A stretch of 64,000 nucleotides of DNA from contig CALRBR010000001.1 of assembly GCA_943354385.1 (NCBI GenBank), positions 2,942 to 66,941 on the forward strand, written 5' to 3'. This DNA is from Candidatus Tayloriibacteriota bacterium (GTDB taxonomy: Bacteria; Patescibacteriota; Minisyncoccia; Phycocordibacterales; PALSA-1337). Under the pieces are notes generated by a model. The model had not been told where the DNA came from, ran no database searches, and was given only the letters and a program-made list of their open reading frames with translations. Both the position numbers and the translations under genes were made by a program. Shown here piece by piece: positions 1 through 64,000 of the stretch (within the stretch, counting starts at the first letter, position 1; every line of letters starts with the position of its first letter).

Positions 1-724
1 GGAGTTCATTACTCGTCAGTTCGACCAGTACTCAATTGGTGCAATCGATAGTGCCAAAGAAGCAAGTCGTATCGATCCTCTCAACTATCAAAACAGGGCC
101 TCTCTCGGTCGTATTTTTGAAGCATTTGTTCCACTCGGAGTGACTGGAGCATATCAGGCTGCGACAAAAGTATATCTCGAGGCAGTAAAGCTCAATCCAA
201 ACAACCCAACACTTTTCCTCATTCTTGCTCGACTAGAAGTGACCAACAAAAAGCTAGCAGACGCTAAGAAATATATTGCTAAGGCTCTCGAAATAAAGCC
301 TGACTATGGTGAAGCGCTTTTCCTTAGGTCTCAGCTAGAATTATCAGAGGGGGATAGCAAGGCTGCAATTGCGACCATGATTACTGTGGCTTCTCTCTAT
401 CCAACAGATCCAAATGTGTTCTTCCGGCTTGGTCTATTGCAGTATAATAATAAAGACTATTCATCCGCAGTGCCATCTTTTGAGAGATCAGTCATTCTCT
501 ACAATTATTATTCCAACGCTCGATATTTCCTCGGACTTAGTTATGCAAATCTAAATCGGGACAAGGACGCGATCATCCAATTTGAAATTATTAAGAAAAT
601 TGATACGAATAGTAAGGGCGAAGTGGATCCAATTATCGCAAATCTAAAAGCCGGTCGCGCGGCTTTGGCAAAACCAGTAGTAGAAACAGTAGTAGAAACA
701 AAGACTAAGACCAAGAAAAATTAG
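1..724 (+). CDS. TPR-repeat protein, C-terminal part (reading frame open to window start)
   Basis: The frame is open from nt 2 with no stop codon. It contains repeated ~34-aa TPR-like units (AKALEIKPDYGEALFLRSQLEL etc.). The stop codon is at 722-724. Confidence 0.6.
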   Translation, partial: EFITRQFDQYSIGAIDSAKEASRIDPLNYQNRASLGRIFEAFVPLGVTGAYQAATKVYLEAVKLNPNNPTLFLILARLEVTNKKLADAKKYIAKALEIKPDYGEALFLRSQLELSEGDSKAAIATMITVASLYPTDPNVFFRLGLLQYNNKDYSSAVPSFERSVILYNYYSNARYFLGLSYANLNRDKDAIIQFEIIKKIDTNSKGEVDPIIANLKAGRAALAKPVVETVVETKTKTKKN

Positions 725-740
725 TTAGTTATCACAGATA

Positions 741-2423
741 ATGGTCAAAAAGATTTTAAATCTTTTGAGTAAAGAGATACGCGGACTCCATGAGGCTGCG
801 TATCTCTTAGGTTTTTGTGCTATTCTTGCCCAGCTTCTTTCTCTTGTTCGCGACAGGCTTTTCGCCTATTATTTTGGAGCAGGTCCAACACTAGATTTAT
901 ATTATTCTGCTTTTCGTATTCCAGACCTTATCTTTGTGACTATCGCGTCGATGGTTTCAATTTCAGTACTCGTGCCGTTTTTTATTGAGCGAGTGGAGAA
1001 AGATTTTGATGAAGGAAAACGCTTTATCAATAGTCTTTTTTCGACCTTCTGTATCAGTATCGTGCTTGTGAGTGTGATCGTGTTTTTCCTAGTGCCGTAC
1101 CTTTTACCGATATTTCTACCTGGCTTCAAGGGTAGTGCGCAGTTGCCAGAGCTGATCAATTTGACCCGTATATTATTACTTTCGCCAATACTTCTCGGTA
1201 TCTCAAATTTCTTGGCGAGTATTACGCAGATGTACAATAGGTTCTTTATATATGCGGTAAGCCCTCTTCTCTACAACTTTGGTATTGTATGCGGTACTGT
1301 GTTTTTATACCCACACTTTGGTGTATATGGGCTAGTGTATGGCGTTTTGTTTGGAGCTTTTCTCCATATGCTTATTCAGGTGCCTTTTGTAAAAAGTAAG
1401 GGTTTGCTCCCCTCATTTCGGTTTAAATTTGATTTAAAGCCGATTAAAGAAGTGGTCTTGGTTTCATTGCCTCGTACCCTTACTCTTTCCTCAAACCAGA
1501 TTGCTATCTTTTTCCTCATTGCCTTTGCGTCTCTTATGGGTATCGGTTCTATTTCTATTTTCAATTTTTCGCTCAATCTTCAGTCTGTCCCACTCGCTAT
1601 TATCGGAGTGAGCTATTCTTCGGCGGTATTTCCACTTTTAACCAGACTTTTTTCGGCCAAAAAATATGAAGAATTTGCCGAGCGCATGATCGTCTCGGCA
1701 CAGCATATTATTTTCTGGTCAGTGCCCGTCACGGTTTTGTTTATTGTGCTTCGTGCTCAGATTGTGCGCACTATTCTCGGCGCAGGGCAATTTAGTTGGT
1801 CAGATACTCGACTGACAGCTGCTTCACTCGCACTCTTTACGGTATCAGTAGTGGGTCAAAGCCTCGTGCTCCTTTTTGTCCGTGCATATTATTCTGGGGG
1901 AAAGACATGGAAGCCACTCGGTATCAATCTTTTTTCTTCGGCATTGATTGTGGTTTTGGCATACGGTCTCATCAAGCTTTTTGAGCAAGTCCCGCTATTT
2001 CAGTATTTTATAGAGTCATTGTTTAAAGTTTCTGATGTGTCGGGGACGGTAGTGCTCATGCTACCACTTGCATATTCTATCGGTGTCATGGTCAATACTG
2101 TTTTGCATTGGGTTGCTTTCCATCGAGATTTCAAAACCTCCTCAGCTCCCGTTGTCACTACTCTTTTTCAAAGTGTGTGTGCCTCGGTGATCATGGGGTA
2201 TGTGGCGTACTTGGGCTTAAATCTTTTTGACGCGATTTTCGACATCCGTACTTTGTGGGGTATTTTCTTGCAAGGTTTCTGTGCGGGTGTCATTGGTATT
2301 CTTGCTGGTGTTATTGTTTTGAAACTCCTGGACAGTAGGGAATTGGCAGAGGTGTGGAAGACGCTACATCAAAAGATTTGGAAAGTGAAGGTGCTTCCAG
2401 AAGAAGTTCACACATTGAGCTAA
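741..2423 (+). CDS. murJ: lipid II flippase MurJ/MviN family
   Basis: 560-aa polytopic membrane protein. Its N-terminus (LLGFCAILAQLLSLVRDRLFAYYFGAGPTLDLYYSAFRIPDLIF) matches the conserved MurJ N-terminal region. Confidence 0.85.
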   Translation: MVKKILNLLSKEIRGLHEAAYLLGFCAILAQLLSLVRDRLFAYYFGAGPTLDLYYSAFRIPDLIFVTIASMVSISVLVPFFIERVEKDFDEGKRFINSLFSTFCISIVLVSVIVFFLVPYLLPIFLPGFKGSAQLPELINLTRILLLSPILLGISNFLASITQMYNRFFIYAVSPLLYNFGIVCGTVFLYPHFGVYGLVYGVLFGAFLHMLIQVPFVKSKGLLPSFRFKFDLKPIKEVVLVSLPRTLTLSSNQIAIFFLIAFASLMGIGSISIFNFSLNLQSVPLAIIGVSYSSAVFPLLTRLFSAKKYEEFAERMIVSAQHIIFWSVPVTVLFIVLRAQIVRTILGAGQFSWSDTRLTAASLALFTVSVVGQSLVLLFVRAYYSGGKTWKPLGINLFSSALIVVLAYGLIKLFEQVPLFQYFIESLFKVSDVSGTVVLMLPLAYSIGVMVNTVLHWVAFHRDFKTSSAPVVTTLFQSVCASVIMGYVAYLGLNLFDAIFDIRTLWGIFLQGFCAGVIGILAGVIVLKLLDSRELAEVWKTLHQKIWKVKVLPEEVHTLS

Positions 2424-2489
2424 GTGGTCCCGATTATGATCTGAGAATGTTTGGTATTTTTACTCATTTCTGCTAGTATGAGTCCACTT

Positions 2490-4286
2490 ATGGAACTCAA
2501 GCATATACGCAATTTTAGTATTATTGCTCACATAGATCATGGCAAGTCGACTCTTGCCGATCGTATGCTTGAAATCACCAATACTATTGAAAAGCGCAAA
2601 ATGCAGGAGCAGGTGCTCGATAGTATGGAGCTCGAGCGGGAGCGAGGTATCACCATCAAAATGCAACCAGTACGCATGAAGTATCTTATGGATGGACAGG
2701 AATATATTTTGAACCTCATTGATACACCTGGGCACATCGACTTTTCGTATGAAGTGTCTCGAGCACTGAAGGCAGTAGAGGGTTCTATTTTGCTTGTCGA
2801 TGCAACACAGGGTGTGCAAGCGCAGACGATGACGACGCTCAACATGGCGCGAGAATCTGGGCTGACCATTATTCCCGTCATCAGTAAGATTGACTCACCG
2901 CTGGCCCGGGTGGCCGATGTGAAGGGAGAAGTGTCAAAATTACTCGGCGTCTCTTTCGACGACATTTTGGAAGTGTCTGGTAAGACGGGGCAAAATGTAG
3001 ACCTACTTTTGAAAGAGGTGATTCGCCGTGTGCCGGCGCCACATATTCCTGTAGGTGCGGAAAAAGCCTTTCAGTCCTTGGTGTTTGATTTTCAATACTC
3101 GAGCCATCGTGGGGTGATTGTGTATATTAGAGTGTTGTCGGGGAAAGTGTCTCGTAATACTGCACTGATTTTTAAGGTAGCAAATGAAACTTTTAATGCG
3201 ATCGAGGTGGGCATTTTTTCTCCACAGGAAGTGCCGATGGAATCTATTGGGGCAGGAGAGATTGGCTATATTGTGACAGGTATCAAACAGCCCGGTATTG
3301 CTTCGGTGGGAGATACGGTGGCATATGAGCGTGACACTTTGCCACCGCTTTCGGGATACATGAAGCCAAAGCCGGTGGTGTGGGCGTCGGTGTATCCTGA
3401 GGGGCAAGACGACTTCACTCTCCTCAAGCAGGCGCTCGGACGTCTCTGTCTTTCTGACTCATCGTTTACTCATGAGGAAGAGTCATCGGGCTCTCTTGGG
3501 AGAGGCTTTCGATGTGGTTTTCTCGGTATGCTTCATTTGGAGATCATCACTGAGCGTTTGCGACGAGAGTTTAACCTCGAGCTTATTGTCACCACGCCAA
3601 GTATTACTTATGAGATAGAATATCTAAATGGTAAAAGGGAGGTGGTCTATTCTCCCTCACGTTTTCCTGATGGTCATTTAATAAAGACGGTTTTTGAGCC
3701 GTGGGTGGATATTCGTATTATTGTCCCGGCTCAGTACCTTGGAGCTTTGATGCAGGCTTTGTATGAACACGAAGCGGAAATCGGTGATTCTGAAAACTTT
3801 GGAGACAATAGAAATGCGTTGACTATCAAAATGCCTTTGCGTGAGCTGATGCGTAACTTTTTTGATGAGGTAAAAAGTATTACATCTGGATATGCATCTA
3901 TTTCATATGAGCTCGGTGAGATGCGGGTGGCGGATGTTGTGCGACTAGATATCCTTGTGGCCGAGGAAGTGGTGGTGGCTTTTTCTCGAGTGGTGTCAAA
4001 GAGGCGGGTGCAGGAGGAGGCAGAGCAGGCGGTGGGGAAACTCTATAAAGTGCTTCCTCGGCAAATGTTTACTACTAAAATACAAGGTGTTGCGCTCGGC
4101 AGGATTCTTTCTTCCGAGACATTGACTGCGCTACGCAAAGATGTGACTCAGCATATGTACGGAGGAGATATTACTCGAAAAATGAAGCTTCGTGAAAAAC
4201 AGAAAAAAGGTAAAAAACGAATGCAAGAAAGTGGTAAGGTAAATATTCCCCATGATGTGTTTCTGAAGATGGTGAAGAGTGAGTAA
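2490..4286 (+). CDS. lepA: elongation factor 4 (LepA)
   Basis: MELKHIRNFSIIAHIDHGKSTLADR matches the E. coli LepA N-terminus. It has GTPase G-motifs (DTPGHIDF) and a LepA-type C-terminus. The start is moved to the ATG at 2490 within ORF 2451-4286. Confidence 0.9.
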   Translation: MELKHIRNFSIIAHIDHGKSTLADRMLEITNTIEKRKMQEQVLDSMELERERGITIKMQPVRMKYLMDGQEYILNLIDTPGHIDFSYEVSRALKAVEGSILLVDATQGVQAQTMTTLNMARESGLTIIPVISKIDSPLARVADVKGEVSKLLGVSFDDILEVSGKTGQNVDLLLKEVIRRVPAPHIPVGAEKAFQSLVFDFQYSSHRGVIVYIRVLSGKVSRNTALIFKVANETFNAIEVGIFSPQEVPMESIGAGEIGYIVTGIKQPGIASVGDTVAYERDTLPPLSGYMKPKPVVWASVYPEGQDDFTLLKQALGRLCLSDSSFTHEEESSGSLGRGFRCGFLGMLHLEIITERLRREFNLELIVTTPSITYEIEYLNGKREVVYSPSRFPDGHLIKTVFEPWVDIRIIVPAQYLGALMQALYEHEAEIGDSENFGDNRNALTIKMPLRELMRNFFDEVKSITSGYASISYELGEMRVADVVRLDILVAEEVVVAFSRVVSKRRVQEEAEQAVGKLYKVLPRQMFTTKIQGVALGRILSSETLTALRKDVTQHMYGGDITRKMKLREKQKKGKKRMQESGKVNIPHDVFLKMVKSE

Positions 4287-4489
4287 GTTGTCCGAAATTA
4301 TAAAATTCCTATAAATTTCTTTCTCAGCGTATCTTTCTAGTGGTACGAATAAATTCCTGCTGGAATTTTTCTCAGTCTCGGCTACCCGCCTTTCGAAGCC
4401 CACTAGAAAGATATGCTTTCGACGAAATTTATAAGAATTTTGTAATTTTGATAAGGGTGGTGGCAGAGGGGAGAATGCGACGATTTTAA

Positions 4490-4534
4490 GCCACGCTAAA
4501 CGGCTAAACACTGTGTTTAGCCGTTTAGCGTGGC
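4490..4534. repeat. perfect 45-bp palindrome (21-bp arms, 2-nt centre) with no following T-tract
   Basis: gccacgctaaacggctaaacac tg tgtttagccgtttagcgtggc, read directly. It lies in the 646-bp lepA-ftsB-like spacer. Confidence 0.8.
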
Positions 4535-4796
4535 TCTACTGAGACGTTTATAAAAAGTGACCTTGTTGAGCTATATTTGGCTATAGCCCCAGTCGTAAAA
4601 GGTGGACTTGGCTGTTTTAAATCGGGGATTTTTCTGTTTATCTATTGATACAAGAATGGAGAGTACAACATAATCATACTAATAATGATGAGTACACAGA
4701 TAATAATAGAAACGACATTGAGTACTTTCTTGGTTTTTTGGTGGAATAACATGGATATTTTTTTGGTATTATTGTAATAGATTCTAGTATATAATA

Positions 4797-4922
4797 TAGG
4801 ACTTACGCAATCGGCGCACTTCTTCGTTATTTCGGTCGTTTGCTCCCGTAACGTATTGTTATACGTTTTGGTCGCAAGCCTCGCTCGCGCCTCGAATTGC
4901 ATCCAATTACGTAAGTCCTATA
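4797..4922. other. 126-nt nested inverted-repeat structure (candidate structured RNA or attenuator)
   Basis: Outer arms are tataggacttacg...cgtaagtcctata. Second-level arms are gcaatcggcgc/gcgcctcgaattgc. There is an inner hairpin acgtattgttatacgt. Confidence 0.4.
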
Positions 4923-4932
4923 ATAACACATT

Positions 4933-5304
4933 ATGCTCGAATTTCAAGTTAAAAAACGAGTCAAAAAGATTCTCTATTCACGGGCGATGTTTGTGGTGCT
5001 AATTGTTCTCGTGGCGCTGGCTGGTCGGGCGACTTGGGGGGTGTATCAGAAAGAGAAGATTAGTCAGCTCAATCTGGATAGATTACAAGCAGAGATCACT
5101 GAGCTCAAAGGACGTGAAGAGTATATTACGTCTGGTATCGATCGTCTGGGCACAGACCGAGGAATTGAAGAGGAGATCCGGCAAAAATTTAAGGTGGTAA
5201 AAGATGGTGAGGTGATGGCTATTTTGATGGATGACGAAATGGCTATTACTGCTTCCTCGACTGAAAAAGGTTTTTGGTCTACAGTCGTTGATGTGTTTAG
5301 GTAA
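4933..5304 (+). CDS. septum formation initiator family protein (FtsB/DivIC-like)
   Basis: N-terminal TM helix, coiled-coil segment (LNLDRLQAEITELKGREEYI) and a C-terminal IEEEIRQKFKVVKDGEVMAIL motif resembling FtsB. Confidence 0.55.
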   Translation: MLEFQVKKRVKKILYSRAMFVVLIVLVALAGRATWGVYQKEKISQLNLDRLQAEITELKGREEYITSGIDRLGTDRGIEEEIRQKFKVVKDGEVMAILMDDEMAITASSTEKGFWSTVVDVFR

Positions 5305-5354
5305 GATGGCATGGTGACTCTGGCGGGCTTTGCTATGACGAAGCTTCAGCGAAG

Positions 5355-5425
5355 GCGAGTGTAGTATAGTGGTAATACGTGTGCTTCCCAAGCATATGAC
5401 GCGGGTCCGATTCCCGCCACTCGCA
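5355..5425 (+). tRNA. tRNA-Gly(CCC)
   Basis: Manual cloverleaf. Acceptor GCGAGTG/CACTCGC, D-arm GTAT-AGTGGTA-ATAC, anticodon loop TTCCCAA, T-arm GCGGG-TCCGATT-CCCGC, discriminator A. No encoded CCA. Confidence 0.85.
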
Positions 5426-5602
5426 CAAAATGAGCGTAGCGATTTTTAAGAGTAGCTGGAATCGGACCGGAAAGGGGTCGGGAAAAATGGCGTTTTCCCG
5501 TGGAGGAAGGATTGGGAGAACCTCGGCCCATCGGTAGATGATGTGCACCTGTAGACGGGGTTCCCCAGGCGTTCGATAATGAAATGTCCCGCCACTAGCA
5601 CA
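5426..5602 (+). repeat. tRNA-trailer composite element A (conserved core GGAAAGGGGTCGGG plus a hairpin plus GTGGAGGAA); ends in a 16-nt duplicate of the tRNA-Gly 3' end
   Basis: The core is shared with copies at 8718-8790, 13534-13613, 51896-51975(-) and 61240-61400(-). tcccgccactagcaca at 5587-5602 matches tcccgccactcgcaca at 5412-5427. Confidence 0.7.
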
Positions 5603-5639
5603 AAAAAGAGGAGTATTTTTTGCTATACTTACTCCACCA

Positions 5640-6899
5640 ATGTCCATCCAGTCTGAAATTAAAAAAGCTCGAAAAACAAAAGTAATTTTCCACATCGATG
5701 GAGATGCGTTTTTTGTCGGTGTTGAAGTTGCTAAAAATCCAAAGCTCAAAGGTCTCCCAGTAGTGACTGGAGAGGAAAGGGGGATTGTTTCCGCACTATC
5801 CTACGAGGCAAAGGCACTTGGTGTGTTGCGTGGTATGCCTATATTTAAAATTAAAAAAGATTTTCCAAAAGTAATTATTCTACCGGGTGACTATGCTTCA
5901 TATGCACGTTATTCAAGCCTTATGTTTGATATTGTGCGCCGATATGTGGATGATGTAGAAGAGTACAGTATTGATGAATGTTTCGGAGATCTCACCGGAC
6001 TTGATCGGCCATTAAAAATGACCTACCTGCAAATAGCTGAGAAAATTAAAAATGAAATAAATGCGGAGTTACAGCTCAGTGTATCTATCGGTATTGCGCC
6101 TACAAAAGTACTTGCCAAGCTGGCTTCAAAGTGGATAAAACCAAATGGTCTGACTTTGATAGACATAAAAACAGCCCAAGATTTTCTCGCAAAAACACCA
6201 ATAGAGAAGATCTGGGGTATCGGACCACAAACCTCAGATTTTTTAAAAAGACGAGGTATGGACACCGCGAAGGATTTTGTGAGCAAAGACCTTGCTTGGA
6301 TAAAACATAATCTCTCTAAACCATACGAGGTGATCTGGCAAGAACTTTCTGGTGTATCCATGATGCATATCGATCCGGTACAAAAGACGGTCTATTCTTC
6401 AGTGCAGAAAACTAGATCATTTCACCCTACTACCAATGATAAAGCCTTCCTTTTTTCACAGATTTCAAAACACATAGAAGATGCGTGCACCAAAGCTCGG
6501 CACTTTCACCTGGCCCCGAAAAAGATATCTATTTTTTTTAAGGACAAAAATTTTAAATTTACCACGGCTTCAATTCCTGTTTCGTCACCGACCAATGCTC
6601 CAGAGATATTGATTTCTCTTGTAAAAAAACAGTTTGAGAAAATGCATACCCCTAGGACTCTCTATCGTACTACTGGCGTTGTACTGCAAGACCTTGTTTC
6701 GGGTCTAGTATCGCAAAGCGACTTGTTTGGCGGTACTGACGAGGCCCACAAATTTGAACGCATACATGAGCAGATTGATTCACTCGAAAATAAATTTGGC
6801 CGACGAGTTGTTTATCTCGCGTCTACACACAAGGCTTTAAAGCAAAAGAAGGTGGGTACTGATTCTGATGACCTGGATAGAAACCTCTTGTTTCTATGA
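5640..6899 (+). CDS. dinB: DNA polymerase IV (Y-family, DinB)
   Basis: VIFHIDGDAFFVGVEV matches the DinB catalytic motif (HVDMDCFFAAVE). Palm, fingers and little-finger regions are present. Confidence 0.85.
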   Translation: MSIQSEIKKARKTKVIFHIDGDAFFVGVEVAKNPKLKGLPVVTGEERGIVSALSYEAKALGVLRGMPIFKIKKDFPKVIILPGDYASYARYSSLMFDIVRRYVDDVEEYSIDECFGDLTGLDRPLKMTYLQIAEKIKNEINAELQLSVSIGIAPTKVLAKLASKWIKPNGLTLIDIKTAQDFLAKTPIEKIWGIGPQTSDFLKRRGMDTAKDFVSKDLAWIKHNLSKPYEVIWQELSGVSMMHIDPVQKTVYSSVQKTRSFHPTTNDKAFLFSQISKHIEDACTKARHFHLAPKKISIFFKDKNFKFTTASIPVSSPTNAPEILISLVKKQFEKMHTPRTLYRTTGVVLQDLVSGLVSQSDLFGGTDEAHKFERIHEQIDSLENKFGRRVVYLASTHKALKQKKVGTDSDDLDRNLLFL

Positions 6900-6976
6900 C
6901 CCCCAATCAGCAAGGACAGTCCTTGCTAGCCAACAGAGTCTTTGGTATTTCAATTAGAAAATGCTAAAATAAGAAT

Positions 6977-8056
6977 ATGAAAAATTCACAAAAAGGGTTC
7001 ATTATGCTCTTGCCGATAATCATCGTAGTCGTAGTTGTAGGTGGTGGAATTTATTTATTCTCTCAAAACAGGCCTTTTGCAGGTACACCAAAAACACAAG
7101 TTTCTGGCACCACTCAAACGTCCCTGAGTTTCAATGACTCAGATTTAAGGATATTAGCTACGCGTATCTCAGATTCTGTAAATAGTGCCCCTGTATTTAA
7201 TACGATAAAGTCTGACGTAATCACAAAGACCGATCAAACCTTTCTAGTTAAATATTTGGGTAGATACTCATCCAATAGTCTTCCACCCATTGAGGAATCA
7301 CAAAAGATACTCGCCACATATTCCAACTTACTTGATATTTTTGATACCAATGTAAAAAAGCAATACCAATGTTTGTTCACATTGGGTGATGTTTGTTCAC
7401 TACAGTCGATAAGGAATATTCAAAACATTATAGGTCTTCGTGCAGTTACCTTTTTTCAGCAAAATAAATCTAGTGAGGCACAAAGCACAGCGTATGACAT
7501 TGTGTCTTTGGGTAGGAGTATAACTACTAATGCTGATAGTGCGAATACTTTGCTTGTTGGATGGTCTGTTCAAAATTTGGGCTATGATATTCTTACTACG
7601 ATCAAGCAAAAAGGAATAATTTCTGTAAATGACAAATTAGCTTTAATCGCCAATCTTCGAAAAGAGCAGAAAAAAGTTTTGCAGTATATGTATACAGGTA
7701 CGGCTGATGAAATTGATTACATTACTTCTCCGAACAATAAACCATCAAGACAACTTGATCATGACGAAGAAGATCTCGTAAATACTTATCGAAAAGGTGC
7801 TTCTGCAAATCCAACTGCTTGGAATCCCACAGAAACAAAAAAGTTTTTTTATTCCTCATACAAGATCGCTTTATCGAATGTTGATCTTGCTTGTGGGTCA
7901 ACTCCTGTGGACAGTATGCTAAATTTCGATTTTGATCCACAAAATCAACAGACTGAAAACTATGTAGGTAAGATGTTATATGCCACCACTTATGCTTCCT
8001 TAGACACCATGAGTCAAAAACGTTGTGTCATAGAGAATCTTATTCAGAATTTATAA
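6977..8056 (+). CDS. hypothetical membrane-anchored extracellular protein
   Basis: 359-aa ORF with an N-terminal TM helix (LLPIIIVVVVVGGGIYLF). The region is low-GC. No motif was recognised. Confidence 0.4.
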   Translation: MKNSQKGFIMLLPIIIVVVVVGGGIYLFSQNRPFAGTPKTQVSGTTQTSLSFNDSDLRILATRISDSVNSAPVFNTIKSDVITKTDQTFLVKYLGRYSSNSLPPIEESQKILATYSNLLDIFDTNVKKQYQCLFTLGDVCSLQSIRNIQNIIGLRAVTFFQQNKSSEAQSTAYDIVSLGRSITTNADSANTLLVGWSVQNLGYDILTTIKQKGIISVNDKLALIANLRKEQKKVLQYMYTGTADEIDYITSPNNKPSRQLDHDEEDLVNTYRKGASANPTAWNPTETKKFFYSSYKIALSNVDLACGSTPVDSMLNFDFDPQNQQTENYVGKMLYATTYASLDTMSQKRCVIENLIQNL

Positions 8057-8116
8057 AATACTAGGACGCCTATTAAAATCTTTGTGCTATAATATAATTA
8101 TATAAGCTAAAAATAT

Positions 8117-8350
8117 ATGAAAAAAATAACAATATACTCAACTCCAACGTGTCACTATTGCAATATGGCAAAAGATTTTTTTAAGGAAAATAAAATTGCA
8201 TATACAGAAGCTAATGTGGCGACTGATCTTGCAAAGAGAAGCGAGATGGTAGAGAGGAGTGGGCAGATGGGGGTGCCAGTGATAGATATTGATGGAGAGA
8301 TTATGGTGGGTTTTGATAAATCAGCTCTCTCGAAGGCTCTTGGGATGTAA
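8117..8350 (+). CDS. glutaredoxin-like small redox protein (CxxC)
   Basis: 77 aa. IYSTPTCHYCNMAKDFF carries a CxxC site in thioredoxin-fold context, and there is a C-terminal GVPVIDIDGE motif typical of Grx/NrdH. Confidence 0.7.
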   Translation: MKKITIYSTPTCHYCNMAKDFFKENKIAYTEANVATDLAKRSEMVERSGQMGVPVIDIDGEIMVGFDKSALSKALGM

Positions 8351-8363
8351 AAGGTGGAATAAA

Positions 8364-8400
8364 AGCCCCGCGGACGTACTCGTCCGCGGGGCTTTTAAAT
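8364..8400 (+). terminator. rho-independent terminator
   Basis: GC-rich hairpin agccccgcggacg-tact-cgtccgcggggct followed by TTTTAAATTT. Confidence 0.8.
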
Positions 8401-8450
8401 TTAGTAAAAAATGGTATAGTCTTGTGACAGAGCTTGTGTGTTCTGTACCC

Positions 8451-8590
8451 ATTCTCCCTTTAGGAAAGGCCGTCCACAGGTGTCGATCACAAACGATCGA
8501 CTCTGCACCGACAGTACTCTGGCGCGGAGGGATTTAAAATTTAAATCCCTCGGCTTGAAGCCTGCTCCCTTTAGAAAAGGGAGAATAATA
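8451..8590. repeat. modular hairpin repeat cluster R1 (CTCCCTTT..AAAGGGAG, GTCGATC..GATCGAC and GGAGGGATTT..AAATCCCTCC modules)
   Basis: The modules recur at 32243-32350, 33100-33313, 40963-41140, 50641-50672 and 56674-56805. Confidence 0.75.
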
Positions 8591-8596
8591 CAAATC

Positions 8597-8669
8597 GCTC
8601 CCGTAGTTCAATTGGATAGAACGGACCGTTCCTAATGGTTTGATGTCGGTTCAATTCCGGCCGGGAGCA
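8597..8669 (+). tRNA. tRNA-Arg(CCT)
   Basis: Acceptor GCTCCCG/CGGGAGC, D-arm GTTC-AATTGGATA-GAAC, anticodon loop TTCCTAA, T-arm GTCGG-TTCAATT-CCGGC, discriminator A. Confidence 0.85.
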
Positions 8670-8943
8670 CAGCATAAAAAGTATTTTTTGTGCTGTGCGA
8701 ATGGTCGGAATTGAACCGGAAAGGGGTCGGGAAAACAGGCGTTTTCCCGTGGAGGAAAACAACGAGTATTGGAGTGTTAGAAACCGTGGGCTGTACACCG
8801 AATGCTTGGAGGTGTACAGAGACGGAGACTGTCGAGTCGAGTCCGGGTCGGGGACATTTTTAGTAAAAAATGATTCCTGACTCGTAAGAGCCCTGAGTGA
8901 AGCGATGGGCGAGTTCAATAGCGAAGCGTCCGGCCGGGAGCAC
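8670..8943 (+). repeat. tRNA-trailer composite element B; bounded by a 15-nt duplicate of the tRNA-Arg 3' end
   Basis: It starts with an inverted copy of the tRNA T-arm (TCGGAATTGAACCGG). The conserved core is at 8718-8790. tccggccgggagcac at 8929-8943 equals 8656-8670. Confidence 0.7.
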
Positions 8944-8965
8944 CCAATTGTGTATTGTATTTCTT

Positions 8966-10267
8966 ATGCCCCACCTTAACCTAGAAAAAATCAAAAAAAT
9001 CTACTTCATCGGTATCGGCGGTATCGGTGTGTCTGCTATTGCTCGCATGATGGCACTTTCTGGAAAGGAAGTCAGTGGCTCAGATATGAGTCTCTCAGAG
9101 GTCACGCACGAGCTCACACAGTTCGGCATACATATAGACCACGGCCAGTCGATAGACCTCATACCAAAAGATACCGAGCTCGTGATCTATACTATCGCTG
9201 TGGCAACCTTTGATCCAAAGCTCATCGAAGCGATCGACGCTCGAGGTATTCCACGGAAAACCTATCCAGAAATGCTTGGTATTATTTCTGCTGACAGCTT
9301 CACTATCGCTATTTCCGGTACTCATGGAAAGACGACGACCACCGCTATGACAGCAAAGGTTTTTCTCGATGCAGGTCTCGATCCCACAGTCATTGTTGGC
9401 TCATTTTTGAAAGATCAAAAGAGTAATTTTATTGCCGGCAAAAGTAAATATTTCATCGTCGAAGCCTGCGAATATCGTCGCTCGTTTTTAAATCTCACTC
9501 CCACTATTTTAGTCATCACAAATATCGACAATGACCACCTCGACTATTACAAAGACATGGCGGATGTTCAGAGCGCGTTTGCAGAATTGATTGCAAAAAT
9601 CCCTCCGCACGGCGCGGTTATCTGTAATCCAAATGATCCAACTGTCGCTCCCGTCATTAAAAATGCGTCGTGTAAGATTATTGACTACACAGGTTATTTA
9701 TATCCAAACATCACCCTCAAAGTGCCCGGTATGCACAACAGAAAGAATGCTGGAGCTGTATCTGCGATAGCTGATTTGACCGGCATATCAGAGCGAGTTA
9801 CCAAAGCCTCGTTAGAAGCTTTTACTGGCACATGGAGACGGTTTGAGTACAAAGGTACTCTCAGCTCTGGGGCCATTGTCTACGACGATTATGGCCATCA
9901 TCCAACCGAGATAGAGGCTACTTTGGCAGGTACCAGGGAGCTCTTTAAAAAGGAGCGGATTATATTGGTTTTCCAGCCTCACTTATATAGTCGCACCAAA
10001 GACCACTTGGCTCATTTTGGCAAAAGTTTTAAAGAGGCGGATATGGTAATTATTCCTCCTATATATCCTGCTCGAGAAGTATTTGACCCAAGCATCACCT
10101 CAGAAATGGTAATGGAAGAAATAAATAAAAATGGAGGTAATGCGAAAGCTGTCGCAACTTTTGATGAAGTGATCACTCTACTCAAAAAAGAGGCAAAAAG
10201 TGGCGACGTGATTATGACTATGGGCGCGGGAGATGTGTATACGATAGGCGAAGCACTTTTGAAATAA
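8966..10267 (+). CDS. murC: UDP-N-acetylmuramate--L-alanine ligase
   Basis: IYFIGIGGIGVSAIARMMALSGKEVSGSD and a GTHGKTTTTAM P-loop. The start is moved to the ATG at 8966, because ORF 8897 begins inside the tRNA-trailer repeat. Confidence 0.85.
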   Translation: MPHLNLEKIKKIYFIGIGGIGVSAIARMMALSGKEVSGSDMSLSEVTHELTQFGIHIDHGQSIDLIPKDTELVIYTIAVATFDPKLIEAIDARGIPRKTYPEMLGIISADSFTIAISGTHGKTTTTAMTAKVFLDAGLDPTVIVGSFLKDQKSNFIAGKSKYFIVEACEYRRSFLNLTPTILVITNIDNDHLDYYKDMADVQSAFAELIAKIPPHGAVICNPNDPTVAPVIKNASCKIIDYTGYLYPNITLKVPGMHNRKNAGAVSAIADLTGISERVTKASLEAFTGTWRRFEYKGTLSSGAIVYDDYGHHPTEIEATLAGTRELFKKERIILVFQPHLYSRTKDHLAHFGKSFKEADMVIIPPIYPAREVFDPSITSEMVMEEINKNGGNAKAVATFDEVITLLKKEAKSGDVIMTMGAGDVYTIGEALLK

Positions 10268-10272
10268 ATTAT

Positions 10273-10962
10273 ATGGCTACTTTATACATCGTCGCAACAC
10301 CAATAGGTAATCTCAAAGATATCACTTTTCGCGCGGTGGAAATTTTAAAATCTGTTGATTGTATTTTATGTGAAGATACGCGCACGACAAAAGTGCTACT
10401 CAACGCATATGACATCCGTGTGCCGACCATGAGCTATCATGCGCAGAGCGCATTGTCTCGAACCGAGGAAATAATTCAAATGCTCAAGGAGGGTAAAAAT
10501 CTAGCTCTCGTGTCAGATGCGGGTACTCCGTGCATTTCTGACCCCGGTTCAGCACTACTTTCTCTGGTGCGAAAAGAATGTAATGAGGAAGAAGTTACTA
10601 TTGTACCTATTCCTGGAGCTTCAGCTTTCGTTACATTACTTTCAGCCGGAGGTCTAGACACTAGTGAGTTTGTCTTTCTTGGGTTTCTTCCACACAAAAA
10701 GGGTAGGAAGACTCTGTTTAAAGAAATCGCTGTTGCGCCTCGAACGGTGGTCTTTTATGAATCTCCACATCGTATTTTAAAAACACTAGCCTCGCTTGCG
10801 GAGGTTCTCATAGACAGTCCTCGAAAAGTTTTGATCGGTAGGGAGCTGACAAAAATGTTTGAGCAGATTATTTCAGGTACAGCATCAGAAATGATTACTT
10901 ATTTTGAAGAAAACTCAGATAAAGTACGCGGTGAGTTTGTAGTCGCTGTCGAGGCCATGTAG
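10273..10962 (+). CDS. rsmI: 16S rRNA (cytidine1402-2'-O)-methyltransferase
   Basis: LYIVATPIGNLKDITFRAVEILKSVDCILCEDTRTTKVLL matches the RsmI N-terminus. Confidence 0.85.
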   Translation: MATLYIVATPIGNLKDITFRAVEILKSVDCILCEDTRTTKVLLNAYDIRVPTMSYHAQSALSRTEEIIQMLKEGKNLALVSDAGTPCISDPGSALLSLVRKECNEEEVTIVPIPGASAFVTLLSAGGLDTSEFVFLGFLPHKKGRKTLFKEIAVAPRTVVFYESPHRILKTLASLAEVLIDSPRKVLIGRELTKMFEQIISGTASEMITYFEENSDKVRGEFVVAVEAM

Positions 10963-11283
10963 GTGCTATACTGTGTTCTGGAGCACCACATGAATATCCA
11001 GAAGGGAACTATAGAACGACTTCTTCTGAACAAGTGGTACGCTTTCGCTTTGCATTACGTGCATGATTTGCCCACCTCTACGGTGGCAGAGAGGTATCGA
11101 AAAGATAACTTTTTGATCTGTATCATTTCCGGATCACTTGCAAAGGATACAGAAGTAGATACACGCGTGGCAATACAAGCGGCGTATTTTTTGTCTGAAG
11201 TCGAGTCTGACAGCCGATTGAGAAAGAGGACGTATTTGGACGGACCGATAGCGACAAAGCGTATCAAACACCATCTTTTTTAA
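10963..11283 (+). CDS. hypothetical protein (GTG start abutting the rsmI stop); weak call
   Basis: 106-aa ORF with no recognisable motif. It may start at ATG 10990. Confidence 0.25.
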   Translation: MLYCVLEHHMNIQKGTIERLLLNKWYAFALHYVHDLPTSTVAERYRKDNFLICIISGSLAKDTEVDTRVAIQAAYFLSEVESDSRLRKRTYLDGPIATKRIKHHLF

Positions 11284-11358
11284 TCACTGCAATGAAGCTA
11301 GCACTCTCGTCATGAGAGTTTTTATTTTAGATTTAGAGCCAATGGTGATTTTTACAAA

Positions 11359-11643
11359 TTGTATTGTATACTATATGACATAGTAATAACTTCAATATAT
11401 TTTATGACAAGACAACAGACTCTCGGAATAATCGGTGTTTGGATGATTCTACTTCCTCTTTTGGGCATACCAAATGCATGGAAACTTAATTTGATGGTGC
11501 TAACTGGTGTAGTCGTCCTTGTTTTATACTGGCACATGAGAAGAGAATCTCAGTCAGTACCTAGTGTGAGTAAAAATGTGCACGGGCCAGACTTTATAGA
11601 AAACGTAGCTGTAGAAAAAAAGGAAGAAGTGACCGCGCAATAA
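11359..11643 (+). CDS. hypothetical small membrane protein
   Basis: 94 aa with two hydrophobic helices. Confidence 0.3.
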   Translation: MYCILYDIVITSIYFMTRQQTLGIIGVWMILLPLLGIPNAWKLNLMVLTGVVVLVLYWHMRRESQSVPSVSKNVHGPDFIENVAVEKKEEVTAQ

Positions 11644-11660
11644 TTTTTGATCATTACTAA

Positions 11661-12857
11661 ATGGTATTTATACAGAAACAAAAGCGAGATTTGTACACAA
11701 AGGGATCGATCACTTTTTTTTTGTTGTGTTTGGTAGGTATTTTGTTTGTGGGGTTTATTATTTTCTCCTATATTGGTGGCCCAGAGATTTTTTCGTATCA
11801 TTACAGGTCATCAACGAATGTACCTATCATTTTGCCTGAAGAACCAGCTGTGCAGAAACGTGTTGTTAAATACGTACCCACGCCACACGCAGTAAAGGGT
11901 ATATATATGACTGGTTGGGTGGCGGGTAGTAAAAAGTTGCGACAGCCACTGATTGATATTATAGATACAACAGAGATAAACTCAGTAGTGATGGACATCA
12001 AGGACTACACCGGCCGTATTTCTTTTGTAATGCAAGACGATATGGTAAAAAGCCTCGGTGCTTCAGAAAGACGTATCACAGACATAGAAGAGCTGATTGA
12101 TTCATTACATGCAAAGGGGGTATATGTGATCGGACGCATCTCCTCCTTTCAGGATGCGTATTTGGTAGTAAAAAGACCAGAGCTTGCAGTTCGTCGTAAA
12201 AGTGACAATGGGGTCTGGAAGGATTCCAAAGGCATCAGCTGGCTCGATCCTGGTTCGAAAGAGGTCTGGGATTATCTGATAGGAATTGGTGAAGAGGCTT
12301 ATAAGGTTGGTTTTGATGAACTCAATTTTGACTATATTCGTTTTCCATCTGACGGTAACATGAAGGATATTACATACCCACACAGTAACGGCAAATCGAA
12401 ACCGCAGGTGATAAAAGAATTTGGTGCGTATGTGATGGAAAAATTGGGTGGTACGGGAGCGGTACTCTCAGCGGATCTTTTTGGAATGACTACGACAAAT
12501 AAAGATGATTTGAATATTGGCCAGGTACTAGAAAACGCACTGCCGTATTTTGATTATGTAGCGCCGATGGTGTACCCATCTCATTATCCTACAGGCTTTA
12601 ACAATATTAAAAATCCTGCAACAAAACCATACGAGGTGATTAAATATTCGATGGACAAAGCGGTGGCAAGAGCGATAACGGCAAGCACTAGTCCACTCAA
12701 GCTCCGTCCTTGGCTACAGGATTTTAGTCTAGGTGCTGTGTATACTCCGGAAATGGTAAGGGCTCAAATACAGGCCACATATGACGCAGGGTTGACGAGC
12801 TGGATGCTTTGGAATGCTTCAAATCGGTATACCGTGGGGGCTTTGGAGAAGGAATAG
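11661..12857 (+). CDS. predicted TIM-barrel glycoside-hydrolase-like protein (GHL/DUF4015-like), membrane anchored
   Basis: N-terminal TM helix, then GIYMTGWVAGS...VMDIKDYTGRISF, which resembles the putative glycosyl-hydrolase-like family. The family assignment is from memory. Confidence 0.4.
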   Translation: MVFIQKQKRDLYTKGSITFFLLCLVGILFVGFIIFSYIGGPEIFSYHYRSSTNVPIILPEEPAVQKRVVKYVPTPHAVKGIYMTGWVAGSKKLRQPLIDIIDTTEINSVVMDIKDYTGRISFVMQDDMVKSLGASERRITDIEELIDSLHAKGVYVIGRISSFQDAYLVVKRPELAVRRKSDNGVWKDSKGISWLDPGSKEVWDYLIGIGEEAYKVGFDELNFDYIRFPSDGNMKDITYPHSNGKSKPQVIKEFGAYVMEKLGGTGAVLSADLFGMTTTNKDDLNIGQVLENALPYFDYVAPMVYPSHYPTGFNNIKNPATKPYEVIKYSMDKAVARAITASTSPLKLRPWLQDFSLGAVYTPEMVRAQIQATYDAGLTSWMLWNASNRYTVGALEKE

Positions 12858-12919
12858 AAAACTCTCATTTTAAAAAAGAGCAAATTATCATAAAATCACC
12901 AATATAGCCTCGAGCAGAG

Positions 12920-13047
12920 GCCTGTTTTGGCGGAAAGGCTCAACGGGCGAAGGCGAGGAAGATGTCGAGTTTAGTAAAACTCGCTACAAGCACGGTACGC
13001 CTTTGAGCTTATACCTCCCCGAAAATCTACCGATTTTCGGGGAGGTA
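12920..13047. repeat. composite repeat (GGCTCAACGG module, TTAGTAAAACTCGCTACA module, CCCCGAAAATC-N6-GATTTTCGGGG hairpin)
   Basis: The same modules occur at 31181-31321 and 45505-45626. The hairpin alone occurs at 22491-22526. Confidence 0.75.
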
Positions 13048-13135
13048 TTCCTATTCCCAAACCTTGTAAAACCATACTTTGTATATCAGTGCTAATAGGT
13101 CTTGGTTTTTCTTATTTTTATGCTATAATCACCCC

Positions 13136-13396
13136 ATGAATCCAGAAGATAAAGTTTTGTTACGGGAAGTACTTGAAATCTCAAAGGATAATCAAAATAT
13201 GCTCGAAAAGCTTCAGCGGAGTAACCGCTGGGCGGTCTTTTTTAAGATTGTGTACTGGACATTTATTATTATTGCTGCGGGTGGAGCGTACTATGCCATT
13301 AAGCCGTATACGGACCAGCTCGGCGATACATATACTGGATTCAAAACAGAACTTGAAGGGGTGCATACTGTCACGAATAAGATTTTAGGTCGGTAG
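13136..13396 (+). CDS. hypothetical small membrane protein
   Basis: 86 aa from ATG 13136 (MNPEDKVLL) with one TM helix (VFFKIVYWTFIIIAAGGAYYAI). Confidence 0.35.
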   Translation: MNPEDKVLLREVLEISKDNQNMLEKLQRSNRWAVFFKIVYWTFIIIAAGGAYYAIKPYTDQLGDTYTGFKTELEGVHTVTNKILGR

Positions 13397-13412
13397 TTTG
13401 GAAAATAATTTA

Positions 13413-13485
13413 GCCAAGATAGCTCAGTTGGTAGAGCATTCCCCTGAAGAGGGAAGGGTCCCCAGTTCGAACCTGGGTCTTGGCA
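13413..13485 (+). tRNA. tRNA-Phe(GAA)
   Basis: Acceptor GCCAAGA/TCTTGGC, D-arm GCTCAGTTGGTAGAGC, anticodon loop CTGAAGA, T-arm CCCAG-TTCGAAC-CTGGG. Confidence 0.85.
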
Positions 13486-13620
13486 CAGAAACGAACGCAG
13501 TGAGTCTGTGATAAGATCTAGGTTCGAACGTTGGAAAGGGGTCGGGAAAACCCTAGTTTTCCCGTGGAGGAAAACAACGAGTACTCGAGTGTTAGAAACC
13601 GTTGGTTTCTAAAGCATAGA
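13486..13620 (+). repeat. tRNA-trailer composite element C (core 13534-13613)
   Basis: ggaaaggggtcgggaaaaccctagttttcccgtggaggaaaacaacgagtactcgagtgttagaaaccgttggtttctaaag. A degenerate tRNA 3'-end-like stretch is at 13664-13690. Confidence 0.7.
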
Positions 13621-13622
13621 TA

Positions 13623-13658
13623 CTAAAAAGAAAAGGCTATGTAGCCTTTTCTTTTTAG
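13623..13658. terminator. bidirectional terminator hairpin between tRNA-Phe(+) and hsp20(-)
   Basis: ctaaaaagaaaaggctat/gtagccttttctttttag perfect inverted repeat flanked by A/T runs on both sides. Confidence 0.7.
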
Positions 13659-13697
13659 TATTGAGCAGTTCGATCTTGTTTTGGCGCCCGGTTTACC

Positions 13698-14156
13698 CTA
13701 CAAATTCGACTTCACCCGCACCTTTGTCTGTCTCCCCTTATCCACTTTAGTAAGTTTTAAAATAAGCAGCCCGTGCTTTTCTACAGCCTCGGCCGTGTCT
13801 ATTTCAACCTCCTGAGGTAGTGTAATAGTTCTAGAAAATGATCCCCAATAAAGCTCACGATAAAAGAAATCCTCATCTTTGACACTTCGCTCCTCCTCAC
13901 GCTTGCCACGAATAGTCACCATATCTCTGGTGATAGAAATATCAAGGTCTTCTGGACGTACTCCAGCGACCATCGTTTTTAATATGATTTTGTCAGCTGT
14001 CTGGTGTACATCTACAGTGAGTTCCCCCTCTTTTTCCTCCTCTAGCCAGTTGCCAGTTTGATTCTCAACTGCTATTTCAACCGCATCAGCAGTGTCCTCA
14101 TCGAGTCTGATGGTACCTGTTAATCTTTCAAAAAAAGATTTTTTTGTTTTTGACAT
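13698..14156 (-). CDS. Hsp20/alpha-crystallin family small heat-shock protein
   Basis: 152 aa. The alpha-crystallin domain fits: ELTVDVHQT...ILKTMVAGVRPEDLDISI...WGSFSRTITLPQEVEIDTAEAV. Confidence 0.8.
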   Translation of the reverse strand: MSKTKKSFFERLTGTIRLDEDTADAVEIAVENQTGNWLEEEKEGELTVDVHQTADKIILKTMVAGVRPEDLDISITRDMVTIRGKREEERSVKDEDFFYRELYWGSFSRTITLPQEVEIDTAEAVEKHGLLILKLTKVDKGRQTKVRVKSNL

Positions 14157-14172
14157 AATTGCAAATAAATAA

Positions 14173-14898
14173 TTAGATTGTAGTCGCTAAAGGCTTCGGT
14201 GAATCAATCGATCGTGCTTTTTCAAAAAATAGCAAGAGAAAGATAACACCAACCCATACTGAGGCGAATACTTTAAATGTATCCATCCCACTCGACTCTA
14301 TTATAAATAAATTAAAGGCGGTATGCAATGTGGTGGCAAGGATAACTCCACAAAAAACACTAAACTTTTTGAGCCACTTGCTCTTGTAGAAAGTTAGCGC
14401 GATACAAAAACCGATCGATGCTGAAGCAATCACATGAAGTAGCGTAGCTCCGATAAAACGCATATTTCCACTAATAAACGCTTGTATCGCATCACCAGTT
14501 TCAATGGGCTTTAGTATAAAAAAAGCATTTTCCATTGCTGCAAAACCAAGCGCCGCAGTGATGAGATAGATCATGGCATCCACAGGCTCATCGAGGAAGC
14601 GACTTCGTAAGGCAATAAAATATACCACAAGAAGTTTGATGATTTCTTCAATTCCTGCCCAGATCGTATATTTTAAGGAGACAGCATAGGGAATGGTGGA
14701 TCCGTCGAGCAGATTTAGTGTCCATTTTTGTAATGGCAAAACTAGTGCGACCGAAATCATGCCCCCGATAAAAGCGAGAAAAATGAGGAGCCGTGGTTCA
14801 GGGTGAAGATTATCTTCTTTAAGCCAAAACCAAAGCCAAAGGAGGGCGGGTAAAATACCGGCTATTAAAGCATAAATAAAAGCTGTGTAAGTATCCAT
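14173..14898 (-). CDS. PrsW-family intramembrane protease-like protein
   Basis: Polytopic membrane protein with EEIIK (EExxK), FAAME (FxxxE) and HTAFN (HxxxN) motifs. Confidence 0.6.
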   Translation of the reverse strand: MDTYTAFIYALIAGILPALLWLWFWLKEDNLHPEPRLLIFLAFIGGMISVALVLPLQKWTLNLLDGSTIPYAVSLKYTIWAGIEEIIKLLVVYFIALRSRFLDEPVDAMIYLITAALGFAAMENAFFILKPIETGDAIQAFISGNMRFIGATLLHVIASASIGFCIALTFYKSKWLKKFSVFCGVILATTLHTAFNLFIIESSGMDTFKVFASVWVGVIFLLLFFEKARSIDSPKPLATTI

Positions 14899-15024
14899 GA
14901 AGATAGTATACCCCGAATTTAGATTTTTGTAGAAATCTTTTCTCTACGGTATTTGCTGCACAGCTCTTGATTCTGGAATCTTATTTATTACTTGTCCCGC
15001 CGTAGCTTTAGTGATGGGGAAAAT

Positions 15025-17226
15025 CTACCTTATAATAGGCCACTTTTCTACCATGAGTAATTTTTGGTCGGTATTGTGGGGGAGAGTCAGCCAGATTTCT
15101 TCGGTCACAAAAGGGATGAATGGATGGAGAGTTTTGAGCACAATATGGAGAGTGTGGAGAAGAAACTGTGCTCGAGATTTTTTCTCAGCATCAGTACCTT
15201 TACCTTCGGCGACACCAGGAGTGCCTAGTAGTGGTTTACTTTCCTCGAGGATTTTGTCGGCGAGTGTGTGCCAAACATAGTGATAGAGTTTTTCACTCAC
15301 TAGGTAGAGTTTATATTCTTCCATTTCTTGGGTAATATCGACGATAAGTGCATCTCGCTCGGCCGTCAGTGTCTTATCGGTTTCAGTCCATTTGGAAAAG
15401 TCTGGATCAAATGAGTGTCCCTCAGTACTTGTGAGAATAAATCTTGTGATGTTCCAGAGCTTGTTGGCAAAGTTTTTATAGCCTTTGATTTTATTTTCAT
15501 CAAAGTTTATATCATTCCCAATAGCGGTACCTGTCAAAAGACCCATGCGCAATGCGTCAGCACCATATTTAGAAATCATATCGATTGGGTCGATACCGTT
15601 GTTTAGAGATTTGCTAAATTTCTGCCCATTTTTTGCTCGCACGAGGCCGTGAATCATAACTGTGCGAAAGGGGACTTGACCAAGATGGAAACCGCTCATC
15701 ATAATCATGCGCGACACCCACAAATTCAAAATCTCATACGCCGGTGACATAAAAGAGGTCGGGTGAAGTGTCTGCAAATCCTTGGTTTTTTCAGGCCAGC
15801 CCATGGTCGAAAATGTCCACAACCCAGATGAAAACCAGGTGTCTAGCACGTCTGCTTCCTGTACCCAGCCGACACCTTTTGGCGATTCCAATCCTACATA
15901 TATTTTAGAGTCTCGGTACCACACAGGAATACGATGTCCAAACCAGATTTGTCGAGAAATACACCAATCGTGGAGGTTTTCGATCCAGTGGAAATAGGCT
16001 TTTTGAAAACCTTCTTGCGGTATGCTTATTTCGCCACTGGCTACTGCGGTGCGCATAATTTCTTTTAGCGTCGTTTGGGAGCCACTCGCAATGCCGGGGA
16101 TTTCTGAGTGGGGAATGGCAAAGGATTTATTTACGGCCACCCACCACTGTTTCATAATTTGTGGTTCAATAGTAGCGCCAGTTCTTTCGGCCGTAGCGAT
16201 GTTGTGGGTATAGTCCTCTTCTTTTACCACCAAACCTTTGGCTCGGAGTTTTTCGACAATTTTTGGTCGCGCGTCGGTGATTTTTGTCCCTGCAAATTCT
16301 CCGGCGATCGCCAAAAGTTTTCCATATTTGTCGATGATCTGCTCTCTTTGTAGTTTATGTCTCTCGGCGATTTCAAAGTCTACTGCACTATGCCATGGGG
16401 TAATAGTCATGACGCCGGTACCAAATTCCATATCAATCGCAGTGTCCTTGATAACAGTCGCAATCAGTGGACCGTTGATCCATTCGATCTCTATTTTCTG
16501 ACCATGTTTGTATTCAGCATATCGAGCGTCGTCCGGATACATCACCACATATTTATCACCAAATTTGGTTTCTGGCCGAGCGGTCCCGATAGTAAAAGGT
16601 CCATATTTTAAATAATAAAATTTAGTCTTTTCTTCTTTGTATTCTATTTCGTCATCGGAAATAGTCGTCTGACCTTTTGGATCCCAGTTTACGATGCGAT
16701 CGCCCTGGTAAATGAGCCCGGCTTTGTACATGTTTACAAACGCAGTGGTCACGGCTTTGGTGCGAGTTTCATCGAGTGTATAGGCATAGCGAGACCAGTC
16801 GAGAGATGACCCCATCTTTCGTACCTGGCTTAAAATAGTGTTTTCGCTTTCTTTGGCAAATTTTTCTATACGTTTGACCAGCTCCTCCCGACCAAGATCG
16901 TGGCGACTTTTACCTTCTTCTTTTTGAATGTTTTTTTCAACACGAGCTTGGGTGGCGATGGCGGCTGAGTCGGTGCCAGGAATCCAAAGTGATTTTTTTC
17001 CACGCATGCGTTGAAAACGGATTACCGCGTCCTGAAGTGAGTCCTCGTAGGCGTGGCCGAGATGAAGTATGCCGGTCACATTTGGAGGGGGGAGGACGAC
17101 AGTGAAATGTTCGGTGGGTTTCCCAGGTAGATTGTCTGGATTAAAAAAACCACTTTCTTCCCAGAGCTTGTAGATTTTGTCCTCGGTTTCTTGAGGGTTA
17201 TATGGCTTGAGAAATTTGTCGTGCAT
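15025..17226 (-). CDS. valS: valine--tRNA ligase (short form, no C-terminal coiled coil)
   Basis: PPPNVTGILHLGHA (HIGH motif) and GQKFSKSLNN (KMSKS motif), with a ValS-type editing domain. Confidence 0.9.
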   Translation of the reverse strand: MHDKFLKPYNPQETEDKIYKLWEESGFFNPDNLPGKPTEHFTVVLPPPNVTGILHLGHAYEDSLQDAVIRFQRMRGKKSLWIPGTDSAAIATQARVEKNIQKEEGKSRHDLGREELVKRIEKFAKESENTILSQVRKMGSSLDWSRYAYTLDETRTKAVTTAFVNMYKAGLIYQGDRIVNWDPKGQTTISDDEIEYKEEKTKFYYLKYGPFTIGTARPETKFGDKYVVMYPDDARYAEYKHGQKIEIEWINGPLIATVIKDTAIDMEFGTGVMTITPWHSAVDFEIAERHKLQREQIIDKYGKLLAIAGEFAGTKITDARPKIVEKLRAKGLVVKEEDYTHNIATAERTGATIEPQIMKQWWVAVNKSFAIPHSEIPGIASGSQTTLKEIMRTAVASGEISIPQEGFQKAYFHWIENLHDWCISRQIWFGHRIPVWYRDSKIYVGLESPKGVGWVQEADVLDTWFSSGLWTFSTMGWPEKTKDLQTLHPTSFMSPAYEILNLWVSRMIMMSGFHLGQVPFRTVMIHGLVRAKNGQKFSKSLNNGIDPIDMISKYGADALRMGLLTGTAIGNDINFDENKIKGYKNFANKLWNITRFILTSTEGHSFDPDFSKWTETDKTLTAERDALIVDITQEMEEYKLYLVSEKLYHYVWHTLADKILEESKPLLGTPGVAEGKGTDAEKKSRAQFLLHTLHIVLKTLHPFIPFVTEEIWLTLPHNTDQKLLMVEKWPIIR

Positions 17227-17269
17227 GGGTTGTATAGTAGCAAAATAGAGTGGTTTTTGAAAGCCTCAG

Positions 17270-17400
17270 ATTTATAAGGAGCGGATCGACTATATAAATC
17301 GAGAACACCGAGGTATTTCCCTCGGTGCCGGTCAATAGAGCAAAGCAACCTTATTTCTTTCTTCTCCGTATGAGTCAAGACGATACCCTTTTTAAAGCAA
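17270..17400. repeat. repeat family C copy (GATTTATAAGGAGCGGATCGACTATATAAATCGAG plus GGTCAATAGAGCAAAGCAACCT)
   Basis: Homologous copies at 26875-27020 (+) and 31325-31490 (-). Confidence 0.7.
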
Positions 17401-17499
17401 TTAGGACAATTTTTAAAAATAAAAAGGTGTAAAAGTAATTCAGGCCCACCTCGCAAATTGCTTGGTGGGCCTGTATAGGGGAGGGATGGTCCAAGAATT

Positions 17500-17770
17500 G
17501 AACTGTGACGGACAAGATTGGTCTCGTGCCGTTCCGTTTTTCACTAGCTAGTGTTGCGGTCCCAGACCTCGTGCCTTGGGCATTTCGGTGGGATTTGTCT
17601 TCGTTGCCAATGACGCTGCCACACCTGAGTCAACACGTTTTTGTCTGTGTGTCCCTTCGAAGCTCTAGACCAGTTGCGAGCACTACTGTGTCGCGTTCGG
17701 TAGCTCCTACAGTGGGGCGTATGACCAATTGCCAATGAAGGGTGTGTTTTCCGGATACCCAAGAATTTCT
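17500..17770. other. GC-rich (~52%) non-coding stretch, candidate structured ncRNA of unknown class
   Basis: Overlapping short ORFs on both strands, which is typical of GC-rich noncoding DNA. Many local stems, and a direct repeat TATCCGGAA x2 on the - strand. Confidence 0.3.
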
Positions 17771-17868
17771 TAAACCATCCCCAAAAGTACTTCCGGATAC
17801 ACTATAGCATACCTTGGAAAAAAACCAAGCGTTTTGCTAGAAGGCATCAAAATACACTTGTTACAGCC

Positions 17869-19080
17869 TTATTTCGACAGTCGTAGATTTCCTTCCGCTC
17901 TCAGTGTAGTCGTATCGCCCCTTACTCCTGCTATATATCTATGATAGCCGGCAATACCGATCATAATGGCATTATCAGTGGTATGGGAGATACTAGGGAT
18001 TTGTAATTTTAGTCCAGGCAATGTGTCCGCTAGTATTCCAAATGACTTTCGTATGTAAGTATTTGCAACCACGCCACCACCGAGTATGAGGGTCTGTGCG
18101 CCGGTATGCTCGAGAGCTTTTTTAGTTTTGGAAATGATGACTTCAGTGACCGCGTCCTCAAATTGTCGTGCGATTTGCATTTGTATATCTGGGGTCATGG
18201 TCGGTATCTTTTGTGCCATATAGAGGACGGCGGTTTTAATTCCTGAAAAAGAAAAATCAAAATCTTTTGAATGGATCATTGGTCGAGGTAGAATGTATTC
18301 TGAAATTGTTCCATTTGGACGCACGTTTCTATCTTTTTCTGCAAGTTTCGAAATCTCTGGCCCACCAGGATAGGGAAGTCCGAGTATACGTGCGACTTTA
18401 TCAAAGGCTTCACCGAGTGCATCGTCTCGGGTTTGTCCGATGAGATCGTATTTTCCAGATTCAGGTATCAGTACAAGCTCGGTATGTCCTCCCGAGATGA
18501 GTATAGCGAGGGCGGGGTAGGAGACTGGTTTGATAGTAAAAGTTGGTTGACTCTTTTTTTCTGGTCTTTTTTCTTCGAGTAATGCCACAGCAACATGTCC
18601 CTCCATGTGATTGGTTGGAATGAGAGGAATATCCCAAAGTTTTGAAAGAGCTTTTGCAAAACCTACACCGACCCAAAGTGCTGGCTCGAGACCCGGACCA
18701 TGAGTGACCGCGATAGTGTCGATGGGCGGTTTTTCGATAGTGGGGATATATGCTAAAAAATGTTCCAGTAGACCGGATTCTCTTTCTAAAATTTGTTTGA
18801 TTTTTTCGAGTTGTGTATCCTGTTTGGTTATTGTTTCTTGTTTCTTGGTGTTTTCAAAACCCGCTTCCTCCAGCGCTTTTTTCATGAGTGGAATCAGGTT
18901 TCGACAATGCTCCCTCTTTGCAAGCATCGGAAAAACCCCGCCATATTCTTTGTGAATATCGACTTGAGAAAAAAGTGCATTACCGAGAATGGTGACGGTA
19001 GTCTCGCCAGCTTGCCCATCAAATTTAAGCAAGCTCACCGCCGTCTCGTCGCAGGATGTTTCGATTGAGAGGATTATCAT
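17869..19080 (-). CDS. tsaD: tRNA N6-adenosine threonylcarbamoyltransferase (Kae1/TsaD family)
   Basis: MIILSIETSCDETAVSLL N-terminus and the metal-binding NHMEGH motif. There is an insertion of ~60 aa relative to E. coli TsaD. Confidence 0.85.
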   Translation of the reverse strand: MIILSIETSCDETAVSLLKFDGQAGETTVTILGNALFSQVDIHKEYGGVFPMLAKREHCRNLIPLMKKALEEAGFENTKKQETITKQDTQLEKIKQILERESGLLEHFLAYIPTIEKPPIDTIAVTHGPGLEPALWVGVGFAKALSKLWDIPLIPTNHMEGHVAVALLEEKRPEKKSQPTFTIKPVSYPALAILISGGHTELVLIPESGKYDLIGQTRDDALGEAFDKVARILGLPYPGGPEISKLAEKDRNVRPNGTISEYILPRPMIHSKDFDFSFSGIKTAVLYMAQKIPTMTPDIQMQIARQFEDAVTEVIISKTKKALEHTGAQTLILGGGVVANTYIRKSFGILADTLPGLKLQIPSISHTTDNAIMIGIAGYHRYIAGVRGDTTTLRAEGNLRLSK

Positions 19081-19084
19081 TTTG

Positions 19085-19156
19085 TGACCCCACGGAGAGT
19101 CGAACTCCGCTTAACAGATTGAAAACCTGCTGTCCTAACCGATAGACGATGGGGCC
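19085..19156 (-). tRNA. tRNA-Glu(TTC)
   Basis: The reverse complement is GGCCCCATCGTCTATCGGTTAGGACAGCAGGTTTTCAATCTGTTAAGCGGAGTTCGACTCTCCGTGGGGTCA. Anticodon loop TTTTCAA. T-arm CGGAG-TTCGACT-CTCCG. It ends 4 nt before the tsaD start codon. Confidence 0.8.
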
Positions 19157-19236
19157 TTATTTGCAACAGGAACACTATAGCATTTTTTGTATATTTTGCA
19201 AAAAAGTGTTATTGTTTGTAAGCTGAAATAGAAAAA

Positions 19237-19329
19237 GGAAAGGTACCGAAGAGGTTATAACGGCGCCGATTCGAAATCGGATGGTCGGGTCAAACCGGCA
19301 CGAGGGTTCGAATCCCTCCCTTTCCGCCA
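19237..19329 (+). tRNA. tRNA-Ser(CGA), type II with long variable arm, encoded CCA
   Basis: Acceptor GGAAAGG/CCTTTCC, anticodon loop TTCGAAA, variable arm GGTCGGGTCAAACCGGCAC, T-arm GAGGG-TTCGAAT-CCCTC, then G-CCA. Confidence 0.75.
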
Positions 19330-19358
19330 ACACAAAAATCTGCTATCCTGAAGTTCTT

Positions 19359-19432
19359 GGGCGGTTAGCTCATTTAGCTAGAGCGCATCGTTGACGTCGA
19401 TGAGGTAATAGGTGCAATTCCTATACCGCCCA
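19359..19432 (+). tRNA. tRNA-Val(GAC) with an unusual T-loop (TGCAATT)
   Basis: Acceptor GGGCGGT/ACCGCCC, D-arm GCTCATTTAGCTAGAGC, anticodon stem-loop CATCG-TTGACGT-CGATG. The T-loop has G at the position that is normally U55. Confidence 0.7.
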
Positions 19433-19443
19433 CAGAAAGTATT

Positions 19444-20052
19444 TTGGAGATTGAAAAACATATGGAAGAATTAACTTTACTTTTTGCAGAATATAAACAG
19501 GTCTCTATTGGAGTACATGTCTTGGCGGTGGTTATCGGTATGGGCTCCGCTTTGATTTCGGACGCACTATTTAATCGGTTTATTGCAGATTTTAGGATTG
19601 ATAAAATCGAACACCGTGCATTTTCAACACTTTCAAAAATAATCTGGACTAGCCTGGTCATCATTGTAATAAGTGGGGTGGCTATTTTTCTGTCCGATGT
19701 GGCTGGATATAGTAGTTCCGATAAATTTCTTGCCAAGATGACTATTGTTCTTTTTATTATTATTAACGGACTTTTTTTTCGATTCCGTATCGACCCATCA
19801 TTAAAGAAAATTGATTTCTCTGATACTAACAATCGTCACAAGTATGTGAAAATAAGGAAATTATCTTTTGCTTTTGGTGCGATATCCGTCGTCTCGTGGC
19901 TATATGCTTGTGCTTTAGCTCTTTATAAAAACAACCAGTTCTCTTACGGCACCATTATGCTTGCATATCTTGCTTTTGTTGCTGTGGGTGTTTTATGTAG
20001 CCAGGTTTTGGATAGGATAATTGTGAAGAGGGCGATAAAAAATCAAAGATAA
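19444..20052 (+). CDS. hypothetical polytopic membrane protein
   Basis: 202 aa with four or five predicted TM helices. The region is low-GC. No motif was recognised. Confidence 0.4.
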   Translation: MEIEKHMEELTLLFAEYKQVSIGVHVLAVVIGMGSALISDALFNRFIADFRIDKIEHRAFSTLSKIIWTSLVIIVISGVAIFLSDVAGYSSSDKFLAKMTIVLFIIINGLFFRFRIDPSLKKIDFSDTNNRHKYVKIRKLSFAFGAISVVSWLYACALALYKNNQFSYGTIMLAYLAFVAVGVLCSQVLDRIIVKRAIKNQR

Positions 20053-20062
20053 GGAGAAAGGT

Positions 20063-20500
20063 CTATTTATGCTGTACGGTATGTCTCTTCTTCAAATCTG
20101 CAAACATACTGGCGGCGAGGCCGATGATGACTATGTTTTTTATAATGTATTGCCCCTCGAGAGTGGGGACAAGGAAACCTTGCCATGCGATTTCAGGTAG
20201 TAGAAAAAGTGGCATAATTGTCACGACCATGTGCGGGATGAGGAGTATCAGTGCCACCTTTTCCATTTTGGGAATGATAAAGAGAACACCGATGAGTACC
20301 TCCCAGGCACCCAAAAACATTATAAAGCTGTGAAAAGATATAAACGGCAAGGTTCGGTTGAGTAGAGCTTCGACAAGGGGATTGGCTGGACTGAGATCAA
20401 AAAACTTGAGCGAACCAAACCAAACAAACACAACAAACAGCGCAAAATGTGCAAACACAAACGCAATGTATTCTTTTTTCCTCATCATATCTGATGTCAT
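20063..20500 (-). CDS. DoxX-family-like small membrane protein
   Basis: 145 aa, about 4 TM helices. WFGSLKF...AWEVLIGVLFIIP resembles DoxX. The family assignment is from memory. Confidence 0.4.
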   Translation of the reverse strand: MTSDMMRKKEYIAFVFAHFALFVVFVWFGSLKFFDLSPANPLVEALLNRTLPFISFHSFIMFLGAWEVLIGVLFIIPKMEKVALILLIPHMVVTIMPLFLLPEIAWQGFLVPTLEGQYIIKNIVIIGLAASMFADLKKRHTVQHK

Positions 20501-20713
20501 ATCTACTAGTATAAAATGATTGGTGGATTATAGCTAGGAAGAAGTTGTGTATATGTCGTTTGGCGTTGATTTCAAGTCGAGGTATACTATAGAGTGAACT
20601 ATGAACCTCTCTCAAAAAAGATTATTGTGGACATTTTTCATCTGTGTGTGTTTTTCTATTTTCTACGCTTACTACAATCTAGTTGTATTGCAGAATTTTA
20701 ACGTTATCTACCC

Positions 20714-22462
20714 ATGATTGATTTCACTCAATTTTGTCAGTGGGAGCCGGTAAAGGCATTACTCTTCTCGGAAAATGTTCCTGACGCGCTCGTTTATTAT
20801 TCACATTTTACTTCCTTTGTTGCTGGAATAGCATATGCTGTTTGGTTTTATATAAAAAGTAAGGGAAGTGTGTCTGCAAAAATACTGGTAGTAGCGCTGG
20901 GAGCATTTTGCCTCTGGAACTTTTCTGATATGGTGCTTTTTGCAACCGACAGGCCAGAGTACGTCATGTTTTTTTGGTCGCTACTTTCACTTTTTGAGCC
21001 ACTCATTTATGCTGGGTTATTTTTCTTTTTTTACACCTACGCACTAAAGAGACCAGTTCCGTTTAAGGCACTCGAGGCAACATTTTTGGCTTTTATCCCG
21101 ATACTCATTCTTTTGGGCACAGCATACAACCTTGAGTCATTTGATCTGTCTTCGTGTGACCGTGACGCTATTGAGGGAGGGCTTATTGAGTATGTTTATT
21201 TTCTCGATATAATTTTCGCTTCAGCGATAATGATTACTGCGGTCTATGCGTATCGAAAGATGGAGGCGGTTATGCGACCAAAGATTTTGACTGTCGGTAT
21301 TGCCCTCGCTTGTTTTATGATTGTATTTGGGCTTGGAAATTTGATTGGTTCGTATACTGAGTTTCAGTGGCGTTTTGCTCAGTATGGACTGCTCGGGCTT
21401 CCGCTCTTTATTCTAATTATTTTGTTTGTATCGACGAGAATAAAGATTTTTGCTGGACAGACGATACGCCCGCTTTTGCTCGTGGCCATCATGTGGTTTA
21501 CCGTCTTCTCGCTTTTGTTTGCTGATCTGAGTTTGTTTACTCGAGTTTTGGTAGCGGTACTTTTGATTTTGGTCTCAATGTCATCATATGTTTTTGTAAA
21601 GGTATTGCGTGAAGATTCAAAAAAGTCACAAGAAATTAAAAAGCTTAACGCACAGCTTGGGAACCTCAATACACACCTTGAAGATAAGGTGAAGGAGCAA
21701 ACTCGGGAACTCCTCGGTGCGTATGAAATTGAAAAGAAAGCCAGAATAGAGCTCCAGAGAATTAGTGAGGAAAAGGATCGGTTTATAATGATTACTCAAC
21801 ATGAGCTTCGCACACCGTTGACTGCGATAAAATGGGGGATGGAGACAATGCTCTCTGGTGGGTTTGGGGAGATTAGCCAGGCACAGACCGACTATGGAAC
21901 CTCAGCAAAGGATAGTGCAGACCGGCTGATCAGGGTGGTAAACAAGATGGCAAACAGTAATGAAAAAAATCTCTATAGTGCAACGGGTTCTGTAGAGCAA
22001 TCATTCTTTGCCCCAGTGCTCGAGCGTGTTATGAGTGCATTTGAACTGTATAGGGAAGAAAAGAAAATCGAGATTAAAAAGGACATTCGTGTCAGTCGGG
22101 ATGTGGCACTTAAAATATCTTCAGAAAAGTTGTATCAGATCGTTTCAAACCTGATAGATAACTCACTAAAGTATACTCCAGTGGAGGGGAAGATCGCAGT
22201 TAGTCTATATAGTGAGGATCCAAAGACAGTGACCATGAAAATTTCTGATAATGGTATTGGTATTCCGCCTGAAGCAAAGGAGATGCTTTTTTCAAAGTTT
22301 TATCGTGCAAATAATGCGATGGCAATGCATCCAAACGGCTCTGGTCTAGGACTCTGCATTATCAAATCTCTGGTAGAACAGACAGGAGGCAAAATAGATG
22401 TGATAAGTGAAGGCGAGGGTAGAGGGACAACAGTGGTTATAGTGTTTCAGAGAGTTGTTTAA
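20714..22462 (+). CDS. sensor histidine kinase (membrane-embedded sensor region, HisKA, HATPase_c)
   Basis: ITQHELRTPLTAIKWGMETM (H-box). ISDNGIGIP...GSGLGLCIIKSLVEQTGGKI (N, G1, G2 boxes). About 8 TM helices at the N-terminus. Confidence 0.8.
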   Translation: MIDFTQFCQWEPVKALLFSENVPDALVYYSHFTSFVAGIAYAVWFYIKSKGSVSAKILVVALGAFCLWNFSDMVLFATDRPEYVMFFWSLLSLFEPLIYAGLFFFFYTYALKRPVPFKALEATFLAFIPILILLGTAYNLESFDLSSCDRDAIEGGLIEYVYFLDIIFASAIMITAVYAYRKMEAVMRPKILTVGIALACFMIVFGLGNLIGSYTEFQWRFAQYGLLGLPLFILIILFVSTRIKIFAGQTIRPLLLVAIMWFTVFSLLFADLSLFTRVLVAVLLILVSMSSYVFVKVLREDSKKSQEIKKLNAQLGNLNTHLEDKVKEQTRELLGAYEIEKKARIELQRISEEKDRFIMITQHELRTPLTAIKWGMETMLSGGFGEISQAQTDYGTSAKDSADRLIRVVNKMANSNEKNLYSATGSVEQSFFAPVLERVMSAFELYREEKKIEIKKDIRVSRDVALKISSEKLYQIVSNLIDNSLKYTPVEGKIAVSLYSEDPKTVTMKISDNGIGIPPEAKEMLFSKFYRANNAMAMHPNGSGLGLCIIKSLVEQTGGKIDVISEGEGRGTTVVIVFQRVV

Positions 22463-22490
22463 AGACTGTGAAGATTTGTGTTTTGGAATA

Positions 22491-22526
22491 ATCCCCCGAA
22501 AATCAGTAGATTTTCGGGGGATTATG
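22491..22526. terminator. bidirectional terminator hairpin (member of the CCCCGAAAATC hairpin repeat family) between the convergent HK and trxB genes
   Basis: atcccccgaaaatcagtagattttcgggggat flanked by A/T runs. Confidence 0.6.
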
Positions 22527-22576
22527 ATTCTATTAAAATAAGGCTCTACAGCATTATTTTAATATTGTCAGTAAAG

Positions 22577-23548
22577 TTATTTTGTGTGTAAAAAGTTGTA
22601 TATATCCTCGATTGCTTTTACAGCGTCTCCTGCCGCGATATTGTTTTGATGGAAGAGGCCATCCGTGCAGTCTCCCGCAGCCCAAATAGCGCCACCCCCT
22701 GAAACACCCTCACTTGCTGATGTTATTAAGTGCGCTCGTTGTGTTCGTGGATCTACAATAATATGATTCCTTTTGTCGAGTGTTACTACCTCTTTTGCAA
22801 AACTAGTGTTGGGAAGAAGACCGATTTCCACAAAAATACCGGTGGCTGGGATCTCTACTTTTTTTCCTGTTTTTGTGTCGGTATATAAGAAAGCATTTAC
22901 AAATTTATTACCTTTTACTTCGGTAGGGATAGAGTCGGTAATAGCGCGCATTTTTGGATTTGCAAGCACTCGTTCGACGGTGATGGGGTCAGCTCGAAAA
23001 ACTTCACTTCGGTTTACCAGAGTCACACTTTTGCAGTAGGCGAGAAGCTGGGACGCACTTTCAAAAGCAGCATTACCTCCGCCTACGACCACTACATCCT
23101 GATCAGCAAAAAGAGGTCCGTCACAGGTAGCGCAATAGGTAAGCCCTTTATGTTCAAAAATATCGGCTCCAGGCACCGTGAGCTTTTGGCGGTAACTACC
23201 GGTGCAGACTAGGATAGTTTTTGCGTTGTATTCTGTCCCTGATGTTTTCACTATAAATCCCCACTCAGTTTTCTTAATAGATTCACAGAGCTCACCTTCT
23301 TTGATGCTGAGTATTTCTCCCGCATACGATTTGAGGTGATTTTCAAGATTTTTAGCAAGATCATTGCCAGAAATTCGAATATTTCCGATCCAATTTTCAA
23401 TACCTTCAGATACAGCACTTTGACCCTGAAAGTCCTTGGTGATAAAAAGAGTTTTGAGTCGCTTGCGCGCTGCATAAACACCAGCCGCTACACCAGCAGG
23501 CCCCCCACCAACAATTATTAGATCGTATTGAGTAGAATCAAGATTCAT
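22577..23548 (-). CDS. trxB: thioredoxin reductase
   Basis: YDLIIVGGGPAGVAAGVYAARK FAD-binding fold, the redox CATCDG motif, and a second GGGNAA nucleotide-binding motif. Confidence 0.85.
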   Translation of the reverse strand: MNLDSTQYDLIIVGGGPAGVAAGVYAARKRLKTLFITKDFQGQSAVSEGIENWIGNIRISGNDLAKNLENHLKSYAGEILSIKEGELCESIKKTEWGFIVKTSGTEYNAKTILVCTGSYRQKLTVPGADIFEHKGLTYCATCDGPLFADQDVVVVGGGNAAFESASQLLAYCKSVTLVNRSEVFRADPITVERVLANPKMRAITDSIPTEVKGNKFVNAFLYTDTKTGKKVEIPATGIFVEIGLLPNTSFAKEVVTLDKRNHIIVDPRTQRAHLITSASEGVSGGGAIWAAGDCTDGLFHQNNIAAGDAVKAIEDIYNFLHTK

Positions 23549-23637
23549 GATAATTATGGGTAGAATTTATATTTAAGATTCATGAATATGGACAGGGAGA
23601 TGGTACATTTTTAATTCTTAAATCTGTTTTCGGGCCT

Positions 23638-24795
23638 CTATTTTTTATTTCTTCTCAAAAAAGCTGGTACTGCACCCCAATCATCGTCTACTTCAGGAGT
23701 TTCCTTTCTCTCTTCTGGTTTGTTTTGCATCACAATAGCAGATGGAACTGGTACTTGAGGTAGAGAGTTAAAGATTCTAAGCTTTTTTTCTTCATTTTGT
23801 GCGAGTGCGGGAGTCTGGAAGAGTGTTTTTTTGGTAGGAGATTCTGGGAAGCCAGATGCGATAACAGTAACCTTGATCTCGTTTTTCTTGAGCTTGTCAT
23901 CTTTTACTGTACCGAAAATAACTTTTGCTTGTGGGTCGATAGATTCAGTAATAACCTTTGCAGCATCCTGGATTTCAAACATGGTAAGGTCGTCTCCACC
24001 GGCGATAGAAAAGAGCACACCTTTTGCACCTGCAATTGAAAGATCAAGCAATGGTGAATTGATAGCCATTCGAGCAGCTTCTTCTGCACGTTTTTCACCG
24101 CTGGCACAGCCGATACCCATGAGCGCCGACCCAGCATTTTCCATAACAGCGCGAATATCTGCAAAATCGATGTTGATAATACCTGGAGTAGTGATGAGGT
24201 CAGAAATACCCTCGACTGCTGATTTGAGGATTTCATCACACATAGCAAAGGCGTTTTTAGCAGTGGTGTTTTTGTCGATAGTGCTGAGTAGACGGTCATT
24301 AGGAATGATAATAATAGCATCTACTTCTTTTCGTAGTTCCTCGAGAGCTTGCTCAGCTATTTTCATTCTCTGGAGACCCTCAAAAAAGAAAGGCTTGGTA
24401 ACTACCGCCACAGTAAGTGCCCCGAGTTCCTTTGCTGTGCGTGCTACGGCTGGGCTAGCACCAGAACCAGTACCTCCGCCGAGTCCACAAGCAATAAAGA
24501 CCATGTCGGCACCCTTGATAGCTTCTTGTACCTCTTCTTTTGTTTCCTCTACTGCTCTTTTGCCCAGCTCCGGATTCATTCCAGTACCGAGACCTCGGGT
24601 GAGATTTTTACCAATGTGGATTTTCTTTTTCGCTAGAGAATAGTGCAAGTCCTGCGAGTCAGTGTTGATCGCAATAAAATCAACCCCTTTCACTTTTGAA
24701 TTGATCATGTGATTAACTGCATTTTTTCCTGAACCACCGCAACCGAGTACTTTGATACGGGCGAAGGCTTCGATTTCTGGTGTGATGTGTGGCAT
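23638..24795 (-). CDS. ftsZ: cell division GTPase FtsZ
   Basis: IKVLGCGGSGKNAVNHM and the tubulin signature GLGGGTGSGASPAVA. Confidence 0.9.
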   Translation of the reverse strand: MPHITPEIEAFARIKVLGCGGSGKNAVNHMINSKVKGVDFIAINTDSQDLHYSLAKKKIHIGKNLTRGLGTGMNPELGKRAVEETKEEVQEAIKGADMVFIACGLGGGTGSGASPAVARTAKELGALTVAVVTKPFFFEGLQRMKIAEQALEELRKEVDAIIIIPNDRLLSTIDKNTTAKNAFAMCDEILKSAVEGISDLITTPGIINIDFADIRAVMENAGSALMGIGCASGEKRAEEAARMAINSPLLDLSIAGAKGVLFSIAGGDDLTMFEIQDAAKVITESIDPQAKVIFGTVKDDKLKKNEIKVTVIASGFPESPTKKTLFQTPALAQNEEKKLRIFNSLPQVPVPSAIVMQNKPEERKETPEVDDDWGAVPAFLRRNKK

Positions 24796-24903
24796 ATGAT
24801 TACGGTTAAGTTCCTAAATATAATATGAGTTCAATGATATCAAACTGCTGGAAAAAGGGAAGTATACAGATTTGTAATATATGGCCAGTGTTTTATGTCG
24901 GTC

Positions 24904-26091
24904 CTATGGTAAAAAAGGCCTGAGCCAAGAGCTAATCGTTCTTCCAATATTACCAATAATTTTTACACCTGGTCTTTTAATACCTGGAGCATCACCAGCA
25001 TTAAGTCCAAGGATACATAGTCCATAAGCTACTGCAGAAGAGGCATCCTTTATTTCTTGATTACTTTCCTTGAAATGAATACTCGCGATACGAGAAGGAA
25101 GTTTGAGTGCAACTCGAGCGAGGTCTTCAATAGTACCTATACCAGATCCACCCCCAGTGATAACGATTCCGGCAGGCAATAAACCATTTCGATTTATTTT
25201 TTTTAGATGGACCTCGATTAACTCAAAGATATCGGATAGCCGTGCGACAATAATTTCCTCTAGCTTTTTTCGCGGATAAGTCGCACTTGTGATAGCACCT
25301 ACTTTTACCTGTTCAGCTTCCTCGAGTGGAATCTTGAGTCCAAGGGCAATGTCGTTGGTAATGTCAGTACTGCCGATCGGTAATACCTCGAGGGAGATGG
25401 GAATATTGTTTTCGAATACAGCGATTGAGACCGTTTCAGCTCCAATATTGGCAAGCATGCAACCGGCTACTTTTTGCTGTTTTGTAAGGGTAACGAGGCT
25501 TGCCGCGATTGGGGATGGTATAATATCTTGTACTTCTACACCAGCTTCCTCTACTGCTTCTATAAGGTCATTTAAGTGGTGCTCAAGGCAGGTAATAAAA
25601 AGCGTTCGTACTTCAAGTTTGGTTCCCTTGGTACCTTCTGGTCGGCCGAGTACGGCTTTACCATCCACCTTGTATTGAAGTGGAATAGTGTGAATAATTT
25701 TCTTATTAAGGGACGCAGAATGAGGGATTTCGCTCTCGCTCGCTTCAATTACTTTTTGAATATCGAGCTCGCTTATTTCTGAATCTGCCCGAGAGATAAT
25801 GACGGAACCCTGAGATACGATACTAGAAAGCCCTATACCACCAACAGACAAGAAAGCTTTTCTTATTTTTATTTTGGCAATTTTCTCAGCCTCAGCAATT
25901 GCGGCTTTGATACTAGCTACAACTTCGTTTGGGTGGGTAATGTATCCGTGTCGTACGCCGTGTGTTTCAGCTGCTGCAGCCGCAATGATGCGAGGCATAC
26001 CATTAGAGTTTTTATCCACACGCTCCGCGACCAAGATTTTTACCTGGTAGGTGCCGATATCGATGCCGGTGACAATGGTGGTACGACTCAT
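24904..26091 (-). CDS. ftsA: cell division protein FtsA
   Basis: Actin-fold ATPase, IVTGIDIGTYQVKILVAE N-terminus. It sits immediately upstream of ftsZ in the same orientation. Confidence 0.85.
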   Translation of the reverse strand: MSRTTIVTGIDIGTYQVKILVAERVDKNSNGMPRIIAAAAAETHGVRHGYITHPNEVVASIKAAIAEAEKIAKIKIRKAFLSVGGIGLSSIVSQGSVIISRADSEISELDIQKVIEASESEIPHSASLNKKIIHTIPLQYKVDGKAVLGRPEGTKGTKLEVRTLFITCLEHHLNDLIEAVEEAGVEVQDIIPSPIAASLVTLTKQQKVAGCMLANIGAETVSIAVFENNIPISLEVLPIGSTDITNDIALGLKIPLEEAEQVKVGAITSATYPRKKLEEIIVARLSDIFELIEVHLKKINRNGLLPAGIVITGGGSGIGTIEDLARVALKLPSRIASIHFKESNQEIKDASSAVAYGLCILGLNAGDAPGIKRPGVKIIGNIGRTISSWLRPFLP

Positions 26092-26151
26092 GATGGGTGA
26101 TGGGAGTTGTCTCGAGGGAGCGCATTAAAAATCTAGTAATTCTGTGACGGA

Positions 26152-26547
26152 CTAGATGCTAAATTGCTTTCGGATTTTCTCCTCTTCATCCTCCATTGTA
26201 CTACTATGATCGAATCCTTTCAAATGGGTCAAACCGTGGATAAATAAAAAGGCCAGGAAATTCTCGTATTCACGGTCAAATTTTAACGCCTCTTTTTTGG
26301 TTTCTTCGAGGTTAATAAAGATTTCCCCCTCCGTAACTGAGATAGGAAAACTCAAAATATCTGTTGGCTTATTTAATTTTCGGTACTGAAGATTGAGTGC
26401 GGTCATATGGTCTATGTCAACAAACACCACACTGAGTTCATATTTCTTGCCGAGCACGGCTTCCTTCATTTCAACAAAAGACACGCGTGGAAGCGTGTCT
26501 TTTGTTGTGTTCTGGATACTGCAGTTTTTGTTACCCAATACAGCCAT
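26152..26547 (-). CDS. ybeY: endoribonuclease YbeY
   Basis: HGLTHLKGFDH zinc-binding motif (HGxLHLxGYDH). Confidence 0.85.
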   Translation of the reverse strand: MAVLGNKNCSIQNTTKDTLPRVSFVEMKEAVLGKKYELSVVFVDIDHMTALNLQYRKLNKPTDILSFPISVTEGEIFINLEETKKEALKFDREYENFLAFLFIHGLTHLKGFDHSSTMEDEEEKIRKQFSI

Positions 26548-26554
26548 CTTTTAG

Positions 26555-26809
26555 CTAACGTTTTGGAGCTCCGCGTCGTTCTGGCTTCTCTGGCATCTTT
26601 CCTAGCTTAATTAATTCTTGGATACCTTTCTTGTACTCAATACTCTCGAGAGTCTTCATTTTGGTTTTGTAATGGGAAAGTACTCGCTGATTGTAGCGAA
26701 GCGAGCGTACCTTTGGGAGAATACCTGATCCCTGGACACGTTTGGTAAACCTTCGGATAAGGTTGATTGGGTTTTCGTTGCTGTTCTTTGTTACTTCTAC
26801 ATTTATCAT
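26555..26809 (-). CDS. rpsU: ribosomal protein bS21
   Basis: From the internal ATG, MINVEVTKNSNENPINLIRRFTKRVQGSGILPKVRSLRYNQ aligns to the S21 N-terminus (V.V..NE...ALRRFKR....G.L.EVR....Y). Confidence 0.6.
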   Translation of the reverse strand: MINVEVTKNSNENPINLIRRFTKRVQGSGILPKVRSLRYNQRVLSHYKTKMKTLESIEYKKGIQELIKLGKMPEKPERRGAPKR

Positions 26810-26874
26810 AGTGGGATACATACTACCATGGTGGAATAAAAAAGGCAATCTTATAGTACTGGATTTATGATTTA

Positions 26875-27062
26875 TGTCCCCGATTTATAACGAGCGGACA
26901 CTGATTTATAAAGAGTGGAACGACTATATAAATCAAGTGGGCCTAACTACCTTCTTCGGCCAAGGCCAATAGAGAGGAGCAACCTCATAAATTCTGTTCT
27001 TCCGAGAAATTCCACAAATTTTCAGTTGAAAGGCTCAACGGTGCACCGTTGAGCCTTTCCGC
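26875..27062. repeat. repeat family C copy plus a GGCTCAACGG hairpin module
   Basis: ggatttatgatttatgtccccgatttataacgagcggacactgatttataaagagtggaacgactatataaatcaag ... ggccaatagagaggagcaacctc ... ggctcaacggtgcaccgttgagcc. Confidence 0.7.
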
Positions 27063-27144
27063 CAAACCAAGCCTTTGTTCAAAGCTATTTTTGCTATTTT
27101 ATATGATTCGTGAAGCTTAAATCATACTTCGTAAATCAAGAGTC

Positions 27145-28413
27145 TTATGCCCCCAATTTCTTCACGTACTGAACCAATTTTGAAAGTGGTACCGTCTCCT
27201 GTGATCTCGTACTCATATCTCGAACGATCGCAGATCCTTCCATGGCCTCTTTTTTACCAATCAAGATCATGTACGGCGTCTCTATTCGCTCGGCTACTGA
27301 AAACTGCCCAGCCAACTTATCTTTTGAAAGGGCCTGATGCACCATTACATTTTCCTTTCTTAAAATATTGATTACCTCGAGACTAAAGAGCTTTGCTTCA
27401 AATCCTAACTGTACAAAGTATAGGATTGGGCGCTTGATTTTTGCTACCACTTTCTCACGAGCAGGTCTTTTAAGGAGAAGTGAAATACCAACCCCAGAGA
27501 CTTCTTTTTTGAGTCCAATTTTTTTGGCTAGTCCATCATAGCGCACACCGAGTGCGAGTGTTTGACATTCAGGATGTTTCTTTCCTTCCGCGTGACTAAT
27601 TATTTCGAAGATGGTTTCTGAGCAGTATTTTCTATTACCAACCAAATGATGATTGATTTTGTAGGGGATATTTAATTTTTCTAAAAATTCGAGTACCTCT
27701 TTGAAGTGGATACGACTAGGTTCAGAAAGAAAGGTAATAGACTTGGGCGCATCTTCTTTTAGAGCCTCACTTTTTTTATCAGCAAGGCTAATAAGTTCAA
27801 AAACATCTTTTTTGAGCAATTGTCTGCCGTGAGCAGAAAGACCCTCGATATTTTTTCGGTAATAAGCAGTGAGTTCACGGGTAAATTTTGAAATACTTTC
27901 ACGGTCACCAATGCTATTTATCTCAACACACAAATTTTTATAGCCATATTCTTCAAGGATCGCAAGAGCTGTTTTGATTAGAGTTGCCTCGGCAATGCTT
28001 TTTGGATTACCTATAATCTCTAGATCACCATAGCGCGGATATGAATGGCTTTTTTTGCTCAGGGATCCCTTGAAAGGGCCTTTGAAATACATCATCACTG
28101 GCTGCGGCAAGCTGTACATATTTCGGTCAATGTATGTACGTAAGACAGAAATCTTTTCCTCCACATGTAGAGGAAGCAATGCTCCATTTTCACCTTCATT
28201 TTCAACAAAATCACCCTCAAGAAGAGCTTTTGAGTGATCGAGGTCTACTTTTTTTATTTCAGGTGTTTCATTTGGTGTAAAACCATAATGAAGTGCAATA
28301 CTTCCGCCAAGGTCAAGATTTTTATAAGGAAAATATTTCGATTCCTTTTCCATTTTTTGCCTTGGAACGCTCTTTTGCTCTATTTTACCGTGGCGTTGTG
28401 TGTATGGTGACAT
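27145..28413 (-). CDS. hisS: histidine--tRNA ligase
   Basis: RYGDLEIIGNP...VEINSIG (compare E. coli RQFHQLGCEVFG...LELNSIG). GVRYDGL motif 3. C-terminal anticodon-binding domain. The N-terminus is shorter and divergent. Confidence 0.75.
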   Translation of the reverse strand: MSPYTQRHGKIEQKSVPRQKMEKESKYFPYKNLDLGGSIALHYGFTPNETPEIKKVDLDHSKALLEGDFVENEGENGALLPLHVEEKISVLRTYIDRNMYSLPQPVMMYFKGPFKGSLSKKSHSYPRYGDLEIIGNPKSIAEATLIKTALAILEEYGYKNLCVEINSIGDRESISKFTRELTAYYRKNIEGLSAHGRQLLKKDVFELISLADKKSEALKEDAPKSITFLSEPSRIHFKEVLEFLEKLNIPYKINHHLVGNRKYCSETIFEIISHAEGKKHPECQTLALGVRYDGLAKKIGLKKEVSGVGISLLLKRPAREKVVAKIKRPILYFVQLGFEAKLFSLEVINILRKENVMVHQALSKDKLAGQFSVAERIETPYMILIGKKEAMEGSAIVRDMSTRSQETVPLSKLVQYVKKLGA

Positions 28414-28445
28414 GGATGATGTGTGAATAAATGACTGTGAATAAA

Positions 28446-29072
28446 CTACTCTATGTATCGGCCTGGGAATGTATTTACTTTTGTAAATGGAAATAGGCGG
28501 ACGAGCGGTCTACCTATCATAAGATCTCTTTTGACTGGTCCCCAAATGCGTGAGTCAGAGCTTTCTGCACGGTTGTCACCCATTAAAAAATACTCATCAT
28601 CTCCAAGTCTCATAGACATGCTGTCAGATTTTTTGTTGGCCGAGTCGATGTAGGGCTCTTTTAAAAGATGGCCCCTCGGATATTCTGGGCCAGTAACAGT
28701 GACAGCACCGCCCTCGATATTTACGGTCTCTCCAGGCAGACCCACAACCCTTTTGATGTAGAAGCGCTTGGTATCAAGTGGGTACTTAAAAATTACAACC
28801 TCTCCACGTTTAGGTGCGTTAAAATGATAGGATAGCTCGTCAACTATGAGGTATTGGCCATTTAAAAAAGTGGAATCCATTGATGCGCCGGAGACGACGA
28901 ATGGTCCGATGATATAAGTACGGATGAGGAGGACGATGGGCACAGCTATTAACGCAAACTTTAAGAGTTCCTTGAATTCATTTTTTTTCTTTGGTTCAGG
29001 AGTAAGGTTTTGTGGAGCGGAATTTTCTACACTTTCTAAATGATCAAGTTTTTTTTCTGTGAAATTTTCCAT
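28446..29072 (-). CDS. lepB: signal peptidase I
   Basis: GASMDSTF (Ser box) and GDNRAESSDSRIWGPV (box E). The start is moved to MENFTEKK (ATG 29072), because the longer ORF runs across the divergent pth promoter region. Confidence 0.8.
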   Translation of the reverse strand: MENFTEKKLDHLESVENSAPQNLTPEPKKKNEFKELLKFALIAVPIVLLIRTYIIGPFVVSGASMDSTFLNGQYLIVDELSYHFNAPKRGEVVIFKYPLDTKRFYIKRVVGLPGETVNIEGGAVTVTGPEYPRGHLLKEPYIDSANKKSDSMSMRLGDDEYFLMGDNRAESSDSRIWGPVKRDLMIGRPLVRLFPFTKVNTFPGRYIE

Positions 29073-29149
29073 ATTTTTATTTCTAGACCTATTGTATCTT
29101 GCACAGGTGGTTTGACGCAATAGATAGAAGCGATGTACAATGTTTTTAT

Positions 29150-29767
29150 ATGACATATATAATCGTTGGACTCGGAAATCCAGGAGAGGAATACAAAGAC
29201 ACACGGCATAATGCTGGAAGAATGGTGTTGGAGGAGTTTGCGCGAGCGATCGGTGCAGATGATTTTGTGTTTGATAAAAAAAGAAATGCATTGGTTTCAG
29301 AGGGAATGGTTAAAAAAGAAAAAGTAATGCTTTCGTCGCCAGAAACATTTATGAATAAGTCGGGCAGTGCGCTCGGGAAGCTTGTGAAAGTCACAAAGTC
29401 AAAGACATATAAAAAAGGTGTGGCGGGAAATCTAGTGGTGATACACGATGATCTCGACATACCGCTCGGTAAATTCAAAATTTCTTTTAATAAAAGCTCA
29501 GGCGGACACAAGGGTGTGGAGTCTATTATAAAAGCAGTGGGGACGGAGGCTTTTGTACGAGTGCGTATGGGTATTTCTCCAGAGACTGCGGGGGGTAAAT
29601 TAAAGAAGCCGACGGGAGGGGAAGTAGTCGGGGATTTTATTGTGGCACCGTTTAAAAAAGCCGAGCTCGAGCTGATCAAAAAGACCGCAAAAAAGGTGAG
29701 TGAAGGGCTTTCTGTACTAGTAGAGCATGGTCGGGAGAAGGCGATGAGTGAGTTTAATGGGTTGTAA
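29150..29767 (+). CDS. pth: peptidyl-tRNA hydrolase
   Basis: MTYIIVGLGNPGEEYKDTRHNAG matches the Pth N-terminus. The start is moved to ATG 29150. Confidence 0.85.
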   Translation: MTYIIVGLGNPGEEYKDTRHNAGRMVLEEFARAIGADDFVFDKKRNALVSEGMVKKEKVMLSSPETFMNKSGSALGKLVKVTKSKTYKKGVAGNLVVIHDDLDIPLGKFKISFNKSSGGHKGVESIIKAVGTEAFVRVRMGISPETAGGKLKKPTGGEVVGDFIVAPFKKAELELIKKTAKKVSEGLSVLVEHGREKAMSEFNGL

Positions 29768-29822
29768 AAATCCCCCAACAAAAAACCGCCTTTTGGGGCG
29801 GTTTTTTGTTGGGGGATTTTTT
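29766..29822. terminator. bidirectional terminator between pth(+) and rpsA(-)
   Basis: Nested perfect palindrome aaaaatcccccaacaaaaaaccgcc ttttgg ggcggttttttgttgggggattttt. Confidence 0.8.
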
Positions 29823-31035
29823 ATTTCTTCCCTCCCACAAACGACAACGCCATCTTCTGCTCCTTTGGATCAAAGAGAGTGATCTTGAAGCTGTACGTTT
29901 TGCCGAGTTCAAGTGTAGCCTTCATCTTTGCTTCGGTACCAAATTCAGAAATATGGACGAGACCTGCGATACCTTCTTCCACACTCGCGAGCGCGCCGTG
30001 CTTGTTGAATTTGATAATCACACCGTCTACCACACTATCCTTCTTGTACTTTGTTGAAGCCTCTACCCATGGATTTTCCTTGAGGGCTTTGAGTGATAAG
30101 GAGATTTTATTTTCTCTAATCTCTATAATCTTCACCTGCACTTTTTCACCAACTTTAAAGAGCAGTCGTGGGTCCTCCACGAGTGACCAGTTGATCTCCG
30201 AGATGTGCACGAGACCTTCGAGACCTTCTTCGAGCTTTACGAATACTCCAAAGTCCACCATGCCAGTGACAGTCCCTGAAACTTCGTCGCCGATTTTGTA
30301 TTTACCGATGATCTTTTCCTTTTCTTTGTGTTCAGGACTCTTTTCAGAGAAGATGAGCTTGCCTTCTTTTGGTAGTGCAGAAATCATACATACAGAAATC
30401 TTCTGACCTACCATTTTCTTGAGCTCTTCGAGGATTTTATCCTTGTCTCCATCAGCTACGCGAGGGTAGTGCTCAGTTTTGAGCTGAGATGCGGGGAGGA
30501 ATCCGACGATACCTTGCCATGAGATGATGAGACCTCCTTTGTTTGCTTCCTGTACAGGAAGCTCGAGGGCTGTTTTGTTCTTTATCAGCTCTTCTGCCTC
30601 ACTCCAGATGAGCGCTTGCCGAGCTTCCTTGAGGGAAAGTTCGATATAGCCCTCTTTGTTGTCTACGTCGACGACTTTGGCGCTCACTTTGTCGCCAATG
30701 TTCATTTTCTTTACGACATCTCGAGCACTGATGTATTCACGTCCGTAAATAATACCAGTACCGTATGGTGGCAAGTCGATATAGACGCCAGACTTTTCGA
30801 TGGCGATGACAGGACCTTCTACAATATCTCCAATACCTGGAGGGGTAACACTATCACTGACGATTTTTGACATCACAGTGTCCTTCTTGAGACGAAGCTC
30901 TTTTTCGGCTTCGGTTCCCTCATCAGCAACCATCTTTTTTGTCGAGACTTTTTTTGCGACAGTTTTTTCTTCAACTACTTCTTCTACTTTTGTACCTTTA
31001 ATGCCTGCGAGCTTCTCTTTTAATTTTTCTAACAT
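29821..31035 (-). CDS. rpsA: ribosomal protein bS1 (four S1 domains)
   Basis: Repeated S1 OB-fold units (GDIVEGPVIAIEKSGVYIDL, GQKISVCMISALPKEGKLIFSEK, etc.). Confidence 0.85.
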   Translation of the reverse strand: MLEKLKEKLAGIKGTKVEEVVEEKTVAKKVSTKKMVADEGTEAEKELRLKKDTVMSKIVSDSVTPPGIGDIVEGPVIAIEKSGVYIDLPPYGTGIIYGREYISARDVVKKMNIGDKVSAKVVDVDNKEGYIELSLKEARQALIWSEAEELIKNKTALELPVQEANKGGLIISWQGIVGFLPASQLKTEHYPRVADGDKDKILEELKKMVGQKISVCMISALPKEGKLIFSEKSPEHKEKEKIIGKYKIGDEVSGTVTGMVDFGVFVKLEEGLEGLVHISEINWSLVEDPRLLFKVGEKVQVKIIEIRENKISLSLKALKENPWVEASTKYKKDSVVDGVIIKFNKHGALASVEEGIAGLVHISEFGTEAKMKATLELGKTYSFKITLFDPKEQKMALSFVGGKK

Positions 31036-31180
31036 GTTTTTAGGGCAAATGCTCCGCTTTTTATTTAAAACAAGCCCGATTGGTATGTTTTATTGCTAAT
31101 AATCAAATGTGCGGGGTTACATCTACCGGTTGTTAATAACAGGAGGAGTATATACTAAAAGTGGGGGGATGTCTATGATA

Positions 31181-31490
31181 GCGATTTTAGCAAAACTCGC
31201 TACAGGCCAAGAGCTAGGTTCCAACGGCTCAACAGGCCTGTTGAGCCGTTGAGCGCTCCTATACTGAGCCGTTTTGACAAAATAGCTAATCCCCCCGAAA
31301 ATCAGTAGATTTTCGGGGGGAGGAATTTCGAGAAACAGGGTTTATGTGGTCGCTTCACCCCATTGGCCAACAGCTTAGGGGATACCTCGGTGTATAGGAG
31401 CCACGACGGTGGCGGACATACTGAGCTCAACAGAGCTAAGTGCTCGATTTATATAGTCGTTTCGCTCCTTATAAATCGAGGACATAAATC
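31181..31490. repeat. composite repeat block: GGCTCAACGG/CCCCGAAAATC-hairpin family copy (31181-31321) followed by a family C copy in reverse orientation (31325-31490)
   Basis: ttagcaaaactcgctaca, ggctcaacaggcctgttgagcc, ccccccgaaaatcagtagattttcgggggg. The reverse complement of 31440-31490 matches family C. Confidence 0.75.
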
Positions 31491-32192
31491 CTAAATATTC
31501 CTTCTTTTCTTCAAATACGCCAGCCAAAAGTTGCGTTTGTAGCTTTGATTATTGAACCTCGTATACTGAGTACTTTTTTCGAGTGATTGAATAGTAAAAA
31601 GAGGTGAGTAGGTGGCAAGAAAATCTTCGCGACTCCAGACTCTTTCGAAAAGATCGAGCTCCGGCATGTAATAGGTCTCTGGCTCTGGCCCAGGACTCTG
31701 TTTTAAAAGATTCTTTGCATTTTCATCTCCATCTTTGCAGAGGGCGCGGACAAAAAAGTGACCACCAGGGGCGAGGACACGATGACATTCTTTTAGATAG
31801 ATAGAGCGCTCACTTTGGTCGAGAGAGTTGGAGGAGGTGATATCGAGAAGGACATCGAAAGAGTGGTCGGTAAATGGATACGGTGCGCCAATAGAGTGCT
31901 TGAGAAAAGTGATAGATGAGATAGGGAGCCCGAGCTCGCGTACGCGAGCTCGGGCCTTTTCGATAGCTGTATCAGCGATCTCCATGCCCGTTACGATAGC
32001 TCCATGCTCAGCTAGGTAGACACTATTTTTACCTCCACCCGAGCCGAGGTCGAGGACCCGTAGTCCATCTAGATTTACCTTTTCTTCTTTTCTCAAGAAC
32101 CTCACAAAATCTTTCACGCACGTCTGAGGCTCGTCACCGCCGGTGACGAGTTTTGGTTTGCGATATTCTTTTTCCCAAGCCTTTTCTTGCAT
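31491..32192 (-). CDS. class I SAM-dependent methyltransferase
   Basis: VLDLGSGGGKNSVYLAEHGAIVTGMEI (motif I, GxGxG) and a post-I acidic residue. Confidence 0.6.
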   Translation of the reverse strand: MQEKAWEKEYRKPKLVTGGDEPQTCVKDFVRFLRKEEKVNLDGLRVLDLGSGGGKNSVYLAEHGAIVTGMEIADTAIEKARARVRELGLPISSITFLKHSIGAPYPFTDHSFDVLLDITSSNSLDQSERSIYLKECHRVLAPGGHFFVRALCKDGDENAKNLLKQSPGPEPETYYMPELDLFERVWSREDFLATYSPLFTIQSLEKSTQYTRFNNQSYKRNFWLAYLKKRRNI

Positions 32193-32242
32193 GTGTTTGT
32201 TGCTAGATTTACGAGGTACGATTCATGATTCACGAATAATTC

Positions 32243-32350
32243 AAAATCCTCCACCTGGAGTACCAGGCACCTCCTTTAAAAAAGGAGGAATGGGGATGGA
32301 TTATTCTCCCTTGGTAAAGGGAGTACCCGTAGGGGGAGGGATTTCTCTAT
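32243..32350. repeat. modular hairpin repeat cluster R6
   Basis: aaaatcctccacctggagtaccaggcacctcctttaaaaaaggagg...attctcccttggtaaagggag...gggagggatttc. Confidence 0.7.
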
Positions 32351-32428
32351 TCATGAATCTTGAATCGTAAATCATGAATCTGTTCAAGTATTCTTGAATC
32401 TCCTTCCATTTCTGCTATACTGTACCGC

Positions 32429-33064
32429 ATGATTATAACACATCACGGTGGCGAGTTTTTCAAAGTGCAGTTTGGCGACATCACGCTCGCGCTCAATCCG
32501 ATTTCCAAAGATTCAAAATTAAAGCCAAGTCGCTTTGGTGCGGATATCGCTTTGGTGACGACTAATCACCCCGATTTCAATGGTACCGATCAGGTAGCAC
32601 ACGGAGATAAAGAGCCTTTTGTGATTTCTGGTCCCGGAGAATATGAGACCAAGGGCGTTTTTATCAAAGGCTTTCTTTCCTCATCCGAATACGGGGGTGA
32701 AAAAAAGGTCAACACTATTTATTCTATTGCACTTGAGGGAATGAATATTTGTTTTCTCGGAGCACTAACGTCAAAGGATTTGAAAAGCGAGACTAAGGAG
32801 GCGTTTGATGAAATAGATGTTCTTTTTGTGCCGATCGGAGGTGCGGGGGTGCTCGCCCCAGCAGATGCTTACAAGCTCGCTGTGTCACTCGAGCCCAAAC
32901 TCATCATACCAATGAACTACGAAAGTGCTGGAGACAAAGATGCACTTAAACATTTCCTAAAAGAGGCGGGGGAAAATCCAGCTCCGGTGGAAAAGCTAAC
33001 CCTGAAGAAAAAAGACCTCGATGGCAAAGAGTGTGATGTGATTGTTCTTAGTTCGGTTGTTTGA
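32429..33064 (+). CDS. MBL-fold (metallo-beta-lactamase superfamily) hydrolase-like protein
   Basis: 211 aa. MIITHHGGEFFKV...VTTNHPDFNG and a general MBL-fold topology. The assignment is tentative. Confidence 0.45.
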   Translation: MIITHHGGEFFKVQFGDITLALNPISKDSKLKPSRFGADIALVTTNHPDFNGTDQVAHGDKEPFVISGPGEYETKGVFIKGFLSSSEYGGEKKVNTIYSIALEGMNICFLGALTSKDLKSETKEAFDEIDVLFVPIGGAGVLAPADAYKLAVSLEPKLIIPMNYESAGDKDALKHFLKEAGENPAPVEKLTLKKKDLDGKECDVIVLSSVV

Positions 33065-33099
33065 TATAATTTAGGTACTGTCACTAATATATTATTCTC

Positions 33100-33313
33100 C
33101 CTTTTTTAAAGGGAGCACCGCTAGTACTCTAGCGTGGAGGGATTTGAAATCCAAAATCCTCCGTCTCGAGTACGAGCCACCTCCTTTAGAAAAGGAGGAA
33201 TAAATCCCTCGACTAACGTCTGCTGAGTCGATCGTTTATGATCGACACCTGTAGACGGGCACATCGGTAGATGATGTGCACTTGTAGACAGCCTTTAGGA
33301 AAGGGAGAATAAG
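33100..33313. repeat. modular hairpin repeat cluster R2 (all five module types)
   Basis: attctcccttttttaaagggag, ggagggatttgaaatccaaaatcctcc, cctcctttagaaaaggagg, gtcgatcgtttatgatcgacacctgtagacgg, catcggtagatgatgtgcacttgtagac, ending in aaagggagaataag. Confidence 0.8.
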
Positions 33314-33341
33314 AAAAACACATCCTTAAATCTATCAAAAC

Positions 33342-33605
33342 ATGCTCCACAATCTTCGTCAAAAAACAGAATATCAAAAGAGAAAAATCGCAGTAGTGAC
33401 ATCTATTTTGGTCACAGGGGTTATTTTTGTATTCTGGATTTCTAGCACAATTCATTCTTTCTCGGCACTGGATGCTGAACCAGGTGAAGTAGCTGTTGTT
33501 TCAGAAAGCCCATTTAATATGGTCAAAGAAAATATTGCTTCGGTGTACGAAAGTATGACAAAAGAGGTGGTGAAGGTGAAACAACAGATTTTGAAAGAAG
33601 AGTAG
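33342..33605 (+). CDS. hypothetical small membrane-anchored protein (upstream partner of the giant gene)
   Basis: 87 aa with an N-terminal TM helix (VVTSILVTGVIFVFWISSTI). Confidence 0.4.
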   Translation: MLHNLRQKTEYQKRKIAVVTSILVTGVIFVFWISSTIHSFSALDAEPGEVAVVSESPFNMVKENIASVYESMTKEVVKVKQQILKEE

Positions 33606-33647
33606 TTTTTGAATAGGGGTAAAAAGTTTGTCGAGTATTGATTAAAA

Positions 33648-33694
33648 TAACTACAGCCCTAAAATTTTCAGTAGAAAATTTTAGGGCTGTAGTT
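33648..33694. promoter_or_regulatory. perfect 20-bp-stem hairpin in the leader or promoter region of the giant gene
   Basis: aactacagccctaaaattttc agtaga gaaaattttagggctgtagtt. No T-tract follows. tatataat lies 12 nt upstream of ATG 33746. Confidence 0.5.
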
Positions 33695-33745
33695 ATCCAC
33701 ACATACACACAGACTTTTCCTATTATTAGGTATATAATTGTACCT

Positions 33746-36700
33746 ATGCGTTTAGCAAAGTTATTTTTTGCTTCTATCCTTTTTATTTTCGGCTCGTTGT
33801 TTTTTGTATCTACGGCATCGGCGCAGTCTTTTCAGAATCCTCTTCTGTTTGTTCCATTCGAATTGGATTATGTCGACTATAGCTCCAATAAGCTCTATAG
33901 CAACTGGTTTACAGGAGGAGCTCCGGCCGACATTGATACAAGTATAAAAAAATTCGGTTCCGCTTCCGGCCATTTTCCAGCTACGGGAATAGATAGGGAG
34001 ATGTTATACAAAAGCCCTAATTTTGATTTCTCTAATCAAGATTTCACCATCGATTTCTGGTGGTATCCAACCACCCAAAGCGTGGGTTTTTTTAATAAAC
34101 CACTACTTTCTTTTTGGGATCTCAATGGAAGTGGTGGCATCAATAATGTTAAGTGGGCTTTAATCTATTTTAGTGAATATGATTTTTTTGCGGTGGTTGA
34201 TTACAATAAGGGAGTAATTCTACGTTCGATTGATAGTGGTGGACTATTAAATTTTAACCAATGGAATCATATATCTGTACAATGGAAGCAGGGGACAGGG
34301 GGTACCGATGGTGGCAGTGGGCTGGGTATTTCTATAAATGGCAAGATGCGTTCGTCAAACTCTTTTTATAACAATGGCATGATCCCGTCTGGGGTGGGTG
34401 CTATGGTGGTTGGAGACAGTGGTTCATCCTGGCCACGCGTCGATTATTATCTGGATGAACTTCGTGTTACAAAAGGTACAGCTCTATGGGGAAGCGTCGC
34501 CAATCAGAACGGTTCCTTTACCACTCCATCTATTAATGATTATCCAAAAATTGAAAACAAGACAGCGGAATCTGTTATAAGTACTACCGCTACACCCATG
34601 GTTCAAGGTACCATACCTCTTCTACTCGCGCATTTTGATAATAATTATTATGATAATAGTATAAATAATATTTACAGCAATTGGTTTATTGGCGGGGGAC
34701 CGTCTGAGATTGATTCGGCTATAAAAAAGTTTGGGATTGGGTCGGGACATTTTTCTGCAACAGGAATAGATAAGGAGAATCTATACCAAGACCCTCGGTT
34801 AGACCTTGCGAGCGGCGATTTTACTGTAGATTTCTGGTGGCGTCCGACAGGTGATTTGACTAGCTTTAATAAAATCCTATTGAGTTTTTGGGGTCTTGAT
34901 GCAAATAGTCTCATAAAAGATCGGAAGTGGTATCTAAAATATGACGGGAGTGGGGCGAACCCAGGTTTTGAAGTGGTTAATGATCAGGGTAGAATGCTTC
35001 GCTGGATGGGTAGCGATTCGCTTTTGAAGGTCAACGAATGGAATCATATTTCTCTACAAAAGAAACAGGGATCAGGGGGTAGTGATGGTGGTAGTGGTCT
35101 CGGTCTTTCTATCAATGGATATATGCGACCGTCCAATTCTTTCTATAACTACGGCACCCTTCCAGGAGGGGTTGGTGCGATGGTCCTAGGGTATAAAGAT
35201 ACAAGTTTCCCGAGAGTTGATTACTATATTGACGAACTTCGTGTCACAAAAGGTACAGCTCTCTGGGGGAATGTTAGTAATCAGAATGGTTACTTTGCTC
35301 CGCCCACAAAAGGTGATTATTCCAATCTAGTAGTAGATCAAAATAAAGTAACTACTCCTGTCGCTGGTCATATTGATACGCATACTGTCTCCCTTGGTAA
35401 CACCACTGATACTACTGAATCAAATGTTGCCTATTCTGCATGCCCTCCTGGATCGACCAGGCCATCTACACGCGAAGAGTATTTGATCAAACTCGACGGC
35501 ACCCCAAAGTTCACGAGCTATCTTGATATAAACAATAAGCTGATCTGTACGACGTATTGGGCAGGTAATGCGACAACCACTACCAGTAGTAAGCTAAAGC
35601 GTTTTGAGTACGATACTGATGGTCAGATCGCTCGAGAGATCTATTATGGTTTGGACGGTGCAAGTATTACTGATGTGGTGACTTATTTTTCAAAATCTGC
35701 CGGAGGTGCTCGTCAAAAGGAGATTCAAAATCGAAGCGGTACCGAATATTACAAGCGCTACTCGACTACCGGCAGACTTCTCTATGAGCACGAATATAAA
35801 AATAGTCAGTATGTAGTGTCGCGTAACTTTACGTATGATGGGGCAGGTAGACTCGCAAGCGAACTTATCTTTAACTCATCGGTTCAATATGAAAAAGTCG
35901 TTTATATACGAAATGGCAGTGGAGTCGTAACACAGACAGATAGTTACAGAGCGTATGCACCGATAGGTACAGATACGGCAAATTATGTCCACACCACCTC
36001 TACCTACGCAGGTACGGTGGTGACAGGTATTACTCGTACTTATTTCAATAAAGATGCTGGCTCACCGACGGCTTTGCGCACTGAAATAGCCCGATATAAT
36101 ACTTCCGGTGTAGCGATAGATCAGAGGACATTTGACTACGCTCAAAATAAACAAAAGTTGAGTACCTACATCACTACTGGCACAGCATCATTGCTTGGGC
36201 GACTGAAGACAGACGAGGAGTGGTCTACTGTGGATTATTCATACGCCTCATCTTCTCTTGCGTATAACACGACTACCGGCGAGCTCCTTTCTTGGACTAA
36301 AACCAACTATGACGATATGAGTGCTCAGGGCGCAAAAGCTGGATACTACGGGAAAAAATACACGGTGTATAACCCTAAAACAGGCTTACCCAAAACGGAG
36401 GATTTTATTGACTACTATTTACCTAGCTTAAATTGGAAACAATCCAACTCTGTTAAGTATGATGAAAAAGGTTTGGTGGATGCACGTCGGGTTCATCAGT
36501 ACAGAGATTCTGCTGCTGCAAGATTTAACTACATATCTACAGTATATTCAAAAGACGGGCTCATAAATGCGATTTCAAAGTATGACGATGTGACTGGTAA
36601 TGTTCTTTCTAACGAAACATATTATGGAAATGGCGAGCCTTGGTATCTTCAAAAATATAAGTACAATACTGCCGCTGGCCAATACGAAGTCAGTTCTTTC

Positions 36701-39700
36701 AGGGTAAATTATAGGGATGCTCTTTCTACCAGTACGGCGAGTGATCTTGTAGCTGACGGTACTGCCGTGAATACAAATCTCCTTGTTTTTGTGAGTCAGT
36801 CAGTCCCGAGAGACCCACTTAGTCAAAAGAAAATAGGTGATAAGATCTTGGCTAATATTTCTGATGTGTCTCTTCGTGGCCAAGCGGAGGGCGGTACTGA
36901 AAAGTTGGCTATTCGTGCGGTGCTCAAGGCTCTCTTACCAGAGTATAAAAACGCCCTCGTTACTGTTTCTGAAAGTGATCCACTCAAAAAGGAAAAACGT
37001 TACGAGATCTACGTGGCGTATTCCTCGAGAATATCTAGAGCGATTTATGCAATAGAGTATCGTATCCATAATATATCAAAAAATCTTAATACAGATAAGT
37101 CCTTAGAGGACACGGTGGTGGGATGGTATGGTATAGACGGTACTGATCTTTCAGGCAACACAGAATTCTGGGGTCTATATATACGACCGGGGGCAGTGGC
37201 GTATGCAGATCCAGAAGCTGTCTATGTAGACATGAGTATCATAGATCCATCTGCGGTTGATTTTGCCACAAACGCTTCTTCCTACGATGACCTCAAGAGT
37301 ACTGCAAAGAAAATAGAAAAATGGGACGCGCTCAGCCAGGGTGCGGGTGTCTCATATTCGAATAGTACTCTATCATTGTCATTGTTCAACCTATCCGGCG
37401 GCGACGGTAGATACATCACACTTGATGATATGACAAAAGCTGACCCAACAGTAAATCTTACATTGGATAGGTTTGAGGAGGACATGAAGACTTCGGGGGT
37501 AACACTCTCCACTCTTAGTGAGTCGGCGCTCATAGATAAGATGTATGAATACTTTAATAAACAAAGCTATTTCAGCTATTCGTACGACCTATCACAAGTA
37601 TCACAGACAGTAAATCAAACCTTGGTACGTAAAGGTGGAGATTGTGAAGATTTTGGTCTATTCTTCCTTAGTTTATTGAGGGGTGAATTTGCTAGACTCG
37701 GTAACACATCTATCACAAGCAGACTTGGTTTGGCGTTTGCGAATGTTGATAATAACGCTGCTATTTCGTCGAGTAACCGCGGAGGAGGTCATGCGTCTAT
37801 TGTGTATAGAAGTAATGCAGACAATCAGTACTACTATATTGATGCAAGCTTTATATTTTTGGGATCAGGGGCGGATCCTGCGAGACCTGTACCAGTAGCA
37901 CGTAATCTTGTAAACTCTGCCGGTGCCAGTACCGCAGGTGTATTGGGTCAGGGTGGCTGGTATGTAAAGGTTGCTGACTTCTTCCCAATAAACGGCCCAC
38001 TTGTCCCTTTTAATTCAGGACGTATTAGTACTTTCCACGATAACACCAGCCAGACTAATTCCGTAGATACCATTGTCGCCCAAGTTTCAAATATCTACAC
38101 CAAACTAGAACCATACAATCCGCTAGTCACCACACTTGCTTCGAGTACAGTCCAGACTATTCCTAACTTCAAAAATCAGTCAGCGGAGTTTGTGGTAGAA
38201 AGTACGCACAGCTTCTTTAATAAACTGAAAGATTACAGAGCCGATCAGGGAGCAGATATCTGGAGTGGTGTAGGTCAGACATTGCCAGCGGTTATAAAAG
38301 CAGACGGCACAGTCAATCTCGCTGGGAAGATTTCTGGCGACTGTGAGGACCTGGCTTTTGCTGAAGCGAGCCTCCTTGAAAATGTGCTTCTACGATATTA
38401 CCTTGCTGGTGGTGCCGTGCCACAAAATGCCGCCAATCAGGCAAAAAGTAATGTCATAATACTCGCTGAAAAGAATTACGGCTCATCGACAGGTCCCTCA
38501 CATCTCTATGTCGGCTATGTGACCCCTAAGACAGATACTTCTCCAGCTGTTGTCCGTCTCATTGATCCACAGCTCGGCACTATCGGCGCACCTCAGCTCA
38601 TGAGCGATTTGTATAACGACAAGTATCTATTCTTTTCTGACCGGGAAAAGGTGAGTGCGATTACTCCATACGATTGGAGTGCACTCAATTTTTCTTCTGC
38701 TGTAGCTGCCGCTGCTGCAAATGGTATCGTGTTAAATCCTGGTCCGGTAGATCCAAAGGCTCCGGTAAAGCAGAATCTCACCCCTAATCAACAGGAAGCG
38801 ATCATTAATGCGATAGTCACTGCAGACCCACCAAAGCCAAGTGCATTCAGTACATTTATTAGTTTTGTGTACGAAAAATCCGGACTAAAATCGATACTAG
38901 AGGCGAGTACTATTACAGAAACTTTTGTCCGAGCAGCAGCAACTTTGGCAGTGATGATAGGTGGTGGACCAGTAGGGACAGTAGTCACAGCATCTGGCAC
39001 TATTATTAATACAGCCTCAGGGTCACCAGCAGATAAGCCTATCATTCCTAGCGTAGGTGATGCAGCGGTTTCTGTTATAAATACTGCAGGGCGAGTCGTG
39101 GCGAGTGTTTTCGGTATCTTTACGGCACCAGGTGGACCATCTGATATGTCTGACGCACGAATGAACGCTGAGGCAGCTTTTGCTGCTGGGAGAATCAGTC
39201 CAGCTGGACCAATGAATTTCGGTTCCGGTGCTGGAGATGTAGGTTGCTCCGCGGCTTCATGCGGTACTGTTTTTGTCCAAAGAAATAATACTACAAATGT
39301 GGTATCTGCGATTGGCTATGGTGAAACATCTCGTACTAATCAGACTAGGTCGTATAACGAGTCTACTAATGTGATGACCATTACTACCAATACCACGATT
39401 GTACTACCTCTGTCGCCATATTTTCAGTCGCCAACAGCCCGTCTTATACCGCCAAAACCTACATGCCCCCTAGGCACCCAACTTTGTTCCGAGGTAACCA
39501 ATGAGATAGTTAGAGCTCCAGCAAACGCCACTCTTTCCGGTCCTCTGGCTACCTGCTATGTTTCTGGTGAAGCACCGTCTTGTCAGACGCGTCAGTACAA
39601 TACACAGTGGTCGTGCAATAACTCACTTTTGTATAAAAAAGATGCTACAGGTACAGGCTGTATCTGTGATGATCCAACAGCAACTGGTGTTAGTCCAGCG

Positions 39701-40576
39701 GGTGAGTGTCAGTACGGCGCGACGATATCCTGTGTGGGGGGTATTGATCCAAACGCCATACCGTCACCAGTAGGTGTTGGTGCGAAAGGGGTCAGTTCAT
39801 TCCCTGCTCCAGCTGGCCGAATTTCTTCTCCGCTAGCGTGGACACTTTCTAGTACAGCTGTTGCGGACGGTAATACCGAATGTAAATGGTCGTGTGGTAC
39901 CGGGTTTACTTTTGACGCTGGATTTTGTAAATCGAGTCAAGTATTTTCTTGCACGGATCCTGTCGGAGTTACACCGATGAATAGTCCAAAGATGACTTTG
40001 TGTCCAGAAGATCAGAGAGATCTTTCTTCAGACACACAAGGTGTAATTGTCACTAGCTGTACCATCCCTAAAAAATGTGAGTATACATGCAATCTTCCTA
40101 CGTATACACGTTCCTCGACACCACCATTTTCTTGTGTTTGCTCGATAGGGACAAACCCTGATGGATCGTGTACACTGCCCACCGTGACTTCTTCTAACGT
40201 GAGTATCTTTGCTACCCCTGGAACAAAAGTTACTGGTAATATTGTAACTCAATATCTGGATACTAATAAATCAACCGCTATTAATAAAAAGATTACCGTA
40301 AAAAAGAACCAGGAGTTTAAATTGAATTGGGAGCATACTACACCAAGCGCCTCAGGTAAATGTACGCCAACATTTACCAGTCCTATTACTGGCACTGGTG
40401 CGGAAGCACTATGGAAAGAAGTCCTACCTACTGGAGTGAATGGTTCAAAGGAGGGTTTGAAACTAGATAAAACCGGCCAGTATATCTTTGGAGTTTCTTG
40501 TGATTCAGGAGGTATAACTTCTGCAGATTCCGTAACTGTACAAGTAGCACCATCCGGTTCATTTGAAGAATTTTAA
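33746..40576 (+). CDS. giant secreted multidomain protein: signal peptide, 2x LamG-like (Laminin_G_3-type), YD/RHS repeats, 2x transglutaminase-like cysteine-protease cores, Cys-rich region, C-terminal beta domain
   Basis: Signal peptide MRLAKLFFASILFIFGSLFFVSTASA. Two ~230-aa units ending in LDELRVTKGTALWG (LamG-type). FEYDTDGQIAREIYYG and FTYDGAGRLASE YD repeats. GGDCEDFG...GGGHASIVYRS...YYIDAS and GDCEDLAFAEASLL...HLYVGY...IDPQ (transglutaminase-like Cys/His/Asp cores). More than 30 Cys between nt 39470 and 40190. Confidence 0.85.
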   Translation: MRLAKLFFASILFIFGSLFFVSTASAQSFQNPLLFVPFELDYVDYSSNKLYSNWFTGGAPADIDTSIKKFGSASGHFPATGIDREMLYKSPNFDFSNQDFTIDFWWYPTTQSVGFFNKPLLSFWDLNGSGGINNVKWALIYFSEYDFFAVVDYNKGVILRSIDSGGLLNFNQWNHISVQWKQGTGGTDGGSGLGISINGKMRSSNSFYNNGMIPSGVGAMVVGDSGSSWPRVDYYLDELRVTKGTALWGSVANQNGSFTTPSINDYPKIENKTAESVISTTATPMVQGTIPLLLAHFDNNYYDNSINNIYSNWFIGGGPSEIDSAIKKFGIGSGHFSATGIDKENLYQDPRLDLASGDFTVDFWWRPTGDLTSFNKILLSFWGLDANSLIKDRKWYLKYDGSGANPGFEVVNDQGRMLRWMGSDSLLKVNEWNHISLQKKQGSGGSDGGSGLGLSINGYMRPSNSFYNYGTLPGGVGAMVLGYKDTSFPRVDYYIDELRVTKGTALWGNVSNQNGYFAPPTKGDYSNLVVDQNKVTTPVAGHIDTHTVSLGNTTDTTESNVAYSACPPGSTRPSTREEYLIKLDGTPKFTSYLDINNKLICTTYWAGNATTTTSSKLKRFEYDTDGQIAREIYYGLDGASITDVVTYFSKSAGGARQKEIQNRSGTEYYKRYSTTGRLLYEHEYKNSQYVVSRNFTYDGAGRLASELIFNSSVQYEKVVYIRNGSGVVTQTDSYRAYAPIGTDTANYVHTTSTYAGTVVTGITRTYFNKDAGSPTALRTEIARYNTSGVAIDQRTFDYAQNKQKLSTYITTGTASLLGRLKTDEEWSTVDYSYASSSLAYNTTTGELLSWTKTNYDDMSAQGAKAGYYGKKYTVYNPKTGLPKTEDFIDYYLPSLNWKQSNSVKYDEKGLVDARRVHQYRDSAAARFNYISTVYSKDGLINAISKYDDVTGNVLSNETYYGNGEPWYLQKYKYNTAAGQYEVSSFRVNYRDALSTSTASDLVADGTAVNTNLLVFVSQSVPRDPLSQKKIGDKILANISDVSLRGQAEGGTEKLAIRAVLKALLPEYKNALVTVSESDPLKKEKRYEIYVAYSSRISRAIYAIEYRIHNISKNLNTDKSLEDTVVGWYGIDGTDLSGNTEFWGLYIRPGAVAYADPEAVYVDMSIIDPSAVDFATNASSYDDLKSTAKKIEKWDALSQGAGVSYSNSTLSLSLFNLSGGDGRYITLDDMTKADPTVNLTLDRFEEDMKTSGVTLSTLSESALIDKMYEYFNKQSYFSYSYDLSQVSQTVNQTLVRKGGDCEDFGLFFLSLLRGEFARLGNTSITSRLGLAFANVDNNAAISSSNRGGGHASIVYRSNADNQYYYIDASFIFLGSGADPARPVPVARNLVNSAGASTAGVLGQGGWYVKVADFFPINGPLVPFNSGRISTFHDNTSQTNSVDTIVAQVSNIYTKLEPYNPLVTTLASSTVQTIPNFKNQSAEFVVESTHSFFNKLKDYRADQGADIWSGVGQTLPAVIKADGTVNLAGKISGDCEDLAFAEASLLENVLLRYYLAGGAVPQNAANQAKSNVIILAEKNYGSSTGPSHLYVGYVTPKTDTSPAVVRLIDPQLGTIGAPQLMSDLYNDKYLFFSDREKVSAITPYDWSALNFSSAVAAAAANGIVLNPGPVDPKAPVKQNLTPNQQEAIINAIVTADPPKPSAFSTFISFVYEKSGLKSILEASTITETFVRAAATLAVMIGGGPVGTVVTASGTIINTASGSPADKPIIPSVGDAAVSVINTAGRVVASVFGIFTAPGGPSDMSDARMNAEAAFAAGRISPAGPMNFGSGAGDVGCSAASCGTVFVQRNNTTNVVSAIGYGETSRTNQTRSYNESTNVMTITTNTTIVLPLSPYFQSPTARLIPPKPTCPLGTQLCSEVTNEIVRAPANATLSGPLATCYVSGEAPSCQTRQYNTQWSCNNSLLYKKDATGTGCICDDPTATGVSPAGECQYGATISCVGGIDPNAIPSPVGVGAKGVSSFPAPAGRISSPLAWTLSSTAVADGNTECKWSCGTGFTFDAGFCKSSQVFSCTDPVGVTPMNSPKMTLCPEDQRDLSSDTQGVIVTSCTIPKKCEYTCNLPTYTRSSTPPFSCVCSIGTNPDGSCTLPTVTSSNVSIFATPGTKVTGNIVTQYLDTNKSTAINKKITVKKNQEFKLNWEHTTPSASGKCTPTFTSPITGTGAEALWKEVLPTGVNGSKEGLKLDKTGQYIFGVSCDSGGITSADSVTVQVAPSGSFEEF

Positions 40577-40584
40577 ATAAAATT

Positions 40585-40959
40585 ATGAAACAATCACCAA
40601 AAATTATTGTAGGAAGCATCATTACACTACTTGTTCTTATTATTATTGCCTGTATTATTTATTACTTTTTTCTTTTGAAACCAGATCCAGTACTACTCCA
40701 TCAGCCAGAATTTCGCCTATCAGAAGAGGTAGAAAAAGAAATAGAGAACACAGTGGCACAGATTGAGGTAATAGAAGATACGCAAGAAAAAACTGTTGCG
40801 GAGCAGGAACAACAACTTCAGCAAAATAGACAGGCTGTAAAAACTATTAATACAAAACAGTTTGTCGAACAGCAGAGAAGGGTAGAGCAGACGCAACAGG
40901 CTATGGATCGACAGGAAGCCGTACTGCCTGGTGGTCGTTTCGACTTTAACCCAAAGTAG
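40585..40959 (+). CDS. hypothetical TM plus Gln-rich coiled-coil protein (downstream partner, 9 nt after the giant gene stop)
   Basis: 124 aa. TM helix IIVGSIITLLVLIIIACIIYYFFLL, then EQEQQLQQNRQ coiled-coil. Confidence 0.5.
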   Translation: MKQSPKIIVGSIITLLVLIIIACIIYYFFLLKPDPVLLHQPEFRLSEEVEKEIENTVAQIEVIEDTQEKTVAEQEQQLQQNRQAVKTINTKQFVEQQRRVEQTQQAMDRQEAVLPGGRFDFNPK

Positions 40960-40962
40960 ATA

Positions 40963-41140
40963 AAATCCCTCGACCTGCTGGTCTGCTCCCTTTAAAAAAG
41001 GGAGAATGGATGCAGACCCCTTCATTCTTTGATAAGGTGGGCCGTCTACAGATGTCGATCAGCGAATGATCGACTTGTTTGCGTATCATTCTCCCTTTTT
41101 TAAAGGGAGCACCGCCAGTAATCTGGCGTGGAAGGATTTC
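40963..41140. repeat. modular hairpin repeat cluster R3
   Basis: aaaatccctcgacc, ctccctttaaaaaagggagaatgg, gccgtctacagatgtcgatcagcgaatgatcgac (inverted module), cattctcccttttttaaagggagcaccgcc. Confidence 0.75.
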
Positions 41141-41254
41141 GTCTTTTCTATACCTAAAGAGAAATACTTAAAATCTTTGACATTTATGTTTAATGGGTGT
41201 ATAATAGGGTTTGAAGTATAGGAATGGTTTCTATACGCACTCTTACATGTTTTT

Positions 41255-41665
41255 ATGAAAATAATGTTCTCGGCACTTGTTGCCACGGTCATGATCGGCC
41301 TCGGCACCGGCTGTGTTACAGCTGATCGCACCTCTTTGGTCGGTCTCCCAGTCCACACCACTCCTGTTGGCTCTACGGTTAAGACCAACGGAGTCGCTGT
41401 TGGAGTCACTCCGGTTACTATCACCTTGCCTAGAATGGCAGGGAAGAAAGGGAACGAAGTCGCGGTCACGGTGATCCTCGAAGGTTACCAGACACAGGAC
41501 TTCGTCATGCGGTCCCGCATATCCTGGGAGGGTTTCTTTTTCCTCCTTCAACGCTTCCCAGTCACACTTATTTTCGGGAAGTCAGCCTCCGAGCCAGGGT
41601 CAGCACTTGACCTGGTCCCTAGGCAAATAGACACAGTGCTTATCCCACTTCGTCCCGCAGATTAA
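41255..41665 (+). CDS. PEGA-domain lipoprotein
   Basis: Lipobox LGTGC. VHTTPVGSTVKTNGVAVGVTPVTITLP...VAVTVILEGYQ fits the PEGA consensus. Confidence 0.6.
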   Translation: MKIMFSALVATVMIGLGTGCVTADRTSLVGLPVHTTPVGSTVKTNGVAVGVTPVTITLPRMAGKKGNEVAVTVILEGYQTQDFVMRSRISWEGFFFLLQRFPVTLIFGKSASEPGSALDLVPRQIDTVLIPLRPAD

Positions 41666-41696
41666 GCTCGGTGAGAGGCTCATATCTCACCAAACT

Positions 41697-41728
41697 CCCG
41701 CGTACCCCAAGGTCGCGGGTTTTGTTTT
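41697..41728 (+). terminator. rho-independent terminator
   Basis: cccgcg-taccccaaggt-cgcggg followed by TTTTGTTTT. Confidence 0.7.
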
Positions 41729-41859
41729 ATCAATTTATGTATACATATACTTAAGACACAGGGCGCTATATGAATAGCTTGCCCAGTAAATAGACGCGCA
41801 CCTCGAGTGAGCGCCGCATTTTTAATTCTAAATATTTTTAACATAACACCTGCACCTAG

Positions 41860-41903
41860 TTCTTCTACATTAATATTGCGACCGCAATATTAATGTAGAA
41901 GAG
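41860..41903. repeat. 44-bp palindrome IR-L (21-bp arms, centre AC) immediately 3' of the PaaX-like gene
   Basis: ttcttctacattaatattgcg ac cgcaatattaatgtagaagagg. It is the reverse complement of the copy at 42589-42634. Confidence 0.9.
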
Positions 41904-41911
41904 GCGTGTAG

Positions 41912-42502
41912 TTAATTTTTTAAATTAAAATACTTACAAATCATCTTGTCACCCTCGAGTTGATCGACTATCATATAGAGAACATCTTTGCCGATACGCA
42001 AATCTGCCTTCAAAAGAGACACGAGTTTTTCGCACGGATATGGGTATATCCAGACGCTGTTCTGAAGTTTTATAAAGCCGATTGACATTAATGTTGATCG
42101 AAGTTTTTCCCGAATAAACTTCTTTCTTTCTGGAATATCGAAAATAATCACACGCCACTTCTTATCCCACCTTGGCGGATGGTTATTTTGTTTTGAAAAA
42201 AGAATTGCTCGGTCGAGCATCTTTTTGCCCCTTTCTGTGAGTTGAAGTACCTTGCCATGAACTGTGACCTCAACTTTCAGGAAGCCATTTTTGATAAGAT
42301 TATCTTTCGTTCTCAGTATACTTTTGTGTTTGTAATTATAGGCTTTCCTGTCTCCAGAACCGATCTTCAATAATTTTAAGGCATTTGGAGCAAGAAGTCC
42401 GAGTGCAAGTATTCCGGTGGCAGATACAGTTCCAAGTATTATCTGTTGGAGTTTTGTTGTTCGTATCTTGTTCCTCTCCCGTTTTTCTAGTAAGTTGTTC
42501 AT
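41912..42502 (-). CDS. membrane-anchored wHTH plus Cas2-fold (PaaX-family-like) putative regulator
   Basis: N-terminal hydrophobic helix. wHTH-like LIKNGFLKVEVTVHGKVLQLTERGKKML. C-terminal VIIFDIPERKKFIREKLRSTLMSIGFIKLQNSVWIYPYP resembles the Cas2/PaaX C-domain (VxxYDI...RR...L...G.R.Q.SV). Confidence 0.45.
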   Translation of the reverse strand: MNNLLEKRERNKIRTTKLQQIILGTVSATGILALGLLAPNALKLLKIGSGDRKAYNYKHKSILRTKDNLIKNGFLKVEVTVHGKVLQLTERGKKMLDRAILFSKQNNHPPRWDKKWRVIIFDIPERKKFIREKLRSTLMSIGFIKLQNSVWIYPYPCEKLVSLLKADLRIGKDVLYMIVDQLEGDKMICKYFNLKN

Positions 42503-42588
42503 TTTTGTATATAATTTTTCAGCTAAGACATCTTATGTACATATGTGCATATAAATGTTGCTGATACTAATACATAAAGTATATCATA

Positions 42589-42634
42589 CCTCTTCTACAT
42601 TAATATTGCGGTCGCAATATTAATGTAGAAGAGG
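42589..42634. repeat. 46-bp palindrome IR-R (22-bp arms, centre GT), 87 nt upstream of the PaaX-like gene start
   Basis: cctcttctacattaatattgcg gt cgcaatattaatgtagaagagg. Confidence 0.9.
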
Positions 42635-42734
42635 TAATTTTTAATTTTGTCGGACTAGAAGAGGGACGAGAAGAGTTTTGGATCCCATATTACTCTTGTA
42701 ATACGGGTGTTATTTTGCTATAATGGGTGATACT

Positions 42735-45227
42735 ATGGCTAAAGAAAAAGACGAGAAAGCAGTTCCCGAAATCAATCCAAAATTTGTACCCACTCGAGGA
42801 GTAATCGACCGAAACATCACGACCGAAATGCGTGAGTCATACCTAGACTACGCGATGTCCGTGATCACTTCTCGTGCACTTCCAGATGTTCGTGACGGTC
42901 TTAAACCTGTACATCGACGCATTCTTTTTGCGATGAATGAAATGGGTCTCACCTCGTCTTCTCGTTTTAGGAAATCAGCGACAGTTGTAGGAGAGGTGCT
43001 CGGTAAGTATCATCCACACGGCGATGTGGCTGTGTATGAGTCCATGGTAAAAATGGCTCAGACTTTTTCATTCAGGTACCCGCTTATTCTCGGTCAGGGA
43101 AATTTCGGCTCAATCGATGGAGATGGTGCCGCAGCCCATCGATATACCGAGGCAAAAATGTCTCGCCTTTCGAGTGAGCTTTTAAAGGACATAGACAAAG
43201 ATACAGTAGATTTTCGACCCAACTATGACAATACCAAAAAAGAGCCGACCGTACTTCCTTCGGCTGTGCCAGCACTTCTTTTAAACGGTACTCTCGGTAT
43301 TGCTGTCGGTATGGCGACCAACATCCCTCCACACAATCTAAGGGAAGTGGTGGATGCGACCGTACACCTCATCGAGAACAAAGAAGCAACCACTGATGAC
43401 CTCCTTCAGTTCATCAAAGGCCCAGACTTTCCAACTGGCGCTATTATTTACGGAGAAAAAGATATTCATCATGCTTACTCTACTGGACGCGGAGGTATTG
43501 TGGTGCGTGGCGAAGCTGAAATTATTGAAGACAAAAAAGAGAATTTTCAAATCGTCATTACCTCCATTCCATATCGCGTCAACAAGGCCGAGCTTATTAT
43601 GCGCATCGCAGACTTGGTACGAGAAAAAGAAATCGAAGGCATCAAGGGTCTTCGTGATGAGTCCACAAAAGATATTCGCATCGTGATCGATCTAAAAGGT
43701 ACCGCACACCCTCAAAAAGTTCTCAACTTTATTTACAAACATACTCAGCTCGAGGAGAAGTTTCACTTCAATGTGGTGGCTCTTGTCGACGGTGTGCCAA
43801 AAACTCTGTCCCTCAAATCTATTCTTGAGGAGTTCGTATTACATCGACAGATTGTGGTGCGTCGTCGCACTCAATTTGATTTAAATAAAGCAGAAGAGCG
43901 AGAGCATATCCTTCTTGGCCTAAAAAAGGCACTCGATTTTATCGACAGGATTATTAAGATAATCCGTGCTTCAAAAGATGCACCAGAGGCACATGTAAAT
44001 TTGATGAAGGAGTTCAAGTTTTCAGATAAACAGGCTACTGCTATCCTTGAAATGCGTTTACAAAAGCTCGCTGGCCTTGAGCGATTGAAAATAGAGGATG
44101 AGTTGAACGAGGTACAAGCACTGATTGTCGCTCTCAAGGATATACTTGGTAGTGCAAAAAAGATTTTGAGCATTATTAAAGACGAGCTCAAAGAAATTGC
44201 TGATAAATATGGGGACGATCGACGTACCAAGGTTATAAAAAGAGCAGTACAAGAAATGTCAGATGAGGACCTTATTCCTGATGTTGACTCAGTACTTGTT
44301 TTGACCTCAGGTGGATATATCAAGCGCACCGCTCCAGAGGAGTATCGCAGACAAAAAAGAGGTGGTGTTGGTGTGGTAGACCTTGATACCAAGGAGGAGG
44401 ATTTTATTACACATATTATCAATACAAATACCCACGCTGATCTTCTTTTCTTTACAGACAAAGGTAAAGCGTATCAGATAAAGATGCACGAGATTCCTGA
44501 AGGAAAGCGTGCCACAAAAGGGAAGTCAGTGGTCAACTTTATTCAGATTGCGGAAGATGAGCGAGTCACCTCTATTTTACCAATGTCAAAAGAGGTAAAA
44601 AAGAGTAGCCTCAGTCTTTTTATGGTGACTAAAAACGGCGTAGGTAAAAAGTTGAAAGCAGAATCATTCCATGATGTGCGTCGAAGTGGGCTCATCGCTA
44701 TTGGTCTCGATGCTGGTGACAGTCTGGTGTCAGTTCGATTTGTAGAAAAGGGAGATGATATGGTGCTTGCGTCTAGCGAAGGTCAGTCTATTCGATTTAA
44801 AGAATCCGATGTGCGAGAAATGGGCCGTACTGCCATGGGTGTGATCGCAATGCGTCTCGAAAAGGGTGATACGGTGATCGGTGCTGATGTGGTCAGAAAA
44901 AACATGAAAAATCCTGCGCTTCTCGTAATCATGTCAAATGGTTATGGCAAGCAGACTGAGCTTTCAGAATACAAAACACAAAAGCGCGGAGGTTCGGGTA
45001 TTCTTACCGCAAAGATTACAGATAAAACAGGGAAGGTGATTACCTCAAGTGTGGTAGAAGGCGACGTACCAGAAGAAGAGTCTGCTGAGCTTGTGGCTAT
45101 TTCAAAAAAGAGTCAGGTGATCCGATGTACAATTAAAGAAATACCGGTGCTCGGAAGACAGACTCAGGGGGTACGTATCATGAGACTGAGAGATGGAGAC
45201 TCTTTGGCTAGCGCCGTGTGCCTCTAG
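42735..45227 (+). CDS. gyrA: DNA gyrase subunit A
   Basis: [34 protein letters not shown] is near-identical to the GyrA N-terminal signature. The active-site Tyr is in context. The start is assigned to ATG 42735 (MAKEK), which has a GGGTGA SD-like motif upstream. The alternative start is 42723. Confidence 0.9.
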
Positions 45228-45504
45228 AAGAATGTCCAAAATTAGCTCATCTGCTTTGTCGCCGATTCCGTATTCTTCCGCAATGTCGATTTCGCGAAAT
45301 CGCGTCGCGCACCGTCCACTGAGACGCGACGTACATTTTGGTCGCATTACTCATCAGCTTCGCGCAGCTAATTTAATTTTGGGCATTCTTGATTCCCACC
45401 ATAGAATAAATTAAACGAGACTCCCACGAAATTTGCTAATACAAACTTCGGGAGATTTTCGCTCAAAACACAAAAATAGCCTCACGCAGTGGCCTAGTTT
45501 GGTG

Positions 45505-45626
45505 GAAGGGCTCAACGGTACTGTTGTGCTGATAATGAGTCTTGCTGGAATCGTTATCTTCGTCGTCTCCTCTTCGGGCCTTTTAATTAGAATTCCCCGA
45601 AAATCTGCTGATTTTCGGGGAGACTG
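45505..45626. repeat. GGCTCAACGG plus CCCCGAAAATC-hairpin family copy
   Basis: gggctcaacggtactgttgtgc ... ttccccgaaaatctgctgattttcggggag. Confidence 0.7.
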
Positions 45627-45701
45627 TCCTGTCTTTAGCTTTCCAAACCTATCCCCATTTTTCAGTAGCACTTCGCACGTGACTGCGTTATACTATGATA
45701 T

Positions 45702-46220
45702 ATGTTTTCCAATCCAGAACGGAATATTGAGCAGTTTGACATACAGTCTGGTATGTCCGTCGCTGATTTTGGCGCCGGATCGGGTTTCTATACTATTGCC
45801 TCGGCAAAAGCAGTGGGCGGTGCTGGCAGGGTTTTTGCCGTAGAGGTACAAAAAGAGCTTTTGGAAAAGCTCAAGGCACAGACAAAGCAACTTCATCTCG
45901 GTAATGTAGAAGTAATCTGGGGCGATATCGAAAAAATGGGAGGCACCAGACTTAAAGATTCATCTATAGACCGTGTCATTGCATCAAATGTTCTTTTTCA
46001 GCTTCATGATGCTCAATCATTTTGTAATGAAGTAAAGCGAGTACTAAAACCAGGTGGCAAAGTTCTTTGTATTGATTGGTCAGATACTAGCCCGCTCGGG
46101 CCAAAGTCTCTCGTCACCCCAGACTCAGCAAAAGCACTTTTTCACACTGCAGGATTTACCTACGGTACGTCTATTATCGCTGGCGAGCATCATTATGGAC
46201 TTATTTTTATAAAACAATGA
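45702..46220 (+). CDS. class I SAM-dependent methyltransferase (type 11-like)
   Basis: VADFGAGSGFYTIASAK (motif I) and VLKPGGKVLCIDW (motif III/IV region). Confidence 0.65.
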   Translation: MFSNPERNIEQFDIQSGMSVADFGAGSGFYTIASAKAVGGAGRVFAVEVQKELLEKLKAQTKQLHLGNVEVIWGDIEKMGGTRLKDSSIDRVIASNVLFQLHDAQSFCNEVKRVLKPGGKVLCIDWSDTSPLGPKSLVTPDSAKALFHTAGFTYGTSIIAGEHHYGLIFIKQ

Positions 46221-47503
46221 GTAATTTTCAAACAATTCTTCTCGGTATCTTTATCTTTTTTATTGTTATTGGTGTGGCTATATTTGCTACTTTAAAAGGC
46301 TCGTCAAATAAGGAGTCGATCGGTATCGTGATGTGGGGCACGGTCCCATCAGACACTTTTGGGCCATTTGTAAATAAAATAAACGAAGGTTTGGAAAAAC
46401 AACTTAAAATTACATACATTGAAAAAAGACCCGACACTTTTGATCAGGAGTATATCGAAACACTAGCAAAAGGTGGCGGACCAGACGCTATCCTGCTCTC
46501 GCAAGATTTAATTTTGCGACATCGGGACACGATTATTCCTGTTTCGTACGCCACATTCCCAGAGCGTGATTTTAGAGATACGTTTATTGCAGAAGGGGAG
46601 CTTTATCTTGCGCCACAGGGAATTATTGCTTTTCCATTTAGTATTGATCCTCTCGTGATGTATTGGAACAGAGATAGTTTTACTAATGCCGGTCTCGCTA
46701 CCTATCCTCGGACATGGTCTGATATAGCCGCCCTGACTGGTTTTTTGACCACACGAGACGCTGCTTCAAATGTTAGTACCAGCGCGGTCGCTCTCGGTGA
46801 GTTTAGAAATATAAATCATGCAAAGGAAATCCTTGCAGCTCTGATTATTCAAGCGGGTAATCCAATCACCAGCTATACCGCTGAGGGTGGGGTAGACAAT
46901 CTATTTGCAGACAGACTCAGTTTTGCTACTGCACCGACCGAGACCGCGCTATCTTTTTATACTAAATTTTCAAATCCTACAGATCAGCTATATTCATGGA
47001 ATCGCGCGCTACCTACTTCAAAAACCTATTTCTTGAGTGGCAACCTCGCAACCTATTTTGGTTTCGCTTCAGAACTTTCAGATATTCGTACCAAAAATCC
47101 AAATCTCAACTTTGATGTGGCTGTACTCCCACAGGCACTTTCAGGTAAAAATCGTGCGACATTTGGAAATATGTTAGGTTTGGCTATTTCAAAGAGCACA
47201 AAAAGTCCAGATAACACTCTCTCTGTGCTTGCAGGTCTTTTCAACAGAGAAGCGATCGCTATTTGGTCTGAGTCTACAAAGCTTCCTCCGGTACGACGTG
47301 ATCTGCTACTCACTCGTCCACAGGATCCATATCTTTCTATTTTTTATGATTCAGCTCTTATTTCAAAAGCATGGCTCGATCCTCGACCAGAATCGACGGA
47401 CACTATTTTCAGGGATATGATCGAGTCGGTCACTAGTGGCAAAAGTCGAGCAGGAGAAGCTGTCAGCACGGCGGGTATACAGATAGATAATTTGTTACAA
47501 TAA
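46217..47503 (+). CDS. extracellular solute-binding-protein-like (SBP family 1-like), membrane anchored
   Basis: N-terminal TM or signal anchor. GGGPDAILLSQD, PLVMYWNRDSF and TWSDIAAL resemble the SBP_bac_1 hallmarks. It overlaps the MTase stop by 4 nt. Confidence 0.5.
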   Translation: MSNFQTILLGIFIFFIVIGVAIFATLKGSSNKESIGIVMWGTVPSDTFGPFVNKINEGLEKQLKITYIEKRPDTFDQEYIETLAKGGGPDAILLSQDLILRHRDTIIPVSYATFPERDFRDTFIAEGELYLAPQGIIAFPFSIDPLVMYWNRDSFTNAGLATYPRTWSDIAALTGFLTTRDAASNVSTSAVALGEFRNINHAKEILAALIIQAGNPITSYTAEGGVDNLFADRLSFATAPTETALSFYTKFSNPTDQLYSWNRALPTSKTYFLSGNLATYFGFASELSDIRTKNPNLNFDVAVLPQALSGKNRATFGNMLGLAISKSTKSPDNTLSVLAGLFNREAIAIWSESTKLPPVRRDLLLTRPQDPYLSIFYDSALISKAWLDPRPESTDTIFRDMIESVTSGKSRAGEAVSTAGIQIDNLLQ

Positions 47504-47507
47504 AACT

Positions 47508-48002
47508 ATGAATATATTTGTTCTCACAAATACGCAAAAAACTTTTTTTAAGACTGGTGTGGTTTTTTGTTTAGCCCTTGTTCTTTTGGCAGTGCCTGTG
47601 TTGGCACTTGCTCAAGGTCCTTTACCTGGAGATCCAGACTTTGTGGGTCCAGTACAGCGTGGGGGACTCGTACCATGTGACGGGCCTTCTTTAGATAAGC
47701 CCGGATTGGTGTCACCACCCGGCTATGTTCCATGTGATTTTAAAGCTCTACTCAATGGTATCAACGGCATTATCAACTGGCTCTTTATTATTGCAATACC
47801 TGTCTCACTTGTCGCTTTTACTTATGCTGGTATTCTTTTTATGTCAGGCAAGGAGGGCAATATCACCGAGGGAAAAGAGATTTTCCTAAAGGTGGTGCAA
47901 GGAATAGCGATCATGGCGGTCGGGTGGCTTTTGGTTCACACGATTATCAGAGCCCTTCTCAATCCCAAGGCGGATCTGGGAGCGTATTTATTTGGGTTAT
48001 AG
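47508..48002 (+). CDS. small secreted 2-TM protein, paralog 1 (VirB2/TrbC-like architecture)
   Basis: Signal peptide (VLALAQG), Pro-rich linker, then two hydrophobic helices (WLFIIAIPVSLVAFTYAGILFM / GIAIMAVGWLLVHTII). Confidence 0.55.
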   Translation: MNIFVLTNTQKTFFKTGVVFCLALVLLAVPVLALAQGPLPGDPDFVGPVQRGGLVPCDGPSLDKPGLVSPPGYVPCDFKALLNGINGIINWLFIIAIPVSLVAFTYAGILFMSGKEGNITEGKEIFLKVVQGIAIMAVGWLLVHTIIRALLNPKADLGAYLFGL

Positions 48003-48048
48003 TGGGAAAAGGAGGAATAAGACCAAAAAGATTAAGCTTTAAATAACA

Positions 48049-48414
48049 ATGAAAATCACACAAAAATATAAGAGCATGTTATTGGCGACGGCAGTGATGG
48101 CAATGTTGGTTTCGGTGAGTATCGTCTCGGCTCAAAGCACAGGCTCGTTTACGCTACCCAATCCAATCAAAGCCAACAATATCCAAGATCTCGTTTTTCA
48201 GATTACCGATATTGTTTTGATCATCGCGATACCTATATCAGTTCTTCTACTCATTTATTCGGGTTTCCTTTTTGTAAAGGCACGGGGCAATGAGACTGAG
48301 GTCACTGAGGCAAAAAAAACATTTTACTACACCATCATCGGTATTGCGGTGCTTTTTGGTGCCCGTTTCTTGTCAGAAATAGTCCGTGGTACAATTGAGC
48401 AATTAAAGGGTTAA
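48049..48414 (+). CDS. small secreted 2-TM protein, paralog 2
   Basis: Signal peptide (VSIVSAQS). DIVLIIAIPISVLLLIYSGFLFV / YTIIGIAVLFGARFL. Confidence 0.55.
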   Translation: MKITQKYKSMLLATAVMAMLVSVSIVSAQSTGSFTLPNPIKANNIQDLVFQITDIVLIIAIPISVLLLIYSGFLFVKARGNETEVTEAKKTFYYTIIGIAVLFGARFLSEIVRGTIEQLKG

Positions 48415-48429
48415 TTATTATTAAGAAAT

Positions 48430-49029
48430 ATGAAAAAAAATACTTCATTTTTAGGGAAGGTAGCTATGCTAGGGGGAGCGCTCATGCCAGCGCTAGTTTT
48501 TGCTCAGGGCAAGATTACGACTTTTGAGGGTTTGGTAAATAAATTTATTTCGATTATCAAATATGTAGTACCACTTATTTTTGCTATTGCTCTCGTCGCC
48601 TTCCTTTGGGGGGTTTTCCAGTATTTCTTTTCTGGTGCAGAGAAAAAGGAGGAGGCCAAGGATTTTCTACTCTACGGTATTATCGGGCTGTTTATTATGG
48701 TTTCGGTGTGGGGACTAGTGCGAATATTGACCGGTACTTTTCTTTTAGAGAATGCTCAGCCGAATTTACCCGGCCTGGGTGCCGGTAGTAGTTCTTCTGG
48801 ATCTGGTAGCGGTGGATATTATCAGGGTTATCCAGGGGGTGAGAACTACCGACCTACTTCTGGAGCTGGTAGCGGGGCGTCTCCGTTTGATTCAAATGCG
48901 CCTATTAGTGGATCTGGATCAACAAGTGGCGGCAGTGGTGATGGTAGTGCTGACGGATCGGGAAGTGGGTCCAGAGATAACCCCGGAACAGCTGAATTGG
49001 ATAAGGCGGCAGGGGATTTTCCCAGATAG
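48430..49029 (+). CDS. small secreted 2-TM protein, paralog 3, with Gly/Ser-rich C-terminal tail
   Basis: Signal peptide (ALVFAQG). VVPLIFAIALVAFLWGVFQYFFSG / LYGIIGLFIMVSVWGLVRIL. The tail is GSGSGGYYQGYPGG...GSGSTSGGSGDGSADGSGSGS. Confidence 0.55.
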   Translation: MKKNTSFLGKVAMLGGALMPALVFAQGKITTFEGLVNKFISIIKYVVPLIFAIALVAFLWGVFQYFFSGAEKKEEAKDFLLYGIIGLFIMVSVWGLVRILTGTFLLENAQPNLPGLGAGSSSSGSGSGGYYQGYPGGENYRPTSGAGSGASPFDSNAPISGSGSTSGGSGDGSADGSGSGSRDNPGTAELDKAAGDFPR

Positions 49030-49134
49030 CTTATCCACAACAGTGTTTGTCGATAGGTCCCAGTATGCTACAATTAGTCCACAGACCTCGTGTCTCATTA
49101 ACAGATTTTATTATTAAGAAGTAATATATACAAT

Positions 49135-49494
49135 ATGAAAAAAGCGTTTATTGCACTTTCAGCGTTTGCACTTCCTGCCCTAGCTCTTGCTCAGGCAGTA
49201 CGAGATGCAAACACCCTTTTTAGTAAAGCGACCAACATTTTGAATGCAATCATCCCGATTGTTATTTCACTGGCGGTAGTAGTGTTTATTATAGGTATCT
49301 TCCGATACATCATTGCAGGAGATGAAGAGTCAAAAAAAGGAGCAAAAAGCTTGATTCTTTACGGTATTATCGGTATTTTTGTGATGATTTCTGTCTACGG
49401 GCTTGTGCGAGTATTGGTAAACACTTTTGGACTAGAGAAACAGCTCGATAACTCAGATATACCACAAGTGCTGCCATTCCGAGGAGGACTCTAA
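49135..49494 (+). CDS. small secreted 2-TM protein, paralog 4
   Basis: Signal peptide (ALALAQA). IIPIVISLAVVVFIIGIFRYIIAG / LYGIIGIFVMISVYGLVRVL. Confidence 0.55.
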   Translation: MKKAFIALSAFALPALALAQAVRDANTLFSKATNILNAIIPIVISLAVVVFIIGIFRYIIAGDEESKKGAKSLILYGIIGIFVMISVYGLVRVLVNTFGLEKQLDNSDIPQVLPFRGGL

Positions 49495-49498
49495 AGAT

Positions 49499-49777
49499 AT
49501 GTTTGAGTTAGTACCTATAACCAAAGCGAGTATGGTGTCTGACCTCATGGGTCGGGTCAATCAGTTTGTCTTGGGGCCGATTATGCAACTTCTGTTTGCC
49601 CTGGCTTTTATCTATTTTCTCTATGGTGTGCTAGTTTATTTTATAAACCCACTGGATACGGAGAAGCGAGCGGAGGGTAGACAGCATGTGATGTGGGGAT
49701 TGATCGGGCTATTTATAATGTTTTCGGTTTATGGGATTATACGCCTTGTGTTGGGGACATTTGGGATTTCTTATTAG
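49499..49777 (+). CDS. small 2-TM protein, paralog 5 (no signal peptide)
   Basis: LLFALAFIYFLYGVLVYF / MWGLIGLFIMFSVYGIIRLVL shares the family core YG(I/L)IG(L/I)F(I/V)M.SVYG(L/I)(V/I)R. Confidence 0.5.
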   Translation: MFELVPITKASMVSDLMGRVNQFVLGPIMQLLFALAFIYFLYGVLVYFINPLDTEKRAEGRQHVMWGLIGLFIMFSVYGIIRLVLGTFGISY

Positions 49778-49805
49778 AGAAAAGACTAGCAGGAGAAATA
49801 CAAAA

Positions 49806-49834
49806 CCCCCGCGACGTAGTCGCGGGGGTTTTGT
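49806..49834 (+). terminator. rho-independent terminator after the 2-TM array
   Basis: cccccgcgacg-ta-gtcgcggggg followed by TTTTGT. Confidence 0.7.
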
Positions 49835-49927
49835 ATTATGTGTTTATATATATCTAGCAAAAAATAAAAAACCAGGGTCTGAACAAATTCAGATGCACCT
49901 GGCTCGCGTTGTTTGGGGGACTCACAG

Positions 49928-50530
49928 TCAGAGGCCGGTAAAGACGACCCGGACTTCTTCCCGCTCGGTGCCGGAAGTGAATCGGAGTGCCCGCAGGACC
50001 TTGGGGTGTGACTCTCCCCGGTTATGGGTGTGCCACACAAGGTCGAAGTCCTGCCACTCGTTCAGCACCGTCCGCTGGGTTTCCCATCGAGCACTTGCTC
50101 CGAGGGGGACTACGACCTCGACGCTACTGTTTGGCGCCAGTTTCAGTGTTTCCCGAGAGGTCGACTTGACCTCGTGGGCGTTGGGATTGATGATCACATT
50201 CCGGCTAATGGCGTTACCATTGCCTGCTGTGAAAACGTCTCCTTCCGTGAAGTGCACCGTGGGCGTGGGTGGGACCTCGGCCTTGGCTGGCGCCGGAGGG
50301 TTTGTGGCCAACTGCTGAGTCGGTGCCGGTGACTGAGCCTGGGCACTCGCTCCCCACGAGGGGAGGGGCCCTTCATAAGACGACACCCTCCAGAGGAACA
50401 TCCACCAGAGGCATCCTGCCAGGACAATGCCCAGGAGTATTGCAACTCCTTGTGCGTTGTTGTGTTGCACCGCGGGCACTGCGATGACCGCCGGCTTTCC
50501 ACCGCAGATCCAAATCCAGATTTTTTTCAT
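49928..50530 (-). CDS. hypothetical membrane-anchored or secreted protein (GC-rich island)
   Basis: Start at MKKIWIWI. TM helix GVAILLGIVLAGCLWWMFLW, Pro/Ala-rich linker, then an unknown ~110-aa C-terminal domain. Confidence 0.45.
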   Translation of the reverse strand: MKKIWIWICGGKPAVIAVPAVQHNNAQGVAILLGIVLAGCLWWMFLWRVSSYEGPLPSWGASAQAQSPAPTQQLATNPPAPAKAEVPPTPTVHFTEGDVFTAGNGNAISRNVIINPNAHEVKSTSRETLKLAPNSSVEVVVPLGASARWETQRTVLNEWQDFDLVWHTHNRGESHPKVLRALRFTSGTEREEVRVVFTGL

Positions 50531-50640
50531 AGGCTTTTTTTTGAGTTTGATTTCCTCCGACACTGCCACGATGGACAGCCCTAATTCTGCGTGTGTATTG
50601 CCCACAGATATAGGAGAGGGGACGCTTCGTTGAGAGCGTA

Positions 50641-50672
50641 TCATTCCCCCTTTTCTAAAGGGAGAATGACTC
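50641..50672. repeat. single hairpin module (ATTCCCCCTTTTCTAAAGGGAGAATG) of the modular repeat family
   Basis: cattcccccttttctaaagggagaatgactcg. Confidence 0.6.
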
Positions 50673-50978
50673 GTCTGAAGTGCCTCTTCTTCTATATCTG
50701 TGACTTGTGTGCCAAAGAACTGTAATTTACCTCTACCTTCAATTATAGCATACTATGTATACATTTGTCAAGTGTTTATGTATAATATGGCTCAAATAAG
50801 CCAAAAAGCTTTGTTTTTAGGGGGGGGTAGAACTACTCTAAGAGAAAATAAGCAAAGCTTTTTTCAACTTCGACTCGAACGCTGTAAACGAGAGTACTCG
50901 CTTACGCGCTTCTCGCTTGTTGAAATAAAAAAGCCAACACTCGGGGCGTTGACCTGGGGGAAAGAAGAGTGGATCGGT

Positions 50979-51386
50979 CTAGGCCTGGGCCATGGCTGGC
51001 GTCGACCCTATGAGGCGGTCAGGAATTAGTATTGCAAAAGATTCGATGAGTTCGGCAAATGCGACCGGCTTCGTGAGGAGGAGATCCGCCTCATGTCCTT
51101 CGGCGTTATTTGGTCGACCAGTCCACATCATGACTGGCGTGTTCGGTGCGATGACCTTGATACGAGCCGCAAGCTCAATGCCATCCATTACCGGCATTTC
51201 CATGTCAGTTAAAACGGCATGGAATGGCTCACGTTGTTCAAGGATCGCCACTTTGGCCAACTGACCATTTTCTGCACAGACAACTGTGGCGCCACACATC
51301 TCCAGCATTCTTCTGGCGTTGACCCTGAGCGCATCATCGTCGTCAACGATGAGCAACCTTGTTCCTTCTACGAATCTTCTGGGCAT
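50979..51386 (-). CDS. single-domain response regulator receiver (CheY-like)
   Basis: LLIVDDDDALRVNARRMLEMCG...VLTDMEMPVMDGIELAARIK...TKP carries the phospho-acceptor Asp, the acidic pocket and the conserved Thr/Lys. Confidence 0.75.
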   Translation of the reverse strand: MPRRFVEGTRLLIVDDDDALRVNARRMLEMCGATVVCAENGQLAKVAILEQREPFHAVLTDMEMPVMDGIELAARIKVIAPNTPVMMWTGRPNNAEGHEADLLLTKPVAFAELIESFAILIPDRLIGSTPAMAQA

Positions 51387-51486
51387 AGTTTTGATTGAGT
51401 CGATTGTTTACCAATTTTGTAGACCGGCCATTTGTCAGTAAATCATGGATAAGGTATAAAGTCAAGTTTCGAAGAGCGAAATAAAA

Positions 51487-51527
51487 GTGGTGAGATGGAT
51501 ATGCTCTACCAGCTGAGCTATGGGCGC
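51487..51527 (-). pseudogene. tRNA 5' fragment (acceptor plus D-arm only)
   Basis: The reverse complement is GCGCCCATAGCTCAGCTGGTAGAGCA followed by a non-tRNA sequence. No anticodon or T arm is present. Confidence 0.4.
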
Positions 51528-51751
51528 ATAAAATAAGCTAGAGAATATAGCAGGTTTTACAAGAATTGGCAATCTAGCTGGGTGTAACTTTTCGGTTCTT
51601 GGAGGCGGGAAGTTCGAAACTTACAGTTTCAGTACCCCGATTGGATTTTTTCTTCATGTTTCGCAATTGAAAAAACGCTCAATCGGGCTTCGATTCCCAC
51701 CGAAAGCGTCCCCACGCTTTCTCCCGAGTACAATATCACTGCGTTCGTCTG

Positions 51752-51835
51752 TGCTCGGGGTGGGAATCGAACCCACACGGCCTTGCGGCCAACAGATTTT
51801 AAGTCTGGCGCGTATACCAATTCCGCCACCCGAGC
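51752..51835 (-). tRNA. tRNA-Leu(TAA), type II
   Basis: The reverse complement is GCTCGGGTGGCGGAATTGGTATACGCGCCAGACTTAAAATCTGTTGGCCGCAAGGCCGTGTGGGTTCGATTCCCACCCCGAGCA. The anticodon loop is CTTAAAA. Confidence 0.85.
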
Positions 51836-51859
51836 GTATGAATTTTGAAATTTAAAAAA

Positions 51860-52024
51860 GAGGCTTAAGGCGGGTATCTCACTCGGAGCAAAGCTCCTCT
51901 TTAGAAACCCACGGTTTCTAACACTCGAGTACTCGTTGTTTTCCTCCACGGGGAACTCCCGTTCCCCGACCCCCTCCCACGGTTCGAGACCGGCCTAGGG
52001 GCGGTAAACCGAACGGTTTACTTG
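51860..52024 (-). repeat. tRNA-trailer composite element D (3' of tRNA-Cys on the - strand); its core hairpin carries a compensatory change
   Basis: On the - strand: GGGGGTCGGGGAACgggaGTTCCCCGTGGAGGAAAACAACGAGTACTCGAGTGTTAGAAACCGTGGGTTTCTAAAG. A terminator-like hairpin gtaaaccgttcggtttac lies right after the tRNA-Cys. Confidence 0.7.
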
Positions 52025-52098
52025 AGGCGTAGGCCGGGATCGAACCGGCGCATAACAGTTTTGCAGACTGTCGCGTTAACCAGCTTCGCCACTACGCC
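52025..52098 (-). tRNA. tRNA-Cys(GCA)
   Basis: The reverse complement is GGCGTAGTGGCGAAGCTGGTTAACGCGACAGTCTGCAAAACTGTTATGCGCCGGTTCGATCCCGGCCTACGCCT. The anticodon loop is CTGCAAA. Confidence 0.85.
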
Positions 52099-52119
52099 GT
52101 GGTTGCACAGAGTATAGCA

Positions 52120-52446
52120 CTACTGAACACTATTTGAAATACGGTCAATCTTCTGACGGTTTTTCTCGCCAATATCAATAACAAAGTCGAAAAAGGGAAT
52201 ACGCATGAGGCGCGAGTTATCCTTTACATACTGACGAAACTCGCTTCTCTTGCGTCTAACAAAATCGAGTACACCCTCTTCCTTATTTTCAGGAAAGACC
52301 GAAAAAAGAATCTTGGCAGACTTACCATCATCAGAGATAATTACATCGGTGACAGTGATGAGTGAGGTGCGGTTGGACTCTATCTGCAAGAACTTTGCAG
52401 CAAGTATTTTGATAATATCTTTTATTTTTTCAGTTCGTACTTCCAT
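52120..52446 (-). CDS. rbfA: ribosome-binding factor A
   Basis: 108 aa. ITVTDVIISDDGKSAKILFSV and RIPFFDFVID fit RbfA. It lies immediately downstream of infB, as in the conserved operon. Confidence 0.75.
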   Translation of the reverse strand: MEVRTEKIKDIIKILAAKFLQIESNRTSLITVTDVIISDDGKSAKILFSVFPENKEEGVLDFVRRKRSEFRQYVKDNSRLMRIPFFDFVIDIGEKNRQKIDRISNSVQ

Positions 52447-52450
52447 AGTA

Positions 52451-53977
52451 TTATTTAGTTATTGTTCGGTAGGATTCTATTTTATCACCGACGGCTATTT
52501 CTATCTTTGACTCAATCATTGCACCAAACTCATAGCCTAATGCTACTTCCTCTGCACGTACTTTTTGTTGCTGTAATTCCTTAATCTTACCTCGGCCTAT
52601 CTCCGCGTCCCGTCGTAGAATGATCACGTCCCCACCGAGTGTAATACTACCTTCCTGGACTTTACCCCCGAGGATCTGACGGTCTTTGTTTTTGCTAAAG
52701 ACACGGAGGATTTTTGCTTTGCCAGTGACTTCTTCTATTTGGACTTTGGGAGTACGAGCAAGTATTACCCCCTCTAGATATTCTACAAGTTTGTAAATGA
52801 TTGTAAAAGATTCAACTTTAATCCCAAGTCTCTCCTGAGCGCTTTGAGCCTTTGGGTCAGTTTTTACGTTGAAGCCGAGAATAAGGGTCCCTGCGGTACT
52901 ACTTGCAGTTTTGATATCATTTTCCGAAACTTCGCCGATACCGGCGTGAACGATCTTTACGATTACTGGGCTATCTTTGATTTGTCTATCCGCAATCTTT
53001 TTAAATTCACTTTGAATTGCTTCGAGACTACCTCCTGCATCGGCTTTGATAACTAGAGGTATAAGGATTTTAGAATCATCGGTGGCAGAGATGTCCCTCG
53101 ATGTATTGACCTGACAGACACAGCCTTCATTATATTTCTCAGCTTCTTTTTTAGTAGCAAAAGCTCGAAATGGTGCACCTGCAGATGGCATGGTACTAAG
53201 GCCAATGACTTTTACTGGCATCGATATGGTTGCTTCAGATACTGTTTTACCCTGGGCGTTTTCGAGCATGCGGATAGGGGAGACAGCACAGTCGATGACC
53301 GTAAACATTTGAGTTTTTAGTGTTCCTTCTTTTACTATGAGCGTAGCAGAAACACCCTTTCGTTTGTCGAGTGTGGCTTCGAGTACTACTCCGTGTGTTT
53401 CGGCGCTTGCATCAGCGGTAAGTCCTTCGAGCTCGGCCATGAGTACGATCATATCGAGTAGGGCGGGAATACCTTCGCCAGTGATAGCGGATACTGGTAC
53501 TGCGGGAACGGTACCACCATATCCTTCGATATAGATTTCATTTTCAGCGAGCGCTTGTTTTGTGCGCTCAATATTTGCCCCAGGCTTGTCTATCTTTGTC
53601 ATTGCCACAATATATGGCGTGTTGCTTTCGGTGATACATTTTAGTGCTTCGAGAGTTTGCTTTTTGACACCATCTTCAGCGGAGACTACTAGAATAGCAA
53701 TATCTGCCACTTGGACTCCACGAGACCGTATACCACTAAAAGCTTCGTGACCTGGAGTGTCGAGAAAGGTGATGGTCTGGGCTTTGTCAGCTTCTCCAGG
53801 GTGCGCGACTTCATAAGCACCGAGATGTTGGGTGATCCCGCCCGCTTCCTTGTCCGTGATATTTATTTTTTTGATGTAGCCGAGAAGGGTAGATTTGCCA
53901 TGATCAATATGCCCCATGATAACTACCACAGGTGGTCGAGGAGAGAGCGTCGGCTTTTGTGCGGGAGTTTTTTTCAT
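52451..53977 (-). CDS. infB: translation initiation factor IF-2 (short form lacking N-terminal domains)
   Basis: PRPPVVVIMGHIDHGKSTLLGYI G-domain, DTPGHEAF, and the IF2 C-terminal beta-barrel domains. Confidence 0.9.
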   Translation of the reverse strand: MKKTPAQKPTLSPRPPVVVIMGHIDHGKSTLLGYIKKINITDKEAGGITQHLGAYEVAHPGEADKAQTITFLDTPGHEAFSGIRSRGVQVADIAILVVSAEDGVKKQTLEALKCITESNTPYIVAMTKIDKPGANIERTKQALAENEIYIEGYGGTVPAVPVSAITGEGIPALLDMIVLMAELEGLTADASAETHGVVLEATLDKRKGVSATLIVKEGTLKTQMFTVIDCAVSPIRMLENAQGKTVSEATISMPVKVIGLSTMPSAGAPFRAFATKKEAEKYNEGCVCQVNTSRDISATDDSKILIPLVIKADAGGSLEAIQSEFKKIADRQIKDSPVIVKIVHAGIGEVSENDIKTASSTAGTLILGFNVKTDPKAQSAQERLGIKVESFTIIYKLVEYLEGVILARTPKVQIEEVTGKAKILRVFSKNKDRQILGGKVQEGSITLGGDVIILRRDAEIGRGKIKELQQQKVRAEEVALGYEFGAMIESKIEIAVGDKIESYRTITK

Positions 53978-53994
53978 TGTGGTAGGCTTTTTTA

Positions 53995-54507
53995 TTATTC
54001 ATGACGAATCGACTTTTTTGCTGAAGCGATAGCCTCTTTTTCTTCCTTGGTGAGCTCGTATTCAGATGCGTGTTTTTTTAATGGTTTAGCAAAGATACTG
54101 CTGTGTTCGCGAGTATAAATCGTAGAGAGTACCGCACCGTCACCCTTTTCATCGATAAGAGCAGTAGCAAAGCTTTGATTGCCTCCTGATCCGGTACCTT
54201 TGAATGGGTTGAAACGGATGGTCTGTACACTTTGAATACTTCTACTGAGTCGTTTTTCTACATCTATTAGGTATGTTTCAAGTGATTTACGAAAATCAGC
54301 AACGTCTTTGAGCTCGCCTCTAAAGTGTTTGAGGGAGTCTTCGAGGTTCTTAGCTCCCCCGCCAGCGAGGAGTCGATGAATACGTATTTCCAAACAAATA
54401 ACCCAAATAAGGAGAAGGAAAGCGAGTATCCCAAGTCCTATTTCCACAATCTGTGTAGTATCAAAAATCATACTAAATGAGTGTACCATGTTTTTAGGAT
54501 TTTGCAA
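53995..54507 (-). CDS. hypothetical membrane-anchored protein (possibly DUF4446-like)
   Basis: N-terminal TM helix. RFNPFKGTGSGGNQSFATALIDEKGDGAVLSTIY. The family assignment is from memory only. Confidence 0.35.
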   Translation of the reverse strand: MQNPKNMVHSFSMIFDTTQIVEIGLGILAFLLLIWVICLEIRIHRLLAGGGAKNLEDSLKHFRGELKDVADFRKSLETYLIDVEKRLSRSIQSVQTIRFNPFKGTGSGGNQSFATALIDEKGDGAVLSTIYTREHSSIFAKPLKKHASEYELTKEEKEAIASAKKSIRHE

Positions 54508-54535
54508 AAAGTGTGATTATGACTATAATGGCGGG

Positions 54536-55744
54536 ATGAAACAGGTATATCTGGATAATGCTTCGATTACTCCCACCGATAAAAGGGTGTTAAGGGTGAT
54601 GAAAAAATACTATGGAGCGGAATATGGCAATCCGTCATCTATTCACAGTGTCGGGGTAAAAGCGAAGATTGTGGTAGAAGAAGCCCGCAAAAAGTGTGCT
54701 CACTTTTTGCGGGCCCATGCTGACGAAATTATTTTTACCGCGTCCGGTACGGAGGCGAATGTTTTGGCGATCGAGGGTACGGTGCGAAAGCTTTTTGAAA
54801 GTGGCCGAGCCTATGACGACATGCATATTATTACTTCGAGGGTTGAGCATCAGTCTATTTTGGAACCGGTAGCATATCTAGCACGTCTTGGGGTACAAGT
54901 AGATTATGTTGGGGTGGATCAAATGGGTCTTTTTGATCTCGTTGATTTGAAAAACAAACTTCGACCAGAGACGGTACTGGTATCACTCATGATGGTGAAT
55001 AATGAAATAGGTGCGATACAGCCGATTCGAGAGATTGCAAAAGTGATCCGACGTTTTTGTACTCACGACTCAGGACCTACAACTTTCGAATCAGGTATTT
55101 TGAACCCAAAACCCATTCTCCATACTGACGCTAGCCAGGCGCCACTTTACCTGGAGCTCGATACGAATATACTCGGGGTAGATATGATTACTCTCGACGG
55201 GCACAAGGTTTATGGGCCAAAGGGCATCGGTATGCTGTATATAAAGAGAGGTGAAGAGCTCGCGCCGATCATCTCTGGTGGTGGGCAGGAAAGTGGTCTG
55301 CGCTCGGGTACTGAAAATGTTCCGGCGATTGCAGGCCTTGCTGTCGCATTTGAAATCGCCGAAAAAGAAAGAGGAAAAGAATCTGCGCGACTTACTATTC
55401 TACGTGAGCTAGCTATCTCAAATATTATTTCTGAAATCCCTGGAGCAGTTTTAAACGGAGATAAAATTCATCGATTATCAAATAATATAAATATCTCTAT
55501 TCCCAATATCGACGCAGAATTTTTGGTTCTTCAGCTCGATGCTCGAGGGATATCTTGCTCGACAAAAAGTTCTTGTCTCAAAGATGAAAGCGAATCGTAT
55601 GTGATACGGGAGCTTGGGGGTGAACATTGGCGAGCCAAAAATTCTATTCGTCTTTCCATTGGCCGAAAAACAACAAAAAGCGATGTTGAGTATGTGGTAA
55701 AGGAGTTGGTGAAGGCGGTGCGGAAGCAGAATATTAAAAAGTAG
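54536..55744 (+). CDS. cysteine desulfurase (class V aminotransferase, IscS/NifS family)
   Basis: VYLDNASITP N-terminus. The PLP-lysine motif ITLDGHKVYGPKGIGMLYIKRG matches SGHKIYGPKGIGALYVRR. The start is moved to ATG 54536. Confidence 0.8.
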   Translation: MKQVYLDNASITPTDKRVLRVMKKYYGAEYGNPSSIHSVGVKAKIVVEEARKKCAHFLRAHADEIIFTASGTEANVLAIEGTVRKLFESGRAYDDMHIITSRVEHQSILEPVAYLARLGVQVDYVGVDQMGLFDLVDLKNKLRPETVLVSLMMVNNEIGAIQPIREIAKVIRRFCTHDSGPTTFESGILNPKPILHTDASQAPLYLELDTNILGVDMITLDGHKVYGPKGIGMLYIKRGEELAPIISGGGQESGLRSGTENVPAIAGLAVAFEIAEKERGKESARLTILRELAISNIISEIPGAVLNGDKIHRLSNNINISIPNIDAEFLVLQLDARGISCSTKSSCLKDESESYVIRELGGEHWRAKNSIRLSIGRKTTKSDVEYVVKELVKAVRKQNIKK

Positions 55745-55789
55745 TACATTTCCCTTGCACTTCGCTCCCCACTACTCTATTATAGTGGT

Positions 55790-56650
55790 ATGGAAGATCT
55801 CACAAAACAACAAGTTGTACTGCTTACACTTTTGGTGAGCATCATCACTTCTATTGCGACCGGTATTGTGACGGTTTCTCTCATGGATCAAGCACCGACT
55901 GGTGCTACTCATGTGATCAATCGTGTGATTGAAAAAACGGTAGAAAAAGTAATTCCGGCACAACAGGGTGCTGCAGTGATTACAAAAGAAACCATAATAG
56001 TGAAGACTGAGGACCAAGCGGTAGCAGTAGTAGAAAACATTACACCGAGTTTGGTAAAAATCTTTTCTAAAACCGAATCAACCGCAAAAGAGGTGTTTGT
56101 GGGGATGGGGCTGGTGATTTCGAGAGATGGCGTGATTGTAACAGATGGCACCCTTGTCTCGGCTACTGGTGGTGAGTATGTGATCGTAACTTCTACAGGT
56201 ACTAGGCACATGGTGTCTTCAGTACAGATCGAAAAAGATACTTTGGTCGCACGACTTATAGCCTCGAGTACTCCACTGGTGTCTGTAGATTTAGCCACTT
56301 CAACAAAACAAATTAAATCTGTGGTCTGGAAGCCAGCTGTTTTGGCAGGAAGTGAAGGGCTAAAACTCGGTCAAAGCATTATTACTCTGAGTGGAAGTGA
56401 AAATCTATCAGTATCACTGGGTAATATAAGAGCATTACAGGAAAAAGAAAATGTCGCTGGTGTAAAAGAAATTACATCAATACAAGTGAACGCTGATTCG
56501 TATGACGCAGTAACTGGCGGACCACTACTCAACCTCTCTGGTGAGGTGATAGGTCTCAAAGTTTCTCTCGGGGTGGACGGCACAAAGGATTATTATGTAC
56601 CGGTGAGTAGTATCAAAAGTCTAATTACAAGTTCTTCGAAAAAGCCTTAA
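55790..56650 (+). CDS. membrane-anchored trypsin-fold (HtrA-like) domain protein with substituted catalytic residues
   Basis: GMGLVISRDGVIVTDGTLV (where HtrA has ...TNNHVV) and DAVTGGPLLNLSGEVIGLKVS (where HtrA has GNSGGPLVNLNGEVIGIN). Both the His and the Ser positions are replaced. Confidence 0.5.
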   Translation: MEDLTKQQVVLLTLLVSIITSIATGIVTVSLMDQAPTGATHVINRVIEKTVEKVIPAQQGAAVITKETIIVKTEDQAVAVVENITPSLVKIFSKTESTAKEVFVGMGLVISRDGVIVTDGTLVSATGGEYVIVTSTGTRHMVSSVQIEKDTLVARLIASSTPLVSVDLATSTKQIKSVVWKPAVLAGSEGLKLGQSIITLSGSENLSVSLGNIRALQEKENVAGVKEITSIQVNADSYDAVTGGPLLNLSGEVIGLKVSLGVDGTKDYYVPVSSIKSLITSSSKKP

Positions 56651-56673
56651 GTAAGGTGTTGAGTTATTCTCCC

Positions 56674-56805
56674 TTTGTAAAGGGAGCACTTCACTACTGT
56701 GAAGGAGGGATTTCCTCAGTACTCAAAATCCTCCGCTCTCTATGGGGCACCGAGTCGATCGTTTGTGATCGACACCTGTAGACGGCCCTTAGGAAAGGAG
56801 GAATT
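56674..56805. repeat. modular hairpin repeat cluster R5
   Basis: attctccctttgtaaagggagcac, ggagggatttcctcagtactcaaaatcctcc, gtcgatcgtttgtgatcgacacctgtagacgg, ccttaggaaaggaggaat. Confidence 0.75.
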
Positions 56806-56853
56806 GAATACTCTACCCTTGCCGACACTAGACATTTAATGTATAAATAAACT

Positions 56854-59532
56854 ATGCCTCCATTCAATCATTTTACAACTAAAGCCAAAGAAGCCATCAG
56901 ACGAGCTCATGAGCTTGCCATAGAACGTGGCCAAAATCATGTCAGTCCGATGCACCTCCTTCTTTCCCTTATCTTACAGGAAGAAAGTATGGTCAACTCT
57001 ATCCTCGAAAAGCTCGAAGTGGATACTATCTTGTTGACAGACTCTATTCTTGAGACTATCGAAGCACCCCAGACTTCACAGACAGTTTCGCAATCATACC
57101 AGATATTTCTCACCCCTGACTTAGCTCAGATTATTGAGAACGCAAGCAAGGTGGCAGCAACCCTAAAGGATGAGTTTATCTCTACTGAACATCTCTTTAT
57201 ATCTATTTTTGACGTGGCTGGTGCGACACGTGATTTGGTGGGTAAATTTAAAATTGACCGCTCAGCTATCATTCGTGTAATCGATGAGCTCAAAACAAGT
57301 AAGGTGGCCGAAGTAGTACATCCAAAAAAGTTTCGAACACTTTCAAAGTATGCTAGAAGTCTCACCAAGCTTGCCAAGGAAAATAAACTCGATCCAGTCA
57401 TAGGTCGGGACAATGAAATTCTTCGTATCATTCAAATACTTTCTCGTCGTACTAAAAATAATCCGATATTAATCGGTGAAGCTGGCGTGGGAAAAACCGC
57501 TATTGTCGAGGGGCTAGCAATCCGTATCGCTATGGGTGACGTACCCGAGTCTCTCAAAGACAAGGAGCTCGTGTCACTCGATCTAGGCTCACTTATTGCG
57601 GGTACTAAATATCGCGGAGAATTTGAGGAGCGTCTCAAGAACATTTTGAAAGAAATCGAAAAATCGGACGGTAAGATTATTCTTTTTATTGATGAGATTC
57701 ACACTCTTGTCGGTGCAGGAGCTTCTGAGGGTTCAATGGATGCGTCAAATATGCTAAAGCCAGCACTCGCTAGGGGTGAGCTCCGTGCTATCGGTGCGAC
57801 CACTCTCAAAGAATATCAGAAACATATTGAAAAAGACCCTGCACTTACTCGCCGTTTTCAGCCGGTCTATGTCAACGAACCGTCACTTGAGGATGCCACT
57901 GCTATTTTGCGAGGGCTGAAAGAAAAATACGAACTATTCCACGGCGTGCATATTACCGACGACGCTATTTTGTCAGCGGTCAATCTAAGTAGTCGATATA
58001 TCACGGATCGATTTTTACCTGATAAAACAGTAGACCTTATTGATGAGGCGTCTTCGGCATTAAAAATATCTCTTGAAAATATGCCTCCTGTACTCGAAGA
58101 AACTCGCCGAAAAGTATTGCGTCTTGAGATAGAGCGAGAGTCTCTCAAAAAGGAAACAGGTAAGGTGGCAAAAGCACGCACAGCAAAAATAGACAAAGAA
58201 ATCGCCGATCACAAAGAACAGACCAGCGAGCTTGAGCTAAAATGGAAAAATGAAAAGGCGACAATTGCTGAAATAAAAGATATCAAAAAAGAATTAGAAA
58301 AACTACGTCTGGAGGCTGAGTCTGCTGAAGCGCACGTAGATCTAGCAAAAGCAGCGGAAATACGGTATGGCAAAATTCCCGCACTCGAAAAGGATCTCGA
58401 TTTAAAAGCCAAGCGCCTCAAAAAACTTCAGAGCTCTCGTCGTATCCTCAAAGAGGAAATCAACGAGCAAGATATTGCTGATGTTGTATCTCGCTGGACA
58501 GGTATTCCAGTATCCCGAATGCTCGAGGAGGAGGCGGTCAAGCTCACTCGCATGGAAGAGGATTTGAAAAAGCGTATCGTTGGTCAAAATGAAGCGGTCA
58601 AAAAGATCGCCGATACCATCAAACGTTCCCGGGCAGGTATTGCAGATCCCAATCGGCCGATCGGCTCGTTTATGTTTCTTGGTCCGACTGGTGTGGGTAA
58701 AACTGAACTTACGAAAGCTCTCGCTGAGTTCCTTTTCAATGATGAAAAATCACTTGTACGTATAGATATGTCTGAATATATGGAAAAGCATTCGGTTTCA
58801 AAGCTCGTCGGTGCGCCTCCAGGTTATGTTGGACACGATGAGGGTGGAGGACTCACAGAGATTGTACGACATCGACCGTACTCAGTGATTCTCTTTGATG
58901 AAATAGAAAAGGCACATCCAGAGGTGTTTAACATACTTTTACAGGTGCTCGATAACGGCCGATTGACTGATGCAAAGGGGCGAGTGGTAAACTTTAAAAA
59001 CAGTGTCATAATCATGACCTCAAATATCGGTGCCCAGTATATTCAAAGAATGGAAAAAATGGGTTTTGGCCATAGTAATGACGAAAAGAAAAATTATGAT
59101 GATGTAAAGACAAAGGTGACGAACAATCTCAAGGATTATTTCCGTCCAGAGTTTTTAAACCGTATTGATGACATTATTATCTTTGATATTCTTTCTCCTC
59201 ACGCGGTGGCAGATATCGTAAAGATTCAGGTGGAACTGGTAAAAGAACGTCTTGCCCTAAAAGAGATTTCGCTTGAGGTGACGCCAGAAGTCTTGGCGTA
59301 TCTTGCAAAAGAAGGATATGATCCCCAGTACGGTGCCCGACCACTCAAGCGACTCATACAAAATAAAATACTGACTCCAGTCGCATCTCTCATGGTTTCT
59401 CGTGGAGTGATGCAGGGAGGAACTATCGCAGTGACCCTCAAGGGTGAAGAATTTATGTTTGAGGTAAAAAAAGTAAAAAAGAATGGTAGGGAAGTGAGGG
59501 TTTTTGAGAGTAAGGAAACGGTGAGAGCATAA
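56854..59532 (+). CDS. clpB: ATP-dependent chaperone ClpB
   Basis: Clp_N repeats. Two AAA+ modules ([15 protein letters not shown]; [15 protein letters not shown]) separated by a long coiled-coil M-domain. C-terminal ClpB_D2-small domain. Confidence 0.9.
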
Positions 59533-59580
59533 AAGTGGAATTTAGCTAAAAAGTGTGCTATTTTAGTATGGTGCACTTTT

Positions 59581-59665
59581 GCGCCGGTCGAATAGCGGCC
59601 ATTTCAGGAGACTGTAAATCTCCCGCCTTCGGGCATCGTCGGTTCGAGTCCGACCCGGCGCACCA
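59581..59665 (+). tRNA. tRNA-Tyr(GTA), type II, encoded CCA
   Basis: GCGCCGG acceptor. Anticodon stem-loop GGAGA-CTGTAAA-TCTCC. Long variable arm CCGCCTTCGGGC. T-arm GTCGG-TTCGAGT-CCGAC. Then ACCA. Confidence 0.85.
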
Positions 59666-59667
59666 AA

Positions 59668-59693
59668 TAAAAAAACACCCTAAGGTGTTTTTT
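59668..59693 (+). terminator. rho-independent terminator after tRNA-Tyr
   Basis: aaaaaaacaccc-taa-ggtgttttttt. Confidence 0.75.
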
Positions 59694-59697
59694 TATT

Positions 59698-59849
59698 TGC
59701 GCCCGGAGAAACTGCTGGGGAGCAGTTTTGTGTTGGGCTTGAAGCCTCGCTGAGTACTTTTTTGAGTGTACTCATGAAGAAAAAGTCCAGCGACGGGGAC
59801 TGAAACTGTAAGTTTCGAGAAATGTAATCATGGTCCGACCCGGCACCCA
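59698..59849 (+). repeat. tRNA-trailer element F; bounded by a 17-nt near-duplicate of the tRNA-Tyr 3' end
   Basis: gtccgacccggcaccca at 59833-59849 matches gtccgacccggcgcacca at 59648-59665. The module GAAGCCTCGCTGAGTACTTTTTTGAGTGTACTCATGAAGAAAAAGTCCAGCGA (59739-59795) is shared with element E. Confidence 0.7.
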
Positions 59850-59892
59850 GTATTTTATTTTTCTTTCCCCGTGCTATAGTAATCTCATCTTT

Positions 59893-60732
59893 ATGAAAAC
59901 AAATTACTGCTATCTGAACGGAAAAATACTGCCAGTCCAAGACGCTATGGTTTCAGTGTACGATATCGGATTGCTTCGAGGATATGGTATCTATGAAGGT
60001 ATTACTACTTATAAAAACAAGCCATTTCGGCTTGCGGATCATCTGGCACGTTTCCGTTCGTCCGCAAAGGAACTCGATCTCGCGATTCCATCTTCTGATG
60101 AGGAAATAGAAAAAGCAGTCCTATCCTTGGTTGAAAAAAACGGTTTCGAGAGGACAAATTTACGTGTAATTCTCACTGGCGGAAACACAATTGCTGGGAT
60201 TGAGTTTGATGCAGATAAACCAACTTTCTATATTCTTGCAGAGGAGTATAAATCATTACCGAGTGAGATGTATGCTTCCGGTGCATCTCTCATTACTCAC
60301 GAGCACCAGCGAGCCTTACCAGAATACAAGACGATAAATTACATCACTGCAGTACAGGTACAGAATGAACGAAAGGCAAAAGGTGCTATTGAAGTGCTCT
60401 ATGTTTCAAACGGTAAAGTTCTTGAGGCTGCGACAAGTAATATTTTTATAGTAAAAGACGGTGTGGTAATTACGCCTAAAAATAATGTATTGGCTGGCAT
60501 TACTCGTAATGTGGTGATTGAAGTTGCTCAGAAAAAATATAAAGTGATTGAAAGGGAAGTGACCATCACTGATCTTTTGTATGCCGACGAAGTTTTTCTA
60601 ACGGCGAGTTATAAAGAAATCGTTCCAATAGTAGAGATTGACGGTAAAAGGATTGCTCAAGGAAGTGTCGGCAAGGTGACGCTGGTACTGATGAAAGATT
60701 TTCAAGAATATACCGAAAAAGGTGACTGGTAG
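59893..60732 (+). CDS. class IV aminotransferase (branched-chain / D-amino-acid aminotransferase family)
   Basis: LRGYGIYEGI, ERTNLRVILTGG, ATSNIFIVKDGVVITP and VLAGITR are class IV AT hallmarks. The start is moved to ATG 59893 (MKTNYCYL). Confidence 0.8.
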   Translation: MKTNYCYLNGKILPVQDAMVSVYDIGLLRGYGIYEGITTYKNKPFRLADHLARFRSSAKELDLAIPSSDEEIEKAVLSLVEKNGFERTNLRVILTGGNTIAGIEFDADKPTFYILAEEYKSLPSEMYASGASLITHEHQRALPEYKTINYITAVQVQNERKAKGAIEVLYVSNGKVLEAATSNIFIVKDGVVITPKNNVLAGITRNVVIEVAQKKYKVIEREVTITDLLYADEVFLTASYKEIVPIVEIDGKRIAQGSVGKVTLVLMKDFQEYTEKGDW

Positions 60733-60788
60733 GCAGAACAGTTGATTTTTCTAACTATATGCGGTAGACTATACCGACAAATAAATTT

Positions 60789-60953
60789 ATGTCACAAGAC
60801 CGACTATTAAGACTAAAGTGTAAGGATTGCAAGGAGGCAAACTATTACACCTCAAAAAATAAGAAACTCGTTGAGCGAAAAATCGAGCTCAAGAAGTTTT
60901 GTAAAACATGTAAGAAGACAACGATGCACAAGGAAGCGAAGATTACGGGGTAG
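60789..60953 (+). CDS. rpmG: ribosomal protein bL33 (54 aa; below the ORF-track length cutoff)
   Basis: Translated by hand: MSQDRLLRLKCKDCKEANYYTSKNKKLVERKIELKKFCKTCKKTTMHKEAKITG. The YxTxKNK...ELKKF...H.EAKI pattern matches L33. A terminator follows. Confidence 0.7.
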   Translation: MSQDRLLRLKCKDCKEANYYTSKNKKLVERKIELKKFCKTCKKTTMHKEAKITG

Positions 60954-60970
60954 GGAGGGGAGACGATTAC

Positions 60971-60997
60971 AAAAAAACCGCCTAGGCGGTTTTTTTG
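60971..60997 (+). terminator. rho-independent terminator after rpmG
   Basis: aaaaaaaccgcc-ta-ggcggttttttt. Confidence 0.8.
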
Positions 60998-60999
60998 TT

Positions 61000-61435
61000 G
61001 TCTTATAAATATGAATGCGGGCCCACCTAGACTCCTGGGGAACCCACGGTTGATAGTCCGCTGAGTACCATCCTTACAGGAGCTGTACACCTTTCGCTCT
61101 CTTTGGAGTACAAAGCGCTCAAGGTCTTGCGAAGCTCCAGGTATTCGCTTCTCACCTTACATGAGTAGTATCCATCGCTGGACTTTTTCTTCGCGAGTAC
61201 ACTTAAAAAAGTACTCAGCGAGGCTTCGAGTCTCAGACACCTCGTAAACCCACGGTTTTCCGACGCTCGTCGGGCTCGCTGCCTTCCTCCACGGGAAAAC
61301 GCCATCTTCCTTACAGGAACTGTACACCTTTCGCTTTTTGAATACAAAATACTCAAGGTCTTGCGAAAGTGTCCCACACTTTCTCACCCGACCCCTTTCC
61401 ATGTCTCATCGTCCATTTGTTCGCTTCGCTCTCTG
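61000..61435 (-). repeat. tRNA-trailer composite element E (3' of tRNA-Trp on the - strand), with an interrupted core and two ~62-nt internal direct repeats
   Basis: On the - strand: GGAAAGGGGTCGGG (61386-61399 on +) ... inserted unit ... GGCGTTTTCCCGTGGAGGAAGG. Units are at 61062-61124 and 61301-61360. The module shared with element F is at 61184-61240. tgcgggccc at 61016-61024 duplicates the tRNA-Trp 3' end. Confidence 0.7.
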
Positions 61436-61507
61436 CGGGCCCGCTGAGACTCGAACTCAGAACTTCAGTTTTGGAGACCGATGTTTTACCATTGAAACTA
61501 CAGGCCC
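61436..61507 (-). tRNA. tRNA-Trp(CCA)
   Basis: The reverse complement is GGGCCTGTAGTTTCAATGGTAAAACATCGGTCTCCAAAACTGAAGTTCTGAGTTCGAGTCTCAGCGGGCCCG. Anticodon loop CTCCAAA. T-arm CTGAG-TTCGAGT-CTCAG. Confidence 0.85.
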
Positions 61508-61723
61508 AGTAGGGCAATCATAGCATGTATTTGCTCTGTATCACAAGGGATATTTTACTAAATGGCTCATTAGAAGCCTATTTTGAGTAAATAAGGGAGC
61601 TGTCCTTGACTTTATAATTCAAGTATGCTATATTTAGGTTTGACAACACAGGGTCGGAGGATCCTGATTTTTGTTGGCTCATTGTCAGTTCATGTCGGTA
61701 AACGTTGTTTGAAGAAAAAGCCT

Positions 61724-61939
61724 ATGAAAAAATCGCTGTTGGCGCTGGGAACCATTGTGTTCCTGGCAATAATCGTTCTGATCGCCCGAAAGCATCAGAC
61801 GAAGCCACCCATCGCACTGGCCCAGCCCGCAAAGATTGCGGTCGGCAAGGGCGAATACATGCGGCCGCAGCGGACGAATTCCGTCCCGGCTCAAAACGGT
61901 CCGGTGGAGATTCACTCCAAGGTGCGCGTCACGCAGTAA
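61724..61939 (+). CDS. hypothetical small membrane-anchored protein (island 2)
   Basis: Start at MKKSLLALGTIVFLAIIVLIA (TM helix). 71 aa. GC-rich codon usage unlike its neighbours. Confidence 0.35.
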   Translation: MKKSLLALGTIVFLAIIVLIARKHQTKPPIALAQPAKIAVGKGEYMRPQRTNSVPAQNGPVEIHSKVRVTQ

Positions 61940-61996
61940 AAATGTCGGTAAAAGAAATAAACACAGAAACTCGGGAAAACAAAAAGAACTCAGAAA

Positions 61997-63001
61997 ATGA
62001 AAGCAAAACTCCTTGCAGTCCTCACACTGCTCAGTCTCATAACGGTCACTGCCTTCGCGCAGAACGACTTCACCATGATCACCTCGCCGGCCGCATTGCG
62101 GTCTTACGCCTACAGTCAGGTGGCTCGTGGGCAGGTCAGCATTGGCTCGCAGAGCATGTTGAACGGCAGTAAGAACTACGTCAACACCGAACCCCTCTCT
62201 GGAGGGGCCACGGTGGTGATGGACAGTCTGAACTCCCTCGCGGAGTTCAAATACTCGGTGGCGGATGTTCGCGACCCGGTCGGCTACTACGGTTATCTCA
62301 TGAATGAAGAGTGGGACACGCTGTTTAGTGGTGGCCAGCAAGGCAACTTTCAGTTTGACAAGGGACAGGGCCGGTGGGTTGTCCCTCCGGAACTGGAAAA
62401 CCTTAAACTCTCAACGATGGTCTCGCAAGTGCCTATCAAGGTGAAAGGAGTTCTCTCTGCTCGTGTCATTGTTCGCGATGCGAAGGGTAACGTCATCCGT
62501 GACGATTATCTGAATGTGCGGAATGAGAAGGTTTACTATCCTGAGGGTTATACCGAAAGGACTGGGGAAATCATTCTCACTAAGCGCGGTGCTGATGGTT
62601 CAGTCGTTGACGAGGTTTACGACCTCAAGACTGGCCAGCAGAACACGCCGACGTCGGTCTCAAGTCGGGCTTATGTCTCGATTGAAGGAGTGTTGAACTT
62701 TTACAACTCCTCGGTCATGCTGAATCAGCAGCCGAAAGACACATTGTCGATACTCACCGTCACGGTGGAGTCGATGATTGCTGCATTTTCGGCAACTGCT
62801 CCTGGCGGTGAAACTCCTCGAGCCGTGTTGATTCGCAAGTCTGATGGCCAGCGATGGTATCGTCAGGCTATCGAGATTGGCAACATCACCTGCATCAAGA
62901 TCCCTGCCGGCGAATGGCACGTGATCTTCGAATGGATCACGGATGAATATCGGGAACTGCCCATCGTCGAACACTGGGATTACGATGGTGGTCGGGGTTA
63001 A
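61997..63001 (+). CDS. hypothetical secreted protein (island 2)
   Basis: Signal peptide MKAKLLAVLTLLSLITVTAFAQ. 334 aa, beta-rich composition. No motif was recognised. Confidence 0.5.
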   Translation: MKAKLLAVLTLLSLITVTAFAQNDFTMITSPAALRSYAYSQVARGQVSIGSQSMLNGSKNYVNTEPLSGGATVVMDSLNSLAEFKYSVADVRDPVGYYGYLMNEEWDTLFSGGQQGNFQFDKGQGRWVVPPELENLKLSTMVSQVPIKVKGVLSARVIVRDAKGNVIRDDYLNVRNEKVYYPEGYTERTGEIILTKRGADGSVVDEVYDLKTGQQNTPTSVSSRAYVSIEGVLNFYNSSVMLNQQPKDTLSILTVTVESMIAAFSATAPGGETPRAVLIRKSDGQRWYRQAIEIGNITCIKIPAGEWHVIFEWITDEYRELPIVEHWDYDGGRG

Positions 63002-63111
63002 AATCCCAAGAAACAAACGCAAGCTGATGTACGCAAGTGCATCGGCTTTTTTATTTAGATAAATGTTATGTGTTTTTTTATGTTACATACATTCTAGTAC
63101 AATATATCGTA

Positions 63112-64000
63112 CTAGAATGTATGATTCAAAGGCTCAGTCCTTAAAAATAGTTTGACTTCTGTTTCCATTTTTTCCATTTCCCTCGGATTAAACCACTGAA
63201 TTCGTTTATCTTTTCTAAACCATGTCCTTTGTCTTTTCGCATAATGCCAGATTTCAGATAGAAGCTTTTCTTTCATTTCGCTTTCAGAGATTTCTTTTTT
63301 CAGGAAGCTTGCAACAGAGCGGTACTCGAGTCCAAAGGTGTGAAGGCGTTCCCATGAGACTCCTTGCTCGACGAGCTTCTCGACTTCCTCAACCATTCCT
63401 CTAGCCAGTCTTTTTTCTAGACGAGTTTTTATTTTTTCTTTGAGCTCTTCGTCAGGTAAATCGATACCGACTTGGAGAACATTGTGGGGTGAATTGTTGG
63501 AGATTGGAGGTACTTTTCCTAGTGCAGTTGCTATTTCTATAGCACGGATCAGCCGGACCGAGTTTTGAGCGTCTATACTATCAGCACGGTCTGGGTCGAG
63601 AGTTTGTAAGAGAGAAAATAGATCGGCTGGAGTTTTTTTAGATAGTTTCGATCGTAGAGTTTCATTTTGGGACACTTCGACCACAGATACATTATCAATG
63701 ACGTAATGTATATAAAAGCCCGTGCCACCACAAATGATGGGGAGCTTTTTTCTAGAAATAATATCGGCGATGGCTTTTTGGGCGAGAGTTTTAAACTTGT
63801 CTACACTAAAAATATCCTTTGGATCAGCTACATCGAGTAGGTGATGTGAGATGCCACCCATTTCTTCCTTAGTTATTTTCCCACTTCCAATATCTAGACC
63901 TCTATATACCTGACGAGAGTCGGCGCTGATTATTTCGCCATTAAATTTCTGTGCTAATTCTACCGCTAGGTCACTTTTTCCGGTAGCGGTGGGGCCACAT
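63112..64000 (-). CDS. miaA: tRNA dimethylallyltransferase (partial; N-terminus beyond the window end)
   Basis: The reverse-strand reading of 63862-64000 continues in frame with GPTATGKSDLAVELAQKFNGEIISADSRQVYRGLDIGSGKIT (P-loop), upstream of the ORF-track start. The HHLLD motif is present. Confidence 0.85.
   Translation of the reverse strand, partial: CGPTATGKSDLAVELAQKFNGEIISADSRQVYRGLDIGSGKITKEEMGGISHHLLDVADPKDIFSVDKFKTLAQKAIADIISRKKLPIICGGTGFYIHYVIDNVSVVEVSQNETLRSKLSKKTPADLFSLLQTLDPDRADSIDAQNSVRLIRAIEIATALGKVPPISNNSPHNVLQVGIDLPDEELKEKIKTRLEKRLARGMVEEVEKLVEQGVSWERLHTFGLEYRSVASFLKKEISESEMKEKLLSEIWHYAKRQRTWFRKDKRIQWFNPREMEKMETEVKLFLRTEPLNHTF

Follow-up and report, generated by a model that had tools for sequence, protein, structure and literature searches.

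Nested protein-less elements in the tRNA-Trp trailer of a patescibacterial genome, a probable case of layered insertion

Islands integrated by tyrosine recombinases at a T-loop attB site, and their gene-less derivatives (CIMEs), are flanked by direct repeats, which extend from the T-loop to or past the tRNA 3' end and allow loss of the island by recombination. Streptococcal ICEs and IMEs integrate at the rpsI 3' end and at conserved genes near their 5' ends as well, both of which are targets of the elements described here. Patescibacteria harbor small introns in their tRNA genes, located in the anticodon loop and assigned to group I by their fit to the Rfam group I model, while group II introns are reported absent from these bacteria (PMC13011429). 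TIGR-related systems, which use RNA guides, occur in parasitic bacteria (PMC12045711). The window analysed here, a stretch of 64,000 nucleotides from Candidatus Tayloriibacteriota bacterium, contains structured elements in the trailers of 7 out of 10 tRNA genes. Like the islands, these elements show direct repeats (attL/attR) starting in the T-loop as well as filled and empty sites (loci L129 and L128, respectively), and the tRNA stays intact in both cases, since the element supplies a replacement end.

The tRNA-Trp gene (CCA) is located on the minus strand at 61435-61507 (ARAGORN; Rfam tRNA model, 58.9 bits), and its trailer comprises about 420 bases 3' of the gene (61016-61434, minus strand, as are all parts listed in this paragraph). 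Adjacent to the gene, a native-type 3' tail (AGAGAGCGAAGCGAACAAAT, 61415-61434) with a GCGAAGC mini-hairpin aligns with the tail following the tRNA in L128 and L129. The next segment, read from the sequence, is the decayed 'anti' of an element family termed type A (GGACGATGAGACAT, 61401-61414), in which about 9 of 12 positions fit the reverse complement of T-stem and acceptor strand. The linker GGAAA with the 5' half of the type A core (GGGGTCGGG, 61387-61400, identified by the family pattern) is followed by a 77-nt module, M1a (61310-61386, nhmmer), which is nested between GGG and AA in the loop of type A hairpin 1 and missing in L129. Beyond M1a, the 3' half of hairpin 1 with the second part of the core (CCCGTGGAGGAA, 61284-61309), where the match to covariance model R1 begins, leads to a variable hairpin (CAGCGAGCCCGACGAGCG) and hairpin 2 (CGGAAAACCGTGGGTTTACGAG), both within 61241-61283 and assigned by R1, covariation and identity to L129 and L127, two loci in which the variable hairpin is the same. 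The anti of a second family, type B (TCTGAGACTCGAA, 61225-61237), matches TTCGAGTCTCAG of tRNA-Trp in reverse complement, with one base added. It adjoins the type B core (61155-61224), which is common to the tRNA-Tyr and tRNA-Leu trailers (repeat search; nhmmer E = 2e-19, partly circular as the copy is itself in the profile) and not present in L129. The second M1 copy, M1b (82 nt, 61073-61154; nhmmer E = 2.1e-20), is inserted after ...TGTAAGG and found in L127, not in L129. According to sequence reading and alignments, the region 61035-61072, which forms a 23-nt imperfect direct repeat with 61231-61253, consists of a spacer and a remnant of the 3' half of type A hairpin 2 (AACCGTGGGTTCCCCAG, 61035-61051). 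The trailer ends with a T-loop-like element end and a degenerate second tRNA-Trp 3' end (GAGTCTAGGTGGGCCCGCA, 61016-61034), a direct repeat of 61434-61452 with 16 of 19 positions matching (84%), of which L129 has a well-kept version (GAGTCTTAGCGGGCCCGCAG). As judged by eye, the first terminator-like hairpin 3' of tRNA-Trp is the bidirectional one at 60969-60998 (15-nt perfect arms flanked by A/T runs), which the tRNA-Trp transcription unit has in common with the L33 gene, so that transcription of the tRNA probably extends through the trailer.

A previous sequence-only reading of this region had described direct repeats of about 62 nt (61062-61124 and 61301-61360) and a conserved core split by an inserted unit of about 90 nt. 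The repeat is present twice, its bounds being those of M1b and M1a given above, and the repeat search of the window aligned 61071-61098 with 61308-61335 (28 nt, 96%) and 61102-61133 with 61336-61367 (32 nt, 84%). Over their whole length, M1b and M1a share 64 of 85 aligned columns (approximately 75%). The M1 profile was built from four copies including both of these, which renders their E values (1.7e-22 for M1a, 2.1e-20 for M1b) partly circular; independent support comes from matches in L021, L031 and L042, which had not contributed to the profile. In its contexts beyond the Trp trailer, M1 is always inserted between GG(G) and AA. The splitting of the core was borne out, as M1a keeps the type A core halves GGAAAGGGGTCGGG (61387-61400) and GTTTTCCCGTGGAGGAA (within 61284-61309) apart, whereas the orthologous element in L129 reads GGAAAGGGGTCGGGAAAACACCTGTTTTCCCGTGAAGGAAGG and is uninterrupted. 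The inserted unit is thus a genuine insert, albeit of 77 nt, and its presence or absence was seen in the window versus L129 and at an orthologous tRNA-Ile site (M1 in L096, none in L094). In line with the split core, model R1 matched the Trp copy at 61212-61314 (34.5 bits, E = 3e-8) with model positions 26-113 only.

Type B is defined by an anti ending in ...CGAA, followed by GCC, a covarying stem (UCGCUG/CAGCGA or CGAUUG/CAAUCG) and GAAGAAAAA. This arrangement was found at 61155-61237, in the Tyr and Leu trailers and in L042, L101 and L115. Behind tRNA-Tyr, type B (59699-59819) and a decayed copy of the tRNA-Tyr 3' end (59833-59849) occupy 59699-59849 on the plus strand (sequence, nhmmer, alignment). 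The similarity between the Trp and Tyr trailers reported earlier (61184-61240 and 59739-59795) was recovered with wider bounds: 61156-61239 is 81% complementary to 59729-59812 on the plus strand, and the two modules are therefore equally oriented relative to their tRNAs. The two type B copies are identical in 57 of 66 aligned columns (approximately 86%). Module exchange between trailers, which had been deduced from this similarity, is not supported; separate type B insertions are indicated instead, in that each anti fits its own tRNA (TCTGAGACTCGAA in the Trp trailer, GGTGGGAATCGAA at the same position in the Leu trailer). In the Trp copy, the 3' hairpin with its UGUAA loop is broken by M1b, and only GTG is found between the T-loop-like end of type A (L*) and the type B anti, with no replacement copy of the gene end. 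Construction of the units is therefore not always the same. A box C/D-like motif in type B was dismissed as a non-significant match (E = 0.33).

The view of the sequence-only reading that a mobile or insertion-type element family is involved agrees with the orthologous sites with and without the unit and with the occurrence of one module family behind different tRNAs. The family cannot be called actively recombining, because its copies are diverged (see the identities of M1 and type B above) and partly decayed (the type A anti and the tRNA-end copy at tRNA-Trp). Two features had escaped that reading: each trailer has a reverse complement of the T-loop and 3' half of its own tRNA, and at the far end of each the tRNA 3' end is repeated.

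Three loci, all of them informative, were obtained from a metagenome scan with the 3' half of tRNA-Trp as query (relatives were examined as 8-kb loci). L128 is an empty tRNA-Trp site, L129 contains type A alone, its variable hairpin being identical to that of the window, and L127, from a close relative, has the order type A, M1a, type B and M1b of the window plus a further deletion. This supports a stepwise assembly of the Trp trailer, type A having occupied the site before the lineages of the window and L129 diverged. Given the age and decay of type A at tRNA-Trp, the empty site in L128 may reflect either loss of the element or a lineage in which it was never present. A Logan contig from a separate assembly (L126, run ERR5863101, possibly also a source of reads for the window) is 100% identical over 59146-61380 (2,235 nt); its end falls within M1a, most of which it includes along with M1b and the type B module.

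Type A elements consist of the core GGGGTCGGG-hairpin-CCCGTGGAGGAA and hairpin 2 with an AAACC-GWG-GGUUU top, as represented by covariance model R1. The Trp copy has hairpin 2 and both core halves, with M1a between the latter, as well as an anti and a second tRNA end, both decayed; a clear anti is found at Gly, Arg and Phe. The core pattern was detected at 118 or more genome loci, nearly all of them in Patescibacteria. Directly 3' of tRNAs, 62 copies are found, which cover 17 isotypes, and a few are located at the ends of protein genes. In the window, R1 identified five copies, and the core pattern was observed four times with zero occurrences expected, which excludes a chance origin. The core contains 21 invariant bases, and the joining strands of type A are purine-rich and invariant. 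Intact antis are 10-26 nt reverse complements of the tRNA, located just 5' of the core; they span the boundary of the direct repeat and are complementary to up to 26 nt. In 32 of 49 copies, the direct repeat starts around tRNA position 58-60, 15-17 nt before the tRNA end, while the length of the duplication is variable (12-58 nt).

Predicted pairing of the anti was more stable within a copy than with the partner segments of different copies (-22.3 versus -17.9 kcal/mol, p = 1e-12) and strongest with its own upstream partner (-29.2 kcal/mol). The stretch from T-loop to anti forms one long imperfect palindrome with 36-nt arms of 77% identity (medians). Both type A hairpins covary, with nine base pairs showing compensatory changes and an observed score reached by none of 500 shuffles. 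G.U pairs prevail when the tRNA-sense strand is folded compared to the antisense strand (12 versus 2 and 29 versus 5), and G.T mismatches in the palindrome arms outnumber A.C mismatches (130 versus 78, p = 4e-4). These figures indicate selection for a single-strand structure on the tRNA-sense strand. In the rpsI case, (P)QWSKR-stop is encoded by the functional gene end as well as by the pseudo-copy downstream of it, with different synonymous codons (Ser AGT/AGC versus TCG/TCA among them), and the anti of L009 fits the functional copy in 20 of 20 positions. Judged by these codons, a plain target duplication is weakened in favor of a replacement copy, although the pattern could alternatively stem from later allelic exchange between element-carrying lineages.

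No known family was recognized. Rfam 15 at gathering score yielded only tRNAs in the whole window, permissive scans covering four regions, the trailers of Trp, Gly and Tyr among them, gave nothing beyond tRNAs and chance-level matches, and an intact copy had no Rfam match at E <= 5. The core and a 300-nt long form were considered as RNase P or SRP RNA and rejected for want of Rfam support. No recurrent ORF was found within 1.2 kb of 121 copies, where an all-against-all comparison of 543 ORFs returned syntenic housekeeping genes only, and no associated gene around the five long-form loci. The 54 main ORFs of the window were read over their N-terminal ~60 residues, and none was noticeably integrase-like. 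No recombinase, transposase or reverse transcriptase was found with the elements, and no circular or excised form was seen. A phage or plasmid origin was discarded, as the IMG/VR scan gave seven identical chance matches in one high-GC phage, located at a ribosome-binding site. A literature search by keyword and sequence returned no description of these elements, and a survey of MITEs does not mention the phylum Patescibacteria. The three element families, which occur widely among Patescibacteria with the tRNA T-loop as insertion site, appear to be previously undescribed.

With moderate confidence, the Trp trailer is regarded as a product of layered insertions of protein-less mini-elements, which would integrate non-autonomously in a Campbell-type manner and fold as single strands. 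Four or more insertions would be required, contributed by three families of structured, protein-less patescibacterial elements of approximately 80-150 nt. Type A would have been inserted first at tRNA-Trp, followed, in no discernible order, by M1 in the loop of type A hairpin 1 and by type B in the T-loop-like junction at the type A 3' end, the latter either with M1 already or gaining it later. In the design common to types A and B, an intact gene end (T-loop to tRNA 3' end plus tail or terminator) is followed by its inverted copy, the anti, then by the conserved hairpin core, L* and a second direct copy of the gene end from tRNA position ~58-60. The mobile unit might comprise the replacement gene end, tail, anti, core and L*. 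Integration would then be a crossover within the T-loop, akin to Campbell-type attP x attB recombination, which leaves the tRNA intact and displaces the old 3' end downstream, and a unit could be removed again if its two direct copies recombined with each other. Anti and gene-end copy may close the core into a long stem, and therefore a dumbbell fold of the single strand (RNA or ssDNA) is predicted, which we infer to be the substrate of a trans-acting enzyme or of the host recombination or replication machinery. Against this model, no recent insertion was caught among the loci compared. The model also leaves unexplained how anti and gene-end copy are re-matched to a new target, and a classical integrase would not explain one core at about 20 different targets.

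A host function of the elements is considered unlikely, though it is the most probable of the alternatives. Type A, like type B, would be a conserved, structured RNA used by the cell at the 3' ends of transcripts of tRNAs and some protein genes, spreading slowly by ordinary recombination and serving, for instance, as a signal for processing, stabilisation or insulation, or else as a cis-antisense to the T-arm that guides processing or modification, with the copy of the neighbouring sequence and its complement providing the closing stem. The core is invariant over a class-level group, and its 21 invariant bases would fit such a function, as would orthologous copies across distant Paceibacteria, which are kept in synteny after rpsI (five genomes) and in the interval between tRNA-Thr(GGT) and tRNA-Thr(CGT) (at least four). 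The covarying hairpins with their strand bias suit an RNA, most tRNAs of this streamlined genome have an element (see above), and the Trp trailer has no terminator, by eye, before 60998. However, many copies are located behind a strong terminator directly 3' of the tRNA (e.g. Tyr, L007 and L084), and some are antisense at the 5' ends of protein genes. Copies are also decayed, as seen for the Trp anti and downstream tRNA end, or interrupted by modules, the near relative L128 has neither the element nor a visible substitute, and a closing stem need not copy the neighbouring sequence.

Rather doubtful is a programmable, guide-directed insertion, in which the anti, with or without the same-sense gene-end copy, pairs with one or both target strands and guides an enzyme, whose gene lies elsewhere, in cutting and joining at the T-loop. 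In favor of a guide, the anti is tRNA-specific and tracks unusual T-loops (Gly TCCGATT/AATCGGA, Arg TTCAATT/AATTGAA), it spans the junction with its 10-26 nt at a short, near-constant distance 5' of the core, and one core family serves 17 isotypes as well as non-tRNA sites. Copies within one genome differ in their arms and share subtype-specific hairpins, although this sharing could result from gene conversion. RNA-guided systems with Nop-domain proteins are known in parasitic bacteria (PMC12045711), but no candidate effector was found near any copy. Moreover, the anti is paired in the folded element, unlike the loop-displayed guides of bridge RNA, and reprogramming needs a joint change of two segments. 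The intact tRNA at a filled site still fits the guide, which would therefore be blind to filled versus empty sites. An extended version is considered equally doubtful: types A and B as non-autonomous units of programmable insertion, a protein-less 'guide cassette' class in which a conserved three-way-junction scaffold carries a 10-26 nt guide and a same-sense copy to address both strands, with an effector encoded once per genome, so that essentially any tRNA T-loop could be targeted and the gene restored.

Formation as a passive by-product of replication or repair is very improbable. Fold-back at the tail mini-hairpin or terminator would be followed by template switches at T-loop microhomologies, and cores would be copied between tRNA loci without a dedicated enzyme. 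This would suit the long palindromes, which are centred on the GCGNAGC mini-hairpin or the terminator loop (28-nt arms at tRNA-Gly of the window, 36-nt arms in L084), the junctions lying in the sequence common to all tRNAs, the resemblance of non-tRNA targets to the core's own GGGGTNGGGG in anti orientation, and the deletion in L127, which lies between two GTAA microhomologies. It accounts neither for the compensatory conservation of core sequence and structure nor for the simple M1 insertions between GGG and AA, and three ordered template switches are needed per event. Finally, an assembly artefact, by which repeat number or order at 61.0-61.4 kb would be collapsed or expanded, is unlikely to the point of being negligible, for even though the region contains two 75%-identical repeats and one short-read contig stops inside M1a, the same order was found in L126 and in L127 from a different study, and the M1 copies, which disagree in one position out of four, are readily distinguished.

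Further ideas were rejected. A retrovirus-like primer-binding site, with the anti derived from a mature tRNA, is contradicted by the lack of a CCA complement in any anti; the anti of L084 extends into the genomic, non-CCA tail and was therefore not copied from a mature tRNA. A T-loop intron does not agree with an intact upstream and a mutated downstream tRNA copy, nor an acceptor-stem mimic processed like a tRNA with the varying outer end of the stem, which lies before position 72 or in the tail.

Patescibacteria have very small genomes, and yet structured elements are found at most tRNA genes of the window, with a core conserved over a very deep lineage. If selfish, a gene-less element of 120 nt would occupy essential genes harmlessly by supplying a spare gene end, and the inverted target copy would hint at an undescribed mechanism of targeting or copying. 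If host-serving, it would represent a major class of RNA, so far without annotation and linked to tRNA expression, in a group of poorly known biology. Either way, annotation is affected, as the elements give rise to pseudo-tRNA ends and false ORFs; in assemblies they break contigs, and they may be used as markers of strain history. Because sites occur in filled, empty and nested states, the question can be put to the test in metagenomes and transcriptomes that already exist.

Several known systems share part of these properties. Patescibacterial tRNA group I introns are found in the same hosts as small, mostly protein-less RNA elements in or at tRNA genes (PMC13011429). A group I intron was rejected here, as there is no Rfam match and the upstream tRNA is complete; the decayed tRNA-end copy is the downstream one, so that splicing, unlike in group I introns, is not needed. 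R2 elements, with their HDV-like ribozyme in 28S rDNA, are likewise co-transcribed with a host RNA gene, use one site in a conserved structural RNA gene and have a closing helix partly made of target sequence, but no reverse transcriptase accompanies the elements described here. IS200/IS605 derivatives (PATE, omega RNA), which go in 3' of a constant 4-5 nt motif and make no duplication, were ruled out by the long duplications, the missing Rfam match (omega and HEARO RNAs included) and the absence of a TnpB- or IscB-like ORF nearby. IS110 bridge RNAs and TIGR guides resemble the elements in having a structured non-coding part with target-matching sequence and segments able to pair with both strands; their guides are 4-10 nt long and reside in internal loops, in contrast to the 10-26 nt, mutually paired segments found here. 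Such a guide identity was rejected, given that no adjacent ORF family (recombinase or Nop-domain) was found, predicted folds pair both guide-like segments and no Rfam or sequence similarity was detected.

REP/BIME elements and MITEs, non-autonomous repeats whose movement depends on a single-copy enzyme (e.g. RAYT) encoded elsewhere, as any enzyme of the present elements would be, are also short, protein-less, multi-copy and nested in each other, with single-strand hairpins and a location at gene 3' ends. They differ from the elements in the Trp trailer, whose inverted arms are copies of the local target, whose duplications are of variable length and which strongly prefer one position of tRNA genes; a MITE, with terminal inverted repeats constant in the family and a short duplication of one length, was rejected on account of these arms, which vary by copy, the duplications and the synonymous codon differences of the rpsI copies. 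Compared to the tyrosine-recombinase islands and CIMEs, with which they share T-loop direct repeats and the potential for loss by recombination between them, the elements are far smaller (100-150 nt, or up to 420 nt for the whole pile-up, without any ORF), lack an integrase and place one core at about 20 targets, and they carry an inverted target copy beside a core with covarying, strand-specific structure.

Of the ten tRNA genes in the window, seven are followed by a trailer element, as found by inspecting the 600 nt 3' of every tRNA; the exceptions are the Glu, Ser and Val genes. Type A, in which a second hairpin comes after the core GGAAAGGGGTCGGG-hairpin-CCCGTGGAGGAA, is located behind the Gly, Arg, Phe, Cys and Trp tRNAs, and type B behind the Leu, Tyr and also the Trp tRNA. 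The type B core, unlike that of type A, is composed of GCC, a stem that shows covariation, GAAGAAAAA and a hairpin whose loop is UGUAA. Besides those at Trp, the elements lie at 5427-5601 (Gly), 8671-8945 (Arg), 13487-13700 (Phe), 51860-52023 (minus strand, Cys), 51595-51750 (minus strand, Leu) and 59666-59849 (Tyr). Directly 5' of each core stands the reverse complement of the T-loop and flanking stem of its own tRNA (termed anti), and each element ends with a second tRNA copy reaching from the T-loop to the discriminator base and often mutated; both features were overlooked in the sequence-only reading. The anti segment at Gly, GGAATCGGACC, corresponds to the unusual loop TCCGATT, while those at Arg and Leu read CGGAATTGAACCG and GGTGGGAATCGAA, respectively. 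A truncated tRNA 5' half (GCGCCCATAGCTCAGCTGGTAGAGCATATCC) is present at 51497-51527 (minus strand), 3' of the tRNA-Leu type B element. The type B core at 59746-59808 contains AUGAAGA and, about 20 nt further on, CUGA, reminiscent of boxes C and D. An Rfam hit to an archaeal C/D-box sRNA was non-significant (E = 0.33), and the likeness is probably due to chance.

The main result is the presence of protein-less, structured, T-loop-centred families with target-derived arms, which appear to be undescribed so far. No Rfam family matched any of the three element types (A, B and the M1 module), and no description of them was found in a literature search. The exact type A core pattern occurs four times in the window (0 expected) and at no fewer than 118 loci in the species-representative genome collection. 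Among the matches listed, the hosts, mostly represented by metagenome bins, are almost all Patescibacteria of the Parcubacteria/Paceibacteria kind, and 62 copies lie 23-107 nt behind a same-strand tRNA of one of 17 isotypes. The other copies are found at a few recurrent protein-gene sites, namely just 3' of rpsI in five genomes (loci L009, L048, L051, L058 and L104) and antisense at the 5' ends of a glycosyltransferase gene and a murD-like gene. Viral contigs scanned with the core pattern yielded nothing beyond one chance match. In five loci (L013, L032, L037, L040 at about 4760-5080, and L108) the core is part of a larger conserved RNA-like region of ~300 nt (GUCUCCC-hairpin-GGGAGUACCCGUAAAAAG ... 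GGAGCAAAUCUCAUUUGCGACGG ...), which has neither an Rfam match nor a common neighbouring gene; this region possibly represents an independent RNA gene that gave rise to the small elements. No protein gene associated with the elements was found around the element copies, among the window ORFs or at these five loci.

The order of parts in type A was derived from 121 copies. The gene end, L|R (L being the T-loop side and R the stretch between about position 60 and the 3' end), is followed by a tail, often with a terminator or a GCGAAGC-type mini-hairpin, by anti (at most 26 nt, reverse-complementary to L+R) and by a GRAR linker. Then come GGGGUCGGG, hairpin 1 and CCCGUGGAGGAA, an optional variable hairpin, hairpin 2, L* (either GUUCGAU, a copy of the T-loop, or the variant GUGAGAU, paired to the anti-T-loop via Watson-Crick and tandem G.A pairs) and finally a second copy of R plus tail. 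In 32 of 49 copies, scored by exact matches, the start of the direct repeat lies at T-loop position 58-60, 15-17 nt ahead of the tRNA end. In many copies, the 9-nt AGCGAAGCG occupies the precise junction that precedes the second copy of the tRNA end. A recurring tail motif 3' of window tRNA genes, AGAGAACGAAGTGAG or GAGCGAAGCGA, with a possible GCGAAGC-type mini-hairpin, is located at 61415-61434 (minus strand), 5427-5449 and 13487-13507, and also at the empty site L128; it is modestly enriched in the window (23 matches versus 13 expected). In the Arg copy, the hairpin 2 loop contains a further nested module (8791-8819), which comes after AACCGTGGG and starts with the hairpin CTGTACACC...GGTGTACAG; L028, L045 and L114 carry another insert (CGAC...GAAGTACTCYTGTGGTG) at the matching loop position.

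Both hairpins covary, with 93.8% of cells paired and nine pairs changed on both sides; none of 500 shuffles reached the observed score. G.U pairs are more frequent on the sense than on the antisense strand (12 versus 2 and 29 versus 5), the sense strand folds better (36 versus 10 cases for hairpin 1, 70 versus 5 for hairpin 2), and mismatches in the long arms are more often G.T than A.C (130 versus 78). Selection therefore acts on some single-stranded form, RNA or ssDNA, of the tRNA-sense strand. In view of the retained syntenic copies and of a core that does not vary across a very deep lineage, a function as host RNA is a serious, if unlikely, alternative; part of this invariance is imposed by the retrieval of copies with an exact 21-base pattern. 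Copies of one genome share subtype-specific hairpins and differ in their arms, which is the result either of intragenomic spread or of gene conversion among the copies.

The trailer at 61000-61434 belongs to tRNA-Trp (61435-61507, minus strand). The direct repeats, the split core and the module shared with the tRNA-Tyr trailer, all noticed in the sequence-only reading, were recovered by the repeat search and by the match pattern of R1, a covariance model built from 22 type A copies. Repeat pieces were found at 61071-61098 and 61308-61335 (96%) and at 61102-61133 and 61336-61367 (84%), an 84-nt match links 61156-61239 to the opposite strand of 59729-59812, and the 3' end of tRNA-Trp recurs in degenerate form at 61016-61034. 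The exact units are M1a (61310-61386), M1b (61073-61154) and the common module (61155-61237). Of the five window copies detected by R1, the one at Trp lacks a match before model position 26, as would be expected with its core split by M1a. M1 is a small element in its own right; at one orthologous site it is present in L096 and missing from L094, its junction is always GG(G)|AA, and it also occurs within a pseudo-copy of tRNA-Gly and, in antisense orientation, within the T-loop of a pseudo-copy of a tRNA 3' end. A separately assembled Logan contig, whose run is possibly among the read sources of the window, is identical over 59146-61380, and the metagenome contig L127 (OFRL01005143), from another study, has the same unit order; an assembly artefact is therefore unlikely.

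A metagenome search with the tRNA-Trp 3' half gave three loci. L128 is an empty site; the native tail and the promoter of the following genes come immediately after the tRNA. In L129 there is a simple type A element, whose idiosyncratic variable hairpin (CAGCGAGCCCGACGAGCG) is identical to that of the window; M1 and type B are missing, and hairpin 1 reads GGGTCGGGAAAACACCTGTTTTCCCG at the position of M1a. L127 resembles the window minus ~130 nt between two GTAA microhomologies (compare window 60950-61075); the deleted stretch comprises the terminator, the stop codon of L33, the remnant of type A and the downstream copy of the tRNA end, so that its L33 reading frame extends into the antisense strand of M1b. 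The block of type B and M1b, flanked by a 23-nt imperfect repeat, is located between ...TTTCCGAGGAG and TCT.AG... of the L129-type element, which is the T-loop-like junction of that element itself. TCTGAGACTCGAA, the anti of the Trp type B, is reverse-complementary to tRNA-Trp TTCGAGTCTCAG and has one additional base. Taken together, the empty site, the locus with type A only and the deletion show that the trailer was built stepwise by successive insertions and is still being remodelled. The earlier interpretation as a mobile family holds in part, with regard to families of insertion elements; the Trp region is an old, layered insertion site and no evidence of ongoing exchange. A gene cluster at 61625-63001 (G+C 0.53 versus 0.43), encoding small secreted-looking proteins, is co-oriented with tRNA-Trp and located downstream of it in L128 and L129, and is divergent from it in the window; tRNA-Trp and its trailer are therefore inverted relative to it.

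As to the mode of insertion, an intron was ruled out by the intact upstream tRNA and the mutated downstream copy, and copying of anti from mature tRNA by the missing CCA complement and the possible extension into the genomic tail. The functional gene end of rpsI and its downstream pseudo-copy encode the same (P)QWSKR-stop with different synonymous codons, including serine AGT/AGC versus TCG/TCA, which argues against plain target-site duplication; this pattern is expected, and fits best, if the element brings its own replacement gene end. In L009, anti exactly matches the functional rpsI end. The pseudo-copies of L058 and L104 have a 1-nt insertion in common. Anti is specific for its own partners, of which the upstream functional gene end is usually the stronger (-29.2 kcal/mol, compared to -22.3 for the other own partner and -17.9 for mismatched controls). 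Guide-directed, programmable insertion is considered quite improbable. A single long imperfect palindrome spans the stretch from the T-loop to anti; passive fold-back with template switching at T-loop microhomology would account for palindromes and junctions, but leaves the conserved, covarying core unexplained and is very unlikely.

According to the replacement-end model, the mobile unit would be [R-tail-anti-core-L*], recombining at L|R. Recombination between the two gene-end copies would release it, with an empty site such as L128 as the outcome. Once the unit is free, L*-R and anti would close the core into a dumbbell, which would explain the strand-specific pairing and the fixed place of anti beside the core. 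The model gives no account of one core family at about 20 targets, of the adjustment of anti and R to a new target, or of the acting enzyme. The T-loop of tRNA genes serves as recombination site for integrative islands, as proposed here for the type A unit, and the 3' end of rpsI is also in use as a site by such islands.
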